A DNA stretch of 64,000 nt from Fibrobacter sp. UBA1765 (GTDB lineage: Bacteria; Fibrobacterota; Fibrobacteria; Fibrobacterales; Fibrobacteraceae): positions 177-64,176 of the forward strand of contig DCGZ01000157.1 in assembly GCA_002314675.1 (NCBI GenBank), given 5' to 3'. Of the stretch, positions 1 to 64,000 are shown one piece after another. The notes under the pieces are model-generated. The model was not told the DNA's origin and did no database searches. It saw only the letters and a program-made list of their open reading frames with translations. How positions within the stretch are numbered: the first letter of the stretch is position 1; each line of letters begins with the position of its first letter. The position numbers were made by a program, and so were the translations under genes.

Positions 1-15
1 CCGACAAACAAGACA

Positions 16-405
16 ATGAGCTTTAGAAATGACATTTTTACGCTTACTAGAAAGAAATGGCTTGCAGTCCTAGAAAGCAGAGGGGCTCGAGAAAATGTCG
101 CTGCCGAGGTTCGCTGCATAGATCATGGCGAACTGCTTGAAGATGGTAAGCTGCCGGATTATGGAATTCCGGGGAAGGTTACCACATGCTGTGGCATGTT
201 TCACTTGACTGCCGATATGACTAAGGAAATTTTGCAGCGGTCTCTTGTGAATGCCGACTTAAAAAAAGAAGGCAAGCACCATTTTGCATTTATCCGTGCG
301 CTTGATGGCCTTATTAACAAACTTACAGGGAATGTAGAACCTGAAGAAGATCCGATAGAAGCGATCCAATACGAGCTTCACTTTAAGCATGTCTTGGAAA
401 AGTAA
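16..405 (+). CDS. hypothetical protein (129 aa)
   Basis: Complete ORF with a 3-nt gap to the next co-directional ORF. No motif recognised. Confidence 0.45.
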   Translation: MSFRNDIFTLTRKKWLAVLESRGARENVAAEVRCIDHGELLEDGKLPDYGIPGKVTTCCGMFHLTADMTKEILQRSLVNADLKKEGKHHFAFIRALDGLINKLTGNVEPEEDPIEAIQYELHFKHVLEK

Positions 406-408
406 AGC

Positions 409-1137
409 ATGAAAAGACTTTTTAATGTTCTTGCTGTTTTAAGCGTAATAGCGGTTCTTGTATACTGGCTTGTTCCGGAACGCTATTTTCTTGATAGGGT
501 CTACCCGCTAGAAGAACCCACGGTTCTCGCTGTTTACGACGACCGTGCTGATGGCGGTGCTTCAGATGCCATGCTTTCGATGGTTGATTCTACAATCCAG
601 TTCTCCTGTAAATTGCATACTGGCGATGCTCCTGCATGGTGCGGCCTTTTGTGGAACTTTGCCCCGGATTCTGCTGCACAATACCGCAACTGGATGCTTG
701 TCGATTCTATCGTGTTTAATATTGAAGTCAATGGTACCGATGAATTCTTAATGAAACTCTGGACGTTTGATCCGGATGTAACCGATGAAAAGAACAAATT
801 CAGCTTTAGGCCGTTGATCAAGGAAGTGAAGGTTGTTGAAGGCCCACAGCGGGTCGTTATCCCAGTGTCTGAACTTTATGTTCCGGAGTTCTGGTTTAAG
901 GATCAAAAGGTTAGTAAGGACCTGGAGTTGAAGCACCAGGAAAGTGTAGCCCGTTTCGAAATCACAGCCGGCTGGAACGCAAAGCGTGGCAAGCCCTTTA
1001 CAATCAAGATTCATTCCATCGAGGGCAAGGGCGTGAGCAGTTTTGCCCTTGGCATAATGATTTTCTTCTTCTTTGCAATAATTACCATTGCCGTAGGCTT
1101 TAGACACAAGGTGGTTGAACGTGATCGTAAAAAGTAA
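409..1137 (+). CDS. bitopic membrane protein with beta-sandwich-like ectodomain (paralog A)
   Basis: N-terminal hydrophobic helix (LFNVLAVLSVIAVLVYWLV) and C-terminal helix (FALGIMIFFFFAIITIAVGF). Shares the block WTFD..VT...RP...V..PVSE..VPEFWF with the next ORF. Confidence 0.6.
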   Translation: MKRLFNVLAVLSVIAVLVYWLVPERYFLDRVYPLEEPTVLAVYDDRADGGASDAMLSMVDSTIQFSCKLHTGDAPAWCGLLWNFAPDSAAQYRNWMLVDSIVFNIEVNGTDEFLMKLWTFDPDVTDEKNKFSFRPLIKEVKVVEGPQRVVIPVSELYVPEFWFKDQKVSKDLELKHQESVARFEITAGWNAKRGKPFTIKIHSIEGKGVSSFALGIMIFFFFAIITIAVGFRHKVVERDRKK

Positions 1138-2014
1138 GGCTCCGTGGCAGGCGGCCTTTATTGTCGCATTTGTTTTAGGTTCGATTCTACTTGGTGTCTT
1201 GGCAGTATTTTTTTCTAGGCATTCTTTAAAAGTAGGTTCCTTTGAACATTTTGTAATTACGGATGCTCGAGAAAATGGTTATTCTGAAGCAGAGCTTTCG
1301 GGCGATGCTCCGTTCCATTTGAATTTCCGTTTGCGCTCAGGAGCTCCTTCTCCCTATGCCGGTGTCTCTTTTAGAATGCAAAGTGCCGAACAGGCTTTGA
1401 AAAATGAGTTCTTCGATTTCAGTAGTTATGACTCTTTGCGAATAAAGCTTAGTTCAGGCCGCATGCCCCGCATGACTCTTCGTATGGCGACTTTTGATTC
1501 GCGTGTTACAAGGCCGGAATTGCTTTACACAGCCCGCCCTGTGGAACGTATTGTGGAATCGGCAGGAGCAACACGCGAAGTTCGGGTAGCCCTTTCTGAA
1601 TTCAAAGTTTCTGAACGGTGGTTTTCGCAGATGGGCTTTGATTCGCCAGATCAGTACACTTTTTTAGACCATGGCATGCGTTTTGAAGTCTTGACCGCTC
1701 ATGGAGCTATGCTTGGCATTCCTGATGAACTTGAATTTGACGAAGTGGAATTTTATGGAACGAACCATGCTTTGCTAAGAGCATTGCTTGTTGCGTTTGC
1801 CGTTCTAGCCTTGCTCCTAGCGTCTTCCATGTTTGTGGTAGCAAGAAAGTTTATTACAACACTTGACGTTGAACACGCAAAGGCGGTTGCCGACTTGCAA
1901 AATCAAAAGGGATTGTCGCCAACTGAAATGGCTGTTCGTGCTGGGTTTAAAAACCTGAGCGAATGCAAGAGGATTTACAGGGAATTTTACAAGAAGGATT
2001 TCGGTAAAAGCTGA
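1115..2014 (+). CDS. bitopic membrane protein (paralog B) with short HTH-like C-terminal tail
   Basis: TM after the start (AAFIVAFVLGSILLGVLAVFF) and a second TM (ALLVAFAVLALLLASSMFVV). Has the paralogous block ATFDSRVT..RPVERIV...ALSEFKVSERWF. The tail LSPTEMAVRAGFKNLSECKRIYREFY looks like an AraC-type helix fragment. Start is uncertain (TTG 1115 or GTG 1121). Confidence 0.55.
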   Translation: MNVIVKSKAPWQAAFIVAFVLGSILLGVLAVFFSRHSLKVGSFEHFVITDARENGYSEAELSGDAPFHLNFRLRSGAPSPYAGVSFRMQSAEQALKNEFFDFSSYDSLRIKLSSGRMPRMTLRMATFDSRVTRPELLYTARPVERIVESAGATREVRVALSEFKVSERWFSQMGFDSPDQYTFLDHGMRFEVLTAHGAMLGIPDELEFDEVEFYGTNHALLRALLVAFAVLALLLASSMFVVARKFITTLDVEHAKAVADLQNQKGLSPTEMAVRAGFKNLSECKRIYREFYKKDFGKS

Positions 2015-3153
2015 TGACGAATCGCTGGAATGTAGACCGTATCATGCGCTTTTTCCTTGTGGCAGGCGCAGTTGCATTTTTGATTGTTCTGCTTAATTAT
2101 TTGAGCGGTGTGCTTGCGCCTTTTTTTGCCGCATTTATTATTGCCTACATATTCAATCCGTTTGTGAATCTTTTGCATAAAAAGTTTCATTCCAGAATTC
2201 TTGCGGTCATTACGGTAATCTTTTCTGGCATAGGGCTCGTTACCCTTGCCGGGTGGCTTTTTATACCTCGCCTTATTCGTGAAATACACTTGCTTGGTGT
2301 GTGGATTGCAAAATTCTTTACAGAAGCGGAATGGGGCCAAAAGGTTATGGAATTTATTCCAAAAGATTTGTGGTCGGCTGCAAAGCACATGGTCTCTTGG
2401 GATAAGCTTTCTGAAATGATGCGGACTATGGACTTTTGGAATGGGGTTCAAGTAGTAGCTTCAAAGGTGTTAAGCGGCTCTATAGGAGTACTCTCTGGAA
2501 CGGCAACATTGCTTTTTTGGCTTGTGAGTGTTGTCATGATTGTTATTTACATGGCTTTCATTATGCTTGACATGCCAAAGCTTAGAAAGGGTCTTGCAAA
2601 CCTTGTTCCTACGCGCTATCGGGAAAACATAGTAGCAATGGCCCATGAAATGGATCGCTTTATGGGCTCTTACTTTAGATCTCAGGCACTTGTAGCGCTT
2701 GTCGTTGGCCTGCTTTTTGCCATAGCGTTTATGATTTTTGGTCTTCCGATGGGCGTGATGTTTGGCGTATTTATCGGAGCCCTTAATATGGTGCCCTACT
2801 TGCAGTTGCTTAGCATTCCAGTTGCCCTGCTGCTTGGAATCATATATTCCATTGATTCCGGCATGCCTTTTTGGCAGGTAGCGTTAATCTTGACTGGCAT
2901 TTATGTGGTAATCCAGTTGCTTCAGGACCTGGTGCTTGTGCCAACGATTGTTGGTAAGACCATGAACTTGCCTCCTGTTGGAATTTTGCTTTCTCTTTCT
3001 GTGTGGGGTAAGCTTCTTGGCTTTCTCGGATTGATTGTCGCAATCCCCTTTACCTGCCTTTGCCTTGTGTATTTACAGCGAATCAGCAATAAAAATGATG
3101 AATTTTTAGCTCCATTGGTTGGGAATCCCGATAAAAACAAGGAAAAAAATTAA
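2014..3153 (+). CDS. AI-2E family transporter (PerM/UPF0118-like permease)
   Basis: About 8 predicted TM helices. Family-typical length and C-terminal GKLLGFLGLIVAIPF segment. ATGA start/stop overlap with the upstream ORF. Confidence 0.7.
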   Translation: MTNRWNVDRIMRFFLVAGAVAFLIVLLNYLSGVLAPFFAAFIIAYIFNPFVNLLHKKFHSRILAVITVIFSGIGLVTLAGWLFIPRLIREIHLLGVWIAKFFTEAEWGQKVMEFIPKDLWSAAKHMVSWDKLSEMMRTMDFWNGVQVVASKVLSGSIGVLSGTATLLFWLVSVVMIVIYMAFIMLDMPKLRKGLANLVPTRYRENIVAMAHEMDRFMGSYFRSQALVALVVGLLFAIAFMIFGLPMGVMFGVFIGALNMVPYLQLLSIPVALLLGIIYSIDSGMPFWQVALILTGIYVVIQLLQDLVLVPTIVGKTMNLPPVGILLSLSVWGKLLGFLGLIVAIPFTCLCLVYLQRISNKNDEFLAPLVGNPDKNKEKN

Positions 3154-3253
3154 TTGTACGAATTATTTTTCAAAAAAAAGCAATGTTTTTTTACCCAAAA
3201 GGCAAAAAAAAAGGTATAATAATAAGCAACATTGAAAAAACAAGGAGTTCACA

Positions 3254-3655
3254 ATGAACAAACAGGAATTGGTAGAAGCAGTACTTGCTAACCAGGACGC
3301 AAAATTTGAATCCAAGGCTGCCGCAGAACGCGCTGTAAAGGCTGTTCTCGACGCTCTTACCGCTGGTATCAAGGCTGGTGGTGTTCAGATTATCGGTTTC
3401 GGTAACTTCAACGTCAAGGAACGTGCTGCACGTACTGGCATCAATCCGCAGGATCCGACAAAGAAGATCAAGATTGCTGCTTCCAAGGCAATTTCCTTCA
3501 AGGCAAGCGCTCCTCTTAAGGCTGCCGTAAACGAAAAGAAGGCTGCAAAGAAGGCTGCTCCTGCAAAGGCAGCAAAGGCTGCTCCTAAGGCCGCTGCAAA
3601 GAAAGCTGCTCCTGCAAAGAAGGCTCCAGCTAAGAAGGCTGCAAAGAAGAAGTAA
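3254..3655 (+). CDS. hup: HU/IHF-family DNA-binding protein with Lys/Ala/Pro-rich C-terminal extension
   Basis: MNKQELVEAV...GFGNF.VKERAARTGINPQ..KKIKIAASKAISFKAS is the HU fold signature. It is followed by about 43 aa of AAKKAAPAKKA repeats. An AAGGAG RBS lies upstream. Confidence 0.9.
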   Translation: MNKQELVEAVLANQDAKFESKAAAERAVKAVLDALTAGIKAGGVQIIGFGNFNVKERAARTGINPQDPTKKIKIAASKAISFKASAPLKAAVNEKKAAKKAAPAKAAKAAPKAAAKKAAPAKKAPAKKAAKKK

Positions 3656-3677
3656 TTCTTTTTTAAAGACTTTAAAG

Positions 3678-3705
3678 TACCGCGCGAAAGCGCGGTATTT
3701 TTTTG
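3678..3705 (+). terminator. rho-independent terminator of the HU gene
   Basis: taccgcgc-gaaa-gcgcggta hairpin followed by a T run. Confidence 0.8.
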
Positions 3706-3745
3706 TTTATTCTTCTTTGTAGCCTTCTCGGGACGTATGTCACTT

Positions 3746-3780
3746 TTGAAAAAAAGTGGCGAGCTTTTAGCTCGCCACTT
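3746..3780 (-). terminator. rho-independent terminator of the glgA-like gene
   Basis: agtggcgagc-tttt-gctcgccact hairpin, with a T run on the minus strand. Confidence 0.75.
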
Positions 3781-3802
3781 TGCTTTAATAACAGATTAAG
3801 GC

Positions 3803-5035
3803 TTACTTGCGTGCACCTTCTGCGTTGTAGCGATCAATTGTCTTCTGGTAGAAATCGAAAGTCTGCTTTGCGATTGCCTTCCAGCTGAACACATCGACAG
3901 CGCGCTTGCGGCTGACTTCACCCATCTTCTTTGCAAGGGCCTCGTCACCAAGAATCTTGTTGAACTTGTTTGCAAAGTCGGTCTGGAAAGCCTTCGGGTC
4001 GGCTGGTTCAAAGTTCGTGTCAGAAACTGCCTTGAGCGGTACCAGGTAGCCAGTTTCGCCATCGACGATGATTTCTGGAATGCCACCAACCGCACTGCCG
4101 ACAACTGGGGTGCCGCAGCTCATGGCTTCAAGGTTGATTATGCCGAACGGTTCGTAGAGGGATGGAGTCGCAAAGACTGTAGCGTGGCTGTAGAGCACGC
4201 GGAGTTCTTCATGCGGAACTGCTTCCTGGATCCATACAACGCCGTCGCGAGTCTTTTGGACTTCTTCGATAAGGCTCTTGCACTCATCTGCAAGTTCAAT
4301 TGTATCCGGGGCGCCTGCGCAAAGAATTACCTGAGCCTTCGGGTCAATCTGTGGAATTGCCTGGATAAGCTGGCTGATGCCCTTTTGGCGTGTGATGCGA
4401 CCTACGAACAAAACGTATGGACGCTTTGGATCGACTCCCCACTTTTCAAGAATTTCTTCGTTGAATGTTGGCTTGTAGAAGTCTGGATCGATACCGTTGT
4501 AAATGACCTGAACGCGATCTTCTGGAACGCCATAAAGCTTCATTACGTCGCGCTTCATACCTTCGCTCACCGCGATAACGCCATCGGCGGCTTCGTAAGC
4601 GGTACGTTCAATCCAGCAACTCATGGCATAGCCACCGTTGCCGAGCTGTTCAGCCTTCCATGGACGATGTGGTTCCAGGGAGTGCGTCGTAAGAATCAAA
4701 GGCTTTTGCAAAAGCTTGCTGGCGAGAACGCCGCCGAAATGGCTGTACCATGTGTGGCAATGGAGAATGTCTACGCCTTCAAGGGTTGCTGCCCACTGCA
4801 AGTTGATGTCAAGTGGCTTGAAAATTTTCTGGAAGCGGTCGTCTTGCGGAGAAAGGCCAAGCTTGCGGCTAAAGCCGACTGCGTGAATGTTATTTTCGTT
4901 ATCATTCTGGGGGCCAAAGCAACGGGCTTCGATTTGACAAAGCTTGCTTAATTCCTGGGAAAGGAATTTTACGTGAATGCCTGCGCCACCATAGATTTCT
5001 GGCGGAAATTCGTTAGTAAGTATTGCTGCTTTCAT
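3803..5035 (-). CDS. glgA: GT4 glycosyltransferase, glycogen synthase-like (actinobacterial-type GlgA)
   Basis: Start MKAAILTNEFPPEIYGGAGIHV (family-typical N-terminus) at the ATG ending at 5035; the 448-aa track ORF extends upstream without support. GRITRQKG and E...G..NLEAMSCGTPVV GT-B motifs are present. Confidence 0.75.
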   Translation of the reverse strand: MKAAILTNEFPPEIYGGAGIHVKFLSQELSKLCQIEARCFGPQNDNENNIHAVGFSRKLGLSPQDDRFQKIFKPLDINLQWAATLEGVDILHCHTWYSHFGGVLASKLLQKPLILTTHSLEPHRPWKAEQLGNGGYAMSCWIERTAYEAADGVIAVSEGMKRDVMKLYGVPEDRVQVIYNGIDPDFYKPTFNEEILEKWGVDPKRPYVLFVGRITRQKGISQLIQAIPQIDPKAQVILCAGAPDTIELADECKSLIEEVQKTRDGVVWIQEAVPHEELRVLYSHATVFATPSLYEPFGIINLEAMSCGTPVVGSAVGGIPEIIVDGETGYLVPLKAVSDTNFEPADPKAFQTDFANKFNKILGDEALAKKMGEVSRKRAVDVFSWKAIAKQTFDFYQKTIDRYNAEGARK

Positions 5036-5133
5036 AGTACCCTTAAAATAGCTTAACATTTGTTTAAGTGATACAAGATTTTTTGAAAAAAATGGGTATT
5101 TGTCGAAAATTTGAAAAAATAATAAATAAGTAT

Positions 5134-5161
5134 TAAAAAAGCCCTCCAAAATGGAGAGCTA
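5134..5161 (-). terminator. terminator downstream of dsbD
   Basis: gctctcca-tttt-ggagggc hairpin plus a T run on the minus strand. Confidence 0.6.
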
Positions 5162-5181
5162 AGATTACGAAAGTGTCGCTT

Positions 5182-7068
5182 TTATTTGGCGCGTTCTACG
5201 GCCTCCTTGATGCTAGCCGTAGTAAGAATTTCTGAAAGGACTATTGGAGCCTTGTTTTTGTCATTTGAATAAACGGCATAGGCAGGAACGCCGCTTTTAC
5301 CAAGGCTTTTTAAAAGCTTTGTAACTTCTTCATCACCGTGAGTCCAGTCGGCCTTGACCTTTTGAACATTGCTATTCTTGAAGAATTCGTCAAGTTCGCT
5401 ATTTGCAAGCACCGCGGCCTCGTTAGCCTTGCAGGTAATGCACCAGTCTGCAGTTACATCCAGGAATACCATGGAACCTTTTTCCTGGATATCCTTCATC
5501 GCCTGTTCGGAATAGGCAATGTAGCCGTCTTCGATATGCGTTGCTGCTTGAAGCGTGCCTCCAAAGGAAACCTTTGCTAGAATGTTTAGAAGTATGATTG
5601 CAGTAAATGCGAGCAGCTCCTTTTTAAAGGAAATGCCTGGGGGTGCAAACTTTCCGATTGCAAATGCGCCGACAGTGTTCAAAATGAATATGCCGCCAAA
5701 GAATACAAGCCCAGAATTTGCGTAGGAGCGGTAGGCGACCCATAGCAGCCAGGCGACACTTGCAAGCAAAAGCACTCCCATGATCTTTTGCAAGGTGACC
5801 ATCCAGTTGCCTGGCTTTGGAAGGAATTTCAAGAGCTTTGGAAATAGCGACACGATTATGTAGGGGGAAGCTAGACCAAGGCCTGCCGCTGTAAAGAAGA
5901 GTATAAGAATCGGTGCAGTTTCGTTGAATGCAAAGCCCATTGCACTACCAAGCATTGGCGCTGAACAAGGTGTACTCAAAAGTACAAGAAGCGCTCCGGT
6001 AAAGAATGCTCCCGGTAGGCCTTCCTTGCGTGTTGCGCCATCCATTTGCGTGAGTGCCTGGCCCGGAAGCCAGACTTCGAAGATGCCAAAGAAGCTTAGA
6101 GCAAAAAGTGTAAGGATTGCAATCATGGCTAGCAAGAATCCACTGCTTTGGAATTGCATGCCCCAGCCAGGGTTTGCGCCACCAAGCCTAAGGACAATGA
6201 CGATGCCTGCGAGTACCCAGAATGATACGAGAATTCCAAGTACTGTAGAAAAACCAAGCGCCATAAGGCGAGGCTTGGATTCACCGGCTTGCCTTATCAG
6301 TGAAAAAAGTTTAAGCGAAAGTACGGGGAGCACGCACGGCATAAGGTTTAGAATGACTCCGCCAAGGAATGCAAGCAAGAGCATGAATGCGATGGATTCT
6401 GAACTCTTTTGTTCAGGCGCATTCTGCAGGACCTGTTCCTCTGCAGGTTTTGAATCTTGATCCTTAATTTTTTCAAGGCCCTCTATAGCAAAAACTTCTG
6501 CCTTGGAGCTTTCTGCGGCTGGGGCGTCATTAGCGGGGCCTTGAACTTCCGCCTCTTTTTGCCCCTTGAAAAAAGGGTCTAGCGTTACCATGACTGAATC
6601 TGGAGCAAGACAGATATTGCTGCATGCCTGGTAATAGAATGTCGCCTTCGTAGACAGGGTGTCGTAAGTACTTGTTACAGGTTTTGCCGGCAATTTTACT
6701 TGGAACGTGCCCTCGAAGATCTTGTTTACAAAGTCAAGGGCTTCACTATACTGTTCCTTTGGAACAGGCCAGATAGGCTCTCCAAATTCTATGCCGTTTG
6801 CTTCGATCTTTATGCTTGAGGGTTTTAAAAATTCATCTGCCGCTACATTTGCATTGACATGCCATTTTTCTGGAATAGTGATAGTTGCCGTAATATAGCT
6901 GTTGTCACCTAGAGCGCCTTCAGAATAGTTTAAACGCATTTGCGGGTCTGGCATCCCATTTAGTTCTACAACTTCGGCACATGCAAAAGTTGCACAGATA
7001 AGCATTGCCGTTTGCAACTTGGATGTTGCAAAATTTTTCAACACCTTTTCAAAAATTTTAAAATTCAT
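5182..7068 (-). CDS. dsbD: thiol:disulfide interchange protein DsbD (protein-disulfide reductase)
   Basis: N-terminal DsbD-alpha-like domain with C..IC. Central multi-TM domain with the CVLPVL motif. C-terminal thioredoxin domain with WCITC (CxxC). Confidence 0.85.
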   Translation of the reverse strand: MNFKIFEKVLKNFATSKLQTAMLICATFACAEVVELNGMPDPQMRLNYSEGALGDNSYITATITIPEKWHVNANVAADEFLKPSSIKIEANGIEFGEPIWPVPKEQYSEALDFVNKIFEGTFQVKLPAKPVTSTYDTLSTKATFYYQACSNICLAPDSVMVTLDPFFKGQKEAEVQGPANDAPAAESSKAEVFAIEGLEKIKDQDSKPAEEQVLQNAPEQKSSESIAFMLLLAFLGGVILNLMPCVLPVLSLKLFSLIRQAGESKPRLMALGFSTVLGILVSFWVLAGIVIVLRLGGANPGWGMQFQSSGFLLAMIAILTLFALSFFGIFEVWLPGQALTQMDGATRKEGLPGAFFTGALLVLLSTPCSAPMLGSAMGFAFNETAPILILFFTAAGLGLASPYIIVSLFPKLLKFLPKPGNWMVTLQKIMGVLLLASVAWLLWVAYRSYANSGLVFFGGIFILNTVGAFAIGKFAPPGISFKKELLAFTAIILLNILAKVSFGGTLQAATHIEDGYIAYSEQAMKDIQEKGSMVFLDVTADWCITCKANEAAVLANSELDEFFKNSNVQKVKADWTHGDEEVTKLLKSLGKSGVPAYAVYSNDKNKAPIVLSEILTTASIKEAVERAK

Positions 7069-7108
7069 AATTTTTACTCCGCTTAGTACGAATCTTTTTG
7101 AGGGAAAA

Positions 7109-7651
7109 ATGGGTCGACATCGTTCTACTCAATGTTTCGTGCTGCAATCTAGGGAATTCGAATTGTGGGCTCGATATTCCAGGTATATATACAAGCTTTG
7201 CCTTCGAAAATGCAGGGATTTTGAGAAGGCTCAAGATTTTTACCAGGAAATATACATAAAGTACCATTTGCACGCTGCAAATGTAGCTAATCATTCAAAA
7301 CCAGGCTTGTGGTTTAAACGAGTTGTGGAGAATGCATGGAACTCCAAGCTACGGGAACAGCTTCATGGTTTTTCCATAGTGTCTTGGGAGTGTCATGAAG
7401 ATACGGCCGCGTACAACCTGGTTGACGATAGCGACAATGAAGATTCTTTAAACCCATTTTTGAATTTCATAGAAACCTGCGAATTGCTAAATTCCTTGGA
7501 AAGGATGCTTTTTGAGTACCTGTATATAGGTTTTTCGCTTAAGGAATTGTCTGAAATTTTAGGATTATCAGTTCGTTCGCTTCGAAAAAAGTTTCGCAAG
7601 GCTGCAGAACGGCTTGAATCTGCAGGGCTTCTAAACAAAATTCTTCCGTAG
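7109..7651 (+). CDS. divergent sigma-70-family (ECF-like) factor
   Basis: Region-4-like HTH LSLKELSEILGLSVRSLRKKFRKAAERL and a weak region 2. First ATG is at 7109; the track ORF starts earlier and overlaps dsbD. Confidence 0.55.
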   Translation: MGRHRSTQCFVLQSREFELWARYSRYIYKLCLRKCRDFEKAQDFYQEIYIKYHLHAANVANHSKPGLWFKRVVENAWNSKLREQLHGFSIVSWECHEDTAAYNLVDDSDNEDSLNPFLNFIETCELLNSLERMLFEYLYIGFSLKELSEILGLSVRSLRKKFRKAAERLESAGLLNKILP

Positions 7652-7670
7652 ATTTCGTACATTTACAATC

Positions 7671-9884
7671 GTGAAAAAAATTTGTTTGCTTATTCTGTTT
7701 TTTTTGAACATTGCTCTTGCAGCGAAGTCCAATTACTTTGAAGGGTTTGCAGAGCCCTATCCTGTAAATGATGCCAAGATTTTTGACAATACTCTTGTTT
7801 TGGCTACGGCAAACGGTGTTCGTTTTGTAGATGCCTCTGGAGCATCGGTTATGCGAACCTCGGCAAACGGTCTTGGAGCGACGGGCTTTGCTTCTTTGGC
7901 TATTGTGGGGGAGGATCTCTATGCAATATCGGAAAATGGCATTATTGCTCGCAAAATCGGGGGCTCGTGGAATTTTGAACAGGTAAATCGTTCTTATGAG
8001 GAGTTTGGCGCAAATGTCGTGCCTGGTGCAGTTGCTGTAGGTGGCGACTACATGGTTATTGCCTTCAGGAATAAGCTCGCATTTTTTGATGTTAAGTCCA
8101 AGTCGTATTTAACAAGTATTGCAAAAATAGGGTCAATCGTTCTGGGTACGTATTCTCCGACTAGCGTCCTTGTTTCGAATGATTCCTTGTTTATTGCTGT
8201 TGGTAATTCCGTGTTTCTTCGCAAAATGGATTGGAAAAATTTGAGTACGGATCGTTTTTTGGCAGACCCGGCTTCTTGGACAGAAATCCCTTTTGAAAAA
8301 CCGGTTCTTTCAATGGCTCTTTTAGATGGTAAACTTAAGACTAGGTCTATTGCTGGTTCTTATTACTTTGAAAATGGTAGGGAGTTTTCTGCAAGCGAAG
8401 ATTCCGTGATGCTGATCGCTAACGGAGAAAAAATAAAGAATGAAGAACTTTATTTTAAAGGAAAGAGCCGTGCGAGATTTGTTTTAAGTTGCGAAAATAA
8501 AATCTTTTTAGCTGGCTCCAATTTTGTCGGCGTTCTCGAAGCCGGTAATCTTATAGATTTGACTCCTTTTAATCGTTATAGCCTTGGCGGTACGTATGAA
8601 ATGACAGCTCTTTCGAAGGGTGGCATGATTGTATCGGGGATGAATTCCAAACTGTCCGCCTTTACCGGCTCTACATTTTCAATTCCTGTGAATTCTAATG
8701 ATGAAGGCTGGAAAAATGCAGAGGGCGGTATGAACTTTTTAATCAAGGCCTTGTCTGAACTCCCTTCGGGTGAAATCCTTTATAATATTTGGGGTATAGG
8801 AATCTATGTGTACCGTAACTATTCGTTTGACGAAACCTTGTTTTCGATTCAGCGCAACGATGGTACCTGCATAGAAAATTTCATGGAAAATTTCATGGTT
8901 CCTGCATCGGCGACTCCTGCCCCTGATGGCTCGGGATTTTTAGTGAGTTACTGGAGTAAGAATAATTATGGTATAGCCTTTGTTGACTTGTATGGTGATG
9001 TTTATTGCGCTTCAGGAATTGGTAGCACCGAATTTTCGGGTCCAATGCTTGCAAGGCTTTTAAAAGATGGTTCGTATGAAGTGTTTGTTGCTTCAAATGT
9101 TGCCCAGAGTGAAAACGGAAACGGTTCCCTGGACAGGTTTGTAATGCGTTCGCCTCGTTCTGGAGGTGAACTAAGCGTTATTGACAAGCAGAACTTGAAA
9201 ACACCAAATCACGAGTTCCCAGTAGACTTGGCCTTTGCCTCGGATAGTACGCTGTGGATTGCAACTTATTCTAAAATAGGACATTGGAATTCAGGAGATT
9301 CGGTAATGGTTCCTCATAGGATTTCTCACTTTGCAGGTACTTCTTACTCGTCTATTGCTGTGGATCCGCACGGGAACCTTTGGATATCTTCCAACGGCGA
9401 TGGTTTATATAGACTGACCCGGAAGAAAGAATCGAATGATACTCTTTCTGCTGAACATTTTAAGACCCGTCATGGTTTGATTAATGATAATATTTATGAT
9501 TTAGCTTTAGATTCTGTAACGGGAACTCTTTGGATGGCGCATAATATCGGTGTAACGATGCTTGTTCGTGATGATTTGCGTAAAGCATCTGCTTTTATGA
9601 CAGATTCAATAGATCTTAAGGTAAGGGTGTATCCAAATCCGTTCCGTCCCAAAAAACATATAAGGGTTAATTTTGAATTTGTTGCTGAGAATGCAAGGAT
9701 CAGTATTTTTAACGCTGGCGGAAATCTTATTAAATCTATGGCTGATGAAGATTTGATCGGTGGTCATGCGGAATGGGATGGTCGCGATGGCTCTGGACAT
9801 TTGGTTGCACCGGGAGTTTATACATATTTAATAACCATTCACGGCAAAAAAAAGAAACAGGGTAAACTTTTAATTATTCACTAG
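7671..9884 (+). CDS. secreted beta-propeller protein with T9SS/FlgD-Ig-like C-terminal domain
   Basis: Signal peptide MKKICLLILFFLNIALA (GTG start). Reg_prop-like repeats (LWIATYS.IGHW, NLWISSNGDGLYRL, TLWMAHNIGV). C-terminus VYPNPFRP...WDGRDGSGHLVAPGVYTYLI. Confidence 0.7.
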   Translation: MKKICLLILFFLNIALAAKSNYFEGFAEPYPVNDAKIFDNTLVLATANGVRFVDASGASVMRTSANGLGATGFASLAIVGEDLYAISENGIIARKIGGSWNFEQVNRSYEEFGANVVPGAVAVGGDYMVIAFRNKLAFFDVKSKSYLTSIAKIGSIVLGTYSPTSVLVSNDSLFIAVGNSVFLRKMDWKNLSTDRFLADPASWTEIPFEKPVLSMALLDGKLKTRSIAGSYYFENGREFSASEDSVMLIANGEKIKNEELYFKGKSRARFVLSCENKIFLAGSNFVGVLEAGNLIDLTPFNRYSLGGTYEMTALSKGGMIVSGMNSKLSAFTGSTFSIPVNSNDEGWKNAEGGMNFLIKALSELPSGEILYNIWGIGIYVYRNYSFDETLFSIQRNDGTCIENFMENFMVPASATPAPDGSGFLVSYWSKNNYGIAFVDLYGDVYCASGIGSTEFSGPMLARLLKDGSYEVFVASNVAQSENGNGSLDRFVMRSPRSGGELSVIDKQNLKTPNHEFPVDLAFASDSTLWIATYSKIGHWNSGDSVMVPHRISHFAGTSYSSIAVDPHGNLWISSNGDGLYRLTRKKESNDTLSAEHFKTRHGLINDNIYDLALDSVTGTLWMAHNIGVTMLVRDDLRKASAFMTDSIDLKVRVYPNPFRPKKHIRVNFEFVAENARISIFNAGGNLIKSMADEDLIGGHAEWDGRDGSGHLVAPGVYTYLITIHGKKKKQGKLLIIH

Positions 9885-9901
9885 TAAAGGACATTGAAAA
9901 A

Positions 9902-10324
9902 ATGAAACTGAAAAAAATTTTTGTAGTAGCAATAATTTTTATTGTATCGCTTATGGTTGGTTGCGCTTCTCAGCGAACCCGAGCAACATGTGCTGAAACT
10001 GAATACCGCTTGAATTCCATGAGCTATTCTCCGGACCAGCGTGCGTTCCTGGAAGAGGAACTTAGACAGTGCCGAGCAGAACAGGCGGAACAAGAAAAAG
10101 ATGATGTGATTACGAACAAGGTCGTTGGCAGTATCCGAGACCGCTTTGCTGCAGATTCTGCGGCAAAGGCTAAGGAAAAAGTAGAAACCGTCGAGGCTCC
10201 ATCTGAAGTTGTAGAGGACGTTTCTGAGAATGCAAGTGTAGCTACTGAAGAATCTTCCGAAGTTTCTGAAACTCCAGCAAGTGAAACTGTTGAAGATGCA
10301 ACCGAAGAGTCTGCGGGTAATTAA
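9902..10324 (+). CDS. acidic lipoprotein (140 aa)
   Basis: Lipobox LMVGC after a signal peptide. Acidic Ser/Glu-rich tail. Confidence 0.6.
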   Translation: MKLKKIFVVAIIFIVSLMVGCASQRTRATCAETEYRLNSMSYSPDQRAFLEEELRQCRAEQAEQEKDDVITNKVVGSIRDRFAADSAAKAKEKVETVEAPSEVVEDVSENASVATEESSEVSETPASETVEDATEESAGN

Positions 10325-11625
10325 TGCTTAAGACTATTTTCGGCGAAGATATTAATCCGCAAGTTCCAACGCGCCTTTTGAAAATTGCAGAAGACATTCG
10401 TGCTGCGGGTGGCAGGGCCTACCTTGTAGGAGGCTTTGTTCGCGATACGTTGCTCGGGAATGCGGATAGCCGCGACTACGATGTGGAGGTTTATAACATT
10501 TCGCAAGAAACTTTGCTGAGTGTGCTTTCCAAATATGGTCGCGCCGATGCCGTTGGCCGTGCATTTGGCGTGTATCATCTTTCCATGAAAGGTTTGTCCC
10601 TTGATTTTTCGTTCCCGCGCACAGAGAGCAAGGTCGGTCGCGGCCACAAGGGCTTTGTCGTAGAAACGCATACGGACCTTTCCTTTAAGGAAGCCGCATT
10701 CCGCAGGGACTTTACCGTGAATGCCATGGGAATGGAACTCCCTACTTTTGAATTGAACGACCCGTACAATGGCGAAGGTGATTTGCGAAACGGCGTATTA
10801 CGCCATGTCGGTAGCGCCTTTGCCGAGGATTCGCTCCGCATTTTACGCGGTGTTCAATTTGCTGCACGTTTCCGTTTGCAACTTGCCGACGAAACGCGTG
10901 ACCTTTGTAGAACTCTTTCTTTAGACGATCTTTCCAAGGAACGCATCTACGAAGAATTCAAGAAGTGGCTTTTAAAACCGGGACTTCGTTCCCTTGGTTT
11001 AAAGACATTCCTCGCCATGGACCTTTTGCGCTTTTTCCCGGAAATTTTACCGTTGAATGATTCTTATGAATTGCTTGGTGAATATCTCGACAACATTTCT
11101 GAAGCGGCGGTAGAATTCCCTGAAGAATCCAGAATGATTCTTGCTTTTGCTTCACTTTTGAGCGGCAATGCAGAGCCTGCGGAATCTGTAAAGTTCCTCG
11201 ACAAGATGACGAATGAAATCAAGATTTTAAAGGGCGTTCCTCTTTTGCTTGAGTATGCTCCAAAGGTGAAAACAGCAATTTCTGAAAGAACTTTGCCGAG
11301 CGACTCCGAAATCCGTCGGTTGAGTGTCGCCTTGAATGGGCTTGAAATGTTCCTTGCTTTTGTTGCAGCAAACCCGGTTCTTGATCAAGATGCCCGTTCT
11401 GATTTTGCCTGCAATTTTAAATTAAGGGCTCGTGAACTTGGAGTCTTTGAACATGCTCCGGAGCCGTACTTGACTGGGCGCTATTTGATGAGCATCGGCC
11501 AAAAACCAGGCAAGCTTTTTGGGGAACTTATCAAGGAAAGCTTTGAACTGCAGCTAGATGGCAAGTTGACTTGTGTTAGCGATGCAGAAGCCTGGGCCTA
11601 TGCCAGATTGGCAGAAAAATCCTAG
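10324..11625 (+). CDS. tRNA nucleotidyltransferase / poly(A) polymerase family protein (CCA-adding-like)
   Basis: YLVGGFVRDTLLG...DYDVEV and RRDFTVNAM class-II nucleotidyltransferase motifs. TAATG overlap with the upstream ORF. Confidence 0.8.
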   Translation: MLKTIFGEDINPQVPTRLLKIAEDIRAAGGRAYLVGGFVRDTLLGNADSRDYDVEVYNISQETLLSVLSKYGRADAVGRAFGVYHLSMKGLSLDFSFPRTESKVGRGHKGFVVETHTDLSFKEAAFRRDFTVNAMGMELPTFELNDPYNGEGDLRNGVLRHVGSAFAEDSLRILRGVQFAARFRLQLADETRDLCRTLSLDDLSKERIYEEFKKWLLKPGLRSLGLKTFLAMDLLRFFPEILPLNDSYELLGEYLDNISEAAVEFPEESRMILAFASLLSGNAEPAESVKFLDKMTNEIKILKGVPLLLEYAPKVKTAISERTLPSDSEIRRLSVALNGLEMFLAFVAANPVLDQDARSDFACNFKLRARELGVFEHAPEPYLTGRYLMSIGQKPGKLFGELIKESFELQLDGKLTCVSDAEAWAYARLAEKS

Positions 11626-12962
11626 CCAAGCTTTGAAAGTATAATTGGTACTTGTGAAACCGCATTTAGAATGCCTATGCAAATGACAAAAATTGCGTAG
11701 GCATTTTTATGTTTTTCATTTTGAATCGAATGCCAGATATGGATTGCAATGCCAAGTAAAATCCAATCTGCAATGTAGAACACCCGTTCTCCAGAAGCGT
11801 AGATTGTTGGTGAAAAGTACATGAGAGCTTCTGTAGCGATAGCGAGTATAAAAAGGGTGAATAGCTTAGCCTTGCCATGATTCCACAAGAGAATCCCTGT
11901 AAAGACTGTCGCAATGCTCCACCATGTAAAGGCAACCCAATTGCAAAGAGACATGCCGGAAATGGATGGGAATGTTTCTGGGCGTATTGCAGGGTCAATG
12001 GCATTTAGACCAATGTCAGAAAACAATTCAATTTTTGCAAAGGGCAAGAGTGCTGCAATTATAAATAGCGCCGCCGGAATACTAGACTTTAATTTTTTTG
12101 GCGCCGAAAGAATGGAAGCAAGCCAGAGCAGGATAAACAATGCTTTCCCTTCGTTTGCAAAAGAAGAAAGCATCCATTGCAGGGTAATAAAAGAATGTTC
12201 TGCAATGGAAAGTGCCGCAAATTGCGGGTACCAGTTTTCGGTTTCTGTAGCAATGCGCGATGCGTTACCTGGGGCAAAATAAAGAATGGCAAATGCAAAT
12301 ATGAATACCGCAAGTTCAATCCAAATGGCTTTGGGTACGCATTCCTTTCTATAAAGTTTGTAGCACAATCCGGCTACCCAAATGCATATTACGGAAAAAC
12401 CTATTTGCTCGATAGAAGTAACAGCGAACAAGCTTAACGGGATACTGTATATTAAGTGCTTGGGTGAATATTTCTGCCCCTTAAGATACTTGAAAAAAGG
12501 AATTAGAATAATCAGGGCGGCAACTATAGCCCATGTATAGAAAATGGAGCCGTTAACCCAAATCGCGGCATGCCCAAAAGTCATGATATCCATGAGCAGA
12601 TATCCAATGACTAGAATCAATGGCAACCGAATTGCTGAAAAGCCTGTAAGCTTGTTTTCTGGTTTTAAAATATGATATAGACAGGCCGGGAGAGCAGCAA
12701 CCATTATTGCGTTGACAAATCTCCAGAACCATATTCCCAGGGTAAAGGTCCCGAAAACAACGCTTTCTGCTCCAAGTCTTCCTGTCCATGTGACGTAACG
12801 CCATTGTAGATAATCTACAAGATTCATGGAATGTGCGTAGCTGTCGAAAAATGCGTCATCGCCATCGGAGTAATGAATTTTGCAGAGCACAAGAAATGCA
12901 AAAAATGCGACAGTTCCAAAAAAAATTTTGGGACTAAAAAATCTTTGTATGGATTGAATCAC
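11622..12962 (-). CDS. polytopic membrane protein, GT-C-like glycosyltransferase candidate
   Basis: More than 10 hydrophobic helices, immediately downstream of a GT2 gene. Start is uncertain: GTG at 12962 abuts the GT2 stop, while the track ATG at 13007 would overlap it. Confidence 0.55.
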   Translation of the reverse strand: MIQSIQRFFSPKIFFGTVAFFAFLVLCKIHYSDGDDAFFDSYAHSMNLVDYLQWRYVTWTGRLGAESVVFGTFTLGIWFWRFVNAIMVAALPACLYHILKPENKLTGFSAIRLPLILVIGYLLMDIMTFGHAAIWVNGSIFYTWAIVAALIILIPFFKYLKGQKYSPKHLIYSIPLSLFAVTSIEQIGFSVICIWVAGLCYKLYRKECVPKAIWIELAVFIFAFAILYFAPGNASRIATETENWYPQFAALSIAEHSFITLQWMLSSFANEGKALFILLWLASILSAPKKLKSSIPAALFIIAALLPFAKIELFSDIGLNAIDPAIRPETFPSISGMSLCNWVAFTWWSIATVFTGILLWNHGKAKLFTLFILAIATEALMYFSPTIYASGERVFYIADWILLGIAIHIWHSIQNEKHKNAYAIFVICIGILNAVSQVPIILSKLG

Positions 12963-12963
12963 T

Positions 12964-14064
12964 TTACTTCCATTTAAACAGGCCGAGCAAACCGAACGGC
13001 ACTGCAAACACGTTCATTGGAACCTGCATGATTTCTGTGATAGGCAGGCAGAGCAAGAGCTTTTTGGAACGGAGCTTGACTGCGGCACATGTAAGGAAGA
13101 ACAAGTCGCAGGCAACCTTCACGGCCATTGGAATAACAAACCATGTTAACGGGAATTCTGCAAACATCACAAGGAACGGGCTAATCAAAAGCCAGATCAG
13201 GAACGTGTAGATAAGCGAAAGTCCAAGTGTGTACAGGTGGCTATCGTACTTGGTACCGTTGCTAGACCAGCGGGCGCGCTGGAAGAACAGGGCCTTGAGA
13301 GAATTCACCGGAGCGGTTTCGATCATTGCGTCAGCGCTCAGGTTGTAACAGAACTTGACATTTGGTTCCTTGATCATCTTGTGGATCAGCATGTCGTCGT
13401 CGCCACTCGAAAGATTCACGAGATCTCCAAAACCGCCAACCTTGAAGAACAAGTCCTTTTTATAGGCGAGGCATGCGGCACTTGCAAGCATCGGATGGCC
13501 TAGACTAAAACCAGCTGCTTCGATGCTTGTGTAGGCGAGCGTTTCCAGTTTCTGGTATTGGTGTACCGGGCTCCAGCCCCCAGTATTTTGCTTTGGCCCT
13601 TGCACAATGGCAATGTCGCCTTCGAAACGCCCGGCCATGCTTGCAAGCCACTTTTTTGTAGGAACGCAGTCTGCATCCATAATCAGCAAAACTTCACCGC
13701 GGGCTTCCTTGAAGCCGCTTTCCAGAGCTCGTTTCTTTGGGCTTTCGATTTTTGGCAAGTTTGGGTCCAGGTGCAGAACGCGGAACTTTTCGTGCGTTGC
13801 TGCAAAATCATCGAGAATCTTGCCGGTGGAATCCGTGGAGCGGTCATCGACGCAGATAATTTCGTATTCGCCTTCGTACTCCTGCCTGTCAAGAGCCTCT
13901 AGCGTGCGAGCCGCGAATTCTTCTTCGTTTCGCATCGGAATGACGACTGTTACAAATGGTGTCGCCTTGCCCTTGTGCCTATGCGTGCGCATAATCCCCA
14001 CCGCGAAGGTGATGATCGCTATTGCATAAAGGGCCGTCAATGCGGCGAGAATGATTTCGCTCAT
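12964..14064 (-). CDS. membrane-bound family-2 glycosyltransferase (processive type)
   Basis: VTVVIPMRNEE, the DAD motif (IMDADC) and the QRARW (QxxRW) motif. N- and C-terminal TM helices. Confidence 0.8.
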   Translation of the reverse strand: MSEIILAALTALYAIAIITFAVGIMRTHRHKGKATPFVTVVIPMRNEEEFAARTLEALDRQEYEGEYEIICVDDRSTDSTGKILDDFAATHEKFRVLHLDPNLPKIESPKKRALESGFKEARGEVLLIMDADCVPTKKWLASMAGRFEGDIAIVQGPKQNTGGWSPVHQYQKLETLAYTSIEAAGFSLGHPMLASAACLAYKKDLFFKVGGFGDLVNLSSGDDDMLIHKMIKEPNVKFCYNLSADAMIETAPVNSLKALFFQRARWSSNGTKYDSHLYTLGLSLIYTFLIWLLISPFLVMFAEFPLTWFVIPMAVKVACDLFFLTCAAVKLRSKKLLLCLPITEIMQVPMNVFAVPFGLLGLFKWK

Positions 14065-14090
14065 ATTTGTAAAGTTAAAAAAATTTATAT

Positions 14091-14220
14091 GGGCGTTCCC
14101 CTCGCAGGGCGAGGGTCGCCGTCTTTCGGGCTACCCTCTGGTCGGTGCTAAAGGTATTTAGCACAGGCGCTATTTAGCGCCTCCCTACAGGTGGCTAACG
14201 CAATTTTGTACATTTAGCGC
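14091..14220. repeat. structured intergenic element with three hairpins and a reiterated ATTTAGC(G/A)C word
   Basis: Hairpins at 14099-14115 (ccctcgc/gcgaggg), 14146-14164 (gtgctaa/ttagcac) and 14166-14181 (ggcgct/agcgcc). The atttagc[ag]c word occurs at 14156, 14172 and 14212. Confidence 0.6.
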
Positions 14221-14985
14221 ATGATTCACCCTAGCGCACTAGTATCTTCACAGGCCGAAGTTTCTCCCGAAGCTTTCGTTGGCCCTTGGTGCATTGTGGA
14301 AGCCGGTGCAAAAATTGCATCGGGAGTGCGCCTGGAATCGCGCGTCCATGTGTATCCGCTTACGGAAATATCCGAAAATACAGCCGTTTATGATGGAGCC
14401 ATTTTGGGAGCCCCGCCGCAGGATTTAAAGTATGCCGGGGAACCGACTGTTTTGCGCATAGGCAAAAATTGCACGATTCGTGAATATTGCACATTGAATC
14501 GCGGAACCGTAGCTTCGGGCTGTACAGAAATTTTTGATGACGTATTGTTGATGGCGTATGTCCATGTGGCGCACGACTGCCGTATAGGGGAAGGCGCTGT
14601 GGTTAGCAATGGTTGCCAGCTTGGCGGACATGTCCATGTCGGTAAATACGCGACAATCGGGGGAACCGCAGGGGTTGCACAGCGTTGTCGGGTAGGGGCC
14701 TATTCCTTTGTTGGAGCTTCGCTAAAAGTCGACCGTGATGTTCCTCCAGCAGTCAAGGCTCTTGGGAATCCATTGAAATTTGCGGGAATCAATTTGCATG
14801 CCTTGCGAAGGTTCCCGGAACGATTCTCTGAAGAACGCATTCAAAATTTTGAGCGTGCTTACAAGTTGCTGTTCCGCACGGGGGTGCCTGTAGAAAATTC
14901 TTTGCAAAACCTGCTTGCTAGTGATGCGGATCCTATTTTGAAAGAATTCTTTTCTGGTTGGCACGGCTCTTTAATAGGGCGATAA
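14221..14985 (+). CDS. lpxA: acyl-ACP--UDP-N-acetylglucosamine O-acyltransferase
   Basis: MIHPSALVS start, left-handed beta-helix hexapeptide repeats, and LpxA-typical length and C-terminal helical domain. Confidence 0.85.
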   Translation: MIHPSALVSSQAEVSPEAFVGPWCIVEAGAKIASGVRLESRVHVYPLTEISENTAVYDGAILGAPPQDLKYAGEPTVLRIGKNCTIREYCTLNRGTVASGCTEIFDDVLLMAYVHVAHDCRIGEGAVVSNGCQLGGHVHVGKYATIGGTAGVAQRCRVGAYSFVGASLKVDRDVPPAVKALGNPLKFAGINLHALRRFPERFSEERIQNFERAYKLLFRTGVPVENSLQNLLASDADPILKEFFSGWHGSLIGR

Positions 14986-15016
14986 AAAAAGCTAGGCGAC
15001 GCCTAGCTTTTTTCAT
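14986..15016. terminator. bidirectional terminator between lpxA and the GH5 gene
   Basis: aaaaaaagctaggcg-a-cgcctagctttttt: a palindromic hairpin flanked by A and T runs. Confidence 0.75.
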
Positions 15017-15030
15017 TTGCATTGAAATTT

Positions 15031-16344
15031 TTATTCTGTAGCAGGGAAGAATGCATCCGGGAAGCCTGTATACCAGGTATCTGCTTCCTTGTCGTAGGCT
15101 TCAAAGCCGCCTACTTTGGTAAATCCCCAGTAATGCCAAGAAATATCGTACTTTTCTGCTGCCTGGATTGTGACTTGAGCCCATCTAGCCTTCATCTTTG
15201 CAGATGGTAACGGTTGACCCGCATTGCATACATTGTCGTTTGCGAAGGAGCCACCGCCAGAAATACCGAATTCACCCATATTCATTGGGACGTGTCCGCC
15301 ATTTACATCTGGGTAGAGCTTTGTCGCGAGCTGCTTGTAGGATCTCAGGTCTGCGTTTGCTGTATTTGCGTATGCATCATCACCTACGCATGGGGTGCTG
15401 TGTCCCTGATGGCTGTAGTTGAACGGTTCGTAGTAGTGACCAGAATAAATGATGTTTCCGTCCTGGGGCAACTTGAGCTTATCAAGATCAAAGAACTTTG
15501 CTGCGTGGTAGGCTTCGAACATGATTGTCTTGCCTGGAGCCGCCTGTCGGATTGCATTATAGCCAAGGGTCATGACTTCGTTCATGAGGTTTGCATCTTT
15601 CATGGTTGGTTCATTCAAGATGTCAAAGACAAGCATTGTATCGGGGAATACGTTGAATGCCTGTGCTACCTCGCTCCAGATAGAGAAATAGTGAAGCTTT
15701 TCGGATTCGTAAAGGTCCGGGTGGTCTACGGCATGGTCTGCTGCAAACATGATTTCGTGATACCAGTGGAAACTCATGACAACGGCAAGTCCTGCGTCTA
15801 TTGCGAGCTTTACGTCTTCAAGAACCCCGGCTAAGCGTTCTGGGTTTACTGTGTGGGTTTCAGGATTGGAGTTATGCTGCCACTTGACCGGAATGCGGAC
15901 GGAGTTAAAGCCAGCCTCCTTGATTTTCTGGAAGTAGCTATCTTCAATCGGGTTGCCCCAGCTTGCGTCAAGTCGGTCTTCGCAGCCAAAGTTATAGCGT
16001 TCTGCCGGCAAGCTGCCTAAATAAGCCTGGTCAGCCGAAGTCAATTTAATAGTCTTTGTTTCGCCGTTTACCGTATAGACAAAGTCGTCGTCTTCGCGGA
16101 GAGTTCCGCAACCCCAGTAGGAGTTACCGTCCCAGGCGTTGCCAAGGTTGATGCCCTTGCCCAGGCGCTTGTTCATGGCGCGTCCAAGGGAGTAGTCTAC
16201 AGGGGTAGCTGTCGACTGTTCTTCTTCTGCTACTGGATCTTCCTTTTTTGCTTCGAGTCCGTTGTCGCTACTGGAGCAGGCGTACAGTCCAAATCCCAGC
16301 ATGCTAAAACTTAATAGTGCAGGAATCATTGCAGATTTCTTCAT
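15031..16344 (-). CDS. GH5 endoglucanase (cellulase), lipoprotein
   Basis: Lipobox LYAC. Motifs GINLGNAWD, FNSVRIPVKW, FHWYHE, ILNEP (acid/base) and MGEFG (nucleophile). Confidence 0.85.
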   Translation of the reverse strand: MKKSAMIPALLSFSMLGFGLYACSSSDNGLEAKKEDPVAEEEQSTATPVDYSLGRAMNKRLGKGINLGNAWDGNSYWGCGTLREDDDFVYTVNGETKTIKLTSADQAYLGSLPAERYNFGCEDRLDASWGNPIEDSYFQKIKEAGFNSVRIPVKWQHNSNPETHTVNPERLAGVLEDVKLAIDAGLAVVMSFHWYHEIMFAADHAVDHPDLYESEKLHYFSIWSEVAQAFNVFPDTMLVFDILNEPTMKDANLMNEVMTLGYNAIRQAAPGKTIMFEAYHAAKFFDLDKLKLPQDGNIIYSGHYYEPFNYSHQGHSTPCVGDDAYANTANADLRSYKQLATKLYPDVNGGHVPMNMGEFGISGGGSFANDNVCNAGQPLPSAKMKARWAQVTIQAAEKYDISWHYWGFTKVGGFEAYDKEADTWYTGFPDAFFPATE

Positions 16345-16605
16345 ATAAAATCCTCGTTGACTTAACTTTTACCCAAAGATACTCTTTTTTTTGAGCCTAT
16401 GGACGATTTTCTTAAAAATATACTTTATTAAAATTATACAAAATTGTGACAACTGTAATTTGCGTAAGTCGTGAAAAATCATTCATTTAGGCAAAATTTA
16501 GTATTTTAGCCTTTTGAAAAGTACTTTTTTTCAAAAATGCAAAATCGCATGTCCAAAAAACAAGCTATATTCGGCACTATTGGATTTTGGAGAAATCTAC
16601 AACTT

Positions 16606-17343
16606 ATGAAATCAATGCTACAGAATACCATCTTGAAGTGTGCCGCAGGCGCCCTTCTTCTTGCGTCTTTCTCGTTCGCCGGTTTTAACGACTATCGCGA
16701 TAGAGATGCCGGACGCTTTATTTTGAAGGATCCTAAGCCGTTCCGCCCGGATAAGGATGTTGTTTCCGTTGTTATGCGTGAAGCTATTCCTCGTGGCGGT
16801 GGCTATGTTTACCAGTATCCGCGTGAAAACCCGGAACCGGTACTCACCGATAAGTATGCTATGGAAGGTGCTCTTTCCATGGAAATTGAACTTATCGCAA
16901 GCGACTACTCCGGTGTTGCTATTTGTATTGCAGGTTCAGTAGACCTTACACCATATCTTGAAGATGGCGTTCTTGAATTCTGGATCAAGGGCGAAAAGGG
17001 TGGCGAAAACGCCTTGTTCGTACTTTTGGACGATGGTACAAAGACCGGTGGTGAATCCATGCAGGTTAAGCTCCGTTCCAAGAGCCTTGGCGAAATTACA
17101 ACAGAGTGGACTCGCTTTAGCGTTCCTTTGAAGCTTTTTGGTATGACCGGTGTGTACTGGGATGCCAAGAATACCCGCGAAGTTATGCTCCCGTTTGCAT
17201 GGTCAAACTTCAAGGGCTTCCGTCTTGAAGTCCGTAAGGACGAAAACGAATCCTTTAAGGTATGGATCGACGATGTCGTGATTAAGAAGCACGGTAAGGC
17301 ATACGAAGGTCCGGAATTCTACCCGTTCCGCAACGAGATTTAA
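16606..17343 (+). CDS. secreted beta-sandwich (CBM/CIA30-like) protein
   Basis: Signal peptide MKSMLQNTILKCAAGALLLASFSFA at the internal ATG 16606. Sandwich-like core (GVLEFWIKGEKGGENALFVLLDDG...EWTRFSVPLKLF). First gene of a tight operon. Confidence 0.6.
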   Translation: MKSMLQNTILKCAAGALLLASFSFAGFNDYRDRDAGRFILKDPKPFRPDKDVVSVVMREAIPRGGGYVYQYPRENPEPVLTDKYAMEGALSMEIELIASDYSGVAICIAGSVDLTPYLEDGVLEFWIKGEKGGENALFVLLDDGTKTGGESMQVKLRSKSLGEITTEWTRFSVPLKLFGMTGVYWDAKNTREVMLPFAWSNFKGFRLEVRKDENESFKVWIDDVVIKKHGKAYEGPEFYPFRNEI

Positions 17344-17358
17344 GAGGATTAGAATTTT

Positions 17359-19875
17359 ATGCGTAAATTACCGTTACTTGTAACGTCGACTCTGCTCTGC
17401 TCAACCTTTGCGTTGGCTCAGTATGACGAAGATTATTCTGCTACATCGGAAAGCACTTACGAAGAATCCTCTAGCGAAGAAACTTCCTACGAATCTTCAG
17501 AAAGTTCTGAACCGGCTGCCGAAGAAGCTGCAAGCGATGAATATGCTGCAGCCCCGGCAGAAGAACCGGCACCGGCAGTCGAGGAATCTGCTCCTGCCGC
17601 TGAACCAGCACCAGCAGAAGAAGCTCCGAAAAAGAGCTTTGCTAGCTCTGAACCTGTTGCAGCCCCGTCTGCAATCGTTTCGGCTCCAGCTTCCCTTGCT
17701 CCGGCAGACCAGATTGCAGCAATCGAAAACAGCACCGACGCTCTTGCTGAAAATGCAGAATCCACACTCATGGGCAAGGACGATCTTCCGGTGGCAGTTT
17801 CCGGTTACATGGCGTTCCGCTTGAAGAACTTCCACTATTCCGAAGCTTCTGCATGGACTCGCGACGACATGGCAAGAACCCAGGTGGACGCTCTTTTGAA
17901 TATGTCCATTATCGCAATGCCAAACTCCTACATGACATTGTGGACAAACCTTGCATTGCCGTTTGACTTGACCGGTATCTACTCCAATGGTTTGGGTAAG
18001 CGTCCTACGAATTCTCCAACGTATGACGAACGTGTCTTGTTTGACCATTCCACAGACTACTACACAGCAACAGTCAACGAAGAAATGAACGTTGGCGTTG
18101 ATATTCGTGCCGGTGTCTTTGGTGCTTACGTAACCGCTGGTGGCGTGATCTGGATGAATTCCTCCCCGCTCACTATTTGGGAACGTGAAACAAATCCGCG
18201 CTTTGCATGGTCCTATGAAACTTACGAAGATGAAAAGACTGTTTCCACATACTATAAGGAAAAGTCCTTTAAGCCTGTCAAGGAAGGTGGTCGCGCATTC
18301 TGGACTAACCGTTCCTTCGGTGGTATCTTCGCAAATGTCTATCAGCTCCCGTTCGACTTGAAGGCCCAGTTCCTTCTTTCCCAGCCGATGGATGCTGACA
18401 TTGGTACTCGTGACGGTACTCGTCTCTATGGTGGCCAGCCGGGTGAACTTGAAACCTACGGTCTCCACGATATGCGCGGTAACGTTTACCATGCCCGTAT
18501 TGCCAAGGAAAAGATTGCTGAAAACATGACTCTTGGTCTTAACTACGTTGGCGTAGTATTTGACGAAGGCATTGTTTATGAAGAAGAATTCTCTAAGCAG
18601 TGGGCAAAGTCCGCATTTGGTAACCCGCTTATCTTGAATACGCATGTTGCTTCTATCGATGTCAAGGGTAACATTACCCCGAAGCTCTACTTGGTTGCCG
18701 ATGTTGCCATGAGCATTACCGACTCCCTCAAGTACTATGAAGCAGAGGGTGCTGCAGGCCATAGCGGCTTTAAGTACGAAAAGGGTTCTTACGACGAATC
18801 TATCGCAACTCCGCAGGTTGGTGTCTATGTCAAGGCCCAGAGCAAGTACATTGAAGGCTGGCCGATGACTATTGAAGGTATCTTCTTGCAGAAGGACTTC
18901 TACTCTCCGTACTCCCAGTCTAACCCATCCCGCTTCCTTACATGGCGTCGTGACGAAATGTACCTGAACGGTGGTTCCATGCGTTACAGCCCGAACATGG
19001 CTGGTATCAACTTGAAGGTTGAACCTCAGTTCAACCGTGGTTACGTAGACTTCCAGTATGGTCAGCATCGCCAGATCGAAGAAGGCCAGGACGTGGTTCT
19101 CTTCAACTACCGCTTGAACGGTCGTAACATGTGGGAAAGCACAAACTCCTGGACTCGTTACAAGCCGCTCTTTGTAGCTGATAGTGGTAACGGTAGCGGT
19201 GCTGGTGGTTACATTCCACGTGCTGGTATTGGTACTGAAAGTGGTGACGGTGTAAAGATGTACCGTCAGCAGGGTGGTCTCTATGGTGGTACATGGGAAC
19301 TTTGGGAATCCTTCGTCGCTTACGATGACGTTGGCCAGATTACCGAAGGCGTAATTCCTTCCCATGCCAAGTGGTCCTCTTACTTCTCTGTAATGGGTGG
19401 CTACAATATCGCTCCTTGGTTTGGTACCGATCGCGATATCATGATGACAGGTTATGCAGCACTTTCTGGCGTTTCCACTTCCTTCGCTCCTATCGCCTAT
19501 AGCGAAAAGCAGAGCGACATGCTTATGTGGAGCTTCTTTGGCCAGTTTGAACCGGCTGTAGCCGTGTTCCCGAAATTCCACATGGTTGGTATTCTTGGTC
19601 TTGAAACATTCCGCGCTGAAAACGCTTTTGCGGCAACGTCCTATAAGAACGGCGCAGACAAGTCTTCTTTGAACAAGTACATCAACTCCTATGTTTACCA
19701 GAAGGCTCCTATCAACTTCCTCGAAACTGCAATCGGTGCAGGTTTCGACTGGGATCTCACAGATCGTGCTGGCTTGCATGTTCGCTACAAGTGGATGACC
19801 CACTCCGACGAAACCAAGTCTGAAAACGATTGGCATTCCCATTACATCTCTGCCGAAACTAAGGTTTGGTTCTAA
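17359..19875 (+). CDS. large outer-membrane beta-barrel protein (porin-like), 838 aa
   Basis: Signal peptide, then an acidic Pro/Ala-rich linker. Alternating-hydrophobic C-terminal strand ending ETKVWF (OMP beta-signal). SD-like AAGAGG upstream. Confidence 0.7.
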   Translation: MRKLPLLVTSTLLCSTFALAQYDEDYSATSESTYEESSSEETSYESSESSEPAAEEAASDEYAAAPAEEPAPAVEESAPAAEPAPAEEAPKKSFASSEPVAAPSAIVSAPASLAPADQIAAIENSTDALAENAESTLMGKDDLPVAVSGYMAFRLKNFHYSEASAWTRDDMARTQVDALLNMSIIAMPNSYMTLWTNLALPFDLTGIYSNGLGKRPTNSPTYDERVLFDHSTDYYTATVNEEMNVGVDIRAGVFGAYVTAGGVIWMNSSPLTIWERETNPRFAWSYETYEDEKTVSTYYKEKSFKPVKEGGRAFWTNRSFGGIFANVYQLPFDLKAQFLLSQPMDADIGTRDGTRLYGGQPGELETYGLHDMRGNVYHARIAKEKIAENMTLGLNYVGVVFDEGIVYEEEFSKQWAKSAFGNPLILNTHVASIDVKGNITPKLYLVADVAMSITDSLKYYEAEGAAGHSGFKYEKGSYDESIATPQVGVYVKAQSKYIEGWPMTIEGIFLQKDFYSPYSQSNPSRFLTWRRDEMYLNGGSMRYSPNMAGINLKVEPQFNRGYVDFQYGQHRQIEEGQDVVLFNYRLNGRNMWESTNSWTRYKPLFVADSGNGSGAGGYIPRAGIGTESGDGVKMYRQQGGLYGGTWELWESFVAYDDVGQITEGVIPSHAKWSSYFSVMGGYNIAPWFGTDRDIMMTGYAALSGVSTSFAPIAYSEKQSDMLMWSFFGQFEPAVAVFPKFHMVGILGLETFRAENAFAATSYKNGADKSSLNKYINSYVYQKAPINFLETAIGAGFDWDLTDRAGLHVRYKWMTHSDETKSENDWHSHYISAETKVWF

Positions 19876-19886
19876 GGGGGAAGGCT

Positions 19887-22109
19887 ATGAAAATGAATAT
19901 GAAGAAATCTCTTTTCGCACTTCTTTCCGCTTCTGTCGCTGCATCTGCTGGCGTATACGACAATCAGAAGCTGCTTGAAAGCAAGGTTGATTCCATTAAT
20001 GCTAAGCGTGGTCTTGAAATTGATGGTAGCATTCGTGCCATTACCCAGAAGGTGACTTTTGACACTGATCAGGATCCGACTGGCATTAACTCTTTCCCGG
20101 AAACGGAACGCGACGAATATGTGACTGCAGACCTCGGGCTCCATTTCCGCCCGTACGAAGGCGTTCGTGCAAATGTTGAAATGCGCCTTGGCGCAGGTAT
20201 GCAAGAATACTTCTCTTCTGCATCCAAGACTGTTTCAGTTTCCTGGATTAACGTTGAAGGTAACATTGGCAAGTCCTTCTACTGGATTGTTGGTGACTTC
20301 CGTCAGCAGTATTCTCCGCTTACACTCTACACACCGGGTGTAGATATCATGTACGAACCGACAATCTTTGCTCGTAAGCGCCACATGGCCATGAAGGAGC
20401 AGAGACTTGAAGGCAACCAGCGTAACCTCCAGGGTGCAAACCTCCAGTTCCGCGGTGACCTTGGTGAAACAGTTGGTGAACTTCGTGCTGAAGCAATTTT
20501 TGCCCGCTTGAACCGCAATGCAGTCCTTGACTTTAACGGTGCCGAAGGAAACATTTTGCCGAATGAAGAATTCCCCGGTGCTTCCATGGCTTCGAATACT
20601 GATAAGTGGCTCGTTGCCGGTAACCTTGAACTTTTGCCGCTCAACAGAAATCTCTATGTCGGTGTAACTCCGATGTACATTTTTGATGACGAAAAGTCCT
20701 TTACCTACGCATACCGTCATGAAGACGCTGAAGACCTCCAGTCTGCATACGTTCCTTCTCCGGTAAATCCGTTCGACCAGATGCCACAGGAAACTATGGT
20801 GATCAGTGGTCGTGTCGGTGCTGACGTAGCCGGTGTAATCGGAAGCAACAACATTATCCTTGACCTTGTCGGTGAATACGCAATGTCTTCTGACAAGATC
20901 AAGACGAAAACATTCGCCCCGGCCCTTGATGAAGCTGGTGTTCCGGTAGTCGATGAACTTGGCAATCTTGTTCAAAATGAAGTTGAAGATTCTGAAACCC
21001 TTAACGGTTCTGCAATCCTTGCTCAGTTGAACGCAGGTTACAAGACTGACGCATTTGGTGTAAAGCTTGCTGTTGACTTTATTCGTAACGACGAAAAGTG
21101 GTTCAACAACCTTGCCCAGTCTTCTAGCTTCTTTGCTCAGCGCATCGCAAACTCTGACCGCGATGGTAACGTTGTTAAGTATGGCGTTTACGCTCCGCTC
21201 TATAGCACGTTCGACGCTCTCTATAATTACATGCCTAAGTTCTCTCCGGTTTCCCGCAGTGGCTCCATGGCTACCGAAGGTCCGGACCTTCTTGAAAAGA
21301 ACTACGGTCAGTCTAACAGCTATAAGATTGCACCGTACAACAAGAATTCCTACGGTACAAACGTTTACAACCGTAGCCAGCTTGCATTGCTTGAGCTCCT
21401 GAATGACCCGGCTCTCCAGATGAGCTTGCCGAACGGCCTTGCTACTGCAAACCGCATGGGTGCTCGCGCTGTATTGACTGCTAATGTTAGCGAATGGGCA
21501 GAGGTTCAGGGTCTCTTTAGCATGTTCAACCAGGTCAAGGCTGTTGAAGGCTTGAAGGAAGCTGCTTACACCGAATTTGGTGGTGGCGCAAAGATTGACG
21601 TGTTCAAGGTTCTTGGCTTTACAAAGCCGCTAGAACTCTCTGGTTCCTATAAGCATTCTGAACGTAAGATCGATACAGACAACTGGGCTGCTATGGGTAT
21701 GGTTGATGGTTCCGCTGAACTCAAGAGCGATTTCATCAACGCTGGCCTCTATGTTCAGTACTTGCCGCGTCTCGGCTTTACAGCTGGCTTCCAGATGATC
21801 AACACTGAATACAATGAATTCGAACAGGGCAATTACGTAAATGCAATCAAGTCTCTCGGTGCTGCTAATGCAGTAGCCCTTGCTAAGAGCGAACAGATGC
21901 AGTGGATGGTCGGACTCGACTATACTCTTGCAAAGAATGCATGGCTTGCCTTGAATTTCGGCATTGCTTCTGTGTCTAACGAATATGCAGCAACAGAAGA
22001 TGCTACTGATGCTATTAACGTACCTGAATATTATGATGGCTCTGCCGGTACATTCAAGCATGAATTTACTCAGACTATCATTGAAGCTTCCATCAACGTG
22101 GAATTTTAA
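19887..22109 (+). CDS. large outer-membrane beta-barrel protein, paralog 2 (740 aa)
   Basis: Start at MKMNMKK with the RBS aaggggga. Signal peptide. Ends EASINVEF. Clear paralogy to the next ORF (LLEsKvDSiNA..GLeiDG; YsPLTLytPG; EPtIFarKR). Confidence 0.7.
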   Translation: MKMNMKKSLFALLSASVAASAGVYDNQKLLESKVDSINAKRGLEIDGSIRAITQKVTFDTDQDPTGINSFPETERDEYVTADLGLHFRPYEGVRANVEMRLGAGMQEYFSSASKTVSVSWINVEGNIGKSFYWIVGDFRQQYSPLTLYTPGVDIMYEPTIFARKRHMAMKEQRLEGNQRNLQGANLQFRGDLGETVGELRAEAIFARLNRNAVLDFNGAEGNILPNEEFPGASMASNTDKWLVAGNLELLPLNRNLYVGVTPMYIFDDEKSFTYAYRHEDAEDLQSAYVPSPVNPFDQMPQETMVISGRVGADVAGVIGSNNIILDLVGEYAMSSDKIKTKTFAPALDEAGVPVVDELGNLVQNEVEDSETLNGSAILAQLNAGYKTDAFGVKLAVDFIRNDEKWFNNLAQSSSFFAQRIANSDRDGNVVKYGVYAPLYSTFDALYNYMPKFSPVSRSGSMATEGPDLLEKNYGQSNSYKIAPYNKNSYGTNVYNRSQLALLELLNDPALQMSLPNGLATANRMGARAVLTANVSEWAEVQGLFSMFNQVKAVEGLKEAAYTEFGGGAKIDVFKVLGFTKPLELSGSYKHSERKIDTDNWAAMGMVDGSAELKSDFINAGLYVQYLPRLGFTAGFQMINTEYNEFEQGNYVNAIKSLGAANAVALAKSEQMQWMVGLDYTLAKNAWLALNFGIASVSNEYAATEDATDAINVPEYYDGSAGTFKHEFTQTIIEASINVEF

Positions 22110-22124
22110 TAGGAGGGTGTGAAA

Positions 22125-24281
22125 ATGATGAATATGAAAAAGATCGGTTTTACTTCCGCACTCCTTCTTTCCGCTGCAACAGCTTTTGCTGCGGAATCGG
22201 ATCAGGCTTCTGTTGCTAGCCAGCAAAAGTCCTTGCTCGAAAAACTTGATTCCCTTAACGCTGCCGTTCTTGGCTTAAAGCTTGATGGTACCGCTAAGGC
22301 AGGAGTTGTATCTTCGAATGCTTCTTCTGACCAGTTTAGCGACAATTCTCCAACTCGTGAAAACCAGGCTTACACAGACGTTAACTTGGTTCTTACCGCC
22401 CGCCCGAGTGCCGCTTCCATGATTCACTTGGAACTCCGCTTGCACAAGGATTGGCAGAGTGCCTTTGATGAAAATAACAACCCTGTTATTGGTCACTGGT
22501 TCAGCTACGATGGCATGACCCTTGATAACCACATGGCTTTCAACTTGGGCTATATGCGTATCGGCTATACTCCGCTTACCATCGGCGTTCCTCAGCAGGA
22601 ACTCCTCCAGGAACCGGAAATCTTTAGGGAAAAGCGTGTCGAAGCTCTTGCAAAGCGCAACCTCGATACAACATCCCGCCGTCTTATGCAGGGTGTAAAC
22701 GCTGACTACCATAGCGGTGAACTTGGATTCCTTGATGATATCCACATGCAGTTGACTGGCGCTCGTATGCGTAACGCTTCCAAGAAGTATGATGAAGTCT
22801 TCTTTGACTTTGACTACTCTGACCGTTACATGCTCGGTGGCCGCCTTGGTCTTGATGCATACGGTGCTCATATCGGTGGAAACTACGTAAACGTATTTGA
22901 CCGCAAAAAGAGCACTCGCGCTCACAAGGCAAATGCCGGTGATGCATTCTACTATGAAGATAACCAGGTGATCTCTGCGGAATTAGGCTTTGATTCCAAG
23001 AAGATCCTTGCTGACCTTCCTGTAACATTTGGCCTCTTTGGTGAATTTGCAAGCTCCAAGCTTGCTATGAGCAGAGATACCTTGTACAAGGTAAAGAATG
23101 TCTCTTACATTCTCAAGACTGCATACTTCCCGGATGCTGATCCAATCGGAGAATTTGCAGACTCCCTTGTATACTTGCAGAAGAACATTTCTGATGTTGA
23201 AAAACGCGAAAACGAAAAGTTCGATGACGTAAACGGTACAAGCTTCTATGTAGAACCGTTCGTTAAGTTCGAAGATGAAGGCCTTGCACTTAGCGCCCTC
23301 TTGAAGTTCCGTTACATGCAGAATAATGAAAAGTTCTGGTCAGAAATGGCTGCTAGCCCAATCTACCAGGGCAATACCGTTATTCTTAATGCAAACGCAA
23401 TGTTTGATGATGCTGCCTATAATGGTTTGCTGGGTGCTTTCGGTGCTGCTAGCCTCGAAAACCTCTACTTCACTGTGTACAACTCTAACCCGTTGAACCA
23501 GTTGAACATTATGAGCATCGATGAACCGAACAAGTCTGGTGCCGGTGTTCGCGTAAATGATGAAAGCGGAAGTACTTCTTCTCAGCTTTACAACAACTAC
23601 AAGAACGTTCACCTCTATCGCAATGCTTATTCCGGTACAACACTTAAGTATCGTGAAGTTGTTGCAGCCCAGGCTTTGACCTTGGACCCGACCGTTAGCC
23701 TCGCCTTGCCATACGGTGTAGCAACTCCGGATCGCAAGGGCTTTGCCCTTTCCTTGGATGTTGACTGGAATTCTGCTGTCAGCTTGAATGGCCGCTTCTC
23801 CCAGTATACACAGGACCAGATGGATAACAAGTATACTCAGTATGCTGCTGGCCTCGGCTTTAATTTGGGCCGCATTGTTGACATTGGCGGACGCGACATT
23901 ATTCTTCAGGCTTCCTATGGTCATGAAGAAGAAGACAATTTCTTGAAACGTAAGGCATACCGCATTATGGCCGGTGGATCTGTTGATGTATGGGGCCCGA
24001 TCGCCCTTCTTGGTGGATTCCAGACCATGACAAAGGAATTTGGTGCAACTGATATGATCATCGGCAATGTAACAAAGGCTGAAGAATCCTTGTTGCTTGT
24101 TGGTCCACGCATCAAGATTGCTCCGCTCTCCTATATTTCTGTTCAGTACGGTATGTTGACTGACAAGCTTACTTTCAACAAGGCTGTCTTTGACGAAGCA
24201 GGAGAAATGGCTGGCGCAATTCCTGCAGAGCTCTCTATAGACAAGAATGTAATTGTTGCTGAAGTGACTGTTAACTTCTAA
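22125..24281 (+). CDS. large outer-membrane beta-barrel protein, paralog 3 (718 aa)
   Basis: ATG at 22125, 8 nt after AGGAGG. Signal peptide ...AATAFA. Ends AEVTVNF. Paralogous to 19887-22109. Confidence 0.7.
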   Translation: MMNMKKIGFTSALLLSAATAFAAESDQASVASQQKSLLEKLDSLNAAVLGLKLDGTAKAGVVSSNASSDQFSDNSPTRENQAYTDVNLVLTARPSAASMIHLELRLHKDWQSAFDENNNPVIGHWFSYDGMTLDNHMAFNLGYMRIGYTPLTIGVPQQELLQEPEIFREKRVEALAKRNLDTTSRRLMQGVNADYHSGELGFLDDIHMQLTGARMRNASKKYDEVFFDFDYSDRYMLGGRLGLDAYGAHIGGNYVNVFDRKKSTRAHKANAGDAFYYEDNQVISAELGFDSKKILADLPVTFGLFGEFASSKLAMSRDTLYKVKNVSYILKTAYFPDADPIGEFADSLVYLQKNISDVEKRENEKFDDVNGTSFYVEPFVKFEDEGLALSALLKFRYMQNNEKFWSEMAASPIYQGNTVILNANAMFDDAAYNGLLGAFGAASLENLYFTVYNSNPLNQLNIMSIDEPNKSGAGVRVNDESGSTSSQLYNNYKNVHLYRNAYSGTTLKYREVVAAQALTLDPTVSLALPYGVATPDRKGFALSLDVDWNSAVSLNGRFSQYTQDQMDNKYTQYAAGLGFNLGRIVDIGGRDIILQASYGHEEEDNFLKRKAYRIMAGGSVDVWGPIALLGGFQTMTKEFGATDMIIGNVTKAEESLLLVGPRIKIAPLSYISVQYGMLTDKLTFNKAVFDEAGEMAGAIPAELSIDKNVIVAEVTVNF

Positions 24282-24292
24282 GAGGTACTCAA

Positions 24293-25156
24293 ATGAAGAA
24301 ATACAATAAATATTTGATGATCCTTGCTGCCGGTATGCTTGCAGCATGCTCCTCTATGGAGGTTGACGAGGAAGAAATCGCCCAGGAAAACTTCCCGGCA
24401 GATTTCAGCCTTGCTGAATATATTGAATTGCACCCAGGTTTGTTGAGCCTCCAGATTCAGGATTCCGTAAAGAACTATAATGCAGGCTTGACTTTGGAGA
24501 AGGCTGACATTAATGCTGATCTTGATAAGTTCCTGGCTGATACAGTAGCTCTCAAGCAGATCTTCCTGGATCCGACACTTGGCGGTTTTTCTCAGGATGA
24601 CTGGGATATCATGTGGGAACCGACTGAAACCGTTAAGCCGGAAACTACAGTCGTAAAGCTTGATACCGTTCAGGTCAAGTTTGAAAATGCAGATGGCATT
24701 ACGGTTGTTTATTTCCCGTCTTCCATTACAATCGAAGACGATGTCATTACTGGGGCTGAAGGCTATACAGACTCTTCAAAGACTGAAGCTCTTACTTGCG
24801 ATGCCGCTACTTGTGGCACTTTCGTAACAAAGAAGGGTGGTATTGTCGCTGATACGACCAAGTCAATCGACTCCGTGACAGTTGTTACCCCGGGTGCTAT
24901 CACAGCCGACAAAAAAATGGTTCTTCAAAAGTACAATTTCAATGACATTGAAAATGACTATGAAGCTTTGAAGGGCATTACGCCAGATACCACAGCGATT
25001 AGCCAGCAGTATATTGTATATGGCAAGAAGGCTGGCTGGGCTTATCGTAAGTGTAAGGAATCTGAACTTAACAACAAGGAACTTCTTTCTGTAAGCGATG
25101 TTAAGCTCGGTACAACCTATTGCGACGACGATGGCATCGTTCGTGAAATTAAGTAA
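24293..25156 (+). CDS. lipoprotein (287 aa), function unknown
   Basis: Lipobox LAAC after a signal peptide. 11-nt gap from the preceding OMP gene. Confidence 0.6.
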   Translation: MKKYNKYLMILAAGMLAACSSMEVDEEEIAQENFPADFSLAEYIELHPGLLSLQIQDSVKNYNAGLTLEKADINADLDKFLADTVALKQIFLDPTLGGFSQDDWDIMWEPTETVKPETTVVKLDTVQVKFENADGITVVYFPSSITIEDDVITGAEGYTDSSKTEALTCDAATCGTFVTKKGGIVADTTKSIDSVTVVTPGAITADKKMVLQKYNFNDIENDYEALKGITPDTTAISQQYIVYGKKAGWAYRKCKESELNNKELLSVSDVKLGTTYCDDDGIVREIK

Positions 25157-25165
25157 GGTGGTTTT

Positions 25166-26227
25166 ATGAATATCAAGAATCTCGCAATTGCTTTGGCTCT
25201 TGGTTGTGCTACAATGGCATCTGCTGCTGCAGACAAGGTTGTTGGCTATTTCCCATATTGGAGCCAGTATTCCCAGTTTGCTCCGGCAGACATCCGCTAT
25301 AACCTTGTAACCAATATTCATTACGCTTCTCTTGCTCCATCTTCTGATGGTTCCCTTGCTTTTACAGATGAATCCGATGCTCCTAACTATGCTGAACTTG
25401 CAAAGCTTGCAGGTGAAAACAATGTTAAGCTTATCGTTTCTATCGGTGGCATGGAAATGGAAGGCGCTCTCCAGGAAATTGGAGCCTCCGAAGATCTTCG
25501 AGCAACGTTTGCTCAGAATGTTGCAAGCTGGCTTTCTGAAAATGGCGCAAAGGGTGTAGAACTTGACTGGCAGAACTTTACTTCTGAAAATGCGGAAGCA
25601 TTCTCTGCCCTTGTAGATGCCCTTAAGGATGCTCTTGGCTCTAGCTATGAAATGGTTGCAACCGTTTATCCGCTTTCCTCTGCAGATGCATACGATGCAA
25701 GCGTTCTCAACAAGTTCGACTACTTGACAGTATTCGTTCCTGACCAGATGACTGAAGAAGAAAGCTCCTTGAAGCCTAACCAGAGTGTTACAGTCTTCGA
25801 GGAAGCTTTGAATGCAATGTCTTCCAAGGGTGTTGACAAGGATAAGCTTGTTCCGGTTGTTTCTATGTACGGTCGCTCCTTTACTGGCGCAAAGGGTCTT
25901 GGAACTTCCCAGAACGGCGTTGGTAGCGGTAACGAAGGCTTCATTGCTTACAAGGACTTGATGAAGCTCTTTGAAAAGCCTGACTACAAGGTTTCCTTTG
26001 ATGAAGGTTCCAAGTCAGAAGTTGCTGTCGGTGAAATCGAATCTATCGTTTTCATGGGCATTCCTTCTGTAAAGGCTCTTTCTGAAGAAGTTAAGTCCGA
26101 AGGCATGGGTGGTGTAGCTATTTATGACCTTTCGCAGGATCATAATGAACCGCTCGTATCCTTGCTTGTGACTATCGGTCTCCAGATTCGTCCGGAACTT
26201 GATTACAAGCCGGCAAAGAAGAAGTAA
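25166..26227 (+). CDS. GH18-fold protein lacking the catalytic glutamate (chitinase-like, probably non-catalytic)
   Basis: Family blocks VVGYFPYWS, KLIVSIGG and GGVAIYDLSQD. The DxxDxDxE motif reads KGVELDWQ (Glu to Gln). Signal peptide present. Confidence 0.7.
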   Translation: MNIKNLAIALALGCATMASAAADKVVGYFPYWSQYSQFAPADIRYNLVTNIHYASLAPSSDGSLAFTDESDAPNYAELAKLAGENNVKLIVSIGGMEMEGALQEIGASEDLRATFAQNVASWLSENGAKGVELDWQNFTSENAEAFSALVDALKDALGSSYEMVATVYPLSSADAYDASVLNKFDYLTVFVPDQMTEEESSLKPNQSVTVFEEALNAMSSKGVDKDKLVPVVSMYGRSFTGAKGLGTSQNGVGSGNEGFIAYKDLMKLFEKPDYKVSFDEGSKSEVAVGEIESIVFMGIPSVKALSEEVKSEGMGGVAIYDLSQDHNEPLVSLLVTIGLQIRPELDYKPAKKK

Positions 26228-26244
26228 TTCTTTTGAGTTGCTAA

Positions 26245-26282
26245 AATGCCTCGCGCTTAAAAGCGCGGGGCATTTTGTTTTT
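26245..26282 (+). terminator. terminator of the OMP/GH18-like operon
   Basis: atgcctcgcgc-ttaaaa-gcgcggggcat hairpin followed by a T-rich run. Confidence 0.7.
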
Positions 26283-26321
26283 CAAAGTTTGCTGAAAATG
26301 GGTACATTCTTCATTGCCCTA

Positions 26322-26600
26322 GGTTGCCGCGCTTCGCTCGCAACGACAAGGAGAATCGCAGTTTCTGAACTCTGTCTTTTTTCTTGCCTCTTAAGTTGTC
26401 ATCACGAGCAACGCGAAGTGATCCAGAACACTTGTCATTCACTAGCTAGATTGCTTCAATCCTTCGGATTTCGCAATGACATGGAAAATGCTATTTCTGG
26501 TTTCTGTCCTGGTTTGCCGCGCTTCGCACGCAACGACAAGGAGAATCGCAGTTTCTGAACTCTGTCTTCTGTACTCTGTATTCTGTCTTCTATTTCCTGA
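26322..26600. repeat. composite intergenic repeat: 56-nt direct repeat pair, hairpin core and CT-word tail
   Basis: ggtt(t)gccgcgcttcgc[t/a]cgcaacgacaaggagaatcgcagtttctgaactctgtct occurs at 26322-26377 and 26511-26567. A hairpin-rich core at 26395-26483 contains tcgcaatgaca. A (ttctgt)-like word run lies at 26561-26600. Confidence 0.8.
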
Positions 26601-26603
26601 TAT

Positions 26604-26636
26604 TAAACAAAAAGCCCTCGCATTTTGCGAGGTGCT
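26604..26636 (-). terminator. terminator of the GH5 gene 26661-28865
   Basis: cctcgca-aaat-gcgagg hairpin with a T run on the minus strand. Confidence 0.65.
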
Positions 26637-26660
26637 TTTGACTAGAAACTTGCTATAATA

Positions 26661-28865
26661 TTACCAGATCTTGTTCCAGCGGAAGGAATTGGATGTTGAA
26701 CCCTGGCGGACATTCATGATGTATGTGCCTGCCGGGAGAGTTTCAAGATTTACCCAATGGGTGCCTTCGCTGTAGGTAGACTTGTTTGAAAGAACCTGCT
26801 TACCAGCAGCATTGTAGATACCCCATTCCACGAGACCAGCCTTTGTTACATGGAGTAACAAGCCAGTTTCTTGCAATTCTGCACGGAACGGTACGAAGGC
26901 GTGCAATGGAAGGATTGCTTGTGGAATTTCTTCCTTGTTTACTGCGAGAGCACTATCGCCAACAATGATTGTAACAGGAATGTTCATTGCTTCGTATGTT
27001 GCGGTTTCTTCAGTTGTAGCGACAATCTGAATGATTGCATTCTGATTGCCAGCAACGAGAGCGTCGCCAACTTTTGTTACATACTGGCTTGTTGCTTCGC
27101 CATTAAATGTATAGGTGATTACAATGTTATCCTTTGCTGTTACATCGCTAAAGAAGTTTGCTACAGTTGTACCAAGAGGTATTGTTTGGGATTTGTAGTT
27201 CTTTGCCGAGATTCTTGGCAATCCCTTTGCGTATGCAACTGTAATAGTATCGTTTACTGGCTGGAAACCAGAAACTGCTGGTGCTGTTGCAACAACTTTT
27301 GCTTCGCCAAGGGTCTTGCTGAATTCATACATGTTTACGGTGCTGTTTAAAGCGTTACCGTAGCAGAAAGAAGAGTTGGCGCATTTTGCTTGCTTGATAG
27401 CGACAATGCTTGGGTTCAAGGATTTAAAAGATACAGTCGCACCTTCAACAGTTTTACCTGTTGTTGAAACAACCGTTTCATTATCCTGGCCATTTTTGGT
27501 TAGATCCCTAATGGTCTTGCCTCCATTGCAAGTTCCGTCCATGCGGCATGTGAAGTTTACAAAACCAGCAAGGGTCTGCTTAGGATTCTCTGCAACTACG
27601 ACAACGGATTGGGAACCATCGTTACCAGTAAGAACAGCGAAGCCTGCGCCATTAATTGCAATGTTACCGCCGCTTACTGTTGCTACAGCATCATTGCTAG
27701 ATGTGTAGGTGCAGCTGCCGCTTGCCTTGCCTGTAATGCTACCTGCGGTTTCTGTGGTTTGCACAACCTTGAATGCGCAACCACCGGAATTTTTACCAGC
27801 GACGAGGGAGTCTGCCCAGGAACGCTTGTACTTGGTCAAATAGTTCTTGACAAGTGTACCGGAAGCGGTATAGGTTGCTTCGCTAAGCAATTGCTTGTTG
27901 TAAAGAACCTTGTCTCCATTGAACATTGCTGACTGTTCGCTTGCTCCGTCAATGGAACCTGTAAACTGACGAAGACTCCAGTTACAGTTACTTACTTGGT
28001 GCTGTTCCATCCAGTTAATCCAGGAACTTGTACCGCTTTCGCTAGGAGTGCCGTTACCATCGGCGTTTGTTGTGCCCCATTCAGAGATGAACACCGCGTT
28101 GCCGCTGTTCATGGCAGCTTCAGCCTTGCCTGCATAGGAACCGACAGAGTGAGTGCCAGCATAGAAGTGAAGAACGTATGCCACGTTAGTTGCGTTTACG
28201 CCGCCGTATTGAGTCATCTGAGACCAGTTTGGCGTACCCACGAGAATCAAGTTCTGGGAATATTGACGAATACCTGCAGATACTGTATTTGCGTAGCTCT
28301 GGATTGTGCTCCAGCCTTGATTTACAGGTTCGTTCCAGACTTCAAAGATTACGTTCGGAACATCCTTGTACTTTTCTGCAACCTGCTTGAAGAATGCTGC
28401 TGCCTGGGTCTGTTCCTGGTTTGCTACATGGCTATGCCAGTCAATGATGATGTAGATATCGTTCTTGATGGCTGCTTCGACCATAGCGTCAAGAAGAGCT
28501 ATATAACTATCTGGAGAACCAATATAACTGTACTTTGGGTCCATTTCCTTGGAACCCTGGTCATAGTACTTGATACCCATGGCGAAGCGGATAACGTCGA
28601 TGCCCAGGTTTTCTGCAGCCCAGCTCATGACTTCACCGTTATAGTACTGGGAACCTGTCGCGTCGGACCAGTAAAGGCTCATGCCTCGAAGCATTACAGG
28701 TTTTTTAGTTTCAAGGCTTATTACCTTGCCACTTGCGGTACCGAGAGCACCGTAGTTCTGTACAGGGCCTACGCGCATTGGTTTTGCGGTTGCGGCGCTT
28801 GCGAAGGCATTGCTAGCACCACATGCAATTAGACCAGCCAAAAGTAAAGATGATATTTTTTTCAT
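26661..28865 (-). CDS. GH5 endoglucanase with Ig-like (Big_2-type) domains and T9SS-type C-terminal domain
   Basis: Start MKKISSLLLAG with a GGAG RBS. Motifs VWNEP (acid/base) and ISEWG (nucleophile). Big_2-like segments (ATVSGGNIAINGAGFAVLTG). C-terminal about 80 aa beta-sandwich tail ...GTYIMNVRQG... Confidence 0.85.
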   Translation of the reverse strand: MKKISSLLLAGLIACGASNAFASAATAKPMRVGPVQNYGALGTASGKVISLETKKPVMLRGMSLYWSDATGSQYYNGEVMSWAAENLGIDVIRFAMGIKYYDQGSKEMDPKYSYIGSPDSYIALLDAMVEAAIKNDIYIIIDWHSHVANQEQTQAAAFFKQVAEKYKDVPNVIFEVWNEPVNQGWSTIQSYANTVSAGIRQYSQNLILVGTPNWSQMTQYGGVNATNVAYVLHFYAGTHSVGSYAGKAEAAMNSGNAVFISEWGTTNADGNGTPSESGTSSWINWMEQHQVSNCNWSLRQFTGSIDGASEQSAMFNGDKVLYNKQLLSEATYTASGTLVKNYLTKYKRSWADSLVAGKNSGGCAFKVVQTTETAGSITGKASGSCTYTSSNDAVATVSGGNIAINGAGFAVLTGNDGSQSVVVVAENPKQTLAGFVNFTCRMDGTCNGGKTIRDLTKNGQDNETVVSTTGKTVEGATVSFKSLNPSIVAIKQAKCANSSFCYGNALNSTVNMYEFSKTLGEAKVVATAPAVSGFQPVNDTITVAYAKGLPRISAKNYKSQTIPLGTTVANFFSDVTAKDNIVITYTFNGEATSQYVTKVGDALVAGNQNAIIQIVATTEETATYEAMNIPVTIIVGDSALAVNKEEIPQAILPLHAFVPFRAELQETGLLLHVTKAGLVEWGIYNAAGKQVLSNKSTYSEGTHWVNLETLPAGTYIMNVRQGSTSNSFRWNKIW

Positions 28866-29210
28866 TTCTTTCTCCATAGGTGAACCCAATCCCATTTGGG
28901 TTGCCTATATGGCAGATATTATATATGATGTACAAAAATATATTGGAAATGTCAAAATGTCATCACTTATTATGTAATTAAAATGTTAAAAGTGTTGAAA
29001 TCTGTACAAGCTCGGTTGAATATGAGTTTGAAAAGTGTCACGATTCGGTAAAAAAAAGAAAACTAATCCGTTAAAATCGCTTAAAAACGCGTTTTTTTTA
29101 CAAAAAAAGAAAAAATGTCAAAAAAAAGATTGCCAAAATGGGTTTGATTTAAATATATTAGGCAACAAACAGCCCTTATTGGGTAATAACAATAAAAAAA
29201 GAGAGAGAAT

Positions 29211-30119
29211 ATGAACAAGAAGATTTTGCTTGGTGCTGCAGTTCTCGCAGCAACTACCATGTCCTTCGGCTTGGTTACTTGGTCCGGCGCAAACGGTGAC
29301 TACCGTGTTGATACCGAACTTGATGACGGTTCTGACGAATCCGGTTACTGGTTCTCCTATGATGACCAGAACAACGGCGGTTCCTCCGCTGTTACATGGC
29401 CGGTTCCAACTGGTAACGCATACGATGACTCCGCTCTTGACCCAATCATCGACGAATGCGGCGGTCTCTGCGGTGACGTTTCCCTCGGTGCTGGTTATGA
29501 CTATCCGTTCGTAGGTGTTGGCTTCAACCTTATGGGACCGACTCAGACTGGTGCTAACATCACCTCTTGGGGTGGCGTTTGCGTTAACTATCAGGCAACA
29601 GGTATCGCTCCGATCCTCGAACTTGGTCCAGAAGACGAAGCAACCTTGACTGAATACAACAACTACACTTCTACACTTTCCCTTTCTGCAACTTCTGCTG
29701 ACCTTCCGTTTGCAAAGTTCAAGCAGGAATCTGGCTGGGGCAACAAGGTTGACCAGGCTGAATACCTCACTAAGGTAGCTGCTATCAAGTTCAAGTTCTC
29801 CGGCAAGGCTGGTACCACCGGTCACTTCAACATCCAGACTGTTGGTGAAAGCGGCAAGTGCGGCGCAGCTCCGGCTCCGGTTGCTATCTCTGCTAAGGCA
29901 ACTTCCTCTGTTAAGGCTATGCTTTCTGGCCGTACCCTCTCCTTCGCAGGTGTTTCTGCTGCAACAGCAGAAGTTATCAACCTCCAGGGTCAGGTTGTTC
30001 TCCAGGCTGCAGTAAGCTCTTCTTCTGCTCTTAACCTCGCTTCCCTCGACGCAGGCGTTTACATGGTTCGCGTTGCAGGTCAGGCAGTTAACCACAGCCA
30101 GAAGATCATCCTTAAGTAA
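29211..30119 (+). CDS. secreted CBM-like beta-sandwich protein with T9SS-type C-terminal domain
   Basis: Signal peptide. GYWFSYDDQNNGGSS... sandwich-like domain. C-terminal tail LNLASLDAGVYMVRVAG...KIILK. Confidence 0.65.
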   Translation: MNKKILLGAAVLAATTMSFGLVTWSGANGDYRVDTELDDGSDESGYWFSYDDQNNGGSSAVTWPVPTGNAYDDSALDPIIDECGGLCGDVSLGAGYDYPFVGVGFNLMGPTQTGANITSWGGVCVNYQATGIAPILELGPEDEATLTEYNNYTSTLSLSATSADLPFAKFKQESGWGNKVDQAEYLTKVAAIKFKFSGKAGTTGHFNIQTVGESGKCGAAPAPVAISAKATSSVKAMLSGRTLSFAGVSAATAEVINLQGQVVLQAAVSSSSALNLASLDAGVYMVRVAGQAVNHSQKIILK

Positions 30120-30140
30120 TTTTACTTAGGTAAGTCTTTA

Positions 30141-30171
30141 AAAAGAGTCCGGTTTTTGCCGGACTCTTTTT
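30141..30171 (+). terminator. rho-independent terminator
   Basis: agagtccgg-ttttt-gccggactct hairpin plus a T run. Confidence 0.8.
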
Positions 30172-30301
30172 GATTAAAGAATTTGGGCAAGGAAAAGTTT
30201 AATTATGCCGATTGTAAAAAATCGGCTTTTTTGTTTACAATTGTTTGATTTTTGCCTTATTGGTTATATATTTGGGGCAAAATATTATCAATGAGGCTTT
30301 T

Positions 30302-31693
30302 ATGAATGCCAAAAAGTTTTTATTGCCGCTAGTATGTTGCTCCATGTTTGGTCTTGCTGCTTGCGGTGGAGATTCATCATCTTCTTCGCCTGTAGTTCCT
30401 GACCCGACTCCTACACCGACTCCAGCTCCTGGACCTACTCCAAATCCTAATCCGGATCAGCCTGGCATTGGCGTTCCTGCAAACGCAAACCCTGCAATTA
30501 CGCAGAATTTGTATGCTGTGTGGAAGAGTGCTTTCGTAACCACGCTTTCTGAGGAACGCGCAAAGTACCCTACGCTTGGCATGGAATTCAATGAAGTCTT
30601 TGGTTCCTATATTGCCGCTGGTTATGACCCTGCCCGTGTGATTTGGCAGACACATACCGATACCAAGTGCTGGATTGACGAAGCTCAGGGCACCCCGATG
30701 TATAAGCGCGGTTGTACAGTTTCTGAAGGCATTGGCTATGGCATGATGATGTCTGTGCTCATGGAAGACTGGCCGACCTTTAACGGTATCTGGATCTACA
30801 GCAAGGCATACCGTGAATCCCCGTATGCAGGTCATACTCCAGAAAAGCCGGGTCTTATGCCATGGCTTACAAGTACCTTCAACTGGGGTGGCTACGGCGT
30901 GCTTGATGAATCCAGTGCAACTGATGCGGACCTTGATATCGGTGCTTCGCTTATCATTGCATGGTTGAAGACTGGCAATGAAGCCTATAAGGCAGACGCT
31001 TTGAATCTTATCAATGCTCTTTGGCAAGATGAAATCAATCCAGCCAACTTGATGATTCTTTCTGGTGACACTCCGATGTGGCATACAGCAGACCCAGTTT
31101 ACAACCTTTGCTACTTCTCTCCGGTTGCAATCCGCTTGTTTGCCATGGTTGACCCGAACCATGACTGGAATGGCGTGCTGAATGCAATGTACGATTATAT
31201 GGCTAAGGTTCAGGCAGCAGGCACTGGCGTGTTCCCGGACTGGAGCAACACCGCTGGCATGGCTGTCGACCCGAAGAATGGTTCTGCGACCAAGACCTAC
31301 TGGACATTCAACAAGGAATCTGTTCGTATCCCTTGGCGTATTGCTTGGGACTATATGTGGTTCCAGGATCCGCGTGCAGCCCAGGTGTTGAATACGTTGA
31401 ACGCATTCATTTCTGCTAAGTCTGGTGGCGATGTCAATGCTATTCCTGCAACGAACTACTCCTGGAATCCATCCATTGGTGGTGACATTGACAATAACAC
31501 CCTTTCTACACAGTGGCTTGCTGCATGGTGTGCTACCGGTGTCGCCGGCAACCCGGATTGGACCGCAAACTGCCTTGCCCGCTTGAATACTGTTGAAATG
31601 ACGACAAGCGCTTCTAGTTACTTTACAAACATTTTGCACCTGACATATAGCCAGTTGCTGAATGGTTACTACAAGAAGCCTGCTGGAATTTAA
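30302..31693 (+). CDS. GH8 glycoside hydrolase (endoglucanase/chitosanase family), lipoprotein
   Basis: Start MNAKKF with lipobox LAAC. TVSEGIGYGMMM (catalytic Glu block) and SATDADLDIGASLIIAW (close to the GH8 signature). Pro/Thr linker. Confidence 0.8.
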   Translation: MNAKKFLLPLVCCSMFGLAACGGDSSSSSPVVPDPTPTPTPAPGPTPNPNPDQPGIGVPANANPAITQNLYAVWKSAFVTTLSEERAKYPTLGMEFNEVFGSYIAAGYDPARVIWQTHTDTKCWIDEAQGTPMYKRGCTVSEGIGYGMMMSVLMEDWPTFNGIWIYSKAYRESPYAGHTPEKPGLMPWLTSTFNWGGYGVLDESSATDADLDIGASLIIAWLKTGNEAYKADALNLINALWQDEINPANLMILSGDTPMWHTADPVYNLCYFSPVAIRLFAMVDPNHDWNGVLNAMYDYMAKVQAAGTGVFPDWSNTAGMAVDPKNGSATKTYWTFNKESVRIPWRIAWDYMWFQDPRAAQVLNTLNAFISAKSGGDVNAIPATNYSWNPSIGGDIDNNTLSTQWLAAWCATGVAGNPDWTANCLARLNTVEMTTSASSYFTNILHLTYSQLLNGYYKKPAGI

Positions 31694-31712
31694 GACCAGC
31701 TACTTTGGAAAA

Positions 31713-31746
31713 AGACCCTGGGTGTTGCCCCAGGGCCTTTTTTATA
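31713..31746 (+). terminator. rho-independent terminator
   Basis: gaccctgg-gtgttg-ccccagggcc hairpin followed by a T run. Confidence 0.7.
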
Positions 31747-31825
31747 TAAGTCATTACCTAATTATGACTTACATTTTATTTAGTAATGAAATTTTACTCT
31801 TTAATAGTTATTATATTCAAGTGCG

Positions 31826-32605
31826 ATGAGTGAAAAACCGATTTATTCCGCTGAAGATTTGGGCATATCTATTGCAGCTTCGCTATCAAAGAATGTGATA
31901 ACGGTAGGGGACACGTTTGATTATACGGTGACTATTACCTGGGAGTCGAACAGTGTTCTTGCGTTAGTTCCAAAGACAAGTATTTATGCCAAGGGACTTT
32001 CGACTGTTGGAGTGAAGCAAAATTCTTCTCGCGATGTAAAAGACGGCAAGACCGTTTCTAAGAACGAGTTTGTCTATAAGGTTGCTGCAACTGATACTGG
32101 TTCTGTGACAATTCCGGAACTAAGCTTTATGGTTCCTGTCGAGGGTGCGCATACGATTGGACTTCGTACGCCTCCGAAGGAGTTTCATGTAGATGCCCCG
32201 GTAAATTTTTTGCCTTTTGTTGTAGGCCTTGTTGTGGCTTTTGCGCTGGTGTGTGCCTTTGTGATTAGAAAGCGCAAGCGTGCTGCGGCAGTTGCAAAAA
32301 AGGTGGCAAAAGCTGCCGAAGAAAATACGATCCGCGAAGAAATGCTTGTGTTGAAGTCTCGTGTAAAGGTTGCAGAAAGTAGGGAATGGCTACTTGCCCT
32401 GGAAACTGCAATGAAGCAATTTGCGAAGTGGAAGTTTGATAGTGAAGACCTTGAAGCTTTGGTAAGGAATGGCTCCATGGCAGATTTTGCAGAAACTGTC
32501 AAGCTGTTTTCGGAAGCCCGTTATGGAGGCGGGAACAGGGACCAGCTTGCAAACCTTGAAACATGGAAGGTAACTTTTAAACTGATGAACTTGGAAGAGG
32601 AGTAG
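31826..32605 (+). CDS. BatD-like / DUF4381-like single-pass membrane protein
   Basis: VGDTFDYTVTITWE Ig-like block, then a TM helix (FLPFVVGLVVAFALVCAFVI) and a helical tail. The architecture repeats in ORF 35382-36326. Confidence 0.55.
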   Translation: MSEKPIYSAEDLGISIAASLSKNVITVGDTFDYTVTITWESNSVLALVPKTSIYAKGLSTVGVKQNSSRDVKDGKTVSKNEFVYKVAATDTGSVTIPELSFMVPVEGAHTIGLRTPPKEFHVDAPVNFLPFVVGLVVAFALVCAFVIRKRKRAAAVAKKVAKAAEENTIREEMLVLKSRVKVAESREWLLALETAMKQFAKWKFDSEDLEALVRNGSMADFAETVKLFSEARYGGGNRDQLANLETWKVTFKLMNLEEE

Positions 32606-32922
32606 AAGAGACGAAAGAACGCTTCGCTGGTAGACGAGAGACGAAAGAAATGTTGATTTCCAATGTTTTAGAGATTAGAGGCTAGGTTCTAGAGACTAGA
32701 ATTAAGAATGAAATGTCATTGCGAGGGCCTTTAGGCCCGTGGCAATCCAGGACATGTCGCTTCAGTGTTCCTGGATGGCCGCGCGACCCTCGCCAAGACA
32801 TGGGAAGCTACAATCCTCTAGTTTCTTGTTTCTTCCATCTTCCGTCTTCTGACTTCTGTCCTCTTTCTTGCATCTTGCGTCTTGCTCTTGTATCTAAGAT
32901 TTGTAATAGAGATATTTAATAA
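32606..32922. repeat. ORF-less hairpin cassette: GA-word left arm, structured core, CT-word right arm
   Basis: Left arm (agacgaaag words and tagag/ctaga words, 32606-32702). Core 32714-32803 begins tgtcattgcgagggcctttaggccc, the reverse complement of the tcgcaatgaca core at 26474. The right arm is pyrimidine words (32818-32898). Confidence 0.7.
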
Positions 32923-33918
32923 ATGGAGAATAAAATGGATATTCAGGAACTTTCTGAAAAGGTTAGAGAAAAAAGTGTTTTTTGCGCAAACTTGATGCGC
33001 GAAGTGGAAGGTACCGTGATTGGCCAGAAGGCCATGGTCGAAAGCATTTTGACCGGTGTGCTCGCCGGTGGCCATGTGTTGCTTGAAGGTTTGCCGGGTC
33101 TTGCAAAGACAACTGCAGTAAAAGCTTTTGCCGATGCATTCAAGCTTGACTTTAAGCGTATCCAGTTTACACCGGACTTGCTCCCGGCAGATTTGCTCGG
33201 TACTACGATTTACAATGCCAAGGAAGCTCGATTTGAAATCCGCAAGGGACCATTGTTCAGTAACCTGATCTTGGCTGATGAAATTAACCGTGCTCCAAGC
33301 AAGGTACAGAGCGCCCTCCTTGAAGCTATGCAGGAACGCACCATTACCATTGGCGATGAATCCTTTAAGCTTGAAGAGCCGTTCCTTGTGCTTGCTACGC
33401 AGAACCCGATTGAACAGGAAGGTACATACCCGCTCCCTGAAGCGCAAGTAGACCGTTTCCTTTTGAAGGTGAAGGTTAGCTACCCGAACAAGAGTGACGA
33501 AATGCGCATTCTTGAAGCTGTAAGCGGCAACGGTTTGCGCACTCCGGCTCAGGTTGCCACAAAGGAAGACATTCTTGCTGCTCGTGAACTTGTGCGTTCC
33601 ATTTACGTGGACGAACGCGTTCGCGAATACATTGTGAATATTGTACTTGCAACCCGCGACCCGTCTAGCATCAAGAAGGCAGAACTTGCCGGCTTCATTG
33701 AAGTGGGGGCAAGCCCACGTGCTTCCATTGGCCTTGCTCAGGCTGCAAAGGCCCATGCATTTATCCAGGGCCGCGCTTACGTTACTCCGGAAGATGTAAA
33801 GGCTGTTGCCATGGAAGTACTGCGCCATCGCTTGGTGCTTAGTTACGAAGCCGAAGCCGAAGAAGTTGCCGCCGAAACTGTCGTGCAGAAGATTCTTGAT
33901 TCTGTTGAAGTGCCTTAA
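32923..33918 (+). CDS. moxR: MoxR-family AAA+ ATPase
   Basis: Walker A GLPGLAKT and Walker B ILADEINRA. Also LATQNPIEQEGTYPLPEAQVDRF. Alternative ATG at 32935. Confidence 0.9.
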   Translation: MENKMDIQELSEKVREKSVFCANLMREVEGTVIGQKAMVESILTGVLAGGHVLLEGLPGLAKTTAVKAFADAFKLDFKRIQFTPDLLPADLLGTTIYNAKEARFEIRKGPLFSNLILADEINRAPSKVQSALLEAMQERTITIGDESFKLEEPFLVLATQNPIEQEGTYPLPEAQVDRFLLKVKVSYPNKSDEMRILEAVSGNGLRTPAQVATKEDILAARELVRSIYVDERVREYIVNIVLATRDPSSIKKAELAGFIEVGASPRASIGLAQAAKAHAFIQGRAYVTPEDVKAVAMEVLRHRLVLSYEAEAEEVAAETVVQKILDSVEVP

Positions 33919-33933
33919 GCGGCTTTGCCGCTT

Positions 33934-34390
33934 AGAGAGCCAGATGCAAGATCAAGATGCAAGAGTAAATTAGGCACCTTCGGTGCGGGAATATATATGG
34001 AAAAACTGAAAAAATTTGTTCTTTGGCAAAAGGCTATGAATGTAGCTGAGAATGTGTATAGACTGACGCAAAAATTTCCAAGGGATGAAATTTATGGTTT
34101 GACATCTCAAATGCGAAGGGCCGCCGTATCAGTGGCAAGCAATATTGCTGAAGGTCAAAGTAGGTCTAGTGTTCTTGACCGCAATAGATTTCTTGAAATT
34201 GCAGATGGCTCTAAAATGGAATTGCAAACGCAATTAATGATTGCTGTTCGAATTGGATATACCAAGCAAGATGATATAGAAGATAGTTTGAATGTTCTGT
34301 CTGAAATCGGTAAAATGATTCATGCATTGAAGTTAAAACAGGTTTAGTTGAACATTTCTTGTATCTTGCGTCTTGCTCTTGCATCTTAAC
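33934..34390 (+). mobile_element. IVS-like cassette 1: four-helix-bundle gene bracketed by inverted word repeats
   Basis: Left arm 33941-33965 (cagatgcaagatcaagatgcaagag) pairs with right arm 34365-34388 at 21 of 24 positions without gaps. A gcacc-ttcg-gtgc tetraloop hairpin at 33974-33986 lies just before the ORF. Confidence 0.5.
33997..34347 (+). CDS. four-helix-bundle protein (23S rRNA intervening-sequence protein / Avd-like family)
   Basis: WQKAMNVAENVYRLTQKFPRDEIYGLTSQMRRAAVSVASNIAEGQSR...GSKMELQTQL is the family signature. Confidence 0.85.
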   Translation: MEKLKKFVLWQKAMNVAENVYRLTQKFPRDEIYGLTSQMRRAAVSVASNIAEGQSRSSVLDRNRFLEIADGSKMELQTQLMIAVRIGYTKQDDIEDSLNVLSEIGKMIHALKLKQV

Positions 34391-34391
34391 T

Positions 34392-35279
34392 ATGTTAAAT
34401 AAAGATATTCTAAAAACTGTTGCTCGCATTGAGCTTTCTGTGAAGGGGAAGCTTGATGCCGTGATGACTGGCGCGTACCATAGTTCCTTTAAGGGGAACG
34501 GTATGGAGTTTAGCGAGGTACGTGAATATGTGCCTGGTGACGACGTGCGTTCTATTGACTGGAATGTTACGGCTCGTACGGGAACTCCCTATATTAAGAA
34601 GTTCGTAGAAGAACGCGAACTTTCGATGCTCTTGATGATTGACGCTAGTTCAAGTTCTGAATTTGGTAGCGGTACGCAAATGAAGGGCGAGGCCATGGCT
34701 GCGCTCACTGCGCTCCTTGCCTTTGCAGCAACAAAGAACAACGACAAGGTTGGGCTTTTGATTTTTACGGATCAGGTTGAACTCTTTATTCCGCCAGCAA
34801 AGGGCCGTAAGCATGTGCTTAGACTTGTCCGAGAAATTCTTTACTTTAAGCCGCAGCACCATGGTACGAATTTGCAGGTCGCCTTGGATTATGCGGGCAA
34901 GATTTTGACACGCCGCTCCGTTGTCGTTGTGATGTCTGATTTTTTGGATGCTGGTTTTGACAGTGCCTTTAAGGTGCTACGTAAAAAGCATGATGTACTT
35001 GCTGTTGCAGTAAATGATGTTCGTGAAACGGAATTGCCGCCTGTTGGCCTCGTGGAACTTGAAGACCCTGAAACTGGAGAAACGCTGTTGATCGACACGG
35101 GCGACGCAAGTTTCCGTGAAGCGTTCATGCGCGAATCAAGAAAGAGTGCAAGGGAAATCGCAGAACGTTTTGCAAGGATGTCCGTTGACTTTGTGAAGGT
35201 CATGGTAAAGGATGATTTCCAGGAAACTGCCGCACCATTGATTGAACATTTTAGAAGGCGTGCAAAGGCTAGGGCTTAA
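34392..35279 (+). CDS. DUF58 domain protein (MoxR-associated, VWA-like)
   Basis: VREYVPGDDVRSIDWNVTAR motif. Sits in the expected moxR-DUF58-batA order. Start at ATG 34392. Confidence 0.85.
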   Translation: MLNKDILKTVARIELSVKGKLDAVMTGAYHSSFKGNGMEFSEVREYVPGDDVRSIDWNVTARTGTPYIKKFVEERELSMLLMIDASSSSEFGSGTQMKGEAMAALTALLAFAATKNNDKVGLLIFTDQVELFIPPAKGRKHVLRLVREILYFKPQHHGTNLQVALDYAGKILTRRSVVVVMSDFLDAGFDSAFKVLRKKHDVLAVAVNDVRETELPPVGLVELEDPETGETLLIDTGDASFREAFMRESRKSAREIAERFARMSVDFVKVMVKDDFQETAAPLIEHFRRRAKARA

Positions 35280-35381
35280 TGGTTAGGATCTGGTGGTTTG
35301 GATTTAGGATCTAGGATGTAGGTTTTTGTTATGAAATGTTGGAATTGCATATTTAGACGAAATGTTAATGGTGACCGTGGT

Positions 35382-36326
35382 ATGTCTATTATAAAATGTT
35401 GCAAGCAATTTTCTTGCATCTTGCATCTGCATCTTGCATCTAGAGTTTTTCTGTTTTCTGTTTTCTGTCTTCTGTCCTCTGTCAATGCCTTCGATGTTAG
35501 CGTGAATGCGTCTGTAAGTGCATCGCAGGTGTACATTGGCGATATCTTTACTTACCAGGTGGAAGTTACAGCACCAAAGGGCGCTTCTGTAGAATTGCCA
35601 AGTTTTGTAGGGAACCTTGGAAGCTTTGAAGTGCGTGATTGGAATACTTCGGAGACTCCGGCTGGTGAAACTTCTAAAACTATATGGACTGCGACGCTAA
35701 ATACTTTTGTGAGTGGAGATTTTGCACTTGCTCCGCAGCAAGTTGTTGTTGTGTATGATGGCGATTCTGTGCAGACTGTTACCGACCCGGTGCCTGTTCG
35801 TGTTTCGATGCGCACGACAGATGCGGATGTCGACATATTAGAAATCGAGGAACCGATGGAAATGCCGGGTACTCCATGGTATGTTTATGTACTGATTGCG
35901 CTTGGCATTTTGTTAGTTGCTGGACTTGTGTATTTTGCAATCAGGAATTGGAAGCGAACTGAAGTTGTGCGTATATTGCCACCGTATGAAGAAGCAGTTT
36001 TTGCTCTAAAAAAATTGAAGGATGGGAACCTTTCTGCAAACGACCAGGCGGCATTCTTTATGGAATTAGGCGTTGTTGTGCGCCGTTATGTGGAACGCAG
36101 GTTTGGAACGGATATTTTGGATGCGACGACTGCAGAACTTAAAAAGCGCATGGCGCATGTTCATGGTTTGCCAGAAGCGTTTAAGGCAGGAGTTGTAAGC
36201 CTTGCCGAAGAAACTGAACCTGTAAAGTTTGCAAAGATGAAACTTGGTGATGACAGGGTTGAGCATTGGATGAATTTTGCAGAAGAAATGGTGGAGAAGA
36301 CGAAGCCAACTGATCAGGAAAAGTAG
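35382..36326 (+). CDS. BatD-like / DUF4381-like single-pass membrane protein
   Basis: Signal-like RVFLFSVFCLLSSVNA, Ig-like IGDIFTYQVEVTAPKG, a TM helix (YVYVLIALGILLVAGLVYFAI) and a helical tail. Start is uncertain (ATG at 35331 or 35382). Confidence 0.6.
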   Translation: MSIIKCCKQFSCILHLHLASRVFLFSVFCLLSSVNAFDVSVNASVSASQVYIGDIFTYQVEVTAPKGASVELPSFVGNLGSFEVRDWNTSETPAGETSKTIWTATLNTFVSGDFALAPQQVVVVYDGDSVQTVTDPVPVRVSMRTTDADVDILEIEEPMEMPGTPWYVYVLIALGILLVAGLVYFAIRNWKRTEVVRILPPYEEAVFALKKLKDGNLSANDQAAFFMELGVVVRRYVERRFGTDILDATTAELKKRMAHVHGLPEAFKAGVVSLAEETEPVKFAKMKLGDDRVEHWMNFAEEMVEKTKPTDQEK

Positions 36327-36760
36327 TCTGTTGCTGTCGGCAGTCGGCTGAAATTGTAGTGATAAAGAGGTTTTTAATGGCGGGTTATCAAGATTTGGTT
36401 GTGTGGCAAAAGGCAATGGATGTTGTTGTTTTGGTTTATGAATTGACTGCAAAATTTCCGAAAGATGAAATTTTTGGATTAGTTTCTCAAATGAGGCGTG
36501 CCGCAGTGTCAATAGCAAGTAATATCGCAGAAGGTCAGGGCCGTAGAACGCAGAATGAGTTTAACCACTTTTTGGGTATTGCGAATGGTTCTAAAGCTGA
36601 GTTAGAAACGCAACTGCAATTATGTGAAAGAATTAAATATGTGGTGCGTGAAGATATTGAATTAGTGCTTAATTTATTGGATGATATTGGAAGGATGATT
36701 TATGGATTGCAAGGTAAATTACGTTAAATATTCAGCCGACAGCAACAGCCGACAGCAAAC
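36327..36760 (+). mobile_element. IVS-like cassette 2: four-helix-bundle gene bracketed by inverted repeats
   Basis: Left arm 36327-36352 and right arm 36731-36760 share complementary blocks ttcagccgac (10 nt) and gccgacagcaa (11 nt), separated by a 7-nt bulge on the right arm. Confidence 0.5.
36377..36727 (+). CDS. four-helix-bundle protein (23S rRNA intervening-sequence protein / Avd-like family)
   Basis: VVWQKAMDVVVLVYELTAKFPKDEIFGLVSQMRRAAVSIASNIAEGQGR...GSKAELETQL. RBS aaagagg. Confidence 0.85.
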   Translation: MAGYQDLVVWQKAMDVVVLVYELTAKFPKDEIFGLVSQMRRAAVSIASNIAEGQGRRTQNEFNHFLGIANGSKAELETQLQLCERIKYVVREDIELVLNLLDDIGRMIYGLQGKLR

Positions 36761-36772
36761 AAGGAAACTGTT

Positions 36773-37867
36773 ATGGATATTCTAGGTTACCATTTGCAGA
36801 ATCCGGAGGCGCTGTTTTTGCTTGCGCTTGTTCCGGTGCTTATTGCGGAATATGTATACCGCATGAAAAAACGCAAGAGCACGGTGAAGTTCCCGGCGCT
36901 TGCCATTGCAAAACGCGCAAAGCCGAGTGCCCGCGTTAAGTTTAGGCATATTGTACCGTTACTACGTTTGTTAGCTCTGTGCTGTTTTGTCGTGGCGCTT
37001 GCACGCCCCCAGAGCGCAACTGAAGTGGAATACACGTCTACTGATGGCGTAGACATTATGCTTGCGCTTGATGTATCTGGTTCCATGTCTACGCTTGATA
37101 TGCTCACGAAGGGTGATCGCATAAAGCTTGGTGTGATGAATGCAGACAAGGTGTATCGCTCGGGTGAATTCTGGAAGTTTAGCCGTTTAGGCTATGCAAA
37201 GGGCGTGATTGCGGACTTTATACAAAAGCGTGAAAGTGACCGTATTGGACTTTCTGTTTTTGCAGGTCGCAGTTTTACGCAGTGCCCGCTTACTTTGGAT
37301 TATGGTTCATTGCTTGAAATTTTGACTGCGGTTGATGATTCTTCTGCAACAGGAAACGGCACGGCGATTGGCGATGGCCTTATGAATTCCCTTGCTCGCC
37401 TAGAAAAGTCTGAAGCTAAATCACGTGTGGTTGTGCTTTTGACTGATGGTCGTGACAATGCTAGCCTTGTGCCACCGATGCAAGCGGCAGAAGTTGCAAA
37501 GACGCTTGGCGTTAAGGTGTATACAGTTGGCGTGGGTAAAAAGAACGGCGAAGTTCTTGCGTTCCAGCAGAATCCGTGGACAGGCGAAATTTCTTGGGGA
37601 GAACGAGAGATTCTTCCGGAAGAGGGCATTGATGAAAATATTTTGCGTGGGATTTCTGAAAAGACGGGTGGACGTTTTTACAGGGCCGAGAACAAGGAAC
37701 AGCTTGAAAACATTTACGAAGAAATCAATAATTTGGAAAAAACTGAAATTCATACTATTGCATACGCACGTTATGCTGAGAAATTTTACCCATGGCTGCT
37801 TGCTGGCGCTTTGCTGATTCTTGCGGAATTGCTGCTTGCCAATACCAAGTTTGTGAGAATTCCGTAG
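36773..37867 (+). CDS. batA: BatA-type VWA-domain membrane protein
   Basis: N-terminal BatA-like TM segment, MIDAS LALDVSGSMS, VVLLTDGRDN and a C-terminal TM. Confidence 0.85.
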   Translation: MDILGYHLQNPEALFLLALVPVLIAEYVYRMKKRKSTVKFPALAIAKRAKPSARVKFRHIVPLLRLLALCCFVVALARPQSATEVEYTSTDGVDIMLALDVSGSMSTLDMLTKGDRIKLGVMNADKVYRSGEFWKFSRLGYAKGVIADFIQKRESDRIGLSVFAGRSFTQCPLTLDYGSLLEILTAVDDSSATGNGTAIGDGLMNSLARLEKSEAKSRVVVLLTDGRDNASLVPPMQAAEVAKTLGVKVYTVGVGKKNGEVLAFQQNPWTGEISWGEREILPEEGIDENILRGISEKTGGRFYRAENKEQLENIYEEINNLEKTEIHTIAYARYAEKFYPWLLAGALLILAELLLANTKFVRIP

Positions 37868-37922
37868 TGAGAGGCAAGACGCAAGATCAAGACGCAAAAA
37901 TGAAATTTAAGAGTTGTATAAT

Positions 37923-38951
37923 ATGAGATTTGCAGAACCGATGTTTTTGTGGGGACTTTTTTCACTCCCTCTTTTAGCTTTACTTTTTTGGTATTCTTAC
38001 CATCGTAGAAAAAAGCTTGCTGAAAGGTTTGTTTCGCTTTCGATGCTTCCGAAAGTGGCTACGAGTCTTTCTCCTTGGCGTCGCTTGATAAAGTCTACGT
38101 TGCTTTTATTTGCTGTCGCATTCCTATTTGTTGCCCTTGCAAGGCCGCAATGGGGCATGGTCATGGAGCATGTGGAACGCAAGGGGCTTGACCTTGTTCT
38201 TTTACAGGATATTTCGCTTTCAATGCTTGCAGAAGATGTGAAGCCGAGCAGGCTTGTGCGTTCTAAACATGAAATTTCGGCCTTCCTTGAAAACTTGAGT
38301 GGAGACCGAGTCGGTCTTGTTGCGTTCAGTGGCGAGGCGAAGGTAATGGTGCCCTTGACACTTGACTATGGTACCGTGCAGACTATGCTTTCTGAATTGA
38401 ATCCGGGTTGGCTTATGCCGGGAACGAATCTTGAAAATGCAATTAGGGCTGGTATGCGCATGTTCAAGAATTCAGGAGCTGCCTCAAAATATTCTGTGAT
38501 GATCCTGATGAGCGATGGCGAAGAACTTGAAGCTTCTGCTGTTGCCGCTGCAAGGGAAGCTGCCGAAATGGGAATCAAGATTTACACAATTGGAATTGGT
38601 TCGCTTGATGGCGTTCCTATTCCGGTTCCATCAAGAAACGGAGACGTGCTTTACAAGAAGGATCGCCAAGGGAACATTGTGACAACGCATTTGGAAGAAC
38701 GTACCTTGCAAGATATTGCAAATGCAACTGGTGCTGCATACTTCCATGCTTCTCCAAGTGAATTCCAGCTGCAGAAAGTGCTTGAAGAAATTGCTTCCTT
38801 AGAAAAGAAGGAACATTCAAGCGACATGGCAGAAGGCTATAAGGATCGTTACCAGATTTTTCTTGCCATCGCAGCGTTACTTTTTTTGGCCGAGGCAGTT
38901 GTTTCTGAAAGAGGACGCAAGCGCAAGTTGTTGAACGGGAGGTTTTCGTGA
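37923..38951 (+). CDS. batB: BatB-type VWA-domain membrane protein
   Basis: N-terminal TM, VWA core (LLQDISLSM, LMSDGEE, IYTIGIG) and a C-terminal TM. First ATG is at 37923. Confidence 0.8.
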   Translation: MRFAEPMFLWGLFSLPLLALLFWYSYHRRKKLAERFVSLSMLPKVATSLSPWRRLIKSTLLLFAVAFLFVALARPQWGMVMEHVERKGLDLVLLQDISLSMLAEDVKPSRLVRSKHEISAFLENLSGDRVGLVAFSGEAKVMVPLTLDYGTVQTMLSELNPGWLMPGTNLENAIRAGMRMFKNSGAASKYSVMILMSDGEELEASAVAAAREAAEMGIKIYTIGIGSLDGVPIPVPSRNGDVLYKKDRQGNIVTTHLEERTLQDIANATGAAYFHASPSEFQLQKVLEEIASLEKKEHSSDMAEGYKDRYQIFLAIAALLFLAEAVVSERGRKRKLLNGRFS

Positions 38952-39712
38952 TGAGACGAGAGAATCGAATGCTGAAACATACGATTGCCTGTTTTCTGTT
39001 ATCTGTTTTCTTATTTCTGCCTAGTGCGTTTGCAGATGCAGTGAAGGATGGCAATAAGCTTTTTGCAGGTGCTGATTATGCAGGGGCTCTTGAAAAGTAC
39101 CAGAAGGCCCGTGAAGCAGACCCGGCTAACCCTATTTTGTTCTACAACATAGGAACATGCCAATATATGCTTGGAAATTACGATGAGGCCGCAAAGGAAT
39201 TGCAGAGTGCCGTAAGGATGCCAGATTCTTTGCTTGCTGCAAAGGCTGCCTACAATTTGGCAAATACGCATTTTAGAGCAGGCGAAAAACTAGAACCGGC
39301 ACAGAAAATTCAAAAGTTCAGAGAGTCGCTTGCTTATTTGAAGCGTGCCGTAGAACTTGCCCCGGATTTTGAAAAGGCAAAAAAGAACGCCGAAATTGTG
39401 CAGCGCCGTTTGAAGGAGGCGCTTGATGAACAGAAGGAACAAAATCAGGATAATCAAAACCAGGATCAGAAACAGCCAGAAATGAGCGATGCCGCAAAGG
39501 CGGCTCTTGCCCGTGCAGAACAGCTGTGCAAGCAAGGCGAATATGATGCTACAAAGCAGGTTCTGGAAAAGATTATAGCTGAAGATGAAACAGCTTCCCA
39601 GTTGAATTCGTATCTCCAACGCATAGAGGATATTATCGATATACAGGCTGGCCGTAAGCCAAAGGCAAAGATCGATGCCTCGAATGCCGATAATGATTTG
39701 GAGGTGATATGA
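38951..39712 (+). CDS. batC: BatC-like TPR protein
   Basis: Signal peptide ...CFLLSVFLFLPSAFA, TPR repeats and a Q/E-rich segment. TGATG overlap with batB. Alternative start ATG 38969. Confidence 0.7.
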   Translation: MRRENRMLKHTIACFLLSVFLFLPSAFADAVKDGNKLFAGADYAGALEKYQKAREADPANPILFYNIGTCQYMLGNYDEAAKELQSAVRMPDSLLAAKAAYNLANTHFRAGEKLEPAQKIQKFRESLAYLKRAVELAPDFEKAKKNAEIVQRRLKEALDEQKEQNQDNQNQDQKQPEMSDAAKAALARAEQLCKQGEYDATKQVLEKIIAEDETASQLNSYLQRIEDIIDIQAGRKPKAKIDASNADNDLEVI

Positions 39713-39717
39713 TTAGA

Positions 39718-39745
39718 GACGAAAGACGAAAGACGAAAGATGAAA
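39718..39745. repeat. heptamer tandem repeat (gacgaaa x3 + gatgaaa)
   Basis: Read directly after the batC stop. Followed by aggagtcag x2 at 39759-39778. Confidence 0.8.
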
Positions 39746-39792
39746 GGTATAGGAATAGGAGTCAGTTACAGGAGTCAGGAACTGAAAATTGC

Positions 39793-40491
39793 ATGGCTCA
39801 GAAAATTGTGTTTCTGATATTGTTGCTTGCGGTGTGTGCTTTTGCCTCGCCTAAGGCTAAGACTGCGTCTGCGTACTATGGCGATGCCGCGTACCTGTAT
39901 TTTCAGAATAGATTGCCCTCTGCAGAAATCGCTTGTGATGAAGGTCTTGAGAAGTATCCGAATGATTCTAAACTGCAAAATTTAAAGGCTAGAATCCAGG
40001 AAGCCAAGGATGAACAGCAAAAGCAGAATGAACAGAATAATCCTAATGGTCAAAATAACCAGGACCAAAATAAGGATCAGAACAAGGACGAAAACCAGGA
40101 CAAGAACAATCAAGACAAGCAGGACGAAAATCAGCAGAACAAGGGCGATTCCAGTTCCAGCGGCAGTGATGAAAATCAGCAGGATCAGGGCCAAAATGGA
40201 GAATCTTCAAGTTCTTCTGAGGGTGGCGAAAATCAGCAGAATCAGAATGGCTCTGGTGAAAGTTCTTCTAGCGACATGTCTTCTAGCTCAAATGGCGAAG
40301 GTGAAAATCAGGAACAGGGTGGGCAAGAAAACCAGCAGGAAAATGCCGATGAGCCAAGGGATCCTGAAGATCCAAATGCCATGTCTAGGGAACAGGCATC
40401 TCAGCTATTGAAGGATTTCGATGAACAGAATGGTGAGCGAAAGCCGTGGAAACCGGCACGAGGTCAGGTTTACCCGGAAAAGGACTGGTAA
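39793..40491 (+). CDS. secreted TPR-like protein with long Gln/Asn/Asp/Ser low-complexity region (Bat operon tail gene)
   Basis: Signal peptide MAQKIVFLILLLAVCAFA. About 130 aa of NQD/QNK/SSS low complexity. Conserved-looking C-terminus MSREQASQLLKDFDEQ. Confidence 0.6.
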   Translation: MAQKIVFLILLLAVCAFASPKAKTASAYYGDAAYLYFQNRLPSAEIACDEGLEKYPNDSKLQNLKARIQEAKDEQQKQNEQNNPNGQNNQDQNKDQNKDENQDKNNQDKQDENQQNKGDSSSSGSDENQQDQGQNGESSSSSEGGENQQNQNGSGESSSSDMSSSSNGEGENQEQGGQENQQENADEPRDPEDPNAMSREQASQLLKDFDEQNGERKPWKPARGQVYPEKDW

Positions 40492-40578
40492 AAAAGGAAT
40501 CTTGAAAATATTTGAAAAAAGGCTGGGCTTTAGTGTCCATGCCTTTTTTGTTTGCTTAATATTATTAATTTGTACATT

Positions 40579-43149
40579 ATGAAGAATTTAAGAAAAAAGA
40601 TTTTGGCTCAATACATTGTCACGCTTGTCTTGACCCTTGCGGCAATTTCTGCTGTTGTTGCCTTTACATTTAATTCCTTTTTTAAGGCGACTAAAGAAGA
40701 TGTAATTACAATAGGTGAAAATGCAGTTTCTAAAAATGCAGAAATGCTTAACAGTTTTTTGCTTAAGAGTATTGACGTGTTGACCGTTACCTCGCAGATT
40801 CTTGATTACATGGTAATCAACGGGTCTTCTGCAAATGAAATTGAAAAATTGCTTCAAGATGAAAGTGAGCGCTATACGCGCTTCGTTGATCCGAATTTTA
40901 CAGGTATTTATGGCGTTTTTAAAGGCAAGTATATTGACGGCTCCGGCTGGGTTCCTGAAGCTGGCTATGTTCCAGAAGATCGCCCCTGGTATAAGGCTGC
41001 GTTTGCTGCCGATGGACGCGTTGCTCTTGTCCCGCCTTATTTTGATGCCAAGGAACGCAAGGTTATTATTTCGGTAAGCCAGTTGCTGTCTGACAAGAAG
41101 AGTGTCGTATCTTTTGATATTATGCTTGACGTTGCCCAGAAAATGGTTGACGAAGCTGAATTTAACGGTGGTGTTGGCAAGTCGATGGTGTTTGACCATT
41201 CGGGTCTTGTGATTGCGCATGCAAATTCTGCATATAAGGGCAAGAATTTTTTTAGTACTGAATTTGCCGGTACTGAAAATTATGCCTTGCTAGATAAACT
41301 TTATAAGGCAAAGTCTAATTCTTTTGAAATGAACTTCGATAGGCAGCCTTGCCGCGTGTTTTTTGCGATTGTTCAGGATGACTGGTTTGTTGTAACCGTT
41401 GTAAATGAAACGGAACTTTTTGAAAATGTAAAGAACATTCTTTACAGGAACATTTTGCTTTCGTTGCTGTTGTTCGCGTTGCTTGGGTATTTTTGCACAG
41501 CAAGTTACCGCAACAGAATCAAGGCTCTTGAATCTAACTATGCAAAGTCGATATTCCTTGCGAATATGAGCCATGAAATTAGGACCCCGATTAACGGGAT
41601 TCTTGGAATGAACTCCATGATCTTGAAGGCTACAAAGAATGACACCCTTCATGAATGCGCTCTGAATATTCAAAGTGCCGGCCATACATTGCTTTCCATA
41701 GTAAATGACATTCTTGACATTTCAAAAATTGAATCTGGCAAGATGGAAATTTTGGCTAGTGATTACGAATTGTTCAATGTCTTGAACGATTGCTATAACA
41801 TGGTTGCCTCTAAGGCAGAAGAAAAGGCCTTGAAGTTTGAATTGAAGCTAGACCAGACTTTGCCTTCTGCGTTGTATGGCGATGAAGTCAGAATTCGCCA
41901 GGTTATAAACAACTTGCTTTCTAATGCTGTAAAGTATACGGAGCATGGCGGAATCGTTTTTAGCATGAGTTGCAAGCCGGTTAAGGCTAGCCAGGGAATT
42001 TCTGAGGGGTCGAAGGTCATACTTGTTATCAAGGTTGTTGATTCTGGACAGGGTATTCGACCAGAAGACCTGATGAAGCTCTTCAATATGTTTGAACGCA
42101 TTGATGAACGGAAAAACCGTAGCATTGAAGGTTCTGGGCTTGGTCTTAATCTTGCAAAGAACCTTGTCGAGCGTATGGATGGCGAAATTTATGTACAGAG
42201 CGATTTTGGTGCTGGTACCACCTTCACGGTAGAAATTCCTCAAATTGTTCGAAATATTACGCCACTCGGAAATTTTGCAGAACGCTATAGAAATTCTATT
42301 TTAAACAGCAAGCTTTCAAGCGATGAATTTGTTGCCCCGAATGCAAAAATTCTTGTAGTCGACGACGTTCGCATGAACTTGATGGTCGTTGAAGGCTTGC
42401 TGAAGGAAACCGGTATTCAAATAGATACTGTAACGAGCGGTGCGGAGTGCCTTGTTGCAATTCGCCATACCCGTTACGATATCATTTTCTTGGATCACAT
42501 GATGCCTGTTATGGATGGCGTAGAAACATTGCATAACATGAAGACTCTCCCTGATAATAAATGCATTGGCGTTCCAGTTGTTATGATGACTGCCAATGCG
42601 ATTATTGGTGCTAAGGAAAGTTACTTGGAAGAGGGCTTTGATGATTATCTTTCAAAGCCTGTGAGCGAAGCTGCCCTTTTGCAAATGCTTAAAAAGTATT
42701 TGGCTCCACACCTTTTGGAAACTCCCAGCAAGGTCCGTGTTACACCGATTGCAACGGCACTTTCGGTTGCCGACATGAAGACTGAAGGAGTTTCGGCTTC
42801 GAACTTGTTTATCGAAAAATTGAAAGCGGTTGGCTTAGATACACAGATGGGCCTTAACTACTGCATGAACGATGAAGATTTCTATTCCGAGATGATCGAG
42901 GAGTTTAAACATTCCGACAAGAGAGCGGAACTTGAAAAATTCCTGCTTGAAGGCGATCTGAAAAATTACCGCATTTTGATACATGCGCTAAAGAGCAATT
43001 CAAGAACGATTGGTGCCGCGGAACTTTCGAAGGCCTGTGAAGCATTGGAAAACGCATGTGTTGCTTGCGATGTTGACTATGTGAAAAACAACCATGGCGC
43101 AGCACTTGCAACTTATGCGGAATTGTTGCAAAAACTAGAAAGCGTTTAA
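40579..43149 (+). CDS. hybrid sensor histidine kinase (Cache-like sensor, HisKA, HATPase, REC, Hpt)
   Basis: Two TM helices flank a periplasmic Cache-like domain. H-box SHEIRTPING, G-boxes DSGQGI and GSGLGL, REC (VVDDVRMN, LDHMMPVMDG) and Hpt HALKSNSRTIGA. Confidence 0.9.
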   Translation: MKNLRKKILAQYIVTLVLTLAAISAVVAFTFNSFFKATKEDVITIGENAVSKNAEMLNSFLLKSIDVLTVTSQILDYMVINGSSANEIEKLLQDESERYTRFVDPNFTGIYGVFKGKYIDGSGWVPEAGYVPEDRPWYKAAFAADGRVALVPPYFDAKERKVIISVSQLLSDKKSVVSFDIMLDVAQKMVDEAEFNGGVGKSMVFDHSGLVIAHANSAYKGKNFFSTEFAGTENYALLDKLYKAKSNSFEMNFDRQPCRVFFAIVQDDWFVVTVVNETELFENVKNILYRNILLSLLLFALLGYFCTASYRNRIKALESNYAKSIFLANMSHEIRTPINGILGMNSMILKATKNDTLHECALNIQSAGHTLLSIVNDILDISKIESGKMEILASDYELFNVLNDCYNMVASKAEEKALKFELKLDQTLPSALYGDEVRIRQVINNLLSNAVKYTEHGGIVFSMSCKPVKASQGISEGSKVILVIKVVDSGQGIRPEDLMKLFNMFERIDERKNRSIEGSGLGLNLAKNLVERMDGEIYVQSDFGAGTTFTVEIPQIVRNITPLGNFAERYRNSILNSKLSSDEFVAPNAKILVVDDVRMNLMVVEGLLKETGIQIDTVTSGAECLVAIRHTRYDIIFLDHMMPVMDGVETLHNMKTLPDNKCIGVPVVMMTANAIIGAKESYLEEGFDDYLSKPVSEAALLQMLKKYLAPHLLETPSKVRVTPIATALSVADMKTEGVSASNLFIEKLKAVGLDTQMGLNYCMNDEDFYSEMIEEFKHSDKRAELEKFLLEGDLKNYRILIHALKSNSRTIGAAELSKACEALENACVACDVDYVKNNHGAALATYAELLQKLESV

Positions 43150-44888
43150 ACGGTAATCCACATAAGCATGGTGGAACTTATGACGAAGGTCGCAATGCAA
43201 ATACCGCTTGCGGCCTTCCATTTTGTAGAGGCTTTCTTGATTGTTGCTCCATGTACAAGGAATGGAATGAAGCTTAATAGGACTGGCATTATGTAACGGA
43301 AATCGTTGCTGCAGCTAAATGGAATTTTAAAACGTAAAAACATTAGGGCTGCAAAGAATGCAATGCCTTGGGCTATCAAAAGGATGTCTGCTCTATTGAT
43401 TGCCTTGTTCCAGAGGCCGCGAATTGCAATTATGATTGAACCGAGGAAGCTGCAGCTTACGATTGTTGCTAGCGTTTCGGCAATAGGAATCCTTGACAGT
43501 GTGAATTCGCCAAAGAGTGCCGTCTTTAAAGCATAATTCCAGAAGAATTGCCTGCCCTGTTCATCAAGCCATGGACTTGTGAACGGATACTCGATAAATG
43601 ACTTGACATCGAAATAGATGAAGTGGAATAGCGAATTTTCAACTTGTAACTTGCCGTGTAGCGATTGCGCATTGCCGATGAGTTCGCCTGGAGAAAGTAC
43701 ATGGCGAAGTGCGATGCCCGCTAGCAAAATGCCAAATGTCAAGAAAGCGGCGACTTCCCATTTGCGGGGATGCTTGATTCCGCGTGGGAAATATCCAATT
43801 GCAAGGGCAAGTAGCCAAATGCCTATGCTTACGATTGCTGTGGATTTTGTCCAATAGGCAAGGAGTGTTGCAAGAGCAGCAACGAACAGGTGCATTCCGC
43901 TGCGTCTTTGTACATAGACAAGGGAACCCCAAAGACAAATGAGGTGTAGCAGGTAGAACAGCTGATCGTTACCGATGCGTGGTGATGATAAAATAAGGGT
44001 TGGCCAGAATGTAAGGATCGTAGTGGCAAGCACGAGTGCCTTGCCTTTAAGTATAGATTGCAAAGCAAAAAAGCCTGCCAAAAGTATGAGTACTGAAATC
44101 AGGGTGCTTGTCCACTGAATAGTTGTAGAAGCCTGTACATGCAACATGTTTGCAAGGTTCCATGACGGGACCATTGCTGTGAAGTAGACTGGCGGATGGT
44201 AACATGTCCAGCAGTCATCGGCGTGTGGAATAGCCTTGTTTTCGGCGATGTATTGGATGTATGCGATGTGGCCATCTACATCATGGCCGAACTTGTCGTA
44301 CTTTGGAAGACTGTATGAAAAGTGGAGTCGCAAGGCAACGCCTATAGTTAAAATAAGTGCGATACCCATAGGAATCTTTAGGCGGCGGCAAAGGAAGAAT
44401 GCTAGCAGTGTACAAAGAATTAGCGCTATGGTTGCAAGCGTGCCGCTTTGTTCTTCTTGAAGAATTGCTATTTCTAGCCCTCCGTCACCACCATTGTTTT
44501 TTAATATAACTTCGTAATGGGTCGTGTTGCCTGCGATAAGCTTTTTGAGCGTGTCTGCTGCAATTACAAAACCTTTGCTGTAGTCGCAGCGCCCGGCAAT
44601 ATTTTTTGTCTGAAAATCATAACCGTTGATGGTTATGGATTCTGCGCAGTCATCTGGAATGATACGTAGGGAATATTCCTTTCCCGGTGAATTGATGTCG
44701 AAGGCGACTGTAAAGTATTCATTGTCCTCGAATTTGTTCTTGATTGGAAACGATGTTTGGGAAGCGCTGTTGTTGCGAGTAAGTAGCACGTTATCGCAGT
44801 AGATATTGCTCTTGACAATGCCTGCGATGCATACGCAAATGAGAATTACGAGGTATAATTCCGGTGCTTTTACAATGCGTTTCCACAT
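43146..44888 (-). CDS. GT-C-type (family 39/ArnT-like) membrane glycosyltransferase
   Basis: One TM plus a beta-rich loop, then more than 10 TM helices. Downstream of GtrA and FAD-oxidoreductase genes, with 7-nt and 3-nt gaps. Confidence 0.6.
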   Translation of the reverse strand: MWKRIVKAPELYLVILICVCIAGIVKSNIYCDNVLLTRNNSASQTSFPIKNKFEDNEYFTVAFDINSPGKEYSLRIIPDDCAESITINGYDFQTKNIAGRCDYSKGFVIAADTLKKLIAGNTTHYEVILKNNGGDGGLEIAILQEEQSGTLATIALILCTLLAFFLCRRLKIPMGIALILTIGVALRLHFSYSLPKYDKFGHDVDGHIAYIQYIAENKAIPHADDCWTCYHPPVYFTAMVPSWNLANMLHVQASTTIQWTSTLISVLILLAGFFALQSILKGKALVLATTILTFWPTLILSSPRIGNDQLFYLLHLICLWGSLVYVQRRSGMHLFVAALATLLAYWTKSTAIVSIGIWLLALAIGYFPRGIKHPRKWEVAAFLTFGILLAGIALRHVLSPGELIGNAQSLHGKLQVENSLFHFIYFDVKSFIEYPFTSPWLDEQGRQFFWNYALKTALFGEFTLSRIPIAETLATIVSCSFLGSIIIAIRGLWNKAINRADILLIAQGIAFFAALMFLRFKIPFSCSNDFRYIMPVLLSFIPFLVHGATIKKASTKWKAASGICIATFVISSTMLMWITV

Positions 44889-44895
44889 AGGCTCT

Positions 44896-46479
44896 TTACT
44901 TTTTTCCTTCGTGATAGTCTTCTTCGGTGTTTACGTTCCAGATTGCGGATTTGTCTGCATTGCCTTCGCGAATGCACTTGACCGTTTCCATGGCGGTAAG
45001 CATGCTGTGGTCCATGTTGTTGTACTTGTGCATGCCGTTACGGCCCATGAGGAACATGTTTTCTGTCTGGATCAAGTAGTCGCGAACTGTGTTGAATTCG
45101 CCGTAGGTCCCGAAGTATGCCGGGTATGCCTTCTTTACGCGGAACACGACGGAGTCGCGAACGGAAGACTTTTTTGCTACATGGATTTTTTCAAGTTCGT
45201 CTGTCGCAAATTCAATGAATTCCTTGTCGCTAGAATTCCACATGTTGTCGCCTTCGTTCACGAAGTATTCAAGGCCGATCCAGACCTTGGAATTGTCGGC
45301 GACAAGGTATGGACTCCAGTTGTTGAAAATTTGGATGCGTCCAAGCTTTACGTCGCTTTCTTGCACATAGATCCAGTTGTCGGCAACGAATTTTAACTTG
45401 CTTTCTGGAGTGCCTTGTTTTGCCGGGTTCTTGATTTCTAGTTTGTCAAGTAAAAGGCCGACTGTCATGAAGTCGCGGTATACAAGTCCGTTTGCAATTC
45501 GGGAGACTTCTGCTGGAACATTTTCCATGGCGTTTACAAGGTCCTTGACTGGCATTGTAGAAAGGAAGTAGTCGCACGGGACCGTTTCTGTAAAGTTGCC
45601 GTGGTCGACTGTTACGCCTGTAACTTTATTAGCTTCGCGATTGACTTTTGTAACAGCTGTATTCAAGTGGATTTCGCCACCGAGCTTCTTGATTTCTTCG
45701 GCTACGGTTTCCCAGAGTTCGCCTGGGCCAAGCTTTGGGTAAAGGAATTCTCCGATGAGACTTGTTTCGGTTCCCTTTTGCCCGATGGAGGAGTCTTTTT
45801 TGGAAGCAAAGATTTGCTTGAGTGCGTGGGCGACGGTTTTAGAAATGCTAAGGCCCTTGATGCGCTGGCCGCCCCATTCCGGGCTGATCTTGTTGCAAGG
45901 TACGCCCCAGAGTTTTTCCGTGTAATCGCGGAAGAATGTTCTGTAGAGTTCTACGCCAAAACGGTTGATCATGAAGTCTTCAAGGGACTTTTCCTTGCGG
46001 GCGGGCGTTACGCGAATTTTAAGGTAGCTCATGCCGATCTTGAACATGCGCCAAAGTCCAAGGCCCTTGATTGTGGAGGCGTTCAAGCTTACCGGATAAT
46101 CAAATAGCTTGCGAGTGTAGAGAATACGGCTTAGGCGGCTGCGACGAAGCATTACGCGGTCTGAACTTTCTGGATCCGGGCCGTCTTTTTCGAGCGTTAC
46201 CTTTCTGCCGATTTCAATATCGTCCTTGCTTGGAGCGCCCTGCAATGGCAATATGTTTTGCCACCAGTTCATAACGTCGTCGTTCTTGCTGAAGAACCTG
46301 TGACCACCGATATCCATGCGGTTGCCGTTGTGGCGTGCCGTGCGCGAAATGCCGCCAATGAAATCTTCAGCTTCAAAAATAATCGGCTTTATATCTGTTG
46401 TGCGTAAAAGTTCGAGAGCGGCCGTGAGTCCTGCTGGGCCTGCACCAGCGATAACTGCGATTTTCTTGTTTTCAGACAT
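44896..46479 (-). CDS. NAD(P)/FAD-dependent oxidoreductase (UDP-galactopyranose-mutase/amine-oxidase-like fold)
   Basis: N-terminal dinucleotide motif [18 protein letters not shown]. 527 aa. Confidence 0.7.
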
Positions 46480-46482
46480 AAG

Positions 46483-46926
46483 TTACCCTTCCTTTTTTAC
46501 GCGGAACAGCACAAGCTTGCGTGCTCCAAAATTCCATATTAATACGACAATTGCGGCAATCATTTTAGAAGGCATTTCTAGCCATTCCAGTTGACCGATC
46601 ATTATGAACATTAAAAGCTGGTTGATGCCGACTCCGGCAAGTCCAATCAAGGTGAATATCGCAAATTCCGCAAATTTCTTTTTTTCTAGCGTGCGCTTGC
46701 AATCGGCGAACACCCATGCGACGCTTAGTGCGTAATTGAGTATCAGCCCTGCGACAAGGCCAACCAGGTTTGCAAGCAGATAATGCCATTCAAAAACATA
46801 AAGGCAGAGTGCAAACAAGCCGAAGTCGGCGACGAATGCCAGCCCCCCCGTGAATAGGTAGCGAATGAATTGCGCTATCCAGGAGTTTCTAGGAACCATG
46901 TTTCGCAGAGAATCTAGAAGTTTCAT
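46483..46926 (-). CDS. GtrA-family membrane protein
   Basis: 147 aa with four TM helices. FIRYLFTGGLAFVADFGLF family-like N-terminus. Confidence 0.75.
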   Translation of the reverse strand: MKLLDSLRNMVPRNSWIAQFIRYLFTGGLAFVADFGLFALCLYVFEWHYLLANLVGLVAGLILNYALSVAWVFADCKRTLEKKKFAEFAIFTLIGLAGVGINQLLMFIMIGQLEWLEMPSKMIAAIVVLIWNFGARKLVLFRVKKEG

Positions 46927-47146
46927 TTTAGCAAAGGTAGTAAAACGCTTTTTTACTTTTATGCTTCTGCTTGGTGAAAGTAACGGGAATTGTAAAGTGT
47001 GGTGAAAAAAATTTTCTTTATGCTACAAATTGTATTATATAACGTAGTTTTGCAATAAAATTTATGGCTAGAATATTTGAAATTCTAAAGAAAAAACATA
47101 AATTATGGTAGTCATTATTGGTGGACGCACCGAATAAGGAAATTTT

Positions 47147-49081
47147 ATGCATAAAAAGTTTTTAGGAGCCCTGGTCGGTTTATCGTTGTGTAGCGCCGCT
47201 TTTGCCGCGACGCTCCCGACAGCATCTGAAATCCAGAAGAACATGGGCATGGGTTACAATATCGGTAACTCCATGGAAGTTCCAAATGACCCTACCGGAT
47301 GGGGCAACCCTTACCCGACGCAGGCCTTGCTCGATTCCATCAAGGCTGCTGGTTTTAATACTGTCCGTATCCCTTGCGCTTGGGATTCCCATACCCGCAA
47401 CGGTGCCATTACAGAAACATGGCTCGATTCCGTTAAGACCGTGGTGGATTATGCCCTTCGTAACGAACTGTACGTGGTTCTTAACATCCATCACGAGGGT
47501 AGTGGCGGCTGGTTCCAGACCAAGATGGCTACCTACAAGGACAACACCGTAGATACCAAGATGAAGAACTACTGGACGCAAATCGCGAATAAGTTCAAAA
47601 ATTACGATGAACATTTGCTTTTCGCAGGGGCCAATGAACCTGGAGAAGGGCAAGAGGGCCTTACCTGGACGAGCCAGCACGCCCAGGTTCTCATGGGCTA
47701 TTACCAGACCTTCATTAACGCAGTCCGCGCCACTGGCGGTAACAACGCTACCCGTACCTTGATTATTCAGGGCCTGCAGACCGATATCGACAAGTCCGTA
47801 GAGTTCGCCCCCACAAGCATCTTCCCAAAGGACAATGTTACTGGCCGCCTCATGTTCGAAGTGCATTTCTACGGCCCTTACCAGTATGTGCTCATGACAA
47901 GCTCCCAGAACTGGGGATGCCCTAACGGCGACATCCAGGTGCAGTACTATTATGGCGATTACCTGAAGCCAGGCGATCCGAAGCATAACGCAGGCTACAA
48001 CTGCTGGGCTAACGCCATCGACAAGGATCAGTCTAGCATCGGTTTCCCTAAGGCTCAGTTTGCAAAGATGAAGTCAAACTATGTGGATAAGGGTTACCCA
48101 GTCATTATCGGTGAATTCGGTTCCCTGTACCGTTCTCCGGAACTCTCCGGTTCCGATTTGGAACTGCACCGCCAGGGCCGTATCCAGTGGCACAAGGACG
48201 TTGTAACCGCAGCAAAGATGTATGGCCTTACGCCAATCGTCTGGGATATGGGTAACGAAGGTGCAAGCTACGACAACATGGCCTACATCCGCCGTCAGAC
48301 GAACAAGTTCGGTGGCCCCATGGGCAAGGTGGTGGAACCTGAAATCATCAATGCAATGCGTGGCGTCTATGGCCTTGGCACCTATGTGAACAAGGGCGTT
48401 ACTCATACGGAAAGACTAATTCCGGGTAGCACCCCGATTCAGAGCTCTAGCAGTTCCGTAGTTCCTGCGTCGAGCAGTTCCTCCAAGCCGGTCGTCTCCA
48501 GCAGCTCCGTGGCTAGCTCCAGTTCTGTAAATCCGTGGCAGCCGCAGTCCAGCTCCAGCTCGGTAAAGTCCAGCTCCAGTTTCGCCGTATCTAGCTCTAG
48601 CGTTGTCTCCAGTAGTAGCGTTTGGCAGCCAGCAAGCAGTTCCAGCAGCGCTGATCCAAGTACTTGCAAGGCTCTTACCACGGAATGCTATAGTGAAAAA
48701 GAACTCTGTGAAATGGGCATAAAGAATTTCTGCGTTGAAAGTTCTTCTAGCGAGGAATCTAGCAGTAGCGAAATGGACCCGCCATGCGACGCCCTGATTC
48801 CGGAATGCGGCTATAGCGAAACTGAACTTTGCAGTATGGGCGTGCTCGAATATTGCGACCCGAATGCAGTAAAGCCAGTGCTTGCCGGTAAGGCCGTAAA
48901 GCTTTATCGCGAAGGTAATACGCTTGTTTCTGACAGGTCCATCACCCTGTTCGATGTGACCGGCCATATCGTAAAGGCGGTTTCCGGTTCTGGTCGTACA
49001 GTTCTTTCGCTCGAAAATATGCGTCAGGGAGTGTACATTGCCAAGAGCGGTAGCAATGTCCTGAAGGTCAACGTCAAGTAA
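47147..49081 (+). CDS. GH5 endoglucanase with Ser-rich linkers, two 4-Cys modules and T9SS-type C-terminal domain
   Basis: Signal peptide. Motifs YNIGNSMEV, FNTVRIPCAW, NIHHE, GANEP (acid/base) and IGEFGS (nucleophile). Poly-Ser linkers. C-terminal tail ...GVYIAKSGSNVLKVNVK. Confidence 0.85.
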   Translation: MHKKFLGALVGLSLCSAAFAATLPTASEIQKNMGMGYNIGNSMEVPNDPTGWGNPYPTQALLDSIKAAGFNTVRIPCAWDSHTRNGAITETWLDSVKTVVDYALRNELYVVLNIHHEGSGGWFQTKMATYKDNTVDTKMKNYWTQIANKFKNYDEHLLFAGANEPGEGQEGLTWTSQHAQVLMGYYQTFINAVRATGGNNATRTLIIQGLQTDIDKSVEFAPTSIFPKDNVTGRLMFEVHFYGPYQYVLMTSSQNWGCPNGDIQVQYYYGDYLKPGDPKHNAGYNCWANAIDKDQSSIGFPKAQFAKMKSNYVDKGYPVIIGEFGSLYRSPELSGSDLELHRQGRIQWHKDVVTAAKMYGLTPIVWDMGNEGASYDNMAYIRRQTNKFGGPMGKVVEPEIINAMRGVYGLGTYVNKGVTHTERLIPGSTPIQSSSSSVVPASSSSSKPVVSSSSVASSSSVNPWQPQSSSSSVKSSSSFAVSSSSVVSSSSVWQPASSSSSADPSTCKALTTECYSEKELCEMGIKNFCVESSSSEESSSSEMDPPCDALIPECGYSETELCSMGVLEYCDPNAVKPVLAGKAVKLYREGNTLVSDRSITLFDVTGHIVKAVSGSGRTVLSLENMRQGVYIAKSGSNVLKVNVK

Positions 49082-49100
49082 ATATCCACAATTTTCACAA

Positions 49101-49130
49101 TCTATCAACAAATTGTTGATAGATTTTTGT
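49101..49130 (+). terminator. rho-independent terminator
   Basis: tctatcaaca-aa-ttgttgataga hairpin plus ttttt. Confidence 0.75.
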
Positions 49131-49249
49131 GAACTTTAGGGCTTATTTGAGGTTTAAAACGGGTGTAAAAGTATGTAACCCCTTGATAATTCAAGACTTT
49201 TTACTATCTTTGCGCTTAAAATCAAAAGTTTTACTTTAAAGGTATAATT

Positions 49250-49405
49250 ATGAAGAGAACATTCCAGCCGCACAATCGTAAGCGCGTAAACAAGCATGGT
49301 TTCCGTCAGCGTATGGAAGATCGTTGGGGCCGCGCAGTCCTCAGCCGTCGCCGCGCCAAGGGTCGCAAGCGTCTCACTGTTAGCGATACCATCTACAAGA
49401 AGTAA
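49250..49405 (+). CDS. rpmH: 50S ribosomal protein L34
   Basis: Not in the ORF track (51 aa). Translates to [44 protein letters not shown]..., the L34 signature. Confidence 0.95.
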
Positions 49406-49501
49406 GGTCGGCATATCGCCTCTCTACGTTCTTATAGAATAAGTTCGCAGTCTGATTATCGGCAGATATCCAATAAAGGCAAGTACATTAAGGCGTCTTC
49501 C

Positions 49502-49762
49502 TTGTCGATGCGCTTTATTGAAAGCCCAGACGGAGTTTGCCGATTTTCTTTTCTGGCGAAAAAGAAGAACGGTTGTGCCGTTTACCGCAACCGCTGTAGG
49601 CGTATTTTGCGCCCGGTATTTTTTGCGGAGGCTCCGAACTTCAAAAAGCCTATCTGGGCTATGGTCTTTGTGAACGACAAGGAAGGCGAAATGACCTCGG
49701 AACGCTTGCGGGCGTCTGCCAAGGTGATATTTGAAAAACTGGCAGGCCGTTTGCATGGCTAA
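49502..49762 (+). CDS. rnpA: ribonuclease P protein component (N-terminus probably extends upstream)
   Basis: Position after rpmH. Basic RNase P protein-like sequence ([12 protein letters not shown]). The frame is open back to 49406 and reads SLRSYRISSQSDYRQISNKGKYIKASS, but has no ATG/GTG/TTG before the TTG at 49502. Confidence 0.75.
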
Positions 49763-50012
49763 GCTGAAAAAGGTACGTGCTTCTGATGCAGCGCGCGCCC
49801 TTTTTGTTTTACCGATAAAGGGTTATCGACTGATTCATCCGTATTTTTTTTCGGGAGTCTGCCGTTTTACCCCGACCTGTTCCGCTTATGCTATTGAAGC
49901 TGTAGAAACTCATGGCATTTTAAAGGGCGCAGCACTTGCAAGTTATCGCATTCTGCGCTGTAACCCATTCTGCCGTGGTGGTTACGATCCTGTTCCACCT
50001 CGCAAGGATTAA
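49755..50012 (+). CDS. yidD: membrane protein insertion efficiency factor YidD
   Basis: [19 protein letters not shown]...LRCNPF..GGYDPVP signature. Overlaps the rnpA stop. Confidence 0.9.
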
Positions 50013-50013
50013 T

Positions 50014-51807
50014 ATGAACAAGAACACTCTCATTGGCGGCCTTCTCATTGTTGGCATTATGGTCTGGTGGATGTCTACTGCTCCAAAGCAGGCGCAAGCC
50101 CCGGCTCAAACCGCCCCGCAGAAAACCACGGAAAGCGCTTCCACGTTAGAACTCCCTAAGGCCGATGCTCCTAAGGAATTGACCCTTGGGGGCGCACAGG
50201 CCCCTGTGGCTGTTGCAGATTCTGCCGTAGCTGATTCCGCTGCAGATACAGCAGCTGTTGCTCCAAAGATTGAACCGCGTGACGTGACTATTGAAACGGA
50301 ACGCTTTACCGTTGTGATTGCAAATCGCGGTGCTCGCATAAAGAGCGTGATTCCGAAGGTTCTTGCCGATAGCACCGGCGCATTCCCGGAACTTTTGGCC
50401 GATACAAGCCTTGGCGCACTTAGCCTTGTGATTGACGGTGCAAACCTTGACCAGGCCTTGTTCGCTGTAGAAGCAGAAGATAAGGTTGTTGTTTCTGATG
50501 CAAAGACAATTGACTTTACCTTTGCAGACGCTAATGGCAACAAGGTGGTCCGTTCCTACGGCTTTACGAAGGACGGTGCTGCAATCCGCCAGGTGAACAG
50601 GTTCGAAGGCTTTAAGCCGAAGAGCTATGAACTTGCCTGGAACGGCGGTATGCGTGAAACGGAATACATTCCTGAAGGCCGTACCTTTGGCGGTAACTAC
50701 TTCTTTAGCGAAGTTGTCTATAATGAAAACGGCAGCATTGAACGCGAAACGTTTACTTCTGGCACGAAGCAGTTCAATGAAGACGGCAAGAAGCTTGCAT
50801 GGGCCGGTATGCGTCGCAAGTACATTGCCATCACCATGCAGTTCGATGCTCCGGTCAATGCAAAGATTGATGCAAGCGCATTCGAAAAGAAGGAAAGCGA
50901 ACACGATCCGGGTACTTACAAGATCGCAGTCAAGGATAACTTTACTTCTGACAGCCTTGCTTACAACTTCATGGTGCTTCCGCTTGAATGGCAGGCTATC
51001 AAGGCTTTTGACGTTGGCTACGAAAAGATCATTGTTAGCGGTTGGGAATGGTGCGGTGCCGATACATGGTTTGTTGCAATTTGCGGCTTCCTGCTTTGGC
51101 TCCTCAAGGCAATTTACTCTGTAATCCCGAACTACGGTGTTGCAATCATCATCATTACCTTGATTGTTCGTGGCATTACGACACCGCTTACGGCAAAGCA
51201 GCTTCGCTCCTCCAAGCAAATGGCAAAGCTCAAGCCGGAACTCGACGCTATCAACGTGAAGTTCCGTGCAGACCCGCAAGGTAAGCAGCGTGCCATTATG
51301 GAACTCTATGCAAAGAACAAGATCAACCCGATGTCTAGCTGCACTGGCGGCTGCTTCCCGCTTCTTTTGCAGATGCCTGTGTTCTTTGGCTTGTTCATGA
51401 TTCTTGGCCGTTCCGTGGAACTTCGCGGCATGCCGTTCTTTGGCTGGATTACGGACCTTTCCCATTCCGACGTTATCTTTAGCGGCATTTCCATTCCGTA
51501 CGTAATGCCGATGGGTATTGCAATCCTCCCGATCGTGATGGTATTTACCACTTACTTCCAGACAAAGCAGTCCATGATCAGCATGCCGGACCCGGCCCAG
51601 GCAAAGATGATGAGCTGGATGATGCCTGCCATGATGTTCCTGTTCAGTGCAGTGATGCCGTCTGGCCTTGTGCTTTACTGGATTGTTTCTAACCTTTGGG
51701 GCATTGCGCAGTATCGCATCATGAATCGCGATAAGATTGCCGAAGCCAAGGCCAAGAAGGCTAACGGCAAAAAGGTGATTGACGCCGAAGTCATCAAGAA
51801 GAAATAA
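50014..51807 (+). CDS. yidC: membrane protein insertase YidC
   Basis: Start MNKNTLIGGLLIVGIMVWW, large periplasmic domain, and C-terminal 60-kDa insertase core (YGVAIIIITLIVRGITTPLT, NPMSSC.GCFPLLLQMPVFFGL). Confidence 0.9.
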   Translation: MNKNTLIGGLLIVGIMVWWMSTAPKQAQAPAQTAPQKTTESASTLELPKADAPKELTLGGAQAPVAVADSAVADSAADTAAVAPKIEPRDVTIETERFTVVIANRGARIKSVIPKVLADSTGAFPELLADTSLGALSLVIDGANLDQALFAVEAEDKVVVSDAKTIDFTFADANGNKVVRSYGFTKDGAAIRQVNRFEGFKPKSYELAWNGGMRETEYIPEGRTFGGNYFFSEVVYNENGSIERETFTSGTKQFNEDGKKLAWAGMRRKYIAITMQFDAPVNAKIDASAFEKKESEHDPGTYKIAVKDNFTSDSLAYNFMVLPLEWQAIKAFDVGYEKIIVSGWEWCGADTWFVAICGFLLWLLKAIYSVIPNYGVAIIIITLIVRGITTPLTAKQLRSSKQMAKLKPELDAINVKFRADPQGKQRAIMELYAKNKINPMSSCTGGCFPLLLQMPVFFGLFMILGRSVELRGMPFFGWITDLSHSDVIFSGISIPYVMPMGIAILPIVMVFTTYFQTKQSMISMPDPAQAKMMSWMMPAMMFLFSAVMPSGLVLYWIVSNLWGIAQYRIMNRDKIAEAKAKKANGKKVIDAEVIKKK

Positions 51808-51829
51808 GCTGTACTAAACGGCAAAAGAA

Positions 51830-51863
51830 AAGGTCACGAGTTTTGTTGCTCGTGACCTTTTTG
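51830..51863. terminator. bidirectional terminator between yidC and the helicase gene
   Basis: aaggtcacgag-ttttgttg-ctcgtgacctt hairpin flanked by A and T runs. Confidence 0.75.
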
Positions 51864-51884
51864 ATTCCCTGGGGAAAATTTCTT

Positions 51885-53345
51885 TTAGGCTTGTTCGCCG
51901 CTTTCGCGGATGCGTTTGCGGGCCTTGCTGCCTGGGCGGTTGCGACGCTTTTTGCGGTGCTCGTTAGCGTTTGCCTGTGGCACTTGGTTAATCTGTTGCG
52001 CAGTTTCGTTTATGCTTGGCTGTGTTGTAAGGGAGGGCTTGTTCGCCTTTTTTTGTTTTTTATGGCCGCCCTGCCTTTGCTGTTGATTGTTGTTAGAAAC
52101 TTCGGAACTTTCATTCGTCGTCGCGCTGTTGCGAGGAGCGTTTCCCTTGCCGTGGCGCTTGCCTTTTGGATTGTTTTGCTGGGGTGGCAGCGGCTGCGGT
52201 TCGGGGAGGTTTGCGTAAATGCCGTGGTCGCCTTCTGGGAGCTTTACGCGAGTAACTTTTTCAATGAGCTTTAAGTTGTCGTTGTCTTCTGGACAGCAGA
52301 ATGCGATTGCTTCGCCGTCTTTGCCTGCTCTGGCTGTACGGCCGATGCGGTGCACGAATGTTTCTGCCTCGTTGGGCAAGTCGTAGTTGATGACATGTGT
52401 AACATCATCGATGTCGATGCCGCGTGCGGCGATATCTGTTGCGATGAGAATGCGGATCTGTTCTGTCTTGAAATTATTTAGGGCCTCTTGACGGCGGGTC
52501 TGGCTCTTGTTGCCGTGAATTGCCGCACACTTGAAACCGGCCTTTTCTAGGGTTTCTGAAATCTTGTTTGCACCGTGCTTTGTGCGGCTGAACACGAGAA
52601 CCTTCTTCATTTCGGGGCGTGTGTTCAACAGCTCCTTGAGAAGTGCCGTTTTGCGGCGCTTTTCGATATGGTAGGCTACCTGCTTTATGCGTTCTATTGG
52701 TGTACTCTGCGGGGCGACTTCAATTCGGACCGGGTTGCTGCCCAAAACACTTGCTGCAAGCTTTGCGATTTCTGGCGGCATGGTTGCCGAGAAGAACAGG
52801 TTCTGGCGCTTTGCCGGGAGCATTGCCACGATCTTCTTGATGTCGTGAATGAATCCCATGTCGAGCATTCTGTCGGCTTCATCAAGGACAAAGAATTCAA
52901 GGGCCTTTAAAGAAACAGCCTTTTGTGCGATGAGGTCCAGTAAGCGGCCCGGGGTTGCGACAAGCACGTCTACGCCGTGAATGAGGGCGTGCTTTTGCGG
53001 AATGTCGGAAACGCCGCCAAAAACGCATGCCGTGTTCATTGCCGTGAACTTTGCATATTTTTCAAAGCAGTCTGCCACTTGAATTGCAAGTTCGCGTGTC
53101 GGCAAAAGAACTAGAGCACGAGCGCACTTTGTAGACCTGAAGTTTCCAGATTCCAAAAGCAGCTGTAAAATCGGGAGGGCAAATGCCGCTGTCTTGCCGG
53201 TTCCGGTCTGTGCGATGCCGCACAAATCCTTGTGCTCGAGTAAAACAGGAATAGCCTTCTCCTGTATTGGAGTAGGCTCTTCGTAACCGATTTCGCGAAC
53301 GGCGCGCTTTAGGGGATTTATTAACTGAAAATCTTCAAACTTCAT
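51885..53345 (-). CDS. rhlE: DEAD-box ATP-dependent RNA helicase with basic/Gln-rich C-terminal tail
   Basis: Q motif (PTPIQ), AQTGTGKT, DEAD, SAT and HRIGRTAR. About 110-aa low-complexity basic tail. Confidence 0.9.
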   Translation of the reverse strand: MKFEDFQLINPLKRAVREIGYEEPTPIQEKAIPVLLEHKDLCGIAQTGTGKTAAFALPILQLLLESGNFRSTKCARALVLLPTRELAIQVADCFEKYAKFTAMNTACVFGGVSDIPQKHALIHGVDVLVATPGRLLDLIAQKAVSLKALEFFVLDEADRMLDMGFIHDIKKIVAMLPAKRQNLFFSATMPPEIAKLAASVLGSNPVRIEVAPQSTPIERIKQVAYHIEKRRKTALLKELLNTRPEMKKVLVFSRTKHGANKISETLEKAGFKCAAIHGNKSQTRRQEALNNFKTEQIRILIATDIAARGIDIDDVTHVINYDLPNEAETFVHRIGRTARAGKDGEAIAFCCPEDNDNLKLIEKVTRVKLPEGDHGIYANLPEPQPLPPQQNNPKGKRHGKGNAPRNSATTNESSEVSNNNQQQRQGGHKKQKKANKPSLTTQPSINETAQQINQVPQANANEHRKKRRNRPGSKARKRIRESGEQA

Positions 53346-53348
53346 GCA

Positions 53349-53765
53349 CTATAAGTTAGAAAATTTTCCACTTTCCATATTTTCGATGTAATCGGTAAGC
53401 ATTTGCTTGTTGCTTTGCGTTTCTGAGTCCAGTTCGCTAGCAATTTGGGCTTCGGCGATTTTTGCAACGTACTTCATGATGCTGTCATTCTTGAAATCGC
53501 TAGAACCATGCTTTGCAAGTCGCATCACTTCTTCGTGGATTTCTTCTCCATAGACACTCTTGAAGTTTTCGCAGTATGTGTTTAGAACCTGCTGTAATTT
53601 GCAAATGAAGATTGCTTGATTCTTGAATAAGTCAATATCCGTTTTGAATGTTGGCGCATGGGACCCGCGAAGGAGCATTGTACCGTCATCAAAATTGAAG
53701 TAAATTGAAATGGGGGAGTTGGCTGTGCGCTTGCAGTCTCTTATGTTTGTCAAATAGCTTGGCAT
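53349..53765 (-). CDS. hypothetical protein (138 aa)
   Basis: Co-directional, 3 nt upstream of the helicase start. No recognised motif. Confidence 0.5.
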   Translation of the reverse strand: MPSYLTNIRDCKRTANSPISIYFNFDDGTMLLRGSHAPTFKTDIDLFKNQAIFICKLQQVLNTYCENFKSVYGEEIHEEVMRLAKHGSSDFKNDSIMKYVAKIAEAQIASELDSETQSNKQMLTDYIENMESGKFSNL

Positions 53766-53805
53766 GGTAAAATTCCCTTTGATGAATTATGGCACTGTGA
53801 GCTTT

Positions 53806-54186
53806 TTAGAAATTGAAGCGCGCTTCATCAAAGCAGCGCTCTGCCTGTTCGTCTTCATCCAATTCATCTTCCAACTGAATCGTTCGTGGATAAAGCGGCC
53901 TGATCTTTGCGTCCGCAAGGGGCAAAAGTTCCATTACCGTTTTTTCTATGTCTTCGGCAGATGGCGAAAAGCACTTGAATGCATCGCGGATCTTTTCTTC
54001 GGAGTCCTGCAAAAATTGTATAATGGCATGTTCAACATTAAAAAAGTCGCCGTATTCGGCTTCATTGACGGTGATTTCAATGAATGTCTTTTCGTTTGGG
54101 TCGTGCATGCCGTTTGGTGCGATGGAGTATGCGAGGCTTACCTTGGCACTGTTGATTCCGATGTCTGTAAAAAGAATTCTTTGCAT
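53806..54186 (-). CDS. hypothetical acidic protein (126 aa)
   Basis: 23 nt downstream of the sigma-factor gene stop. Acidic C-terminus (LEDELDEDEQAE). Confidence 0.5.
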   Translation of the reverse strand: MQRILFTDIGINSAKVSLAYSIAPNGMHDPNEKTFIEITVNEAEYGDFFNVEHAIIQFLQDSEEKIRDAFKCFSPSAEDIEKTVMELLPLADAKIRPLYPRTIQLEDELDEDEQAERCFDEARFNF

Positions 54187-54209
54187 ATTTTTCGCCTTGT
54201 TTGCTTGCC

Positions 54210-55058
54210 TTAGGCGGCAATGTCAGAAAAGTTTACGCCCATTTCATCGGCAAATTTCCTGATCTTGCCGCATGCCCTCTTGTAAATGACCCTGATGCCT
54301 TCGTGGGTCATGCCCATTTCCTTTTCCAAGTCCCTGAAGTTTAGGCGTTCGCCGTTAAAGCCGTCATAAGCCCTTACGACATAGAGCTCCTTTTCGTTCA
54401 GCACGGCCAGAGCCTTTGAAATAAAGGATTCCTGTTCCTTGAGAACAATCCCGAATTCGGGACCGTTTTCGTTGCTATCAGCAATGCTGTCGATTCTGCT
54501 TTCTTTGCTGTCTTCAAATTGGCTTTGGTCCAAGGATATGGCGCTGTAGTTGCCAAGTATCAAGGTCTTTTCGCTTTCGTCGCTGTCTTCAACATCGTCT
54601 TCTTCGCAGCTTTCAAATTCTACGAAGGCGTTTTGCTTGAGCTTTTTATTTAGCTGCCTTTGTTCCCTTTGAACATTGGCCGGTATGTGCACTATGGAAT
54701 CCTGACTGTTTATGAGGTCCATGATTGCAGATTTCATTGACCAGATGGCGTGAGTGCGAATGCATGTGCCGCGGCTTGGGTCAAAAGTCCTTAATGCCAT
54801 TAGAAAGCCGTAGACCGCAGCCGAAAACAGGTCGTCTTGTGTCAGCCTCTTTGTTTGGTACTTGGCTGCAGTTGCCTTTATGAACTTGAGGTTTGCCTTG
54901 ACAAGCTTGTCTTCGGCGATTCTCTTTTCTGCAGAGGACTTTGAGTAGAGCGCCTTTTCGATCAGTGCGGCTTCTTCTGCAGCGGAAAGCTGCGAAATGC
55001 TTGCAGAAAGAAGCTGTTCGTAGGTGTTGGAACGTGGTTGTGTTTTGACGTTAGCCAT
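54210..55058 (-). CDS. divergent sigma-70-family factor, paralog 1 (282 aa)
   Basis: Region-2-like LVKANLKFIKATAAKY...FDPSRG..IRTHAIWSMKSAI...IVHIPAN. Acidic linker. Region-4 HTH FRDLEKEMGMTHEGIRVIYKRACGKIR. Confidence 0.8.
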   Translation of the reverse strand: MANVKTQPRSNTYEQLLSASISQLSAAEEAALIEKALYSKSSAEKRIAEDKLVKANLKFIKATAAKYQTKRLTQDDLFSAAVYGFLMALRTFDPSRGTCIRTHAIWSMKSAIMDLINSQDSIVHIPANVQREQRQLNKKLKQNAFVEFESCEEDDVEDSDESEKTLILGNYSAISLDQSQFEDSKESRIDSIADSNENGPEFGIVLKEQESFISKALAVLNEKELYVVRAYDGFNGERLNFRDLEKEMGMTHEGIRVIYKRACGKIRKFADEMGVNFSDIAA

Positions 55059-55306
55059 AACGTTTTATCCTTGAAATTTTTGAATGACACTGATAAGATG
55101 CCCCGTGGAGTCTGGGGCACCCTGAGATTTGCGAAAATGGTGAAAACCATTTTTTTAAGGTGATGGTGCGGTTTGCACCTACGAATATTTTGGGGAAATT
55201 ACGCAGTGATCAAAAAAAGCGATAGGGGAGCTTGTTTTCAAAGATCTTTGTTGGATATAATATAGAAAATAGGGGGGATCCCCTATTTTAAGGGACTGGC
55301 GCAAAA

Positions 55307-56128
55307 TCAGGAGAAGTAGAAAGAGTGCTTGTCTACTTTCTTTGCCTCGGCTCTTTGGCGGAGCTTTTCTATGGCCGCGTTTCGGATTTGACGGATGCGT
55401 TCGCGTGAAATATCCATGCAGCTTTCAAGTTCACGGTAGTTCTGGACATCTCCAAAAAAGCCGCAATTTGCCTTCACGAGGTACGATTCCCTTTGCGGAA
55501 GGCTTGAAAGAAGTTCTTCGCAGAGTTTTTTCTGCTCGATTTCATCAATGTACGCTTCTGTGGAAAAGGAGCTGTCGCTGATGCTTGCCGCAAGAGGTTC
55601 GCGGCTTGATTCGCCCTTGATGCTTGTCGGCAAATCAATGGATACTGTTTTCACGAATGCCTGCCTTGCATTGTCTTGTGCTTCTGCGTCTACGGTTTTG
55701 CCGGAATCTAAAAGCCTTGTAACCTTGCGGCGTTCAAGAATCCTGTTTGCAGGGATATGTACGAGGCTTTCCTGCTGGTTCAAGAATGCCGTGATTGCGC
55801 CACGTATTGCCCAGATGGCGTGTGTTATGAACTTGTTTCCGCGGCTTGCGTCAAAGGTGTCGATCGCTGCAACCATTGCCGTGAGCGCTTCAGAAAACAT
55901 GTCGTCCATGTCGATGGACTTGTTCTGGAATTCATTGACTGCCTTTGCGACAAAGCGGATGTTTGCGCATGCAATGCGATCGCGGGCCGCCTTGCGTGCG
56001 GCTGCCGTCTTTGCGGAATGGTATTGGTTGAAGAGCTCCTGTTCTTCGGTGGCGCTGACTGGGTTAGAAATATTTGAGGCAAGGAGCTTGTTGTAGGAAG
56101 AGTGGCTTTGGCAATTGTATGGAGTCAT
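55307..56128 (-). CDS. divergent sigma-70-family factor, paralog 2 (273 aa)
   Basis: IACANIRFVAKAVNEF...FDASRGNKFITHAIWAIRGAI...LVHIPAN. Region 4 YRELESCMDISRERIRQIRNAAIEKLR. Confidence 0.8.
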   Translation of the reverse strand: MTPYNCQSHSSYNKLLASNISNPVSATEEQELFNQYHSAKTAAARKAARDRIACANIRFVAKAVNEFQNKSIDMDDMFSEALTAMVAAIDTFDASRGNKFITHAIWAIRGAITAFLNQQESLVHIPANRILERRKVTRLLDSGKTVDAEAQDNARQAFVKTVSIDLPTSIKGESSREPLAASISDSSFSTEAYIDEIEQKKLCEELLSSLPQRESYLVKANCGFFGDVQNYRELESCMDISRERIRQIRNAAIEKLRQRAEAKKVDKHSFYFS

Positions 56129-56227
56129 ATGCTGTTATATGAATTAAAAAATCAAAAAAGCAAGTGCAGAGATTTATTTTCTCTGCCTGCTTGAAAATTT
56201 TTTGCCCGTGAAGGGCGCCTGACAGGA

Positions 56228-57016
56228 TTATTCAATGTATGTAGCGCGGTTGCCTAAGCTTTGGCGCAATTTTTTGAGTGCCTGTCTCTTGAGCTGGCCT
56301 ATGTACTGGTGGGCTACGCCTTGTTCGCGGGCGATATCATTCAGACTTTCTTCATCGCGGTAGCCCAGGCCGAATGCGCGTTCAATGACATCCTTTTCCC
56401 TTGGCTTTAATGCCTTCATGCCACCGCGGAGAATCTGGCAGATTTCCTTAGCGTACATCTCGTCTTCAAGATTTCCGTTGCTTGCCTTGAGCAAGTCTTC
56501 GATAGTGAAGTCGGAATCGTTGTCGAGCGGCATGCTTGTAGACATGTACTTTGGATTGAGATCCTTGTACAGATTGTTTTCCTTGGCATTCAGAGCTTCG
56601 CCCTTGTTTACTCGGTTGTTGAGTTCGCGGCGGGTGTCCTGCTTGTTGGACGGAATGTGGAGCAATTCACAATCTTTAAACAACTTGGAAAGCTTGCCGC
56701 GGACCTTCCAGCTGGCGTGGGTGTAGAGGCTTGCGCCGGAATTTGGGTTGTAGCTGTCGATTGCTTCACCTAGAGCGAGTGCAGCTGTATTTAATATGTC
56801 TCCGTATTCAAGGGAGGCATGGCCGTAATCCTTGATCATTTGCATGATTTCTGCAAGGTGGCTGGTGTAGAGCATTTCTCTTGCACGGGCGGCAAGTTTT
56901 GTGCCCTTGTTGTTGCGTATGATTTCGAACAGCTTGGCATCTTCTGCCGGAGTCAAACGCTTTGTGTTCTTGACGAACTTGGAGATGTTGGAGGTTTGGA
57001 ACTGGGTTGTGCGCAT
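56228..57016 (-). CDS. divergent sigma-70-family factor, paralog 3 (262 aa)
   Basis: YNPNSGASLYTHASWKVRGKL...LLHIPSN. Region 4 LNDIAREQGVAHQYIGQLKRQALKKLR. Confidence 0.75.
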   Translation of the reverse strand: MRTTQFQTSNISKFVKNTKRLTPAEDAKLFEIIRNNKGTKLAARAREMLYTSHLAEIMQMIKDYGHASLEYGDILNTAALALGEAIDSYNPNSGASLYTHASWKVRGKLSKLFKDCELLHIPSNKQDTRRELNNRVNKGEALNAKENNLYKDLNPKYMSTSMPLDNDSDFTIEDLLKASNGNLEDEMYAKEICQILRGGMKALKPREKDVIERAFGLGYRDEESLNDIAREQGVAHQYIGQLKRQALKKLRQSLGNRATYIE

Positions 57017-57620
57017 AGATTTTATCCTTTTTTAGAGTTTAGGATTCCCCCGGCCCGTATTTACGGGACGATTTTTATGCATACGTCAGGGAAGGAACGT
57101 ATACCGGCAAGGCTTTCGACCTTGCTTGCGCAGGTAACAAGGAACGGCCGTTTCATTTTGCAGGGAGGCTCGCCAACACGTATAATTATTATTTCACGCG
57201 TAAAGCCATTTGTGAGGCGATGCCAAAAACTGCGAAAGACCTTAGTCGGACCCAGTTTTACAGACTGTTATTTGATGTTAATCCTCGGTTTTGAGGACTT
57301 AAAGGACTGAAAATTTGAGAGGGGAAAATACTCAAAAATAATCATAAACCTCAAATATTGTTGGTTGATTCGGTTTGGACTTCAAATTTAGAATCTTGGA
57401 GTGACATAAAACGTCAATCCAGGGAAATTTTGAAAAAAATCATAAAAAAACTCCTTTTTATTTATTGATGTTTTGTTAAATGAAAGTGGACCGGAATTTC
57501 AAAAAGCAAAACGTCGGCGGGGCGGCGCGCCGCCTGTAGAGCAAATGTCGTGCCAAAGATGGCTTTTGGCGTATTTGCTTAATTTTAAGGAAATGATGTT
57601 CGTTGAGTAATACTGAATAT

Positions 57621-57651
57621 GAAAAATATTTCACTATTAGTGAAATATTTT
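57621..57651. terminator. perfect palindromic hairpin downstream of ORF 57697-58197
   Basis: aaaaatatttcac-tatta-gtgaaatattttt: a 13-bp stem flanked by A/T runs. Confidence 0.65.
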
Positions 57652-57696
57652 TCTTTAATGTTCTAGATTGTTGTGTCTTATCTAAACCAGATGTTC

Positions 57697-58197
57697 TCAG
57701 TCGCCGTCTGGGTACATGTTGCTTGCCGCTGCACGAAAAATTTCCCTCAATTTTGCTTCCCTAGCTTTTGTTAGGTATTTTTGTGCAAATGGAGCCAAAT
57801 AGGAATCGATGCTTTCTGCATTGCCGTTTGTAAGCAATTCAACGAGGGCTTCCATGCCGTTGATGAATTCTTTTGCAACGGTATTGCATTGTTCTTCACT
57901 ATGCTGAATGTTTGCGGCGCTGCATTTGTCTGCAAGTATCTGCGCAACCTTTTGCGGATTGCGCGGGTAGTTTTCGCCTTCTTCGTGTGCCCAGAGATTT
58001 CTTAATGTTCCCGAGCGAATGGTTGCGCTGTCTGCGTTTTCGACTTGCATGCCGGCAATGCTTAAAAGCTGGTCTCGCAATTCATTCAGTGTCTGCATGA
58101 ACAGGGAGTTTGATCTGTCGAACATTGTGAAAAATTTGAGCAGGCACCAGCTGCCGACAATTTCGATGAAATCACCATTTTTGTCAATTGCATCCAT
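57697..58197 (-). CDS. hypothetical protein (166 aa)
   Basis: Complete ORF followed by a hairpin. No recognised motif. Confidence 0.5.
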   Translation of the reverse strand: MDAIDKNGDFIEIVGSWCLLKFFTMFDRSNSLFMQTLNELRDQLLSIAGMQVENADSATIRSGTLRNLWAHEEGENYPRNPQKVAQILADKCSAANIQHSEEQCNTVAKEFINGMEALVELLTNGNAESIDSYLAPFAQKYLTKAREAKLREIFRAAASNMYPDGD

Positions 58198-58381
58198 AAG
58201 GTCTCCTTGTTGAACCTGTATAGAATATGTTTGAAATTTTTAGAAAGGCAATATCTTAATCTTTTACACAACGTTGCACTATAGGCAAACTGTCGTCGCA
58301 TTGGAACACGATATTACCTTCAGCAGAAAAACCGAAGTCCAACACCTTTTTTTGGGGTGTTGGAAGTTTTGTGGCGAAGCG

Positions 58382-58996
58382 TTATTTGCGCTTTGCGGCC
58401 TTGAGCATTTTCTTGATGTTGCTTGCCGTTGGCGTTTGCTTTTTCTGTGCGTGATCCTTTGGCTTTTCTGGGCAAAGCAAATCTGCAGGAATTGCAGGCA
58501 AAATGCCGGTAGGCAAATTGAATGGCAAGTCCAAAAATGCCTTTAGACGCTCGAACCAATTTTTGTTCGACATGTTGAAAACGGGAATGCCCTTCAGGTC
58601 TGCCATGGCAATCGCTTGCCCCGTTCCGCCGGAAGCCTGCTTGCGGTCTTTTGCGTGCTCGCAGCCGTCCTTGGTGGAGCAGACTATGAAATCTACAGGC
58701 GTGTCGAGGTTTATGCCAAACACCTGGAACGTGTTGCGCGCAAATAAATCTAGCGCGTGTGCATATAGATGTTCTGGCGAAGGGTGCAACTCCTTTGCAA
58801 TGGCGCGCGCCTCGTCGGTTGCGTGAGCTGGCGTAAATATGTGCGCTTTTGAAGCTCGCTTGCTATCCATGCCATAACGCGTTCCACAGGCTGCTGCGTG
58901 TTTGGTTCCCTGGCTCCCGACAAATCGCGATGCCCGATGCCTGCGTATGTGAACGACTTCTTTTTGCCATTTCGGCAAGTCTGCGAAAGTTCTCAT
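58382..58996 (-). CDS. hypothetical protein with possible Rossmann/SLOG-like nucleotide-binding core and basic tail
   Basis: The segment VDFIVCSTKDGCEH...ASGGTGQAIAMADLKGIPVFNM resembles LOG/DprA/SLOG-type loops. This is a weak, memory-based call. Terminator-like hairpin ccaacacc/ggtgttgg at 58339-58363. Confidence 0.45.
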   Translation of the reverse strand: MRTFADLPKWQKEVVHIRRHRASRFVGSQGTKHAAACGTRYGMDSKRASKAHIFTPAHATDEARAIAKELHPSPEHLYAHALDLFARNTFQVFGINLDTPVDFIVCSTKDGCEHAKDRKQASGGTGQAIAMADLKGIPVFNMSNKNWFERLKAFLDLPFNLPTGILPAIPADLLCPEKPKDHAQKKQTPTASNIKKMLKAAKRK

Positions 58997-59193
58997 GCTT
59001 CACTCCTTGTGCAGCAACACATGCCGCTGCCAAGGAGAATTATGTATGGGAAAAGCGAAAAGGCAAGTGGATTTGAAAAAATTTTGGAAGACGCATGGCC
59101 TTGTTAAATTCTAATGTAACACAAAATTTTAAATGTAACATAATAATGTTATATTACGATGAAATGACGGGCTAAAGCTGCAAAAATTGTCGC

Positions 59194-59400
59194 TTGTTGT
59201 GGAATTTATGCGATATAACAATGATTATTGACAATGTAACCAGAACATATTTTGAAAATTTTAAGAACCAATATGTGCTTATTGGCGGTTCTGCATGTTC
59301 CATTTGGTTTGATGTAAATGGCGGCAAGTTTAGATCGACGAAGGATTTGGACATTGTGTTGATCCTTGTGGGTAGTCAACCTTCTTCATTTACGGTGTGA
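59194..59400 (+). pseudogene. truncated nucleotidyltransferase-like fragment (AbiEii/DUF-type NTase N-terminus)
   Basis: YVLIGGSACSIWFDVNGGKFRSTKDLDIVL matches the GS...D.D minimal NTase motif, but the ORF stops after 68 aa, directly at a terminator. Confidence 0.35.
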
Positions 59401-59408
59401 ATGAACAC

Positions 59409-59436
59409 AAAAAACGGACCTTACGGTCCGTTTTTT
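59409..59436. terminator. bidirectional terminator
   Basis: aaaaaacggacc-ttac-ggtccgtttttt. Confidence 0.85.
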
Positions 59437-59463
59437 GATGTGAATTTTTTTAATGATTTGACT

Positions 59464-62398
59464 TTATTTCTCGCCAGGAAATTTTGGTTTGTGGGATTTT
59501 TCAATGGGACAGTTGTCAAATGCGTTTTTATTGTTTGTTACATTGTTAACATTCCATTCAGAGATGTCTCTGTTGAATTTGGAATCACAGAATATCCAAT
59601 CCATGTCAGCTACATTGCTAACATTCCATTTAGAAATGTCTCCATTGAATTTAGAATCACAGAACATCCAACTCATATCTTTTACATTACTTACGTTCCA
59701 GTTTGAAATGTCTCCGTTGAATTGACAATTTTGGAACATGCCTTTCATGTTTGTGACGTTACCTATGTTCCATTTGGAGATGTCTCCGTCAAATTCAGAA
59801 CATTCGAACATACCACTCATGTTCTTTACGTTGCCCGTATTCCATTTGGAAATGTCTCCATTGAATTGAGAGTTGCTGAAAATACAGCTCATGTCAGTGA
59901 TGTTGCTTGTATCAATAAAATTAAGGTTGCATTTATGGCCTTTTATTTCGATAGTCTGCTTGATTAAACTTTCCAAATGTTCTTTGTCTCGCACCTTGAT
60001 GGATATGTTGTTTCGGAATTTTGAAATAGAAAATAAAGAATGTCCATCTGTGATATTAGATATGTTCCATTTAGAGATGTCTCTATTGAATTGAGAACCT
60101 CTGAATATGCTTCTCGTATTTGTCACACTGCTTACATTCCATTCGGAGATGTCTCCATTGAATTGAGAACCTCTGAACAAGTCACTCATGTCAGTGACGT
60201 TGCTTACATTCCACTCAGAGATGTCTCCGTTGAATAATGCTTCACAGAACATACTTCTCATGTCAATGACATTGCTTACGTTCCATTCGGAGATGTCTCT
60301 GTTGAATTGAGAATTTCTGAACATGTAGCTCATGTCAGTGACCTTGCTTACGTTCCATTCAGAGAAATCTCCGTCAAATTGTGAGTTTTCGAACATATGA
60401 CTCATGTTCGTTACGTTGCTCACATTCCATTTAGAGATGTCTCCGTTGAATCTGGAGCCGCTGAACATATAGCTCATGTCAGTGATGTTGCTGACGTCAA
60501 TAAAGTTTAGATTGCAGTAGCAGCCGTTTCGTACGATAGTCTGCTTGATTAAACTTTCCAAATGTTCTTTGTCTCGCGCCTTGATGGATATGTTTGGAAA
60601 GAATTTGGAAATAGAAATCAAAGAATGCTCATCTGTGATTTTAGATATATTCCATTTAGAGATGTCTCCGTTGAATTGGGAATCACTGAATATCCAATCC
60701 ATGTCAGCTACATTGCTAACATTCCATTTAGAGATGTCTCTAGTGAATTGAGAATTTCTGAACATGTAGCTCATGTCAGTGACATTGCTTACGTTCCATT
60801 TAGAGATATCTCCGTTGAATTTAGATCCGCTGAACATACTTCTCATGTCAGTAACGTTGCTAACATTCCATTTAGAGATGTCTCCGTTGAAGCTGGAACC
60901 ATTGAACATTTCGCTCATGTTCGTTACGTTGCTCACATTCCATCTAGAAATGTCACCATTGAATTGGGAATTTGAATAGGAATCACCTTCGTCATCAGAC
61001 CAGGAAGTAAATAAGTTACTCATGTCAGTGATGTTGCTGACGTCAATAAAGTTTAGATTGCAGTAGCAGCCGTTTCGTACGATAGTCTGATTGATTAAAC
61101 TTTCCAAATGTTCTTTGTCTCGCGCCTTGATGGATATGTTTGGAAAGAATTTGGAAAGGGAAATCAAAGAACGCTCATCTGTTTCAGATACATTCCATTT
61201 AGAGATGTCGCCGTTGAATTTAGACCTGCTGAATATCCAATCCATGTCATCTACATTGCTTACATTCCATTTAGAGATGTCTCTATTGAATTCAGACCCG
61301 CTGAACATGTGGCTCATGTCAGTGACATTGCTTACATTCCATTCGGAGATGTCTCCGTTGAATTGAGAATTTCTGAACATGTAGCTCATGTTCGTTACGT
61401 TGCTCACATCCCACTTGGAAATGTCTCCGTTGAATTTAGAATCCAGAAACATGACGCTCATGTCGGTCACATTGCTCATGTTCCATTTTGAGATGTTGCC
61501 ATTGAATTTAGACCCACTGAACATGTGGCTCATGTCAGTGACATTGCTTACATCCCATTTGCAAATGTCTCCGTTGAATTGAGAATATTCGAACATTCCG
61601 CTCATATTTGTGACGTTGCTTACGTCCCATTTAGAGATGTCTCCGTTGAAGCTGGAACCATTGAACATATGGCTCATGTCCGTTACGTTGCTCACATTCC
61701 ATCTAGAAATGTCTCCGTTGAATCGGGAATTGGAATAGGAATTGCCTTCGTCGTCGGACCAAGAATCATCTTCATCATCAGGCCAGGAAGCAAATAAATA
61801 ACTCATGTCGGTAACATTACTGACATCAATGAAATTCAAGTCGCAATTGTAGCCGTTTAGTTCAATAGTTTGCTTAATCAAATTTTCCAAATGGCTTTTG
61901 TCTCGAGCCTTGATAGATATGTTGGTGTGAAATTTAGATAGAAAAATCAAAGAATGTTCATCAGTTTCATTGGTGATTTTGGATACATTCCATCTAGAAA
62001 TGTCTCCGTTGAATCGTGAGCTGGAATAGGAATCGCCTTCGTCGTCGGACCAGGAATCATCTTCATCATCCGACCAGGAACCAAATAAATCGCTCATGTT
62101 TGTCACGTTGCTCACGTCCCATTCAGAGATGTCTCCGTTGAATTGAGACTCGTTGAACATGCCCTCCATGTTTGTTACATTGCTCACATCCCACTTGGAG
62201 ATGTCCCCATTGAATTGTGAATTGCAGAACATTTCGCTCATGTTTGTCACATTGCTCACATCCCATTTGGAAATGTCTCCGTTGAATTCAGAATCCTTGA
62301 ACATTTCACTCATGTCCGTCACATTACTTACATTAATGAAATTTAGATCGCATTCGTTTCCTAATTTTTGAATCGCCTCACGAATAAGTTCGGATAAG
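59464..62398 (-). repeat. coding tandem repeat array (about 75-nt units in 5 higher-order modules)
   Basis: Module heads at approx. 59890, 60475, 61021, 61802 and 62322. 60475-60612 and 61021-61158 are almost identical at the DNA level. Confidence 0.9.
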
Positions 62399-63582
62399 TG
62401 TTCTTTATTTTGTGCCACGATTCTTTTTCTTGCTTTCTGAGCAATAAAATTAACCATGCCTTCAAGGACTTCATCGCTGTAATAAACACCGTGAACTCGT
62501 CTGGTGTCACTGCCGTTGGCCGTTTCAACCAGCATGTCGCCTTTACCAAGTAAATCTTCTGCTCCGCCTTCTCCAAGGATTGTTCTGCTGTCGATGTCTG
62601 TTCGAACTTTAAATGCAAATGTTGCGGCAAGGTTTGCCTTGAGATCCCCAGTCACGACTTTTGTACTTGGTCTTTGCGTTGCAAGTATTATATGGATTCC
62701 TGCTGCTCGACTTTTTTGGGAAAGTCTTTGAACGCAGTTCGTAAGTTCCTTGCCGTTGCTTAACATTAAATCTGCAAATTCATCTACAATGCAGACTATG
62801 TATTTCATTTGCTTTTGGATAGGTTGTTTTTGGTTGAATGCCTTGATGTTTTTTGTCTTGGTTTTTGCTAAAAGGTCATATCGGCGTTCCATTTCGTCGA
62901 TAAGCCAATTTAGCTTGTCTATGCATTCTTCTGCATTGACGAGTACAGTGTTGTCTATGACATTTGGCAGTTTTTCAAACGTTCCAAGTTCAACGCCCTG
63001 TTTTGGGTCAATGAGCATCAACTGATATTCATGCTCGCTTTTGTGCTTTAGCAGGCTGGCTATGATGCTGTTTATGCATACACTTTTCCCGGAACCGGTT
63101 TGGCCAGCAATGAGCAAGTGAGGAGCTTCGGCCAAGTCTATGGCTACGCTTTCTCCAGTAATGCCTACACCTATTTCTAATGGCAGCTCCATTTGGCTGC
63201 AATCGGCGTTTACATTGCCCGGTAAAACATTCTTGCGATTTTTTACAGGAATGTCTATAGCGACGCAGCCTAAATCGCTATTGATGGAACAGCTTAGCTG
63301 CTTTGTCATTAAGGCTATGGCTAGGTCATCTTTTAAGCTTATTATGGAACTGGCTTTTGTTCCTATTGCTGGTCGAACGTTTATTCTTGTAATGACCGGG
63401 CCGCATTCAATGCTGTGGAATGTGGCCTTTACCCCAAAGCTTTCCAGGTTTTGTACAATTTGTTCACCAAGGGATTCATCTGCAGGATTGGTTAAATCTT
63501 CTTTTTCGCTGCAAAAGCGCTTTATCATTTCATTGCGTTCAGATTTTGTGATGCTAGGACTGACGAATTCAAATTCCATCAT
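59464..63582 (-). CDS. FtsK/SpoIIIE-type ATPase fused to about 28 DUF285/BspA-like leucine-rich-type repeats (1372 aa)
   Basis: N-terminal approx. 390 aa: Walker A IAGQTGSGKS (nt 63082-63105), Walker B IVCIVDEFADL and ILATQRPS. No TM helix or signal peptide seen. The remainder is repeats of F..S.FNGDIS.W[ND]VSNVT.MS.MF in five modules. Confidence 0.85.
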   Translation of the reverse strand: MMEFEFVSPSITKSERNEMIKRFCSEKEDLTNPADESLGEQIVQNLESFGVKATFHSIECGPVITRINVRPAIGTKASSIISLKDDLAIALMTKQLSCSINSDLGCVAIDIPVKNRKNVLPGNVNADCSQMELPLEIGVGITGESVAIDLAEAPHLLIAGQTGSGKSVCINSIIASLLKHKSEHEYQLMLIDPKQGVELGTFEKLPNVIDNTVLVNAEECIDKLNWLIDEMERRYDLLAKTKTKNIKAFNQKQPIQKQMKYIVCIVDEFADLMLSNGKELTNCVQRLSQKSRAAGIHIILATQRPSTKVVTGDLKANLAATFAFKVRTDIDSRTILGEGGAEDLLGKGDMLVETANGSDTRRVHGVYYSDEVLEGMVNFIAQKARKRIVAQNKEHLSELIREAIQKLGNECDLNFINVSNVTDMSEMFKDSEFNGDISKWDVSNVTNMSEMFCNSQFNGDISKWDVSNVTNMEGMFNESQFNGDISEWDVSNVTNMSDLFGSWSDDEDDSWSDDEGDSYSSSRFNGDISRWNVSKITNETDEHSLIFLSKFHTNISIKARDKSHLENLIKQTIELNGYNCDLNFIDVSNVTDMSYLFASWPDDEDDSWSDDEGNSYSNSRFNGDISRWNVSNVTDMSHMFNGSSFNGDISKWDVSNVTNMSGMFEYSQFNGDICKWDVSNVTDMSHMFSGSKFNGNISKWNMSNVTDMSVMFLDSKFNGDISKWDVSNVTNMSYMFRNSQFNGDISEWNVSNVTDMSHMFSGSEFNRDISKWNVSNVDDMDWIFSRSKFNGDISKWNVSETDERSLISLSKFFPNISIKARDKEHLESLINQTIVRNGCYCNLNFIDVSNITDMSNLFTSWSDDEGDSYSNSQFNGDISRWNVSNVTNMSEMFNGSSFNGDISKWNVSNVTDMRSMFSGSKFNGDISKWNVSNVTDMSYMFRNSQFTRDISKWNVSNVADMDWIFSDSQFNGDISKWNISKITDEHSLISISKFFPNISIKARDKEHLESLIKQTIVRNGCYCNLNFIDVSNITDMSYMFSGSRFNGDISKWNVSNVTNMSHMFENSQFDGDFSEWNVSKVTDMSYMFRNSQFNRDISEWNVSNVIDMRSMFCEALFNGDISEWNVSNVTDMSDLFRGSQFNGDISEWNVSSVTNTRSIFRGSQFNRDISKWNISNITDGHSLFSISKFRNNISIKVRDKEHLESLIKQTIEIKGHKCNLNFIDTSNITDMSCIFSNSQFNGDISKWNTGNVKNMSGMFECSEFDGDISKWNIGNVTNMKGMFQNCQFNGDISNWNVSNVKDMSWMFCDSKFNGDISKWNVSNVADMDWIFCDSKFNRDISEWNVNNVTNNKNAFDNCPIEKSHKPKFPGEK

Positions 63583-63794
63583 GATGAAACCTCGTAAGGC
63601 TTGGGTATGTTGTTTACATTCGCTAATATATATTCTTTATCGGAAAAGAAAATTGCAAATGAATCAAAACCGGACCGTAAAGACTGAATCTCCCCAAAAT
63701 TTACGCTCGCTTTCATAAACTTTCAATTCCCCGCTTGCCTTTTTCAAGAAAAATTTCATAATGCCTTTTGTACCTCAACCAAGGAACGGTCGTT

Positions 63795-64000
63795 ATGGAA
63801 CAGTCTTTAATCACTATCCCGACAATGAAACAGGTTATCGCTTTCTTTGGATGGGGCGATAGCCTGCTTGCGCTTTCTGGTGTTAGCCTGGTTTTGGCGT
63901 TGTGCGCGGTGTTCTTTTTGGTTGTCGTAGGCTTTTTTATGAACCTGGCCGAAAAAGCGGAACTTTGCATTCTTCGCAAAAGTTTCGGCTGGTCGTTTGC
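63795..64000 (+). CDS. partial ORF, small membrane protein (runs off the window end)
   Basis: ATG 8 nt after AAGGAA. Translates to MEQSLITIPTMKQVIAFFGWGDSLLALSGVSLVLALCAVFFLVVVGFFM..., with clear TM character. Not in the track because no stop is reached. Confidence 0.4.
   Translation, partial: MEQSLITIPTMKQVIAFFGWGDSLLALSGVSLVLALCAVFFLVVVGFFMNLAEKAELCILRKSFGWSF

Follow-up and report, generated by a model that had tools for sequence, protein, structure and literature searches.

The sigma factors of a bacterium determine which genes it can express in concert. Members of the Fibrobacterota rank among the major degraders of fibre in herbivore guts, yet, to our knowledge, their transcription machinery has hardly been characterised. 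Here, we describe three adjacent sigma-70-family genes (sig1, sig2 and sig3; collectively, the trio) from the uncultured gut bacterium Fibrobacter sp. UBA1765, encoded within a stretch of 64,000 nucleotides of contig DCGZ01000157.1 (assembly GCA_002314675.1) that was analysed as a whole and is referred to below as the window.

The best matches of the trio outside its own family, at 32-36% identity, are the short RpoD/SigA-like core sigmas of Fibrobacterota (C103 and C137 in this genome; for example, P0040). These proteins share with the trio a length of about 250-280 amino acids (aa), the lack of region 1.1, a short region 3, an R/H-I/L-P-A-N sequence after region 2.4, and Ser or Asn at the position corresponding to Q406. 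Unlike the trio, the core sigmas are encoded by all genomes of the class and have hundreds of homologs with 60-93% identity. They have kept Y430, G408 and the tryptophan pair W433-W434, and they reach about 190 bits with the RpoS and RpoD models. Group 3 sigmas (FliA/sigma-28, SigB/F/G and RpoH) resemble the trio in lacking region 1.1, in joining the sigma-2 and sigma-4 domains through a middle segment, and in being encoded by non-essential accessory genes.

Neighbouring genes for paralogous non-ECF sigmas that work in a set order are familiar from the spoIIG sigE-sigG tandem of Bacillus subtilis and, likewise, from phage SPO1 cascades. The sigE/sigG and SPO1-type sigmas are conserved class-wide, have known regulons, and are subject to pro-sequence processing or anti-sigma control, whereas the trio occurs in a few uncultured genomes and diverges rapidly. 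Finally, MzaA, a component of the MZA anti-phage defence system, has a sigma-70-like segment to which the trio can be aligned, but this protein has about 700 aa and includes a large N-terminal portion. Against this background, the locus described here stands out as a family of three sigma paralogs that is private to an uncultured Fibrobacteraceae genus, is under selection, and has changed the residues that read the -10 element; this family, preceded by a conserved RNA-like leader, has a far quicker turnover than the chromosome around it.

Three sigma-70 paralogs outside the described subgroups

The three minus-strand open reading frames (ORFs), of 282 (sig1), 273 (sig2) and 262 (sig3) aa, lie exactly at the positions listed in Table 1 and have the lengths given in the initial annotation, whose identification of sigma-70 paralogs with regions 2 and 4 agrees with both Pfam and the NCBIfam sigma-70 superfamily model. 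Sigma70_r2 and Sigma70_r4 were detected in all three proteins (Pfam E-values 2.8e-9 and 1.9e-5 for sig1, 4.5e-10 and 1.2e-5 for sig2, 3.7e-4 and 4.2e-8 for sig3). With PF04542 (sigma-2), sig1 and sig2 score 37.0 and 39.6 bits, above the cut-off of 24, and sig3 falls just under it at 20.6 bits; all three pass the cut-off of 24.1 for PF04545, the sigma-4 helix-turn-helix (24.5, 25.1 and 33.0 bits for sig1, sig2 and sig3, respectively).

Table 1. Features of the sigma cassette and its surroundings in the window
Feature	Positions	Strand	Description
DEAD-box RNA helicase	51885-53345	minus	core gene of the genus; downstream neighbour, outside the variable cassette
orf138	53349-53765	minus	small protein without known family; cassette member; stop 3 nt before helicase start
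orf126	53806-54186	minus	small acidic protein; cassette member; 23 nt after sig1
sig1	54210-55058	minus	type-A1 lineage; acidic linker; quickest-evolving of the three
Hairpin after sig2	55266-55289	minus	10 perfect pairs, AAAAUAGGGG AUCC CCCCUAUUUU; weak U-tract; followed by UUUUCUAU
sig2	55307-56128	minus	type-A2 lineage; slowest-evolving of the three
Hairpin after sig3	56158-56192 (about)	minus	terminator- or attenuator-like; U-tract; followed by CUUUUUUGAUUUUUU
sig3	56228-57016	minus	type-B lineage; first gene of the array
Leader upstream of sig3	57017-57262	minus	about 245 nt, near-invariant; conserved between species and strains
Leader block	57139-57163	minus	nearly identical in two species; near-palindrome GAAACGG/CCGTTCC
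Leader block	57179-57197	minus	nearly identical in two species; holds TGAAATAAT, extended -10-like
Leader block	57230-57256	minus	nearly identical in two species

Classification with sigma-factor profiles, which had been proposed as a check, placed the trio in no well-described group. The superfamily model TIGR02937 (67.9, 65.7 and 58.7 bits for sig1, sig2 and sig3; cut-off 42.9) is the only NCBIfam sigma model that the three proteins pass, and the specific models are missed widely. The highest NCBIfam scores come from the RpoS and RpoD-C-terminal models, at 66-95 bits against cut-offs of 354-394 and about 190 bits for four ordinary non-ECF sigmas of the same genome. The trio stays below the RpoD, RpoS and SigA cut-offs and lacks the Y-A-x-W-W-I-R-Q motif, and thus falls outside groups 1 and 2. 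Scores against the models of FliA/WhiG (TIGR02479, 48-58 bits; cut-off 189.6), SigB/F/G (TIGR02980, 49-65; 234), RpoH (TIGR02392, 57-72; 323) and SigK (38-61; 299) are similarly low, and the trio further differs from the group 3 subfamilies in keeping Trp433 and in having a region 3 without a Pfam match. With 262-282 aa, the proteins are also too long for ECF (group 4) sigmas, which have about 170-200 aa and lack regions 1.2 and 3; the true ECF sigmas of this genome, C193 and C172, have 189-191 aa.

The architecture of the trio resembles that of short non-ECF sigmas, with which it also groups in the tree. Alignments with RpoS, RpoD and SigA cover the whole length of the proteins, and those with RpoS and RpoD begin in region 1.2; region 1.1 is missing because the proteins start only about 20-45 residues before region 2.1. 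The sigma-3 domain (PF04539) finds no Pfam match in the trio, where about 62 residues separate the HIPAN motif from region 4.1, although the NCBIfam RpoS and RpoD alignments do run through this middle segment. In the AlphaFold model of sig2, sigma-2 (residues 20-120; pLDDT 73-89) and sigma-4 (190-262; 76-91) are confidently predicted, and the middle is poor, with two helices (127-141 and 148-156) at a pLDDT of 48-64. With Foldseek, the whole of sig2 could be aligned to SigA and sigma-S, the matches being sigma subunits in holoenzyme structures. Taken together, these data support the trio as true sigma-70-family paralogs of the non-ECF type that lie outside every described functional subgroup.

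Altered promoter-reading residues

The region 2.4 motifs of the trio, THAIWSMKS (sig1), THAIWAIRG (sig2) and THASWKVRG (sig3), had been noted as non-canonical, and a residue table of 9 family members against 124 ordinary short sigma-70s demonstrates that these changes are also family-specific. They affect positions 408, 430, 434 and 437 (G408A, Y430H, loss of W434, and Q437G/S). Position 430 is His in seven of the nine members and Tyr in 112 of the 124 background sigmas; W434, kept in 112 of the latter, is absent from all nine; and Q437, the canonical residue in 86 of the 124, is Gly or Ser throughout the family. Trp433, Phe419, Pro453 and the sigma-4 helix-turn-helix are kept. In every member of the family, other residues take the place of Gly408 and Asn409, which belong to the helix contacting the beta-prime clamp, and binding to the core could be weaker or different as a result. 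Loss of Q406 was also considered as a family trait and rejected, Ser or Asn being the commonest residue at this position among the 124 related sigmas. The (I/V)(R/K)G sequence at 435-437 of the trio resembles region 2.4 of the FliA/SigF type.

Within the family, lineage-specific changes occur at 584-589, and the three paralogs differ in both reading heads. In sig2 (H430, A434, G437), altered -10-reading positions are combined with the canonical -35 helix R-E-R-I-R-Q; sig3 (H430, K434, G437) has H-Q-Y-I-G-Q where most sigmas have R-E-R-I-R-Q; and in sig1 (H430, S434, S437; -35 helix H-E-G-I-R-V), both reading heads are changed. We infer that each of the three sigmas would guide the polymerase to promoters of its own, non-housekeeping type.

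The motif that follows region 2 is VHIPAN in sig1 and sig2 and LHIPSN in sig3. Its presence in all three proteins, as claimed originally, holds, but it is not peculiar to them, since it is the norm of the sequence neighbourhood: His/Arg-Ile/Leu-Pro is the rule among the 124 ordinary short sigma-70s, 89 of which also have the Asn, and the core sigmas of the same genome have VRIPAN and IRLPAN at this position.

A small family with a fixed gene order

The impression of low pairwise identity was borne out, with 33-34% between sig1 and sig2, 21-25% between sig1 and sig3, and 22-26% between sig2 and sig3. The trio and its relatives form a small clade, apart from the core sigmas (support 99/96), that divides into three lineages. 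Sig3 forms a clade with L011_a262, G003_264 and P0036, the sole member from outside the sampled genomes (100/100), and sig1 with G003_275 and L011_c202 (94/86); sig2 is 69% identical to L011_b273 and 98.5% identical to the L070 copy. The order sig3-sig2-sig1 is fixed, and the lineages match it in four genomes or contigs, G003 carrying only two sigma members.

The array is as rare as suspected. Among 1.84 billion representative proteins, the family was found in only about five sources, with intact ORFs in every copy, and the cassette, which comprises the sigmas and two small ORFs, occurs in 2 of 151 genomes of Fibrobacteraceae, at the same chromosomal site, and in two of the five genomes of the genus (G000 and G003, as opposed to G001, G002 and G004). 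A search of species-representative genomes with the HIPAN pattern matched only a 27%-identical Prolixibacteraceae sigma that is not a family member. In metagenomes, an invariant 18-mer of the leader matched 46 loci, all by chance and none with a family protein; leader block 1 was exact in none of these, and one locus had an 11-mer one mismatch off.

We consider it likely that the trio arose by tandem duplication followed by divergence, giving rise to a distinct, lineage-restricted clade that resembles group 3 sigmas.

Purifying selection and a hotspot of strain divergence

All three genes are under purifying selection, with dN/dS of 0.086 (sig3), 0.034 (sig2) and 0.20 (sig1). Synonymous divergence is 2-5 times higher in the cassette than in its flanks (dS 0.10-0.23, with 0.226 for sig1, vs 0.04-0.05), and sig1 is 90.4% identical in amino acid sequence to its counterpart in the sister strain, which derives from sequencing run SRR28408248, compared with 97-99.5% for the neighbouring genes. 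The mismatches between strains are patchily clustered, and the divergent tract begins inside orf138, at about 53500. The cassette is thus a mosaic hotspot of divergence between strains. Over the larger distance to G003, the sigmas retain 34-36% identity and the helicase next to the cassette 76%. The end of the cassette with sig1 and the small ORFs probably changes fastest, the cassette as a whole being a probable recombination hotspot at a fixed chromosomal site.

A conserved leader and hairpins at conserved positions

Although the leader upstream of sig3 lies within the divergence hotspot, positions 56702-57301 contain only 4 strain-to-strain mismatches. The leader blocks are single-copy in the genome, and the exact block was found only in G000 and G003 among the 151 genomes; two-mismatch matches in other genomes of the family are put down to chance, because they are about as frequent as those of a reversed-pattern control. 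The leader is predicted to fold (minimum free energy z = -2.41), and its hairpins differ in stem sequence, with pairing retained. Of the 55 pairs in the consensus fold, 8 are compensatory, this covariation coming from two effectively independent sequences. No Rfam family was matched by the leader, with just two meaningless matches at E <= 1.

The initial annotation had placed hairpin terminators behind sig2 and sig3. The former, noted at 55270-55290, is real, with a slightly different extent (Table 1), and has no convincing equivalent in L011. The latter also exists, at the position given in Table 1 and not at 56190-56223. The intergenic sequence behind the sig3-type gene folds with z = -4.15 in the window, -2.08 in L011 and -2.01 in G003; in L011 and G003, a hairpin and a U-run of unrelated sequence occupy the same place, so that the feature is found in all three lineages.

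Since the sig3 terminator and the start codon of sig2 are no more than about 40 nt apart, separate transcription of the paralogs, which had been deduced from the hairpins, is unsupported; read-through or attenuation is no less likely. The spacer before sig1 measures 228-248 nt. The shared promoter motif that had been suggested as a search target was not visible on inspection of the regions upstream of the three genes in the window, L011 and G003.

Proposed function and alternatives

The reading that we favour, and regard as probable, is that the trio consists of functional alternative sigma factors, a small lineage-restricted clade produced by tandem duplication and subsequent divergence. Through their sigma-2 and sigma-4 domains, which a short acidic linker with a reduced region 3 connects, the proteins would dock to the core RNA polymerase and read promoters. 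Replacement of Tyr430 by His, loss of Trp434 and replacement of Gln437 by Gly or Ser, with Trp433 retained, are predicted to alter reading and melting of the -10 element by all three, and sig2, but not sig3 or sig1, would read the -35 element with a canonical helix. Transcription most likely enters at the conserved, regulated leader, and the putative terminators behind sig3 and sig2 would limit or gate the read-through towards the genes that follow. Sig1 would be co-expressed with the two small cassette-specific proteins, which are candidates for partners or anti-sigmas, and perhaps with the DEAD-box helicase as well.

The same gene order could reflect a sequential cascade, in which sig3, expressed from the leader, would activate sig2, and sig2 would activate sig1 and the small ORFs, as in sporulation or phage SPO1. 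The fixed order, the terminator-like hairpins between the genes, the predicted differences among the reading heads, and the spacer before sig1, which could house a promoter, are all compatible with this alternative, but the gap between the sig3 terminator and sig2 leaves no room for one, two members suffice in G003, and no conserved motif was seen upstream of sig2 and sig1 across the window, L011 and G003, so that we consider a cascade rather unlikely. Degeneration of the proteins into decoys, partner-titrating regulators or duplicates drifting to loss, no longer acting as initiation factors, would account for the low profile scores, the replacement of core-contacting 408 and 409 and of Trp434 in the tryptophan pair, and the degenerate region 3. 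Given the purifying selection on all three genes, the intact ORFs in five sources, the retention of Trp433, Phe419, Pro453 and the sigma-4 helix-turn-helix, and the fully canonical -35 helix of sig2, we find this highly improbable.

Other alternatives invoke mobile elements or phage defence. The sigmas might serve a mobile element or prophage, of which the cassette would be a remnant or cargo, instead of host regulation. The patchy distribution within the genus, the raised and mosaic dS, which suggests exchange between lineages, and the adjoining island, which includes a phage-type DprA-like gene and an FtsK-like gene, could be taken in this sense. The location of the array beside an accessory island had indeed been pointed out, and this island is strain-variable, but it does not include the sigma cassette: a second species has the cassette at the same chromosomal site with the neighbouring island different or missing, and the GC content of the cassette (about 0.45-0.47) corresponds to that of the surrounding chromosome, whereas the island has 0.39-0.42. 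Furthermore, no integrase, tRNA or attachment site, or flanking repeats were found around the cassette, PHROG matches are to the generic sigma family only, and a scan of 2.9 million viral contigs with family peptide patterns yielded 214 matches, not one of them encoding a relative; a mobile origin accordingly appears improbable. A defence role like that of MzaA is brought to mind by the sole PADLOC match of the trio, which is to MzaA, and by the variable locus beside the island. This possibility is extremely remote considering that the match (NF041931, 42-80 bits; cut-off 800) covers the generic sigma part only, that the housekeeping-type sigmas of the same genome score higher (133-184 bits), and that no other MZA component was found among the neighbours scanned.

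A further reading, which we put forward as a speculation and deem unlikely, is that the cassette is a diversifying 'specificity module' in which the sigmas and two co-evolving small partners are kept polymorphic by recombination and selection, are switched on through a structured RNA leader not described before, and play a role in conflict with phages or mobile elements (for example, escape from phage anti-sigmas or control of the adjoining strain-variable island). If true, this would be a new role for sigma diversification. Should the specificities of the three alternative sigmas differ as predicted, the family would provide a natural series of related sigmas for the study of the evolution of promoter recognition, candidate orthogonal parts for engineering, and a handle on strain-level regulatory differences among gut fibre degraders.

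Genes downstream of the sigmas

Both small ORFs of the cassette were found only in G000 and G003 among the 151 genomes. The orf126 product, which has no family match in profile searches, is 45-47% identical in G003, with dN/dS of 0.38, and that of orf138 is 34% identical. On the minus strand, no terminator-like site was found from sig1 to the helicase (55058 to 51885), and the helicase may be co-transcribed with sig1. Each of the four genomes of the genus that were tested contains the helicase gene. Its helicase-family matches in PADLOC are consistent with a DEAD/DEAH-box protein, and the 99%-identical L070 copy contains the Pfam domains DEAD and Helicase_C.

Domain content and classification of the sigma array

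The initial annotation had described three consecutive minus-strand genes at 54210-57016, and all three ORFs were confirmed there with the proposed lengths (see the table of features). We denote them sig3, sig2 and sig1 in the direction of reading.

Coordinates of the features discussed
Feature	Position	Strand	Description
sig1	54210-55058	minus	282 aa ORF
sig2	55307-56128	minus	273 aa ORF
sig3	56228-57016	minus	262 aa ORF
Leader	57017-57262	minus	~245 nt upstream of sig3
Hairpin after sig2	55266-55289
Hairpin after sig3	about 56158-56192
sig1/sig2 common blocks	54736-54788, 55806-55858		two 20-nt blocks
Palindrome	57621-57653		16+16 nt
Island ORF	58382-58996	minus	204 aa
FtsK-repeat gene	59240-63715
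Sigma70_r2-matching ORF	7019-7651	plus	210 aa

Assignment to the sigma-70 family holds for each: Pfam matched Sigma70_r2 and Sigma70_r4 in all three, the sole score below threshold being that of sig3 region 2 (20.6 bits, slightly under the 24-bit cut-off), and all pass TIGR02937, the NCBIfam sigma-70 superfamily model. Pairwise identity is as low as had been suggested, 33-34% between sig1 and sig2 and 21-26% between either and sig3. The quoted region 2 and HIP(A/S)N motifs were all found, but HIPAN is not distinctive: its terminal Asn (position 455) is usual in the neighbourhood, and the core sigmas of this genome read VRIPAN and IRLPAN.

Classification with sigma-factor models, proposed earlier as a check, placed the trio in no described subgroup. 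The top NCBIfam scores, 66-95 bits, came from the RpoS and RpoD-C-terminal models, which require 354-394 bits, and no specific model was reached, with FliA, SigB/F/G, RpoH, SigK and MzaA all far off. The other four non-ECF sigmas of the genome (contigs C155, C111, C137 and C103) score 160-190 bits with their best RpoS/RpoD model, three of them about 190, so that the trio is far more divergent than the ordinary paralogs of the lineage. A phmmer search against PDB aligned sig2 to primary sigmas from region 1.2 through 4.2. AlphaFold, given a 24-sequence alignment, modeled sigma-2 (residues about 20-120) and sigma-4 (about 190-262) confidently and placed two low-confidence helices where the three-helix sigma-3 bundle is expected; the Foldseek matches were full-length, to sigma subunits within holoenzyme structures. 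These results point to non-ECF proteins with no region 1.1 and a reduced region 3, a predicted architecture that is group-3-like, yet outside all described subgroups.

A narrow subfamily with a conserved gene order

The trio is a real feature and adds to a well-known protein family a new subfamily that is very narrow. Among 5.8 billion proteins, a word-indexed search brought up just two that are close to sig2 (99% and 69% identical), beyond which identity falls to 26-32%. In a profile search run exhaustively on 1.84 billion representative proteins, the three proteins of the window ranked first, ahead of P0035 (215 bits) and P0036 (177 bits); ordinary sigmas followed in a smooth continuum at <=150 bits, within which P0046 (136 bits) is a further family member. 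P0035 and P0046 are the two sigmas of G003, a second species of the genus. Two giant predicted proteins among the top profile matches, P0037 (7852 aa, 158 bits) and P0072 (2469 aa, 129 bits), carry sigma-like segments buried deep inside; they may be gene-call fusions or genuine, though unusual, fusion proteins.

The phylogeny that had been called for separates the trio and its relatives as a clade: in a maximum-likelihood tree, nine family members split from 33 others with support 99/96. Type B (100/100) comprises sig3, L011_a262, G003_264 and P0036; type A (99/94) divides into the sig2 lineage, A2 (100/99), and the sig1 lineage, A1 (94/86), consisting of sig1, L011_c202 and G003_275. The order is typeB-A2-A1 in the window, in the sister-strain locus L070 and in the JGI contig L011, and typeB-A1 in G003; the short, near-identical ENA contig L012 shows typeB-A2 and then ends. 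Because tree lineages and gene order agree at every locus, the array dates from an old tandem triplication, or else from a duplication, G003 having lost one copy. Literature searches turned up no earlier report of a comparable array in Fibrobacterota.

Promoter-reading residues

The nine family members were aligned with 124 ordinary short sigma-70s from the exhaustive search.

Family-specific residues (E. coli sigma-70 numbering)
Residue	Family (n=9)	Background (n=124)
Gly408	Ala 9/9	Ala 8/124
Tyr430	His 7/9	His 2/124
Trp434	lost 9/9	Trp 112/124
Gln437	Gly or Ser 9/9	Gln 86/124

These four changes are family-specific, and Trp433, Phe419, Gly424 and Pro453 are retained. In sigma-70 the −10 element is melted with the help of Y430 and W433/W434, position −12 is read by Q437, and recognition of the −35 element falls to R584, E585 and R588. 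The proposal of altered −10 recognition agrees with the family-specific changes at 430, 434 and 437. The −35-reading helix (584-589) is canonical in sig2 (R-E-R-I-R-Q) and reads H-Q-Y-I-G-Q in sig3 and H-E-G-I-R-V in sig1. Since these differences fall at known sigma-70 reading positions, we predict three differing, non-housekeeping promoter specificities. Ser/Asn at position 406 was ruled out as a family peculiarity, being the usual residue among the 124 neighbourhood sigmas.

Leader and predicted transcript layout

The leader is conserved between the window's genome and G003 far above the level of the proteins, the adjacent sigmas being only 34% identical. Three blocks are nearly identical between the two species and single-copy in the genome, and among 151 genomes the exact block occurs only in these two that bear the cassette. 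Block 2 includes TGAAATAAT, flagged as extended-−10-like, and block 3 a near-palindrome. The leader matched no Rfam family. Of the 55 pairs in its consensus fold, 8 are preserved via changes on both sides, some hairpin stems differing in sequence while pairing is kept, and the MFE z-score is −2.4; with effectively only two independent sequences, this is no more than suggestive. The leader is a candidate for a new cis-regulatory RNA or for a compound promoter-operator.

Both annotated hairpins are present, the one after sig3 slightly off the position first given (56190-56223). In the window, L011 and G003 alike, the type-B gene is followed by a hairpin with a U-run, the sequences being unrelated. 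Separate transcription of sig2, as originally proposed, is not favored: only about 40 nt lie between the sig3 hairpin and the sig2 start, which makes an own promoter doubtful. No terminator-like site was found between sig1, the small ORFs orf126 and orf138, and the helicase gene, which are separated by 23, 40 and 3 nt, respectively.

Chromosomal site

The organism belongs to Fibrobacterota/Fibrobacteraceae, judging by the names carried by homologs of its core sigma C103. The cassette (leader, sig3, sig2, sig1, orf126, orf138) lies immediately upstream of a core DEAD-box helicase gene and yidC. The equivalent G003 site holds the helicase, a 135-aa ORF, a 112-aa ORF, sigma-275 and sigma-264. Only these two of 151 family genomes contain orf126 and orf138, and three other genomes of the genus (G001, G002 and G004) have helicase and yidC without the cassette. 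The two genes are still adjacent there, on the same strand in G001 and G004, unlike the window, which indicates rearrangement of this region within the genus; in G002 they also share one strand, in reversed order.

The far flank of L070 runs through orf166 and a DprA-like gene; then, between matching flanks, L070 has at 4795-6694 two genes of 322 and 254 aa, unrelated to the giant FtsK-repeat gene that takes this place in the window. This marks the FtsK island as a strain-specific insertion. Beyond the two genes lie a GT4 glycosyltransferase gene and a DUF4954 gene, so that the stretch from the DprA-like gene to these core genes is confirmed as a slot that varies between strains. The same pair flanks the G003 cassette; the sigma cassette is therefore a chromosomally anchored unit separate from the island. 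The accessory island noted initially does adjoin the array, but the cassette is distinct from it. In the window's assembly, GT4 and DUF4954 are on contig C172. The 204-aa island ORF matches the phage family phrog_768 (DprA-like DNA recombination-mediator protein; E = 1e-27), and its sister-strain copy is 98% identical.

Selection and strain divergence

Divergence between the window and L070 (~97% DNA identity)
Gene	aa identity	dN/dS	dS
yidC	99.5%	0.044	0.047
helicase	99.0%	0.095	0.047
orf138	93%	0.18	0.146
orf126	91.3%	0.38	0.099
sig1	90.4%	0.20	0.226
sig2	98.5%	0.034	0.184
sig3	97.3%	0.086	0.157
orf166	98.2%	0.19	0.041

The sigma genes show no decay, and synonymous divergence of the cassette is 2-5x that of its flanks, an unusual population-genetic signature for this subfamily. 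In a 200-bp sliding comparison, the divergent tract begins abruptly inside orf138, peaks in sig1, becomes patchy in sig2 and sig3 (20-21 mismatches per bin next to bins with 0-5) and is nearly gone across the sig3 5' half and the leader, a pattern that fits recombination imports from divergent alleles. The rate ranking is unchanged at greater depth: identity to L011 falls from 69% in sig2 to 55% in sig3 and roughly 35-40% in sig1, and identity to G003 is 34-36% for the sigmas and 76% for the helicase. The common blocks of sig1 and sig2, exactly 1070 nt apart and 90% identical, encode FDxSRG and THAIW in proteins that are elsewhere ~33% identical; they may reflect paralog gene conversion or strong codon-level constraint.

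On balance the data best support a set of functional alternative sigmas, private to this lineage, whose promoter specificities have diverged. Expression would start at a regulated leader and be attenuated within the array, with sig1 and the small ORFs as a fast-changing module at its end. Loss of sigma function is opposed by the purifying selection. A strict sigma cascade is possible but less likely, inspection having shown no common promoter motif upstream of the three genes in the window, L011 and G003. Origin from a mobile element and a role in defense both drew zero supporting matches in viral, phage and defense scans, including viral contigs, none of which had a cassette-like match; the surroundings of the cassette yielded no integrase, tRNA or bounding repeats, and its GC content is that of the surrounding chromosome.

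Other features of the window

The 210-aa ORF matches Sigma70_r2 weakly (30.5 bits) and probably encodes an ECF-like sigma with no relation to the array. Just past the orf166 stop, where the intergenic spacer varies between strains, lies a perfect palindrome, GAAAAATATTTCACTA / TAGTGAAATATTTTTC, which may serve as a terminator in both directions or as a site for protein binding.

Follow-up and report, generated by a model that had tools for sequence, protein, structure and literature searches.

A soluble FtsK-type motor joined in frame to a DUF285/PARCEL repeat array in a strain-variable island of an uncultured Fibrobacter

In a stretch of 64,000 nucleotides (hereafter, the window) from Fibrobacter sp. 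UBA1765, an uncultured gut bacterium whose source is elephant faeces, we found a single, uninterrupted open reading frame of 1372 aa (59464-63582, minus strand) in which an FtsK alpha/beta motor (aa 1-388) is joined in frame with 984 aa of DUF285/PARCEL repeats organized in five modules, as delineated from the list of open reading frames, Pfam and NCBIfam. This intracellular design of an FtsK motor and a repeat array is rare. At 90% identity, the protein clusters with no other; an identical protein is recorded on one JGI contig of 217,861 bp, and no description of an FtsK-DUF285 fusion was found in the literature, in line with a preliminary description of this DNA that knew of no such system. 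Our preferred, tentative reading is that the fusion is a real, cytoplasmic, single polypeptide encoded by an accessory gene, and that its array binds multivalently and so directs a DNA pump to its target, probably in the context of genetic conflicts.

The motor half and its lineage

The motor half (62419-63582, minus strand) consists of an FtsK_alpha domain (aa 35-112, E 1.2e-13) and a RecA-type beta domain matched by FtsK_SpoIIIE (aa 128-306, E 4.1e-47; both Pfam). The intact FtsK-class motor proposed in the preliminary description was borne out by the PDB sequence search (2IUU, E 1.6e-70) and by the AF2 model of aa 6-390 (pLDDT 90-97), for which Foldseek retrieved 6T8B and 2IUT at TM 0.83-0.86; the model is much nearer to dsDNA-bound FtsK (6T8B, TM 0.86) than to TcpA, EccC/EssC or HerA. 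The three motifs quoted earlier were all located, namely Walker A, GQTGSGKS, at G160-S167 (codons 63082-63105, minus strand), VDEFADL at 266-272, with D267/E268 as Walker B, and ATQRPS at 301-306, including T302-S306. The catalytic residues are all intact, and the catalytic columns are invariant in the alignment.

Compared to the FtsK/SpoIIIE translocases of E. coli and P. aeruginosa (2IUS, 2IUT, 2IUU and 6T8B), the window motor shares the alpha and beta domains, Walker A/B, TQRPS and the other invariant residues, with about 38% identity and TM of 0.83-0.86, whereas the 4TM anchor, the linker and the gamma winged-helix domain are missing and the C-terminus is the 984-aa array. The missing anchor and gamma domain had been noticed before; FtsK_4TM (PF13491) and Ftsk_gamma (PF09397) did not match the fusion protein in Pfam searches that detected both in canonical relatives, and no hydrophobic segment was found anywhere in the protein (the top 19-residue Kyte-Doolittle window is 1.16). 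The gamma domain of FtsK reads DNA sequence and communicates with XerD; lacking it, the window protein can neither recognise KOPS nor activate XerD by the established mechanism.

The closest relatives of the motor are soluble, gamma-less proteins of 467-563 aa, with 50-55% identity (mean 54%), compared to 41-45% for canonical FtsK (mean 44% over core columns), and the window ATPase is nested within this clade in the tree. These FtsK-like proteins (P0001-P0043), which are uncharacterised, are encoded on ORFan-dense contigs of 350-470 kb carrying Tad3 and Phage_tail_C. IMG/VR classes one of the contigs as viral, and no structural phage hallmark was found in the flanks of the ATPase genes; the contigs are probably those of phages. 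In each lineage a variable C-terminal part replaces the gamma domain from the same position. The tails of the phage-like proteins, however, are 80-170 aa long and unrelated in sequence, none contains DUF285, and the contigs are phage-like, whereas the window gene lies in a bacterial chromosome. For comparison, Cluster J mycobacteriophages encode an FtsK-like protein, gp203 (PMC3706429). DUF285 was neither fused nor adjacent to any phage-like relative, and none was found near about 90 other FtsK-type loci examined; thus, a broader family that could point to a function is missing.

The strain-variable island

The gene lies in a low-GC island (GC 0.407, compared to 0.479 in the flanks), of which the part within the window spans 59241-64000; the island extends about 2.4 kb past the window end, where a 208-aa membrane protein, a PDDEXK_2 gene and a 200-aa open reading frame are encoded. 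Just upstream of the gene, a 158-bp stretch (segment A, 63715-63872; identified by blastn of L119, L121 and L122 against L018) directly adjoins the left flank, a GT4 gene, in all other strains compared. The right edge (segment B, 59242-59395) is marked by an N-terminal remnant of 68 aa (59194-59400, plus strand), left of a truncated 254/266-aa gene of which sister strains have intact copies. Between this remnant and the fusion gene lies an intrinsic terminator-like hairpin (59408-59437, minus strand), with a 13-bp stem and a T run, 27 nt past the stop codon. In sister strains, whose flanks are 95-99% identical, the site is empty, holds a pair of genes (254+322 aa) or holds a very divergent allele of the array in which the tail of module 5 is conserved (L123); the fusion gene is a unit that is present or absent among strains. 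Between the two array alleles pS is 0.83, as opposed to 0.04-0.21 in neighbouring genes. Both the presence-absence pattern and this divergence fit an accessory role in conflicts better than a housekeeping one. PADLOC, Pfam and NCBIfam recognised no defence gene among the neighbours, and the island is established as a variable island only, not as a defence island.

Two other readings bear on this location. Under the first, which we consider possible but unlikely, the gene was left behind as cargo by a huge phage or another mobile element, which it serves now or served once, be it to partition or handle that element's genome or to take over the host; the array would then anchor the motor to a structure encoded by the element, instead of sensing an invader. 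The nesting of the motor among proteins from phage-like contigs, its match to a PHROG family of phage FtsK/SpoIIIE-like proteins (E 2e-85), and the low GC of an island with a transposase-like PDDEXK_2 gene are in line with such an origin. So is the abundance of DUF285 in giant viruses and phages, including its packaging in AaV virions (PMC7507832), and phage FtsK-like proteins with conserved motors and divergent C-termini are known (PMC3706429). However, no other phage or conjugation gene was found in the island, relatives of the window's neighbour genes were not found near the phage-like ATPases, no phage relative has DUF285 fused or adjacent, and the gene, with its own terminator and purifying selection, resides in a cellular chromosome.

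The second reading, which is clearly unlikely, is a cell-biological one: a second, soluble DNA translocase without conflict function, which the array would recruit to the pole, septum or envelope complex of the host, thereby substituting for the localisation that FtsK normally owes to its membrane domain and linker. Soluble FtsK paralogues do exist in other bacteria, for example SftA of Bacillus subtilis, the motor is complete and FtsK-like, and the chromosomal surroundings, close to rpmH-rnpA-yidC and with a DprA-like gene downstream, would suit such a role. Nevertheless, the absence of the gene from close strains with nearly identical flanks already weakens this explanation, and the saturated synonymous divergence between array alleles, the low GC of the island and the lack of a gamma domain, which would give the motor its direction along the chromosome, also speak against it.

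The repeat array and the junction

The repeat half is matched by DUF285 (E 8.4e-224, Pfam), named PARCEL repeat in NCBIfam, where 18 stretches matched. The preliminary description had seen some 980 aa of repeats of approximately 25 aa; the DUF285 array, 984 aa, stands, while its period is 24 aa and it is not continuous. The 28 units form five modules with 4, 8, 5, 6 and 5 repeats, each composed of an N-terminal helical cap, the repeats and a short closing segment. From the ATPase onward, all on the minus strand, these are module 1 (aa 393-554, 61921-62406; an acidic insert in one repeat), module 2 (aa 555-815, 61138-61920; an acidic insert in the first repeat), module 3 (aa 816-997, 60592-61137), module 4 (aa 998-1192, 60007-60591) and module 5 (aa 1193-1372, 59467-60006; with the tail KSHKPKFPGEK). 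Two other assemblies, L020 and L021, reproduce the 3' end at 100%. The AF2 model of module 4 (mean pLDDT 97, pTM 0.91) has one helix followed by one short strand per 24 aa, and its best 50 PDB matches, though weak, are all LRR proteins; the modules are thus predicted to fold as LRR-like solenoids, as had been assumed for the tail.

Module 4 has strong matches among viral DUF285 proteins, and DUF285 modules are found in viral proteins that additionally bear an E3-ligase or kinase domain. The modules further match small stand-alone DUF285 proteins with 45-60% identity per module, such as P0434 of Fibrobacter sp. UWT2 and its tandem neighbour, which share the cap helix (..EHL.ELI....G.ECDLNFIDVS), the 24-aa repeat and the lack of a signal peptide, but contain one module in 250-380 aa and no enzymatic domain, compared to five modules behind an ATPase in the window protein. 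The 'untargeted' PARCEL open reading frames (PMC2996958) are the published counterpart of this type.

No signal peptide was found in the fusion protein, which had been taken as an anomaly. Among the 118 closest complete DUF285 relatives, however, 112 (95%) have none, and many begin exactly at the cap helix; therefore, proteins of this subclass normally lack a signal, and the name 'surface protein' given to such relatives is a transferred annotation. The repeats evolve under purifying selection (pN/pS 0.29) with saturated synonymous sites (pS 0.63), as expected of an array that is old and has been maintained. Its net charge is -56, and because it is so acidic, its ligand is most likely a protein or another non-DNA molecule.

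The junction (aa 370-410, 62353-62473, minus strand), delimited by alignment, reading of the DNA, homologue N-termini and AF2, is a predicted helix bridging the end of the ATPase and the first cap, with pLDDT dropping from 85 to 61. Homology with the gamma-less relatives stops at about aa 388, and V389 is a GTG codon (62416-62418) where the stand-alone homologues have the start methionine; the array may also be translated separately from it. That the join is an artefact of mis-assembly or sequencing error, or arose recently by chance and has no selected function, we regard as quite improbable. The junction is present in only one metagenome assembly, both halves occur elsewhere as separate proteins, the former start is still a GTG, and three other assemblies (L020, L021 and L123) break inside the repeats. 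A stretch of 164 nt is 98% identical between the module 3 and module 4 caps, which could confuse assemblers; for this reason the number of modules could reflect mis-assembly. On the other hand, the first cap, which directly follows the ATPase, is unique in sequence and belongs to no repeat family, the frame is open over 4.1 kb, all catalytic residues are intact, and purifying selection acts on the repeats, whose synonymous sites are saturated.

An unrelated, independent fusion in reverse order, P0256 (889 aa, metagenomic, found in four assemblies), also argues against an accident. Like the window protein it is soluble and combines a capped DUF285 array with FtsK alpha/beta without gamma; its array comes first, however, the ATPases are just 25% identical, that of P0256 derives from canonical FtsK (about 33%), unlike the window ATPase, and its Walker A is degenerate (GNSNSGRT), so that it is possibly unable to hydrolyse ATP.

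That the protein is an ordinary one of the DUF285/BspA type, secreted or on the surface, or the secretion ATPase-substrate fusion offered in the preliminary description, is very improbable and already disfavoured: relatives are named 'surface protein' or 'BspA family leucine-rich repeat surface protein' and the host has type IX secretion components, but the protein has neither a signal peptide nor a hydrophobic segment, no T9SS C-terminal sorting domain was matched in Pfam or NCBIfam, the closest relatives are predominantly signal-less, and the fold of the motor is that of a dsDNA pump, not of EccC/EssC or TcpA. Altogether, we did not observe a non-FtsK N-terminus, two separate genes, a cryptic signal or membrane segment or a conjugation TraB-like gene of a known integrative element, the findings listed in advance as fatal to the FtsK-array interpretation.

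A candidate role in genetic conflicts

Under the targeted-pump reading, the motor half would form a hexameric ring and pump double-stranded DNA with ATP, by homology to FtsK. The five LRR-like modules, standing where FtsK has its gamma domain, may serve as a multivalent targeting or sensing adaptor with 30 modules per hexamer, which would recruit the pump to one particular partner. The most plausible partner belongs to a phage or plasmid that invades the cell, or to an element in competition with it; the motor would then act on the DNA associated with this partner. The location in a strain-variable island hints at a role in phage or plasmid conflicts, short of proof, and lends circumstantial support to the idea of invader sensing put forward in the preliminary description.

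The parallel with NACHT-LRR and bacterial STAND/Avs sensors drawn there holds for the layout only, an NTPase followed by a C-terminal array that could sense. The window NTPase belongs to the FtsK-HerA ring translocases, not to STAND (the best STAND-type match, nSTAND_NTPase5, scores 23 bits, under its cut-off of 34), and an N-terminal effector is missing, so the two are analogous, not homologous. Closer in kind are the HerA/FtsK capture proteins (DndH/DptH, SspH and BREX-related; PMC10853773, PMC12839542), accessory conflict proteins in which a translocase domain, sometimes with FtsK-alpha, was repeatedly recruited into anti-invader systems by fusion alongside fast-evolving binding domains; PADLOC matched the window motor to the FtsK-type cores of SspH (208 bits) and mad8. 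Those proteins have nuclease, inactive methylase or wHTH domains and partner genes, whereas the LRR-like array is the sole partner in the window protein, in which Pfam and NCBIfam identified no nuclease or other effector domain, and no partner gene was found. Capture of the motor by fusion is thus a known theme for FtsK/HerA, of which the version with a DUF285 array is a new variation.

Motor half of the fusion protein

The fusion gene is one unbroken ORF in the ORF list of the window (59464-63582, minus strand, 1372 aa), and the ATPase motifs quoted in the preliminary description were located at residues 160-167, 266-272 and 301-306. A terminator-like element, consisting of a 13-bp hairpin and a T run, lies 3' of the stop codon, indicating that the fusion gene ends its own transcript. 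There is one record of the identical protein, from a contig of 217,861 bp in JGI metagenome 3300001598; the sampled material was faeces from an Asian elephant aged six years (PMC4160196). The window is chromosomal DNA, carrying yidC, rnpA, rpmH, a DEAD-box helicase, a GH5 cellulase and type IX secretion parts, and this gene content agrees with the FCB group; rpmH beside rnpA-yidC was called in sister contigs. Across the whole 64 kb, the tRNA scan found no tRNA genes, and no Rfam family reached the gathering threshold.

Pfam places FtsK_alpha (PF17854) at aa 35-112 and FtsK_SpoIIIE (PF01580) at aa 128-306 (E 4e-47), both above cut-off. Among solved structures, the sequence matches the crystallised FtsK motor 2IUU across both domains (E 1.6e-70), and the catalytic columns are invariant in alignments of the fusion motor with its relatives. 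The AlphaFold monomer model has pLDDT 90-97 across aa 6-390 (the model of aa 1-560 was uninformative for the repeat part) and superimposes on dsDNA-bound FtsK (6T8B) with TM 0.86 and rmsd 2.6 A; TcpA (TM 0.65), EccC/EssC and HerA are all far poorer fold matches than FtsK. Thus, the N-terminus is an intact FtsK-class ATPase, as had been proposed, and the protein belongs to the FtsK/SpoIIIE motor family. It is not a canonical FtsK because the membrane anchor and the gamma domain are missing, in agreement with the earlier claim: Pfam gave no match to the 4TM membrane domain PF13491 or to the gamma winged-helix domain PF09397 (KOPS reading, XerD activation), both of which are annotated in canonical relatives. 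Residues 389-1372 are filled entirely by DUF285 modules. With a score of just 1.16 in its most hydrophobic 19-residue window, the protein has neither a TM segment nor a signal peptide. Judging from its homology, the motor would probably act as a hexameric ring that pumps dsDNA.

The nearest relatives of the motor are soluble proteins of 467-563 aa that have alpha and beta domains without gamma (50-55% identity), whereas canonical FtsK is further away (41-45%). In a neighbour-joining tree, the ATPase of the window falls within this gamma-less clade, as sister to one of its members (P0001). Clade members lie on contigs of 350-470 kb with small ORFs lacking Pfam matches and with Tad3 and Phage_tail_C; IMG/VR calls one such contig viral, and the contigs are probably those of huge phages. 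Homology to the gamma-less relatives stops at about aa 388, the same point where their variable tails start, and PF03382 is absent from every motor relative among the matches listed. It should be noted that the homology search omitted the cluster of the query itself and P0256, a fusion in the reverse order, so that its lack of near-identical matches does not equal true absence.

Repeat half, junction and rarity

The array is assigned to DUF285 (PF03382) by Pfam (E 8e-224) and to the PARCEL repeat TIGR02167 by NCBIfam (E 8.2e-92), and comprises 28 units of 24 aa each. The DUF285 repeats of the preliminary description are therefore real, although they do not form one continuous array: there are five modules with 4, 8, 5, 6 and 5 repeats, each running from a helical cap (..KARDKEHLESLIKQTI....C.LNFIDVS) to a brief closing stretch. 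Because modules 3 and 4 have 164 nt of their caps in common at 98%, the number of modules may be in error. The array is strongly acidic (net charge -56). Its repeats have pN/pS of 0.29 with almost saturated synonymous sites; the array is under purifying selection, and taken together these values indicate that it is old and maintained, ruling out junk or recent slippage.

In modules 1-3, one repeat each carries an acidic low-complexity insert (SWSDDEDDSWSDDEGDSYS) between MS.LF and FNGDIS (aa 500-520, 599-619 and 860-873; the module 1 insert corresponds to window 62028-62080). The plus strand across the array (59500-62300) is open for up to 137 codons at a time, with a periodic pattern of its own (..IPFRDVSVEFR..), as in the plus-strand ORFs 60562-60975 and 61108-61491 of the ORF list. 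A 'palindromic' coding sequence, with dyad symmetry and an opposite strand that is open too, is a property described for PARCEL elements. An inverted-repeat scan of the array DNA found two short pairs only, both in linkers.

For module 4, the predicted structure (mean pLDDT 97, pTM 0.91) consists of the cap helix followed by a single short strand per repeat. Its best 50 PDB matches are all LRR proteins and are weak (best E 0.037, TM no higher than 0.56), so that the model is consistent with an LRR fold at class level only, and to this extent the LRR-type array claimed earlier is borne out. Viral predicted structures match module 4 strongly, among them an annotated putative E3 ubiquitin ligase and a protein with a protein-kinase domain; in these proteins there is a precedent for intracellular enzymes that carry DUF285 as a targeting module.

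The nearest relatives of one module are small single-module DUF285 proteins of 250-380 aa, the nearest named one being from Fibrobacter sp. UWT2. The preliminary description regarded the missing signal peptide as an anomaly in a family of secreted or lipid-anchored proteins. This view was not upheld, given that a hydrophobic N-terminus is missing in 112 of the 118 closest complete DUF285 relatives, many of which start straight at the cap. The UWT2 protein labelled 'surface protein' in the sources is among them. Hence, absence of a signal is normal for this subclass and the surface label is a transferred annotation; the fusion protein belongs to DUF285/PARCEL, outside its surface-lipoprotein class. 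The PARCEL paper had flagged 'untargeted' ORFs without explanation (PMC2996958). Upstream of the UWT2 DUF285 gene is a 333-aa gene (L027:8951-9952) that is itself DUF285 and shares about 50% identity with the modules of the window; this protein has no Pfam match on record, indicating that precomputed annotations undercount the family.

The junction sequence ..KRI-V389-AQNKEHLSELI.. matches the extreme N-terminus of stand-alone homologues (M-IAQN-R/K-EHL..), the codon of V389 is GTG, and in Fibrobacter UWT2 a gap of 48 nt separates two DUF285 genes that are translated independently. Taken together, these features look as though a motor gene had been fused in frame to a string of once-separate module genes. 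The first cap abuts the ATPase and is unique sequence outside all repeat families, which argues against chimeric assembly. With the ATPase plus junction as query, scans of genome collections and metagenomes gave nothing closer than 39%, and hence no independent copy of the junction.

The same two parts occur in the opposite order in P0256 (889 aa, four assemblies; L023:10001-12670, also L024, L025 and L026), in which DUF285 precedes FtsK alpha/beta. This protein was picked out by local BLAST; in the search of representatives with aa 1-560, the best 150 matches were all giant DUF285 proteins scoring across many stretches. The ATPase of P0256 is divergent and derives from canonical FtsK; its Walker A (GNSNSGRT) is degenerate and its Walker B reads IDDAD. 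Used as a query for a reverse-fusion family, this ATPase returned only canonical FtsK (about 33%). P0256 is unrelated to the window fusion, so the combination of motor and DUF285 arose at least twice and is very rare. About 90 further FtsK-type loci were examined, and DUF285 was absent from the flanks of all of them; the fusion protein is a near-singleton. The P0256 gene adjoins an AAA-ATPase_like gene and a double-AAA gene; the stand-alone DUF285 genes of UWT2 are also a few genes from a double-AAA gene, and the two AAA proteins are just 30% identical.

A variable island in sister strains

Comparison with sister contigs, in which the flanks are 95-99% identical, revealed a variable island bounded by the GT4 glycosyltransferase gene and a 166-aa gene; its GC content is 0.41 versus 0.48 in the flanks. 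We observed the following states: (i) in L121, the site is empty; (ii) in L119/L120 and L122, it holds two unknown genes (254 and 322 aa), accompanied or not by the DprA-like gene; (iii) in the window, it holds the fusion gene, a PDDEXK_2 gene and two unknown ORFs; (iv) in L123, it holds a divergent array allele, the C-terminal tail of which is the same as that of the fusion protein. Thus, the fusion gene has accessory status. Between the window and L123, the array has pS of 0.83 and pN of 0.27, compared to pS of 0.04-0.21 in five neighbouring genes. This contrast indicates that the alleles are old lineages swapped by recombination, and rules out local hypermutation as their source. The L123 allele has an insert comparable to the acidic inserts of the window array (FWSDEDGDFYS). 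The 3' end of the window allele is exactly repeated in two further assemblies, both of which break within the repeats.

The varying part is limited to 59241 onwards and the DprA-like gene. The whole 53.8-63.6 kb was considered as a phage-derived island and rejected, because all strains keep the sigma genes, the 166-aa gene and the helicase as conserved flanks. The sigma genes are three tandem sigma-70-family paralogues (54210-57016, minus strand; 282, 273 and 262 aa) each of which matches phrog_351, a family of phage sigma factors; they are kept in every sister strain immediately outside the island, and the adjacency of three small sigma genes is an unusual arrangement. The DprA-like gene (58382-58996, minus strand, 204 aa) has as its sole match the phage 'DprA-like DNA recombination-mediator' phrog_768 (E 1e-27). 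It is missing in L121, encodes 162 aa in L119/L120 and is a 75%-identical 230-aa allele in L123.

A plus-strand ORF of 68 aa (59194-59400) is a truncated N-terminal remnant of the 254/266-aa gene, which is intact in L119, L122 and L123. In L119, L120 and L122, this gene overlaps the 322-aa gene as a two-gene unit; L123 holds the 266-aa gene without the partner. Neither protein has a match in Pfam, PADLOC, NCBIfam or PDB sequences, and an AbiE-like nucleotidyltransferase toxin pair, unsupported by these four sources, was dropped. A 158-bp segment immediately 5' of the fusion gene (window 63715-63872; L018:9711-9868 on the contig of the locus) has a second, 71% identical copy about 1.9 kb further upstream within the island, beside the PDDEXK_2 gene (L018:7849-7981). 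This pair could be a recombination or insertion-site repeat.

Comparison with known systems and possible role

The preliminary description likened the protein to NACHT-LRR, STAND and Avs sensors. These have a STAND-class NTPase, whereas the domain in the window is FtsK by sequence and fold. The top STAND-type match, nSTAND_NTPase5, is confined to the P-loop region, and its score of 23.2 bits falls below the cut-off of 34. No N-terminal effector domain was detected, with only 34 residues preceding the alpha domain. Accordingly, the likeness holds as analogy and not as homology. FtsK/HerA domains have been repeatedly captured into anti-invader systems beside fast-evolving binding domains (PMC10853773, PMC12839542). 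The DndFGH, SspFGH and BRC capture systems share with the fusion gene an accessory, variable location (here, presence/absence and allelic polymorphism between flanks that are 95-99% identical), but combine FtsK/HerA with a nuclease and DNA-binding partners, within one protein or one operon. The window protein contains no nuclease domain, only its ATPase core matches SspH and mad8 in PADLOC, and no defence genes were found among the neighbours by PADLOC, Pfam or NCBIfam; it falls short of the composition that defines DndH/SspH-type systems. Type VII EssC/EccC proteins have several tandem FtsK-like ATPases with TM or FHA parts; an ATPase of this type was rejected, given the single ATPase domain, the lack of TM segments, NCBIfam scores of 95 bits against cut-offs of 509-778 and a fold match much weaker than that to FtsK. 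Conjugative TraB/TcpA proteins have a membrane anchor and a conjugation gene context, and the fusion protein has neither: the TraB score is 58 bits against a cut-off of 800 (NCBIfam), and no conjugation genes were found within the island.

The unusual architecture is real: in one cytoplasmic protein, a complete FtsK alpha/beta motor is joined to five LRR-like modules, and each half has separate relatives. The acidic array may stand in for the gamma domain; as an adaptor with several binding sites, it would target the motor to a non-DNA ligand or sense such a ligand. That the gene is accessory and its alleles are swapped points to a conflict-type role, which is plausible and agrees with the published capture of FtsK/HerA domains described above; the absence of a nuclease or other effector and the lack of any neighbour recognised as a defence gene are points against it. 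A specific version, a single-gene anti-invader system with NLR-like logic on a DNA pump, appears rather unlikely. Under such a scheme, the hypervariable LRR-like array would recognise a phage or plasmid protein, recognition would position or activate the hexameric FtsK motor, the motor would capture, strip or expel invader DNA, and strains would exchange array alleles as specificity cassettes.

One rival explanation is that the gene is phage cargo that serves the element itself. An accessory segregation motor is weakened by the present/absent polymorphism of the gene. An artefact or accidental fusion is likewise weakened, by the unique junction sequence, the selection on the array and the independent fusion P0256. 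A surface protein is disfavoured.

The practical value is limited at present by the uncultured host and the very rare architecture. If the protein does act in the proposed way, as a DNA pump with an array for an adaptor, this would be the first LRR-type array directing an FtsK DNA pump, a new NTPase class for the 'NTPase plus repeat sensor' design of immune receptors from bacteria to animals, and a further partner type for the FtsK/HerA motors that conflict systems have captured time and again. A first functional handle would also be gained on two large protein groups, the signal-less 'untargeted' DUF285/PARCEL proteins, unexplained since 2010, and the FtsK-like proteins without gamma that very large phages encode.
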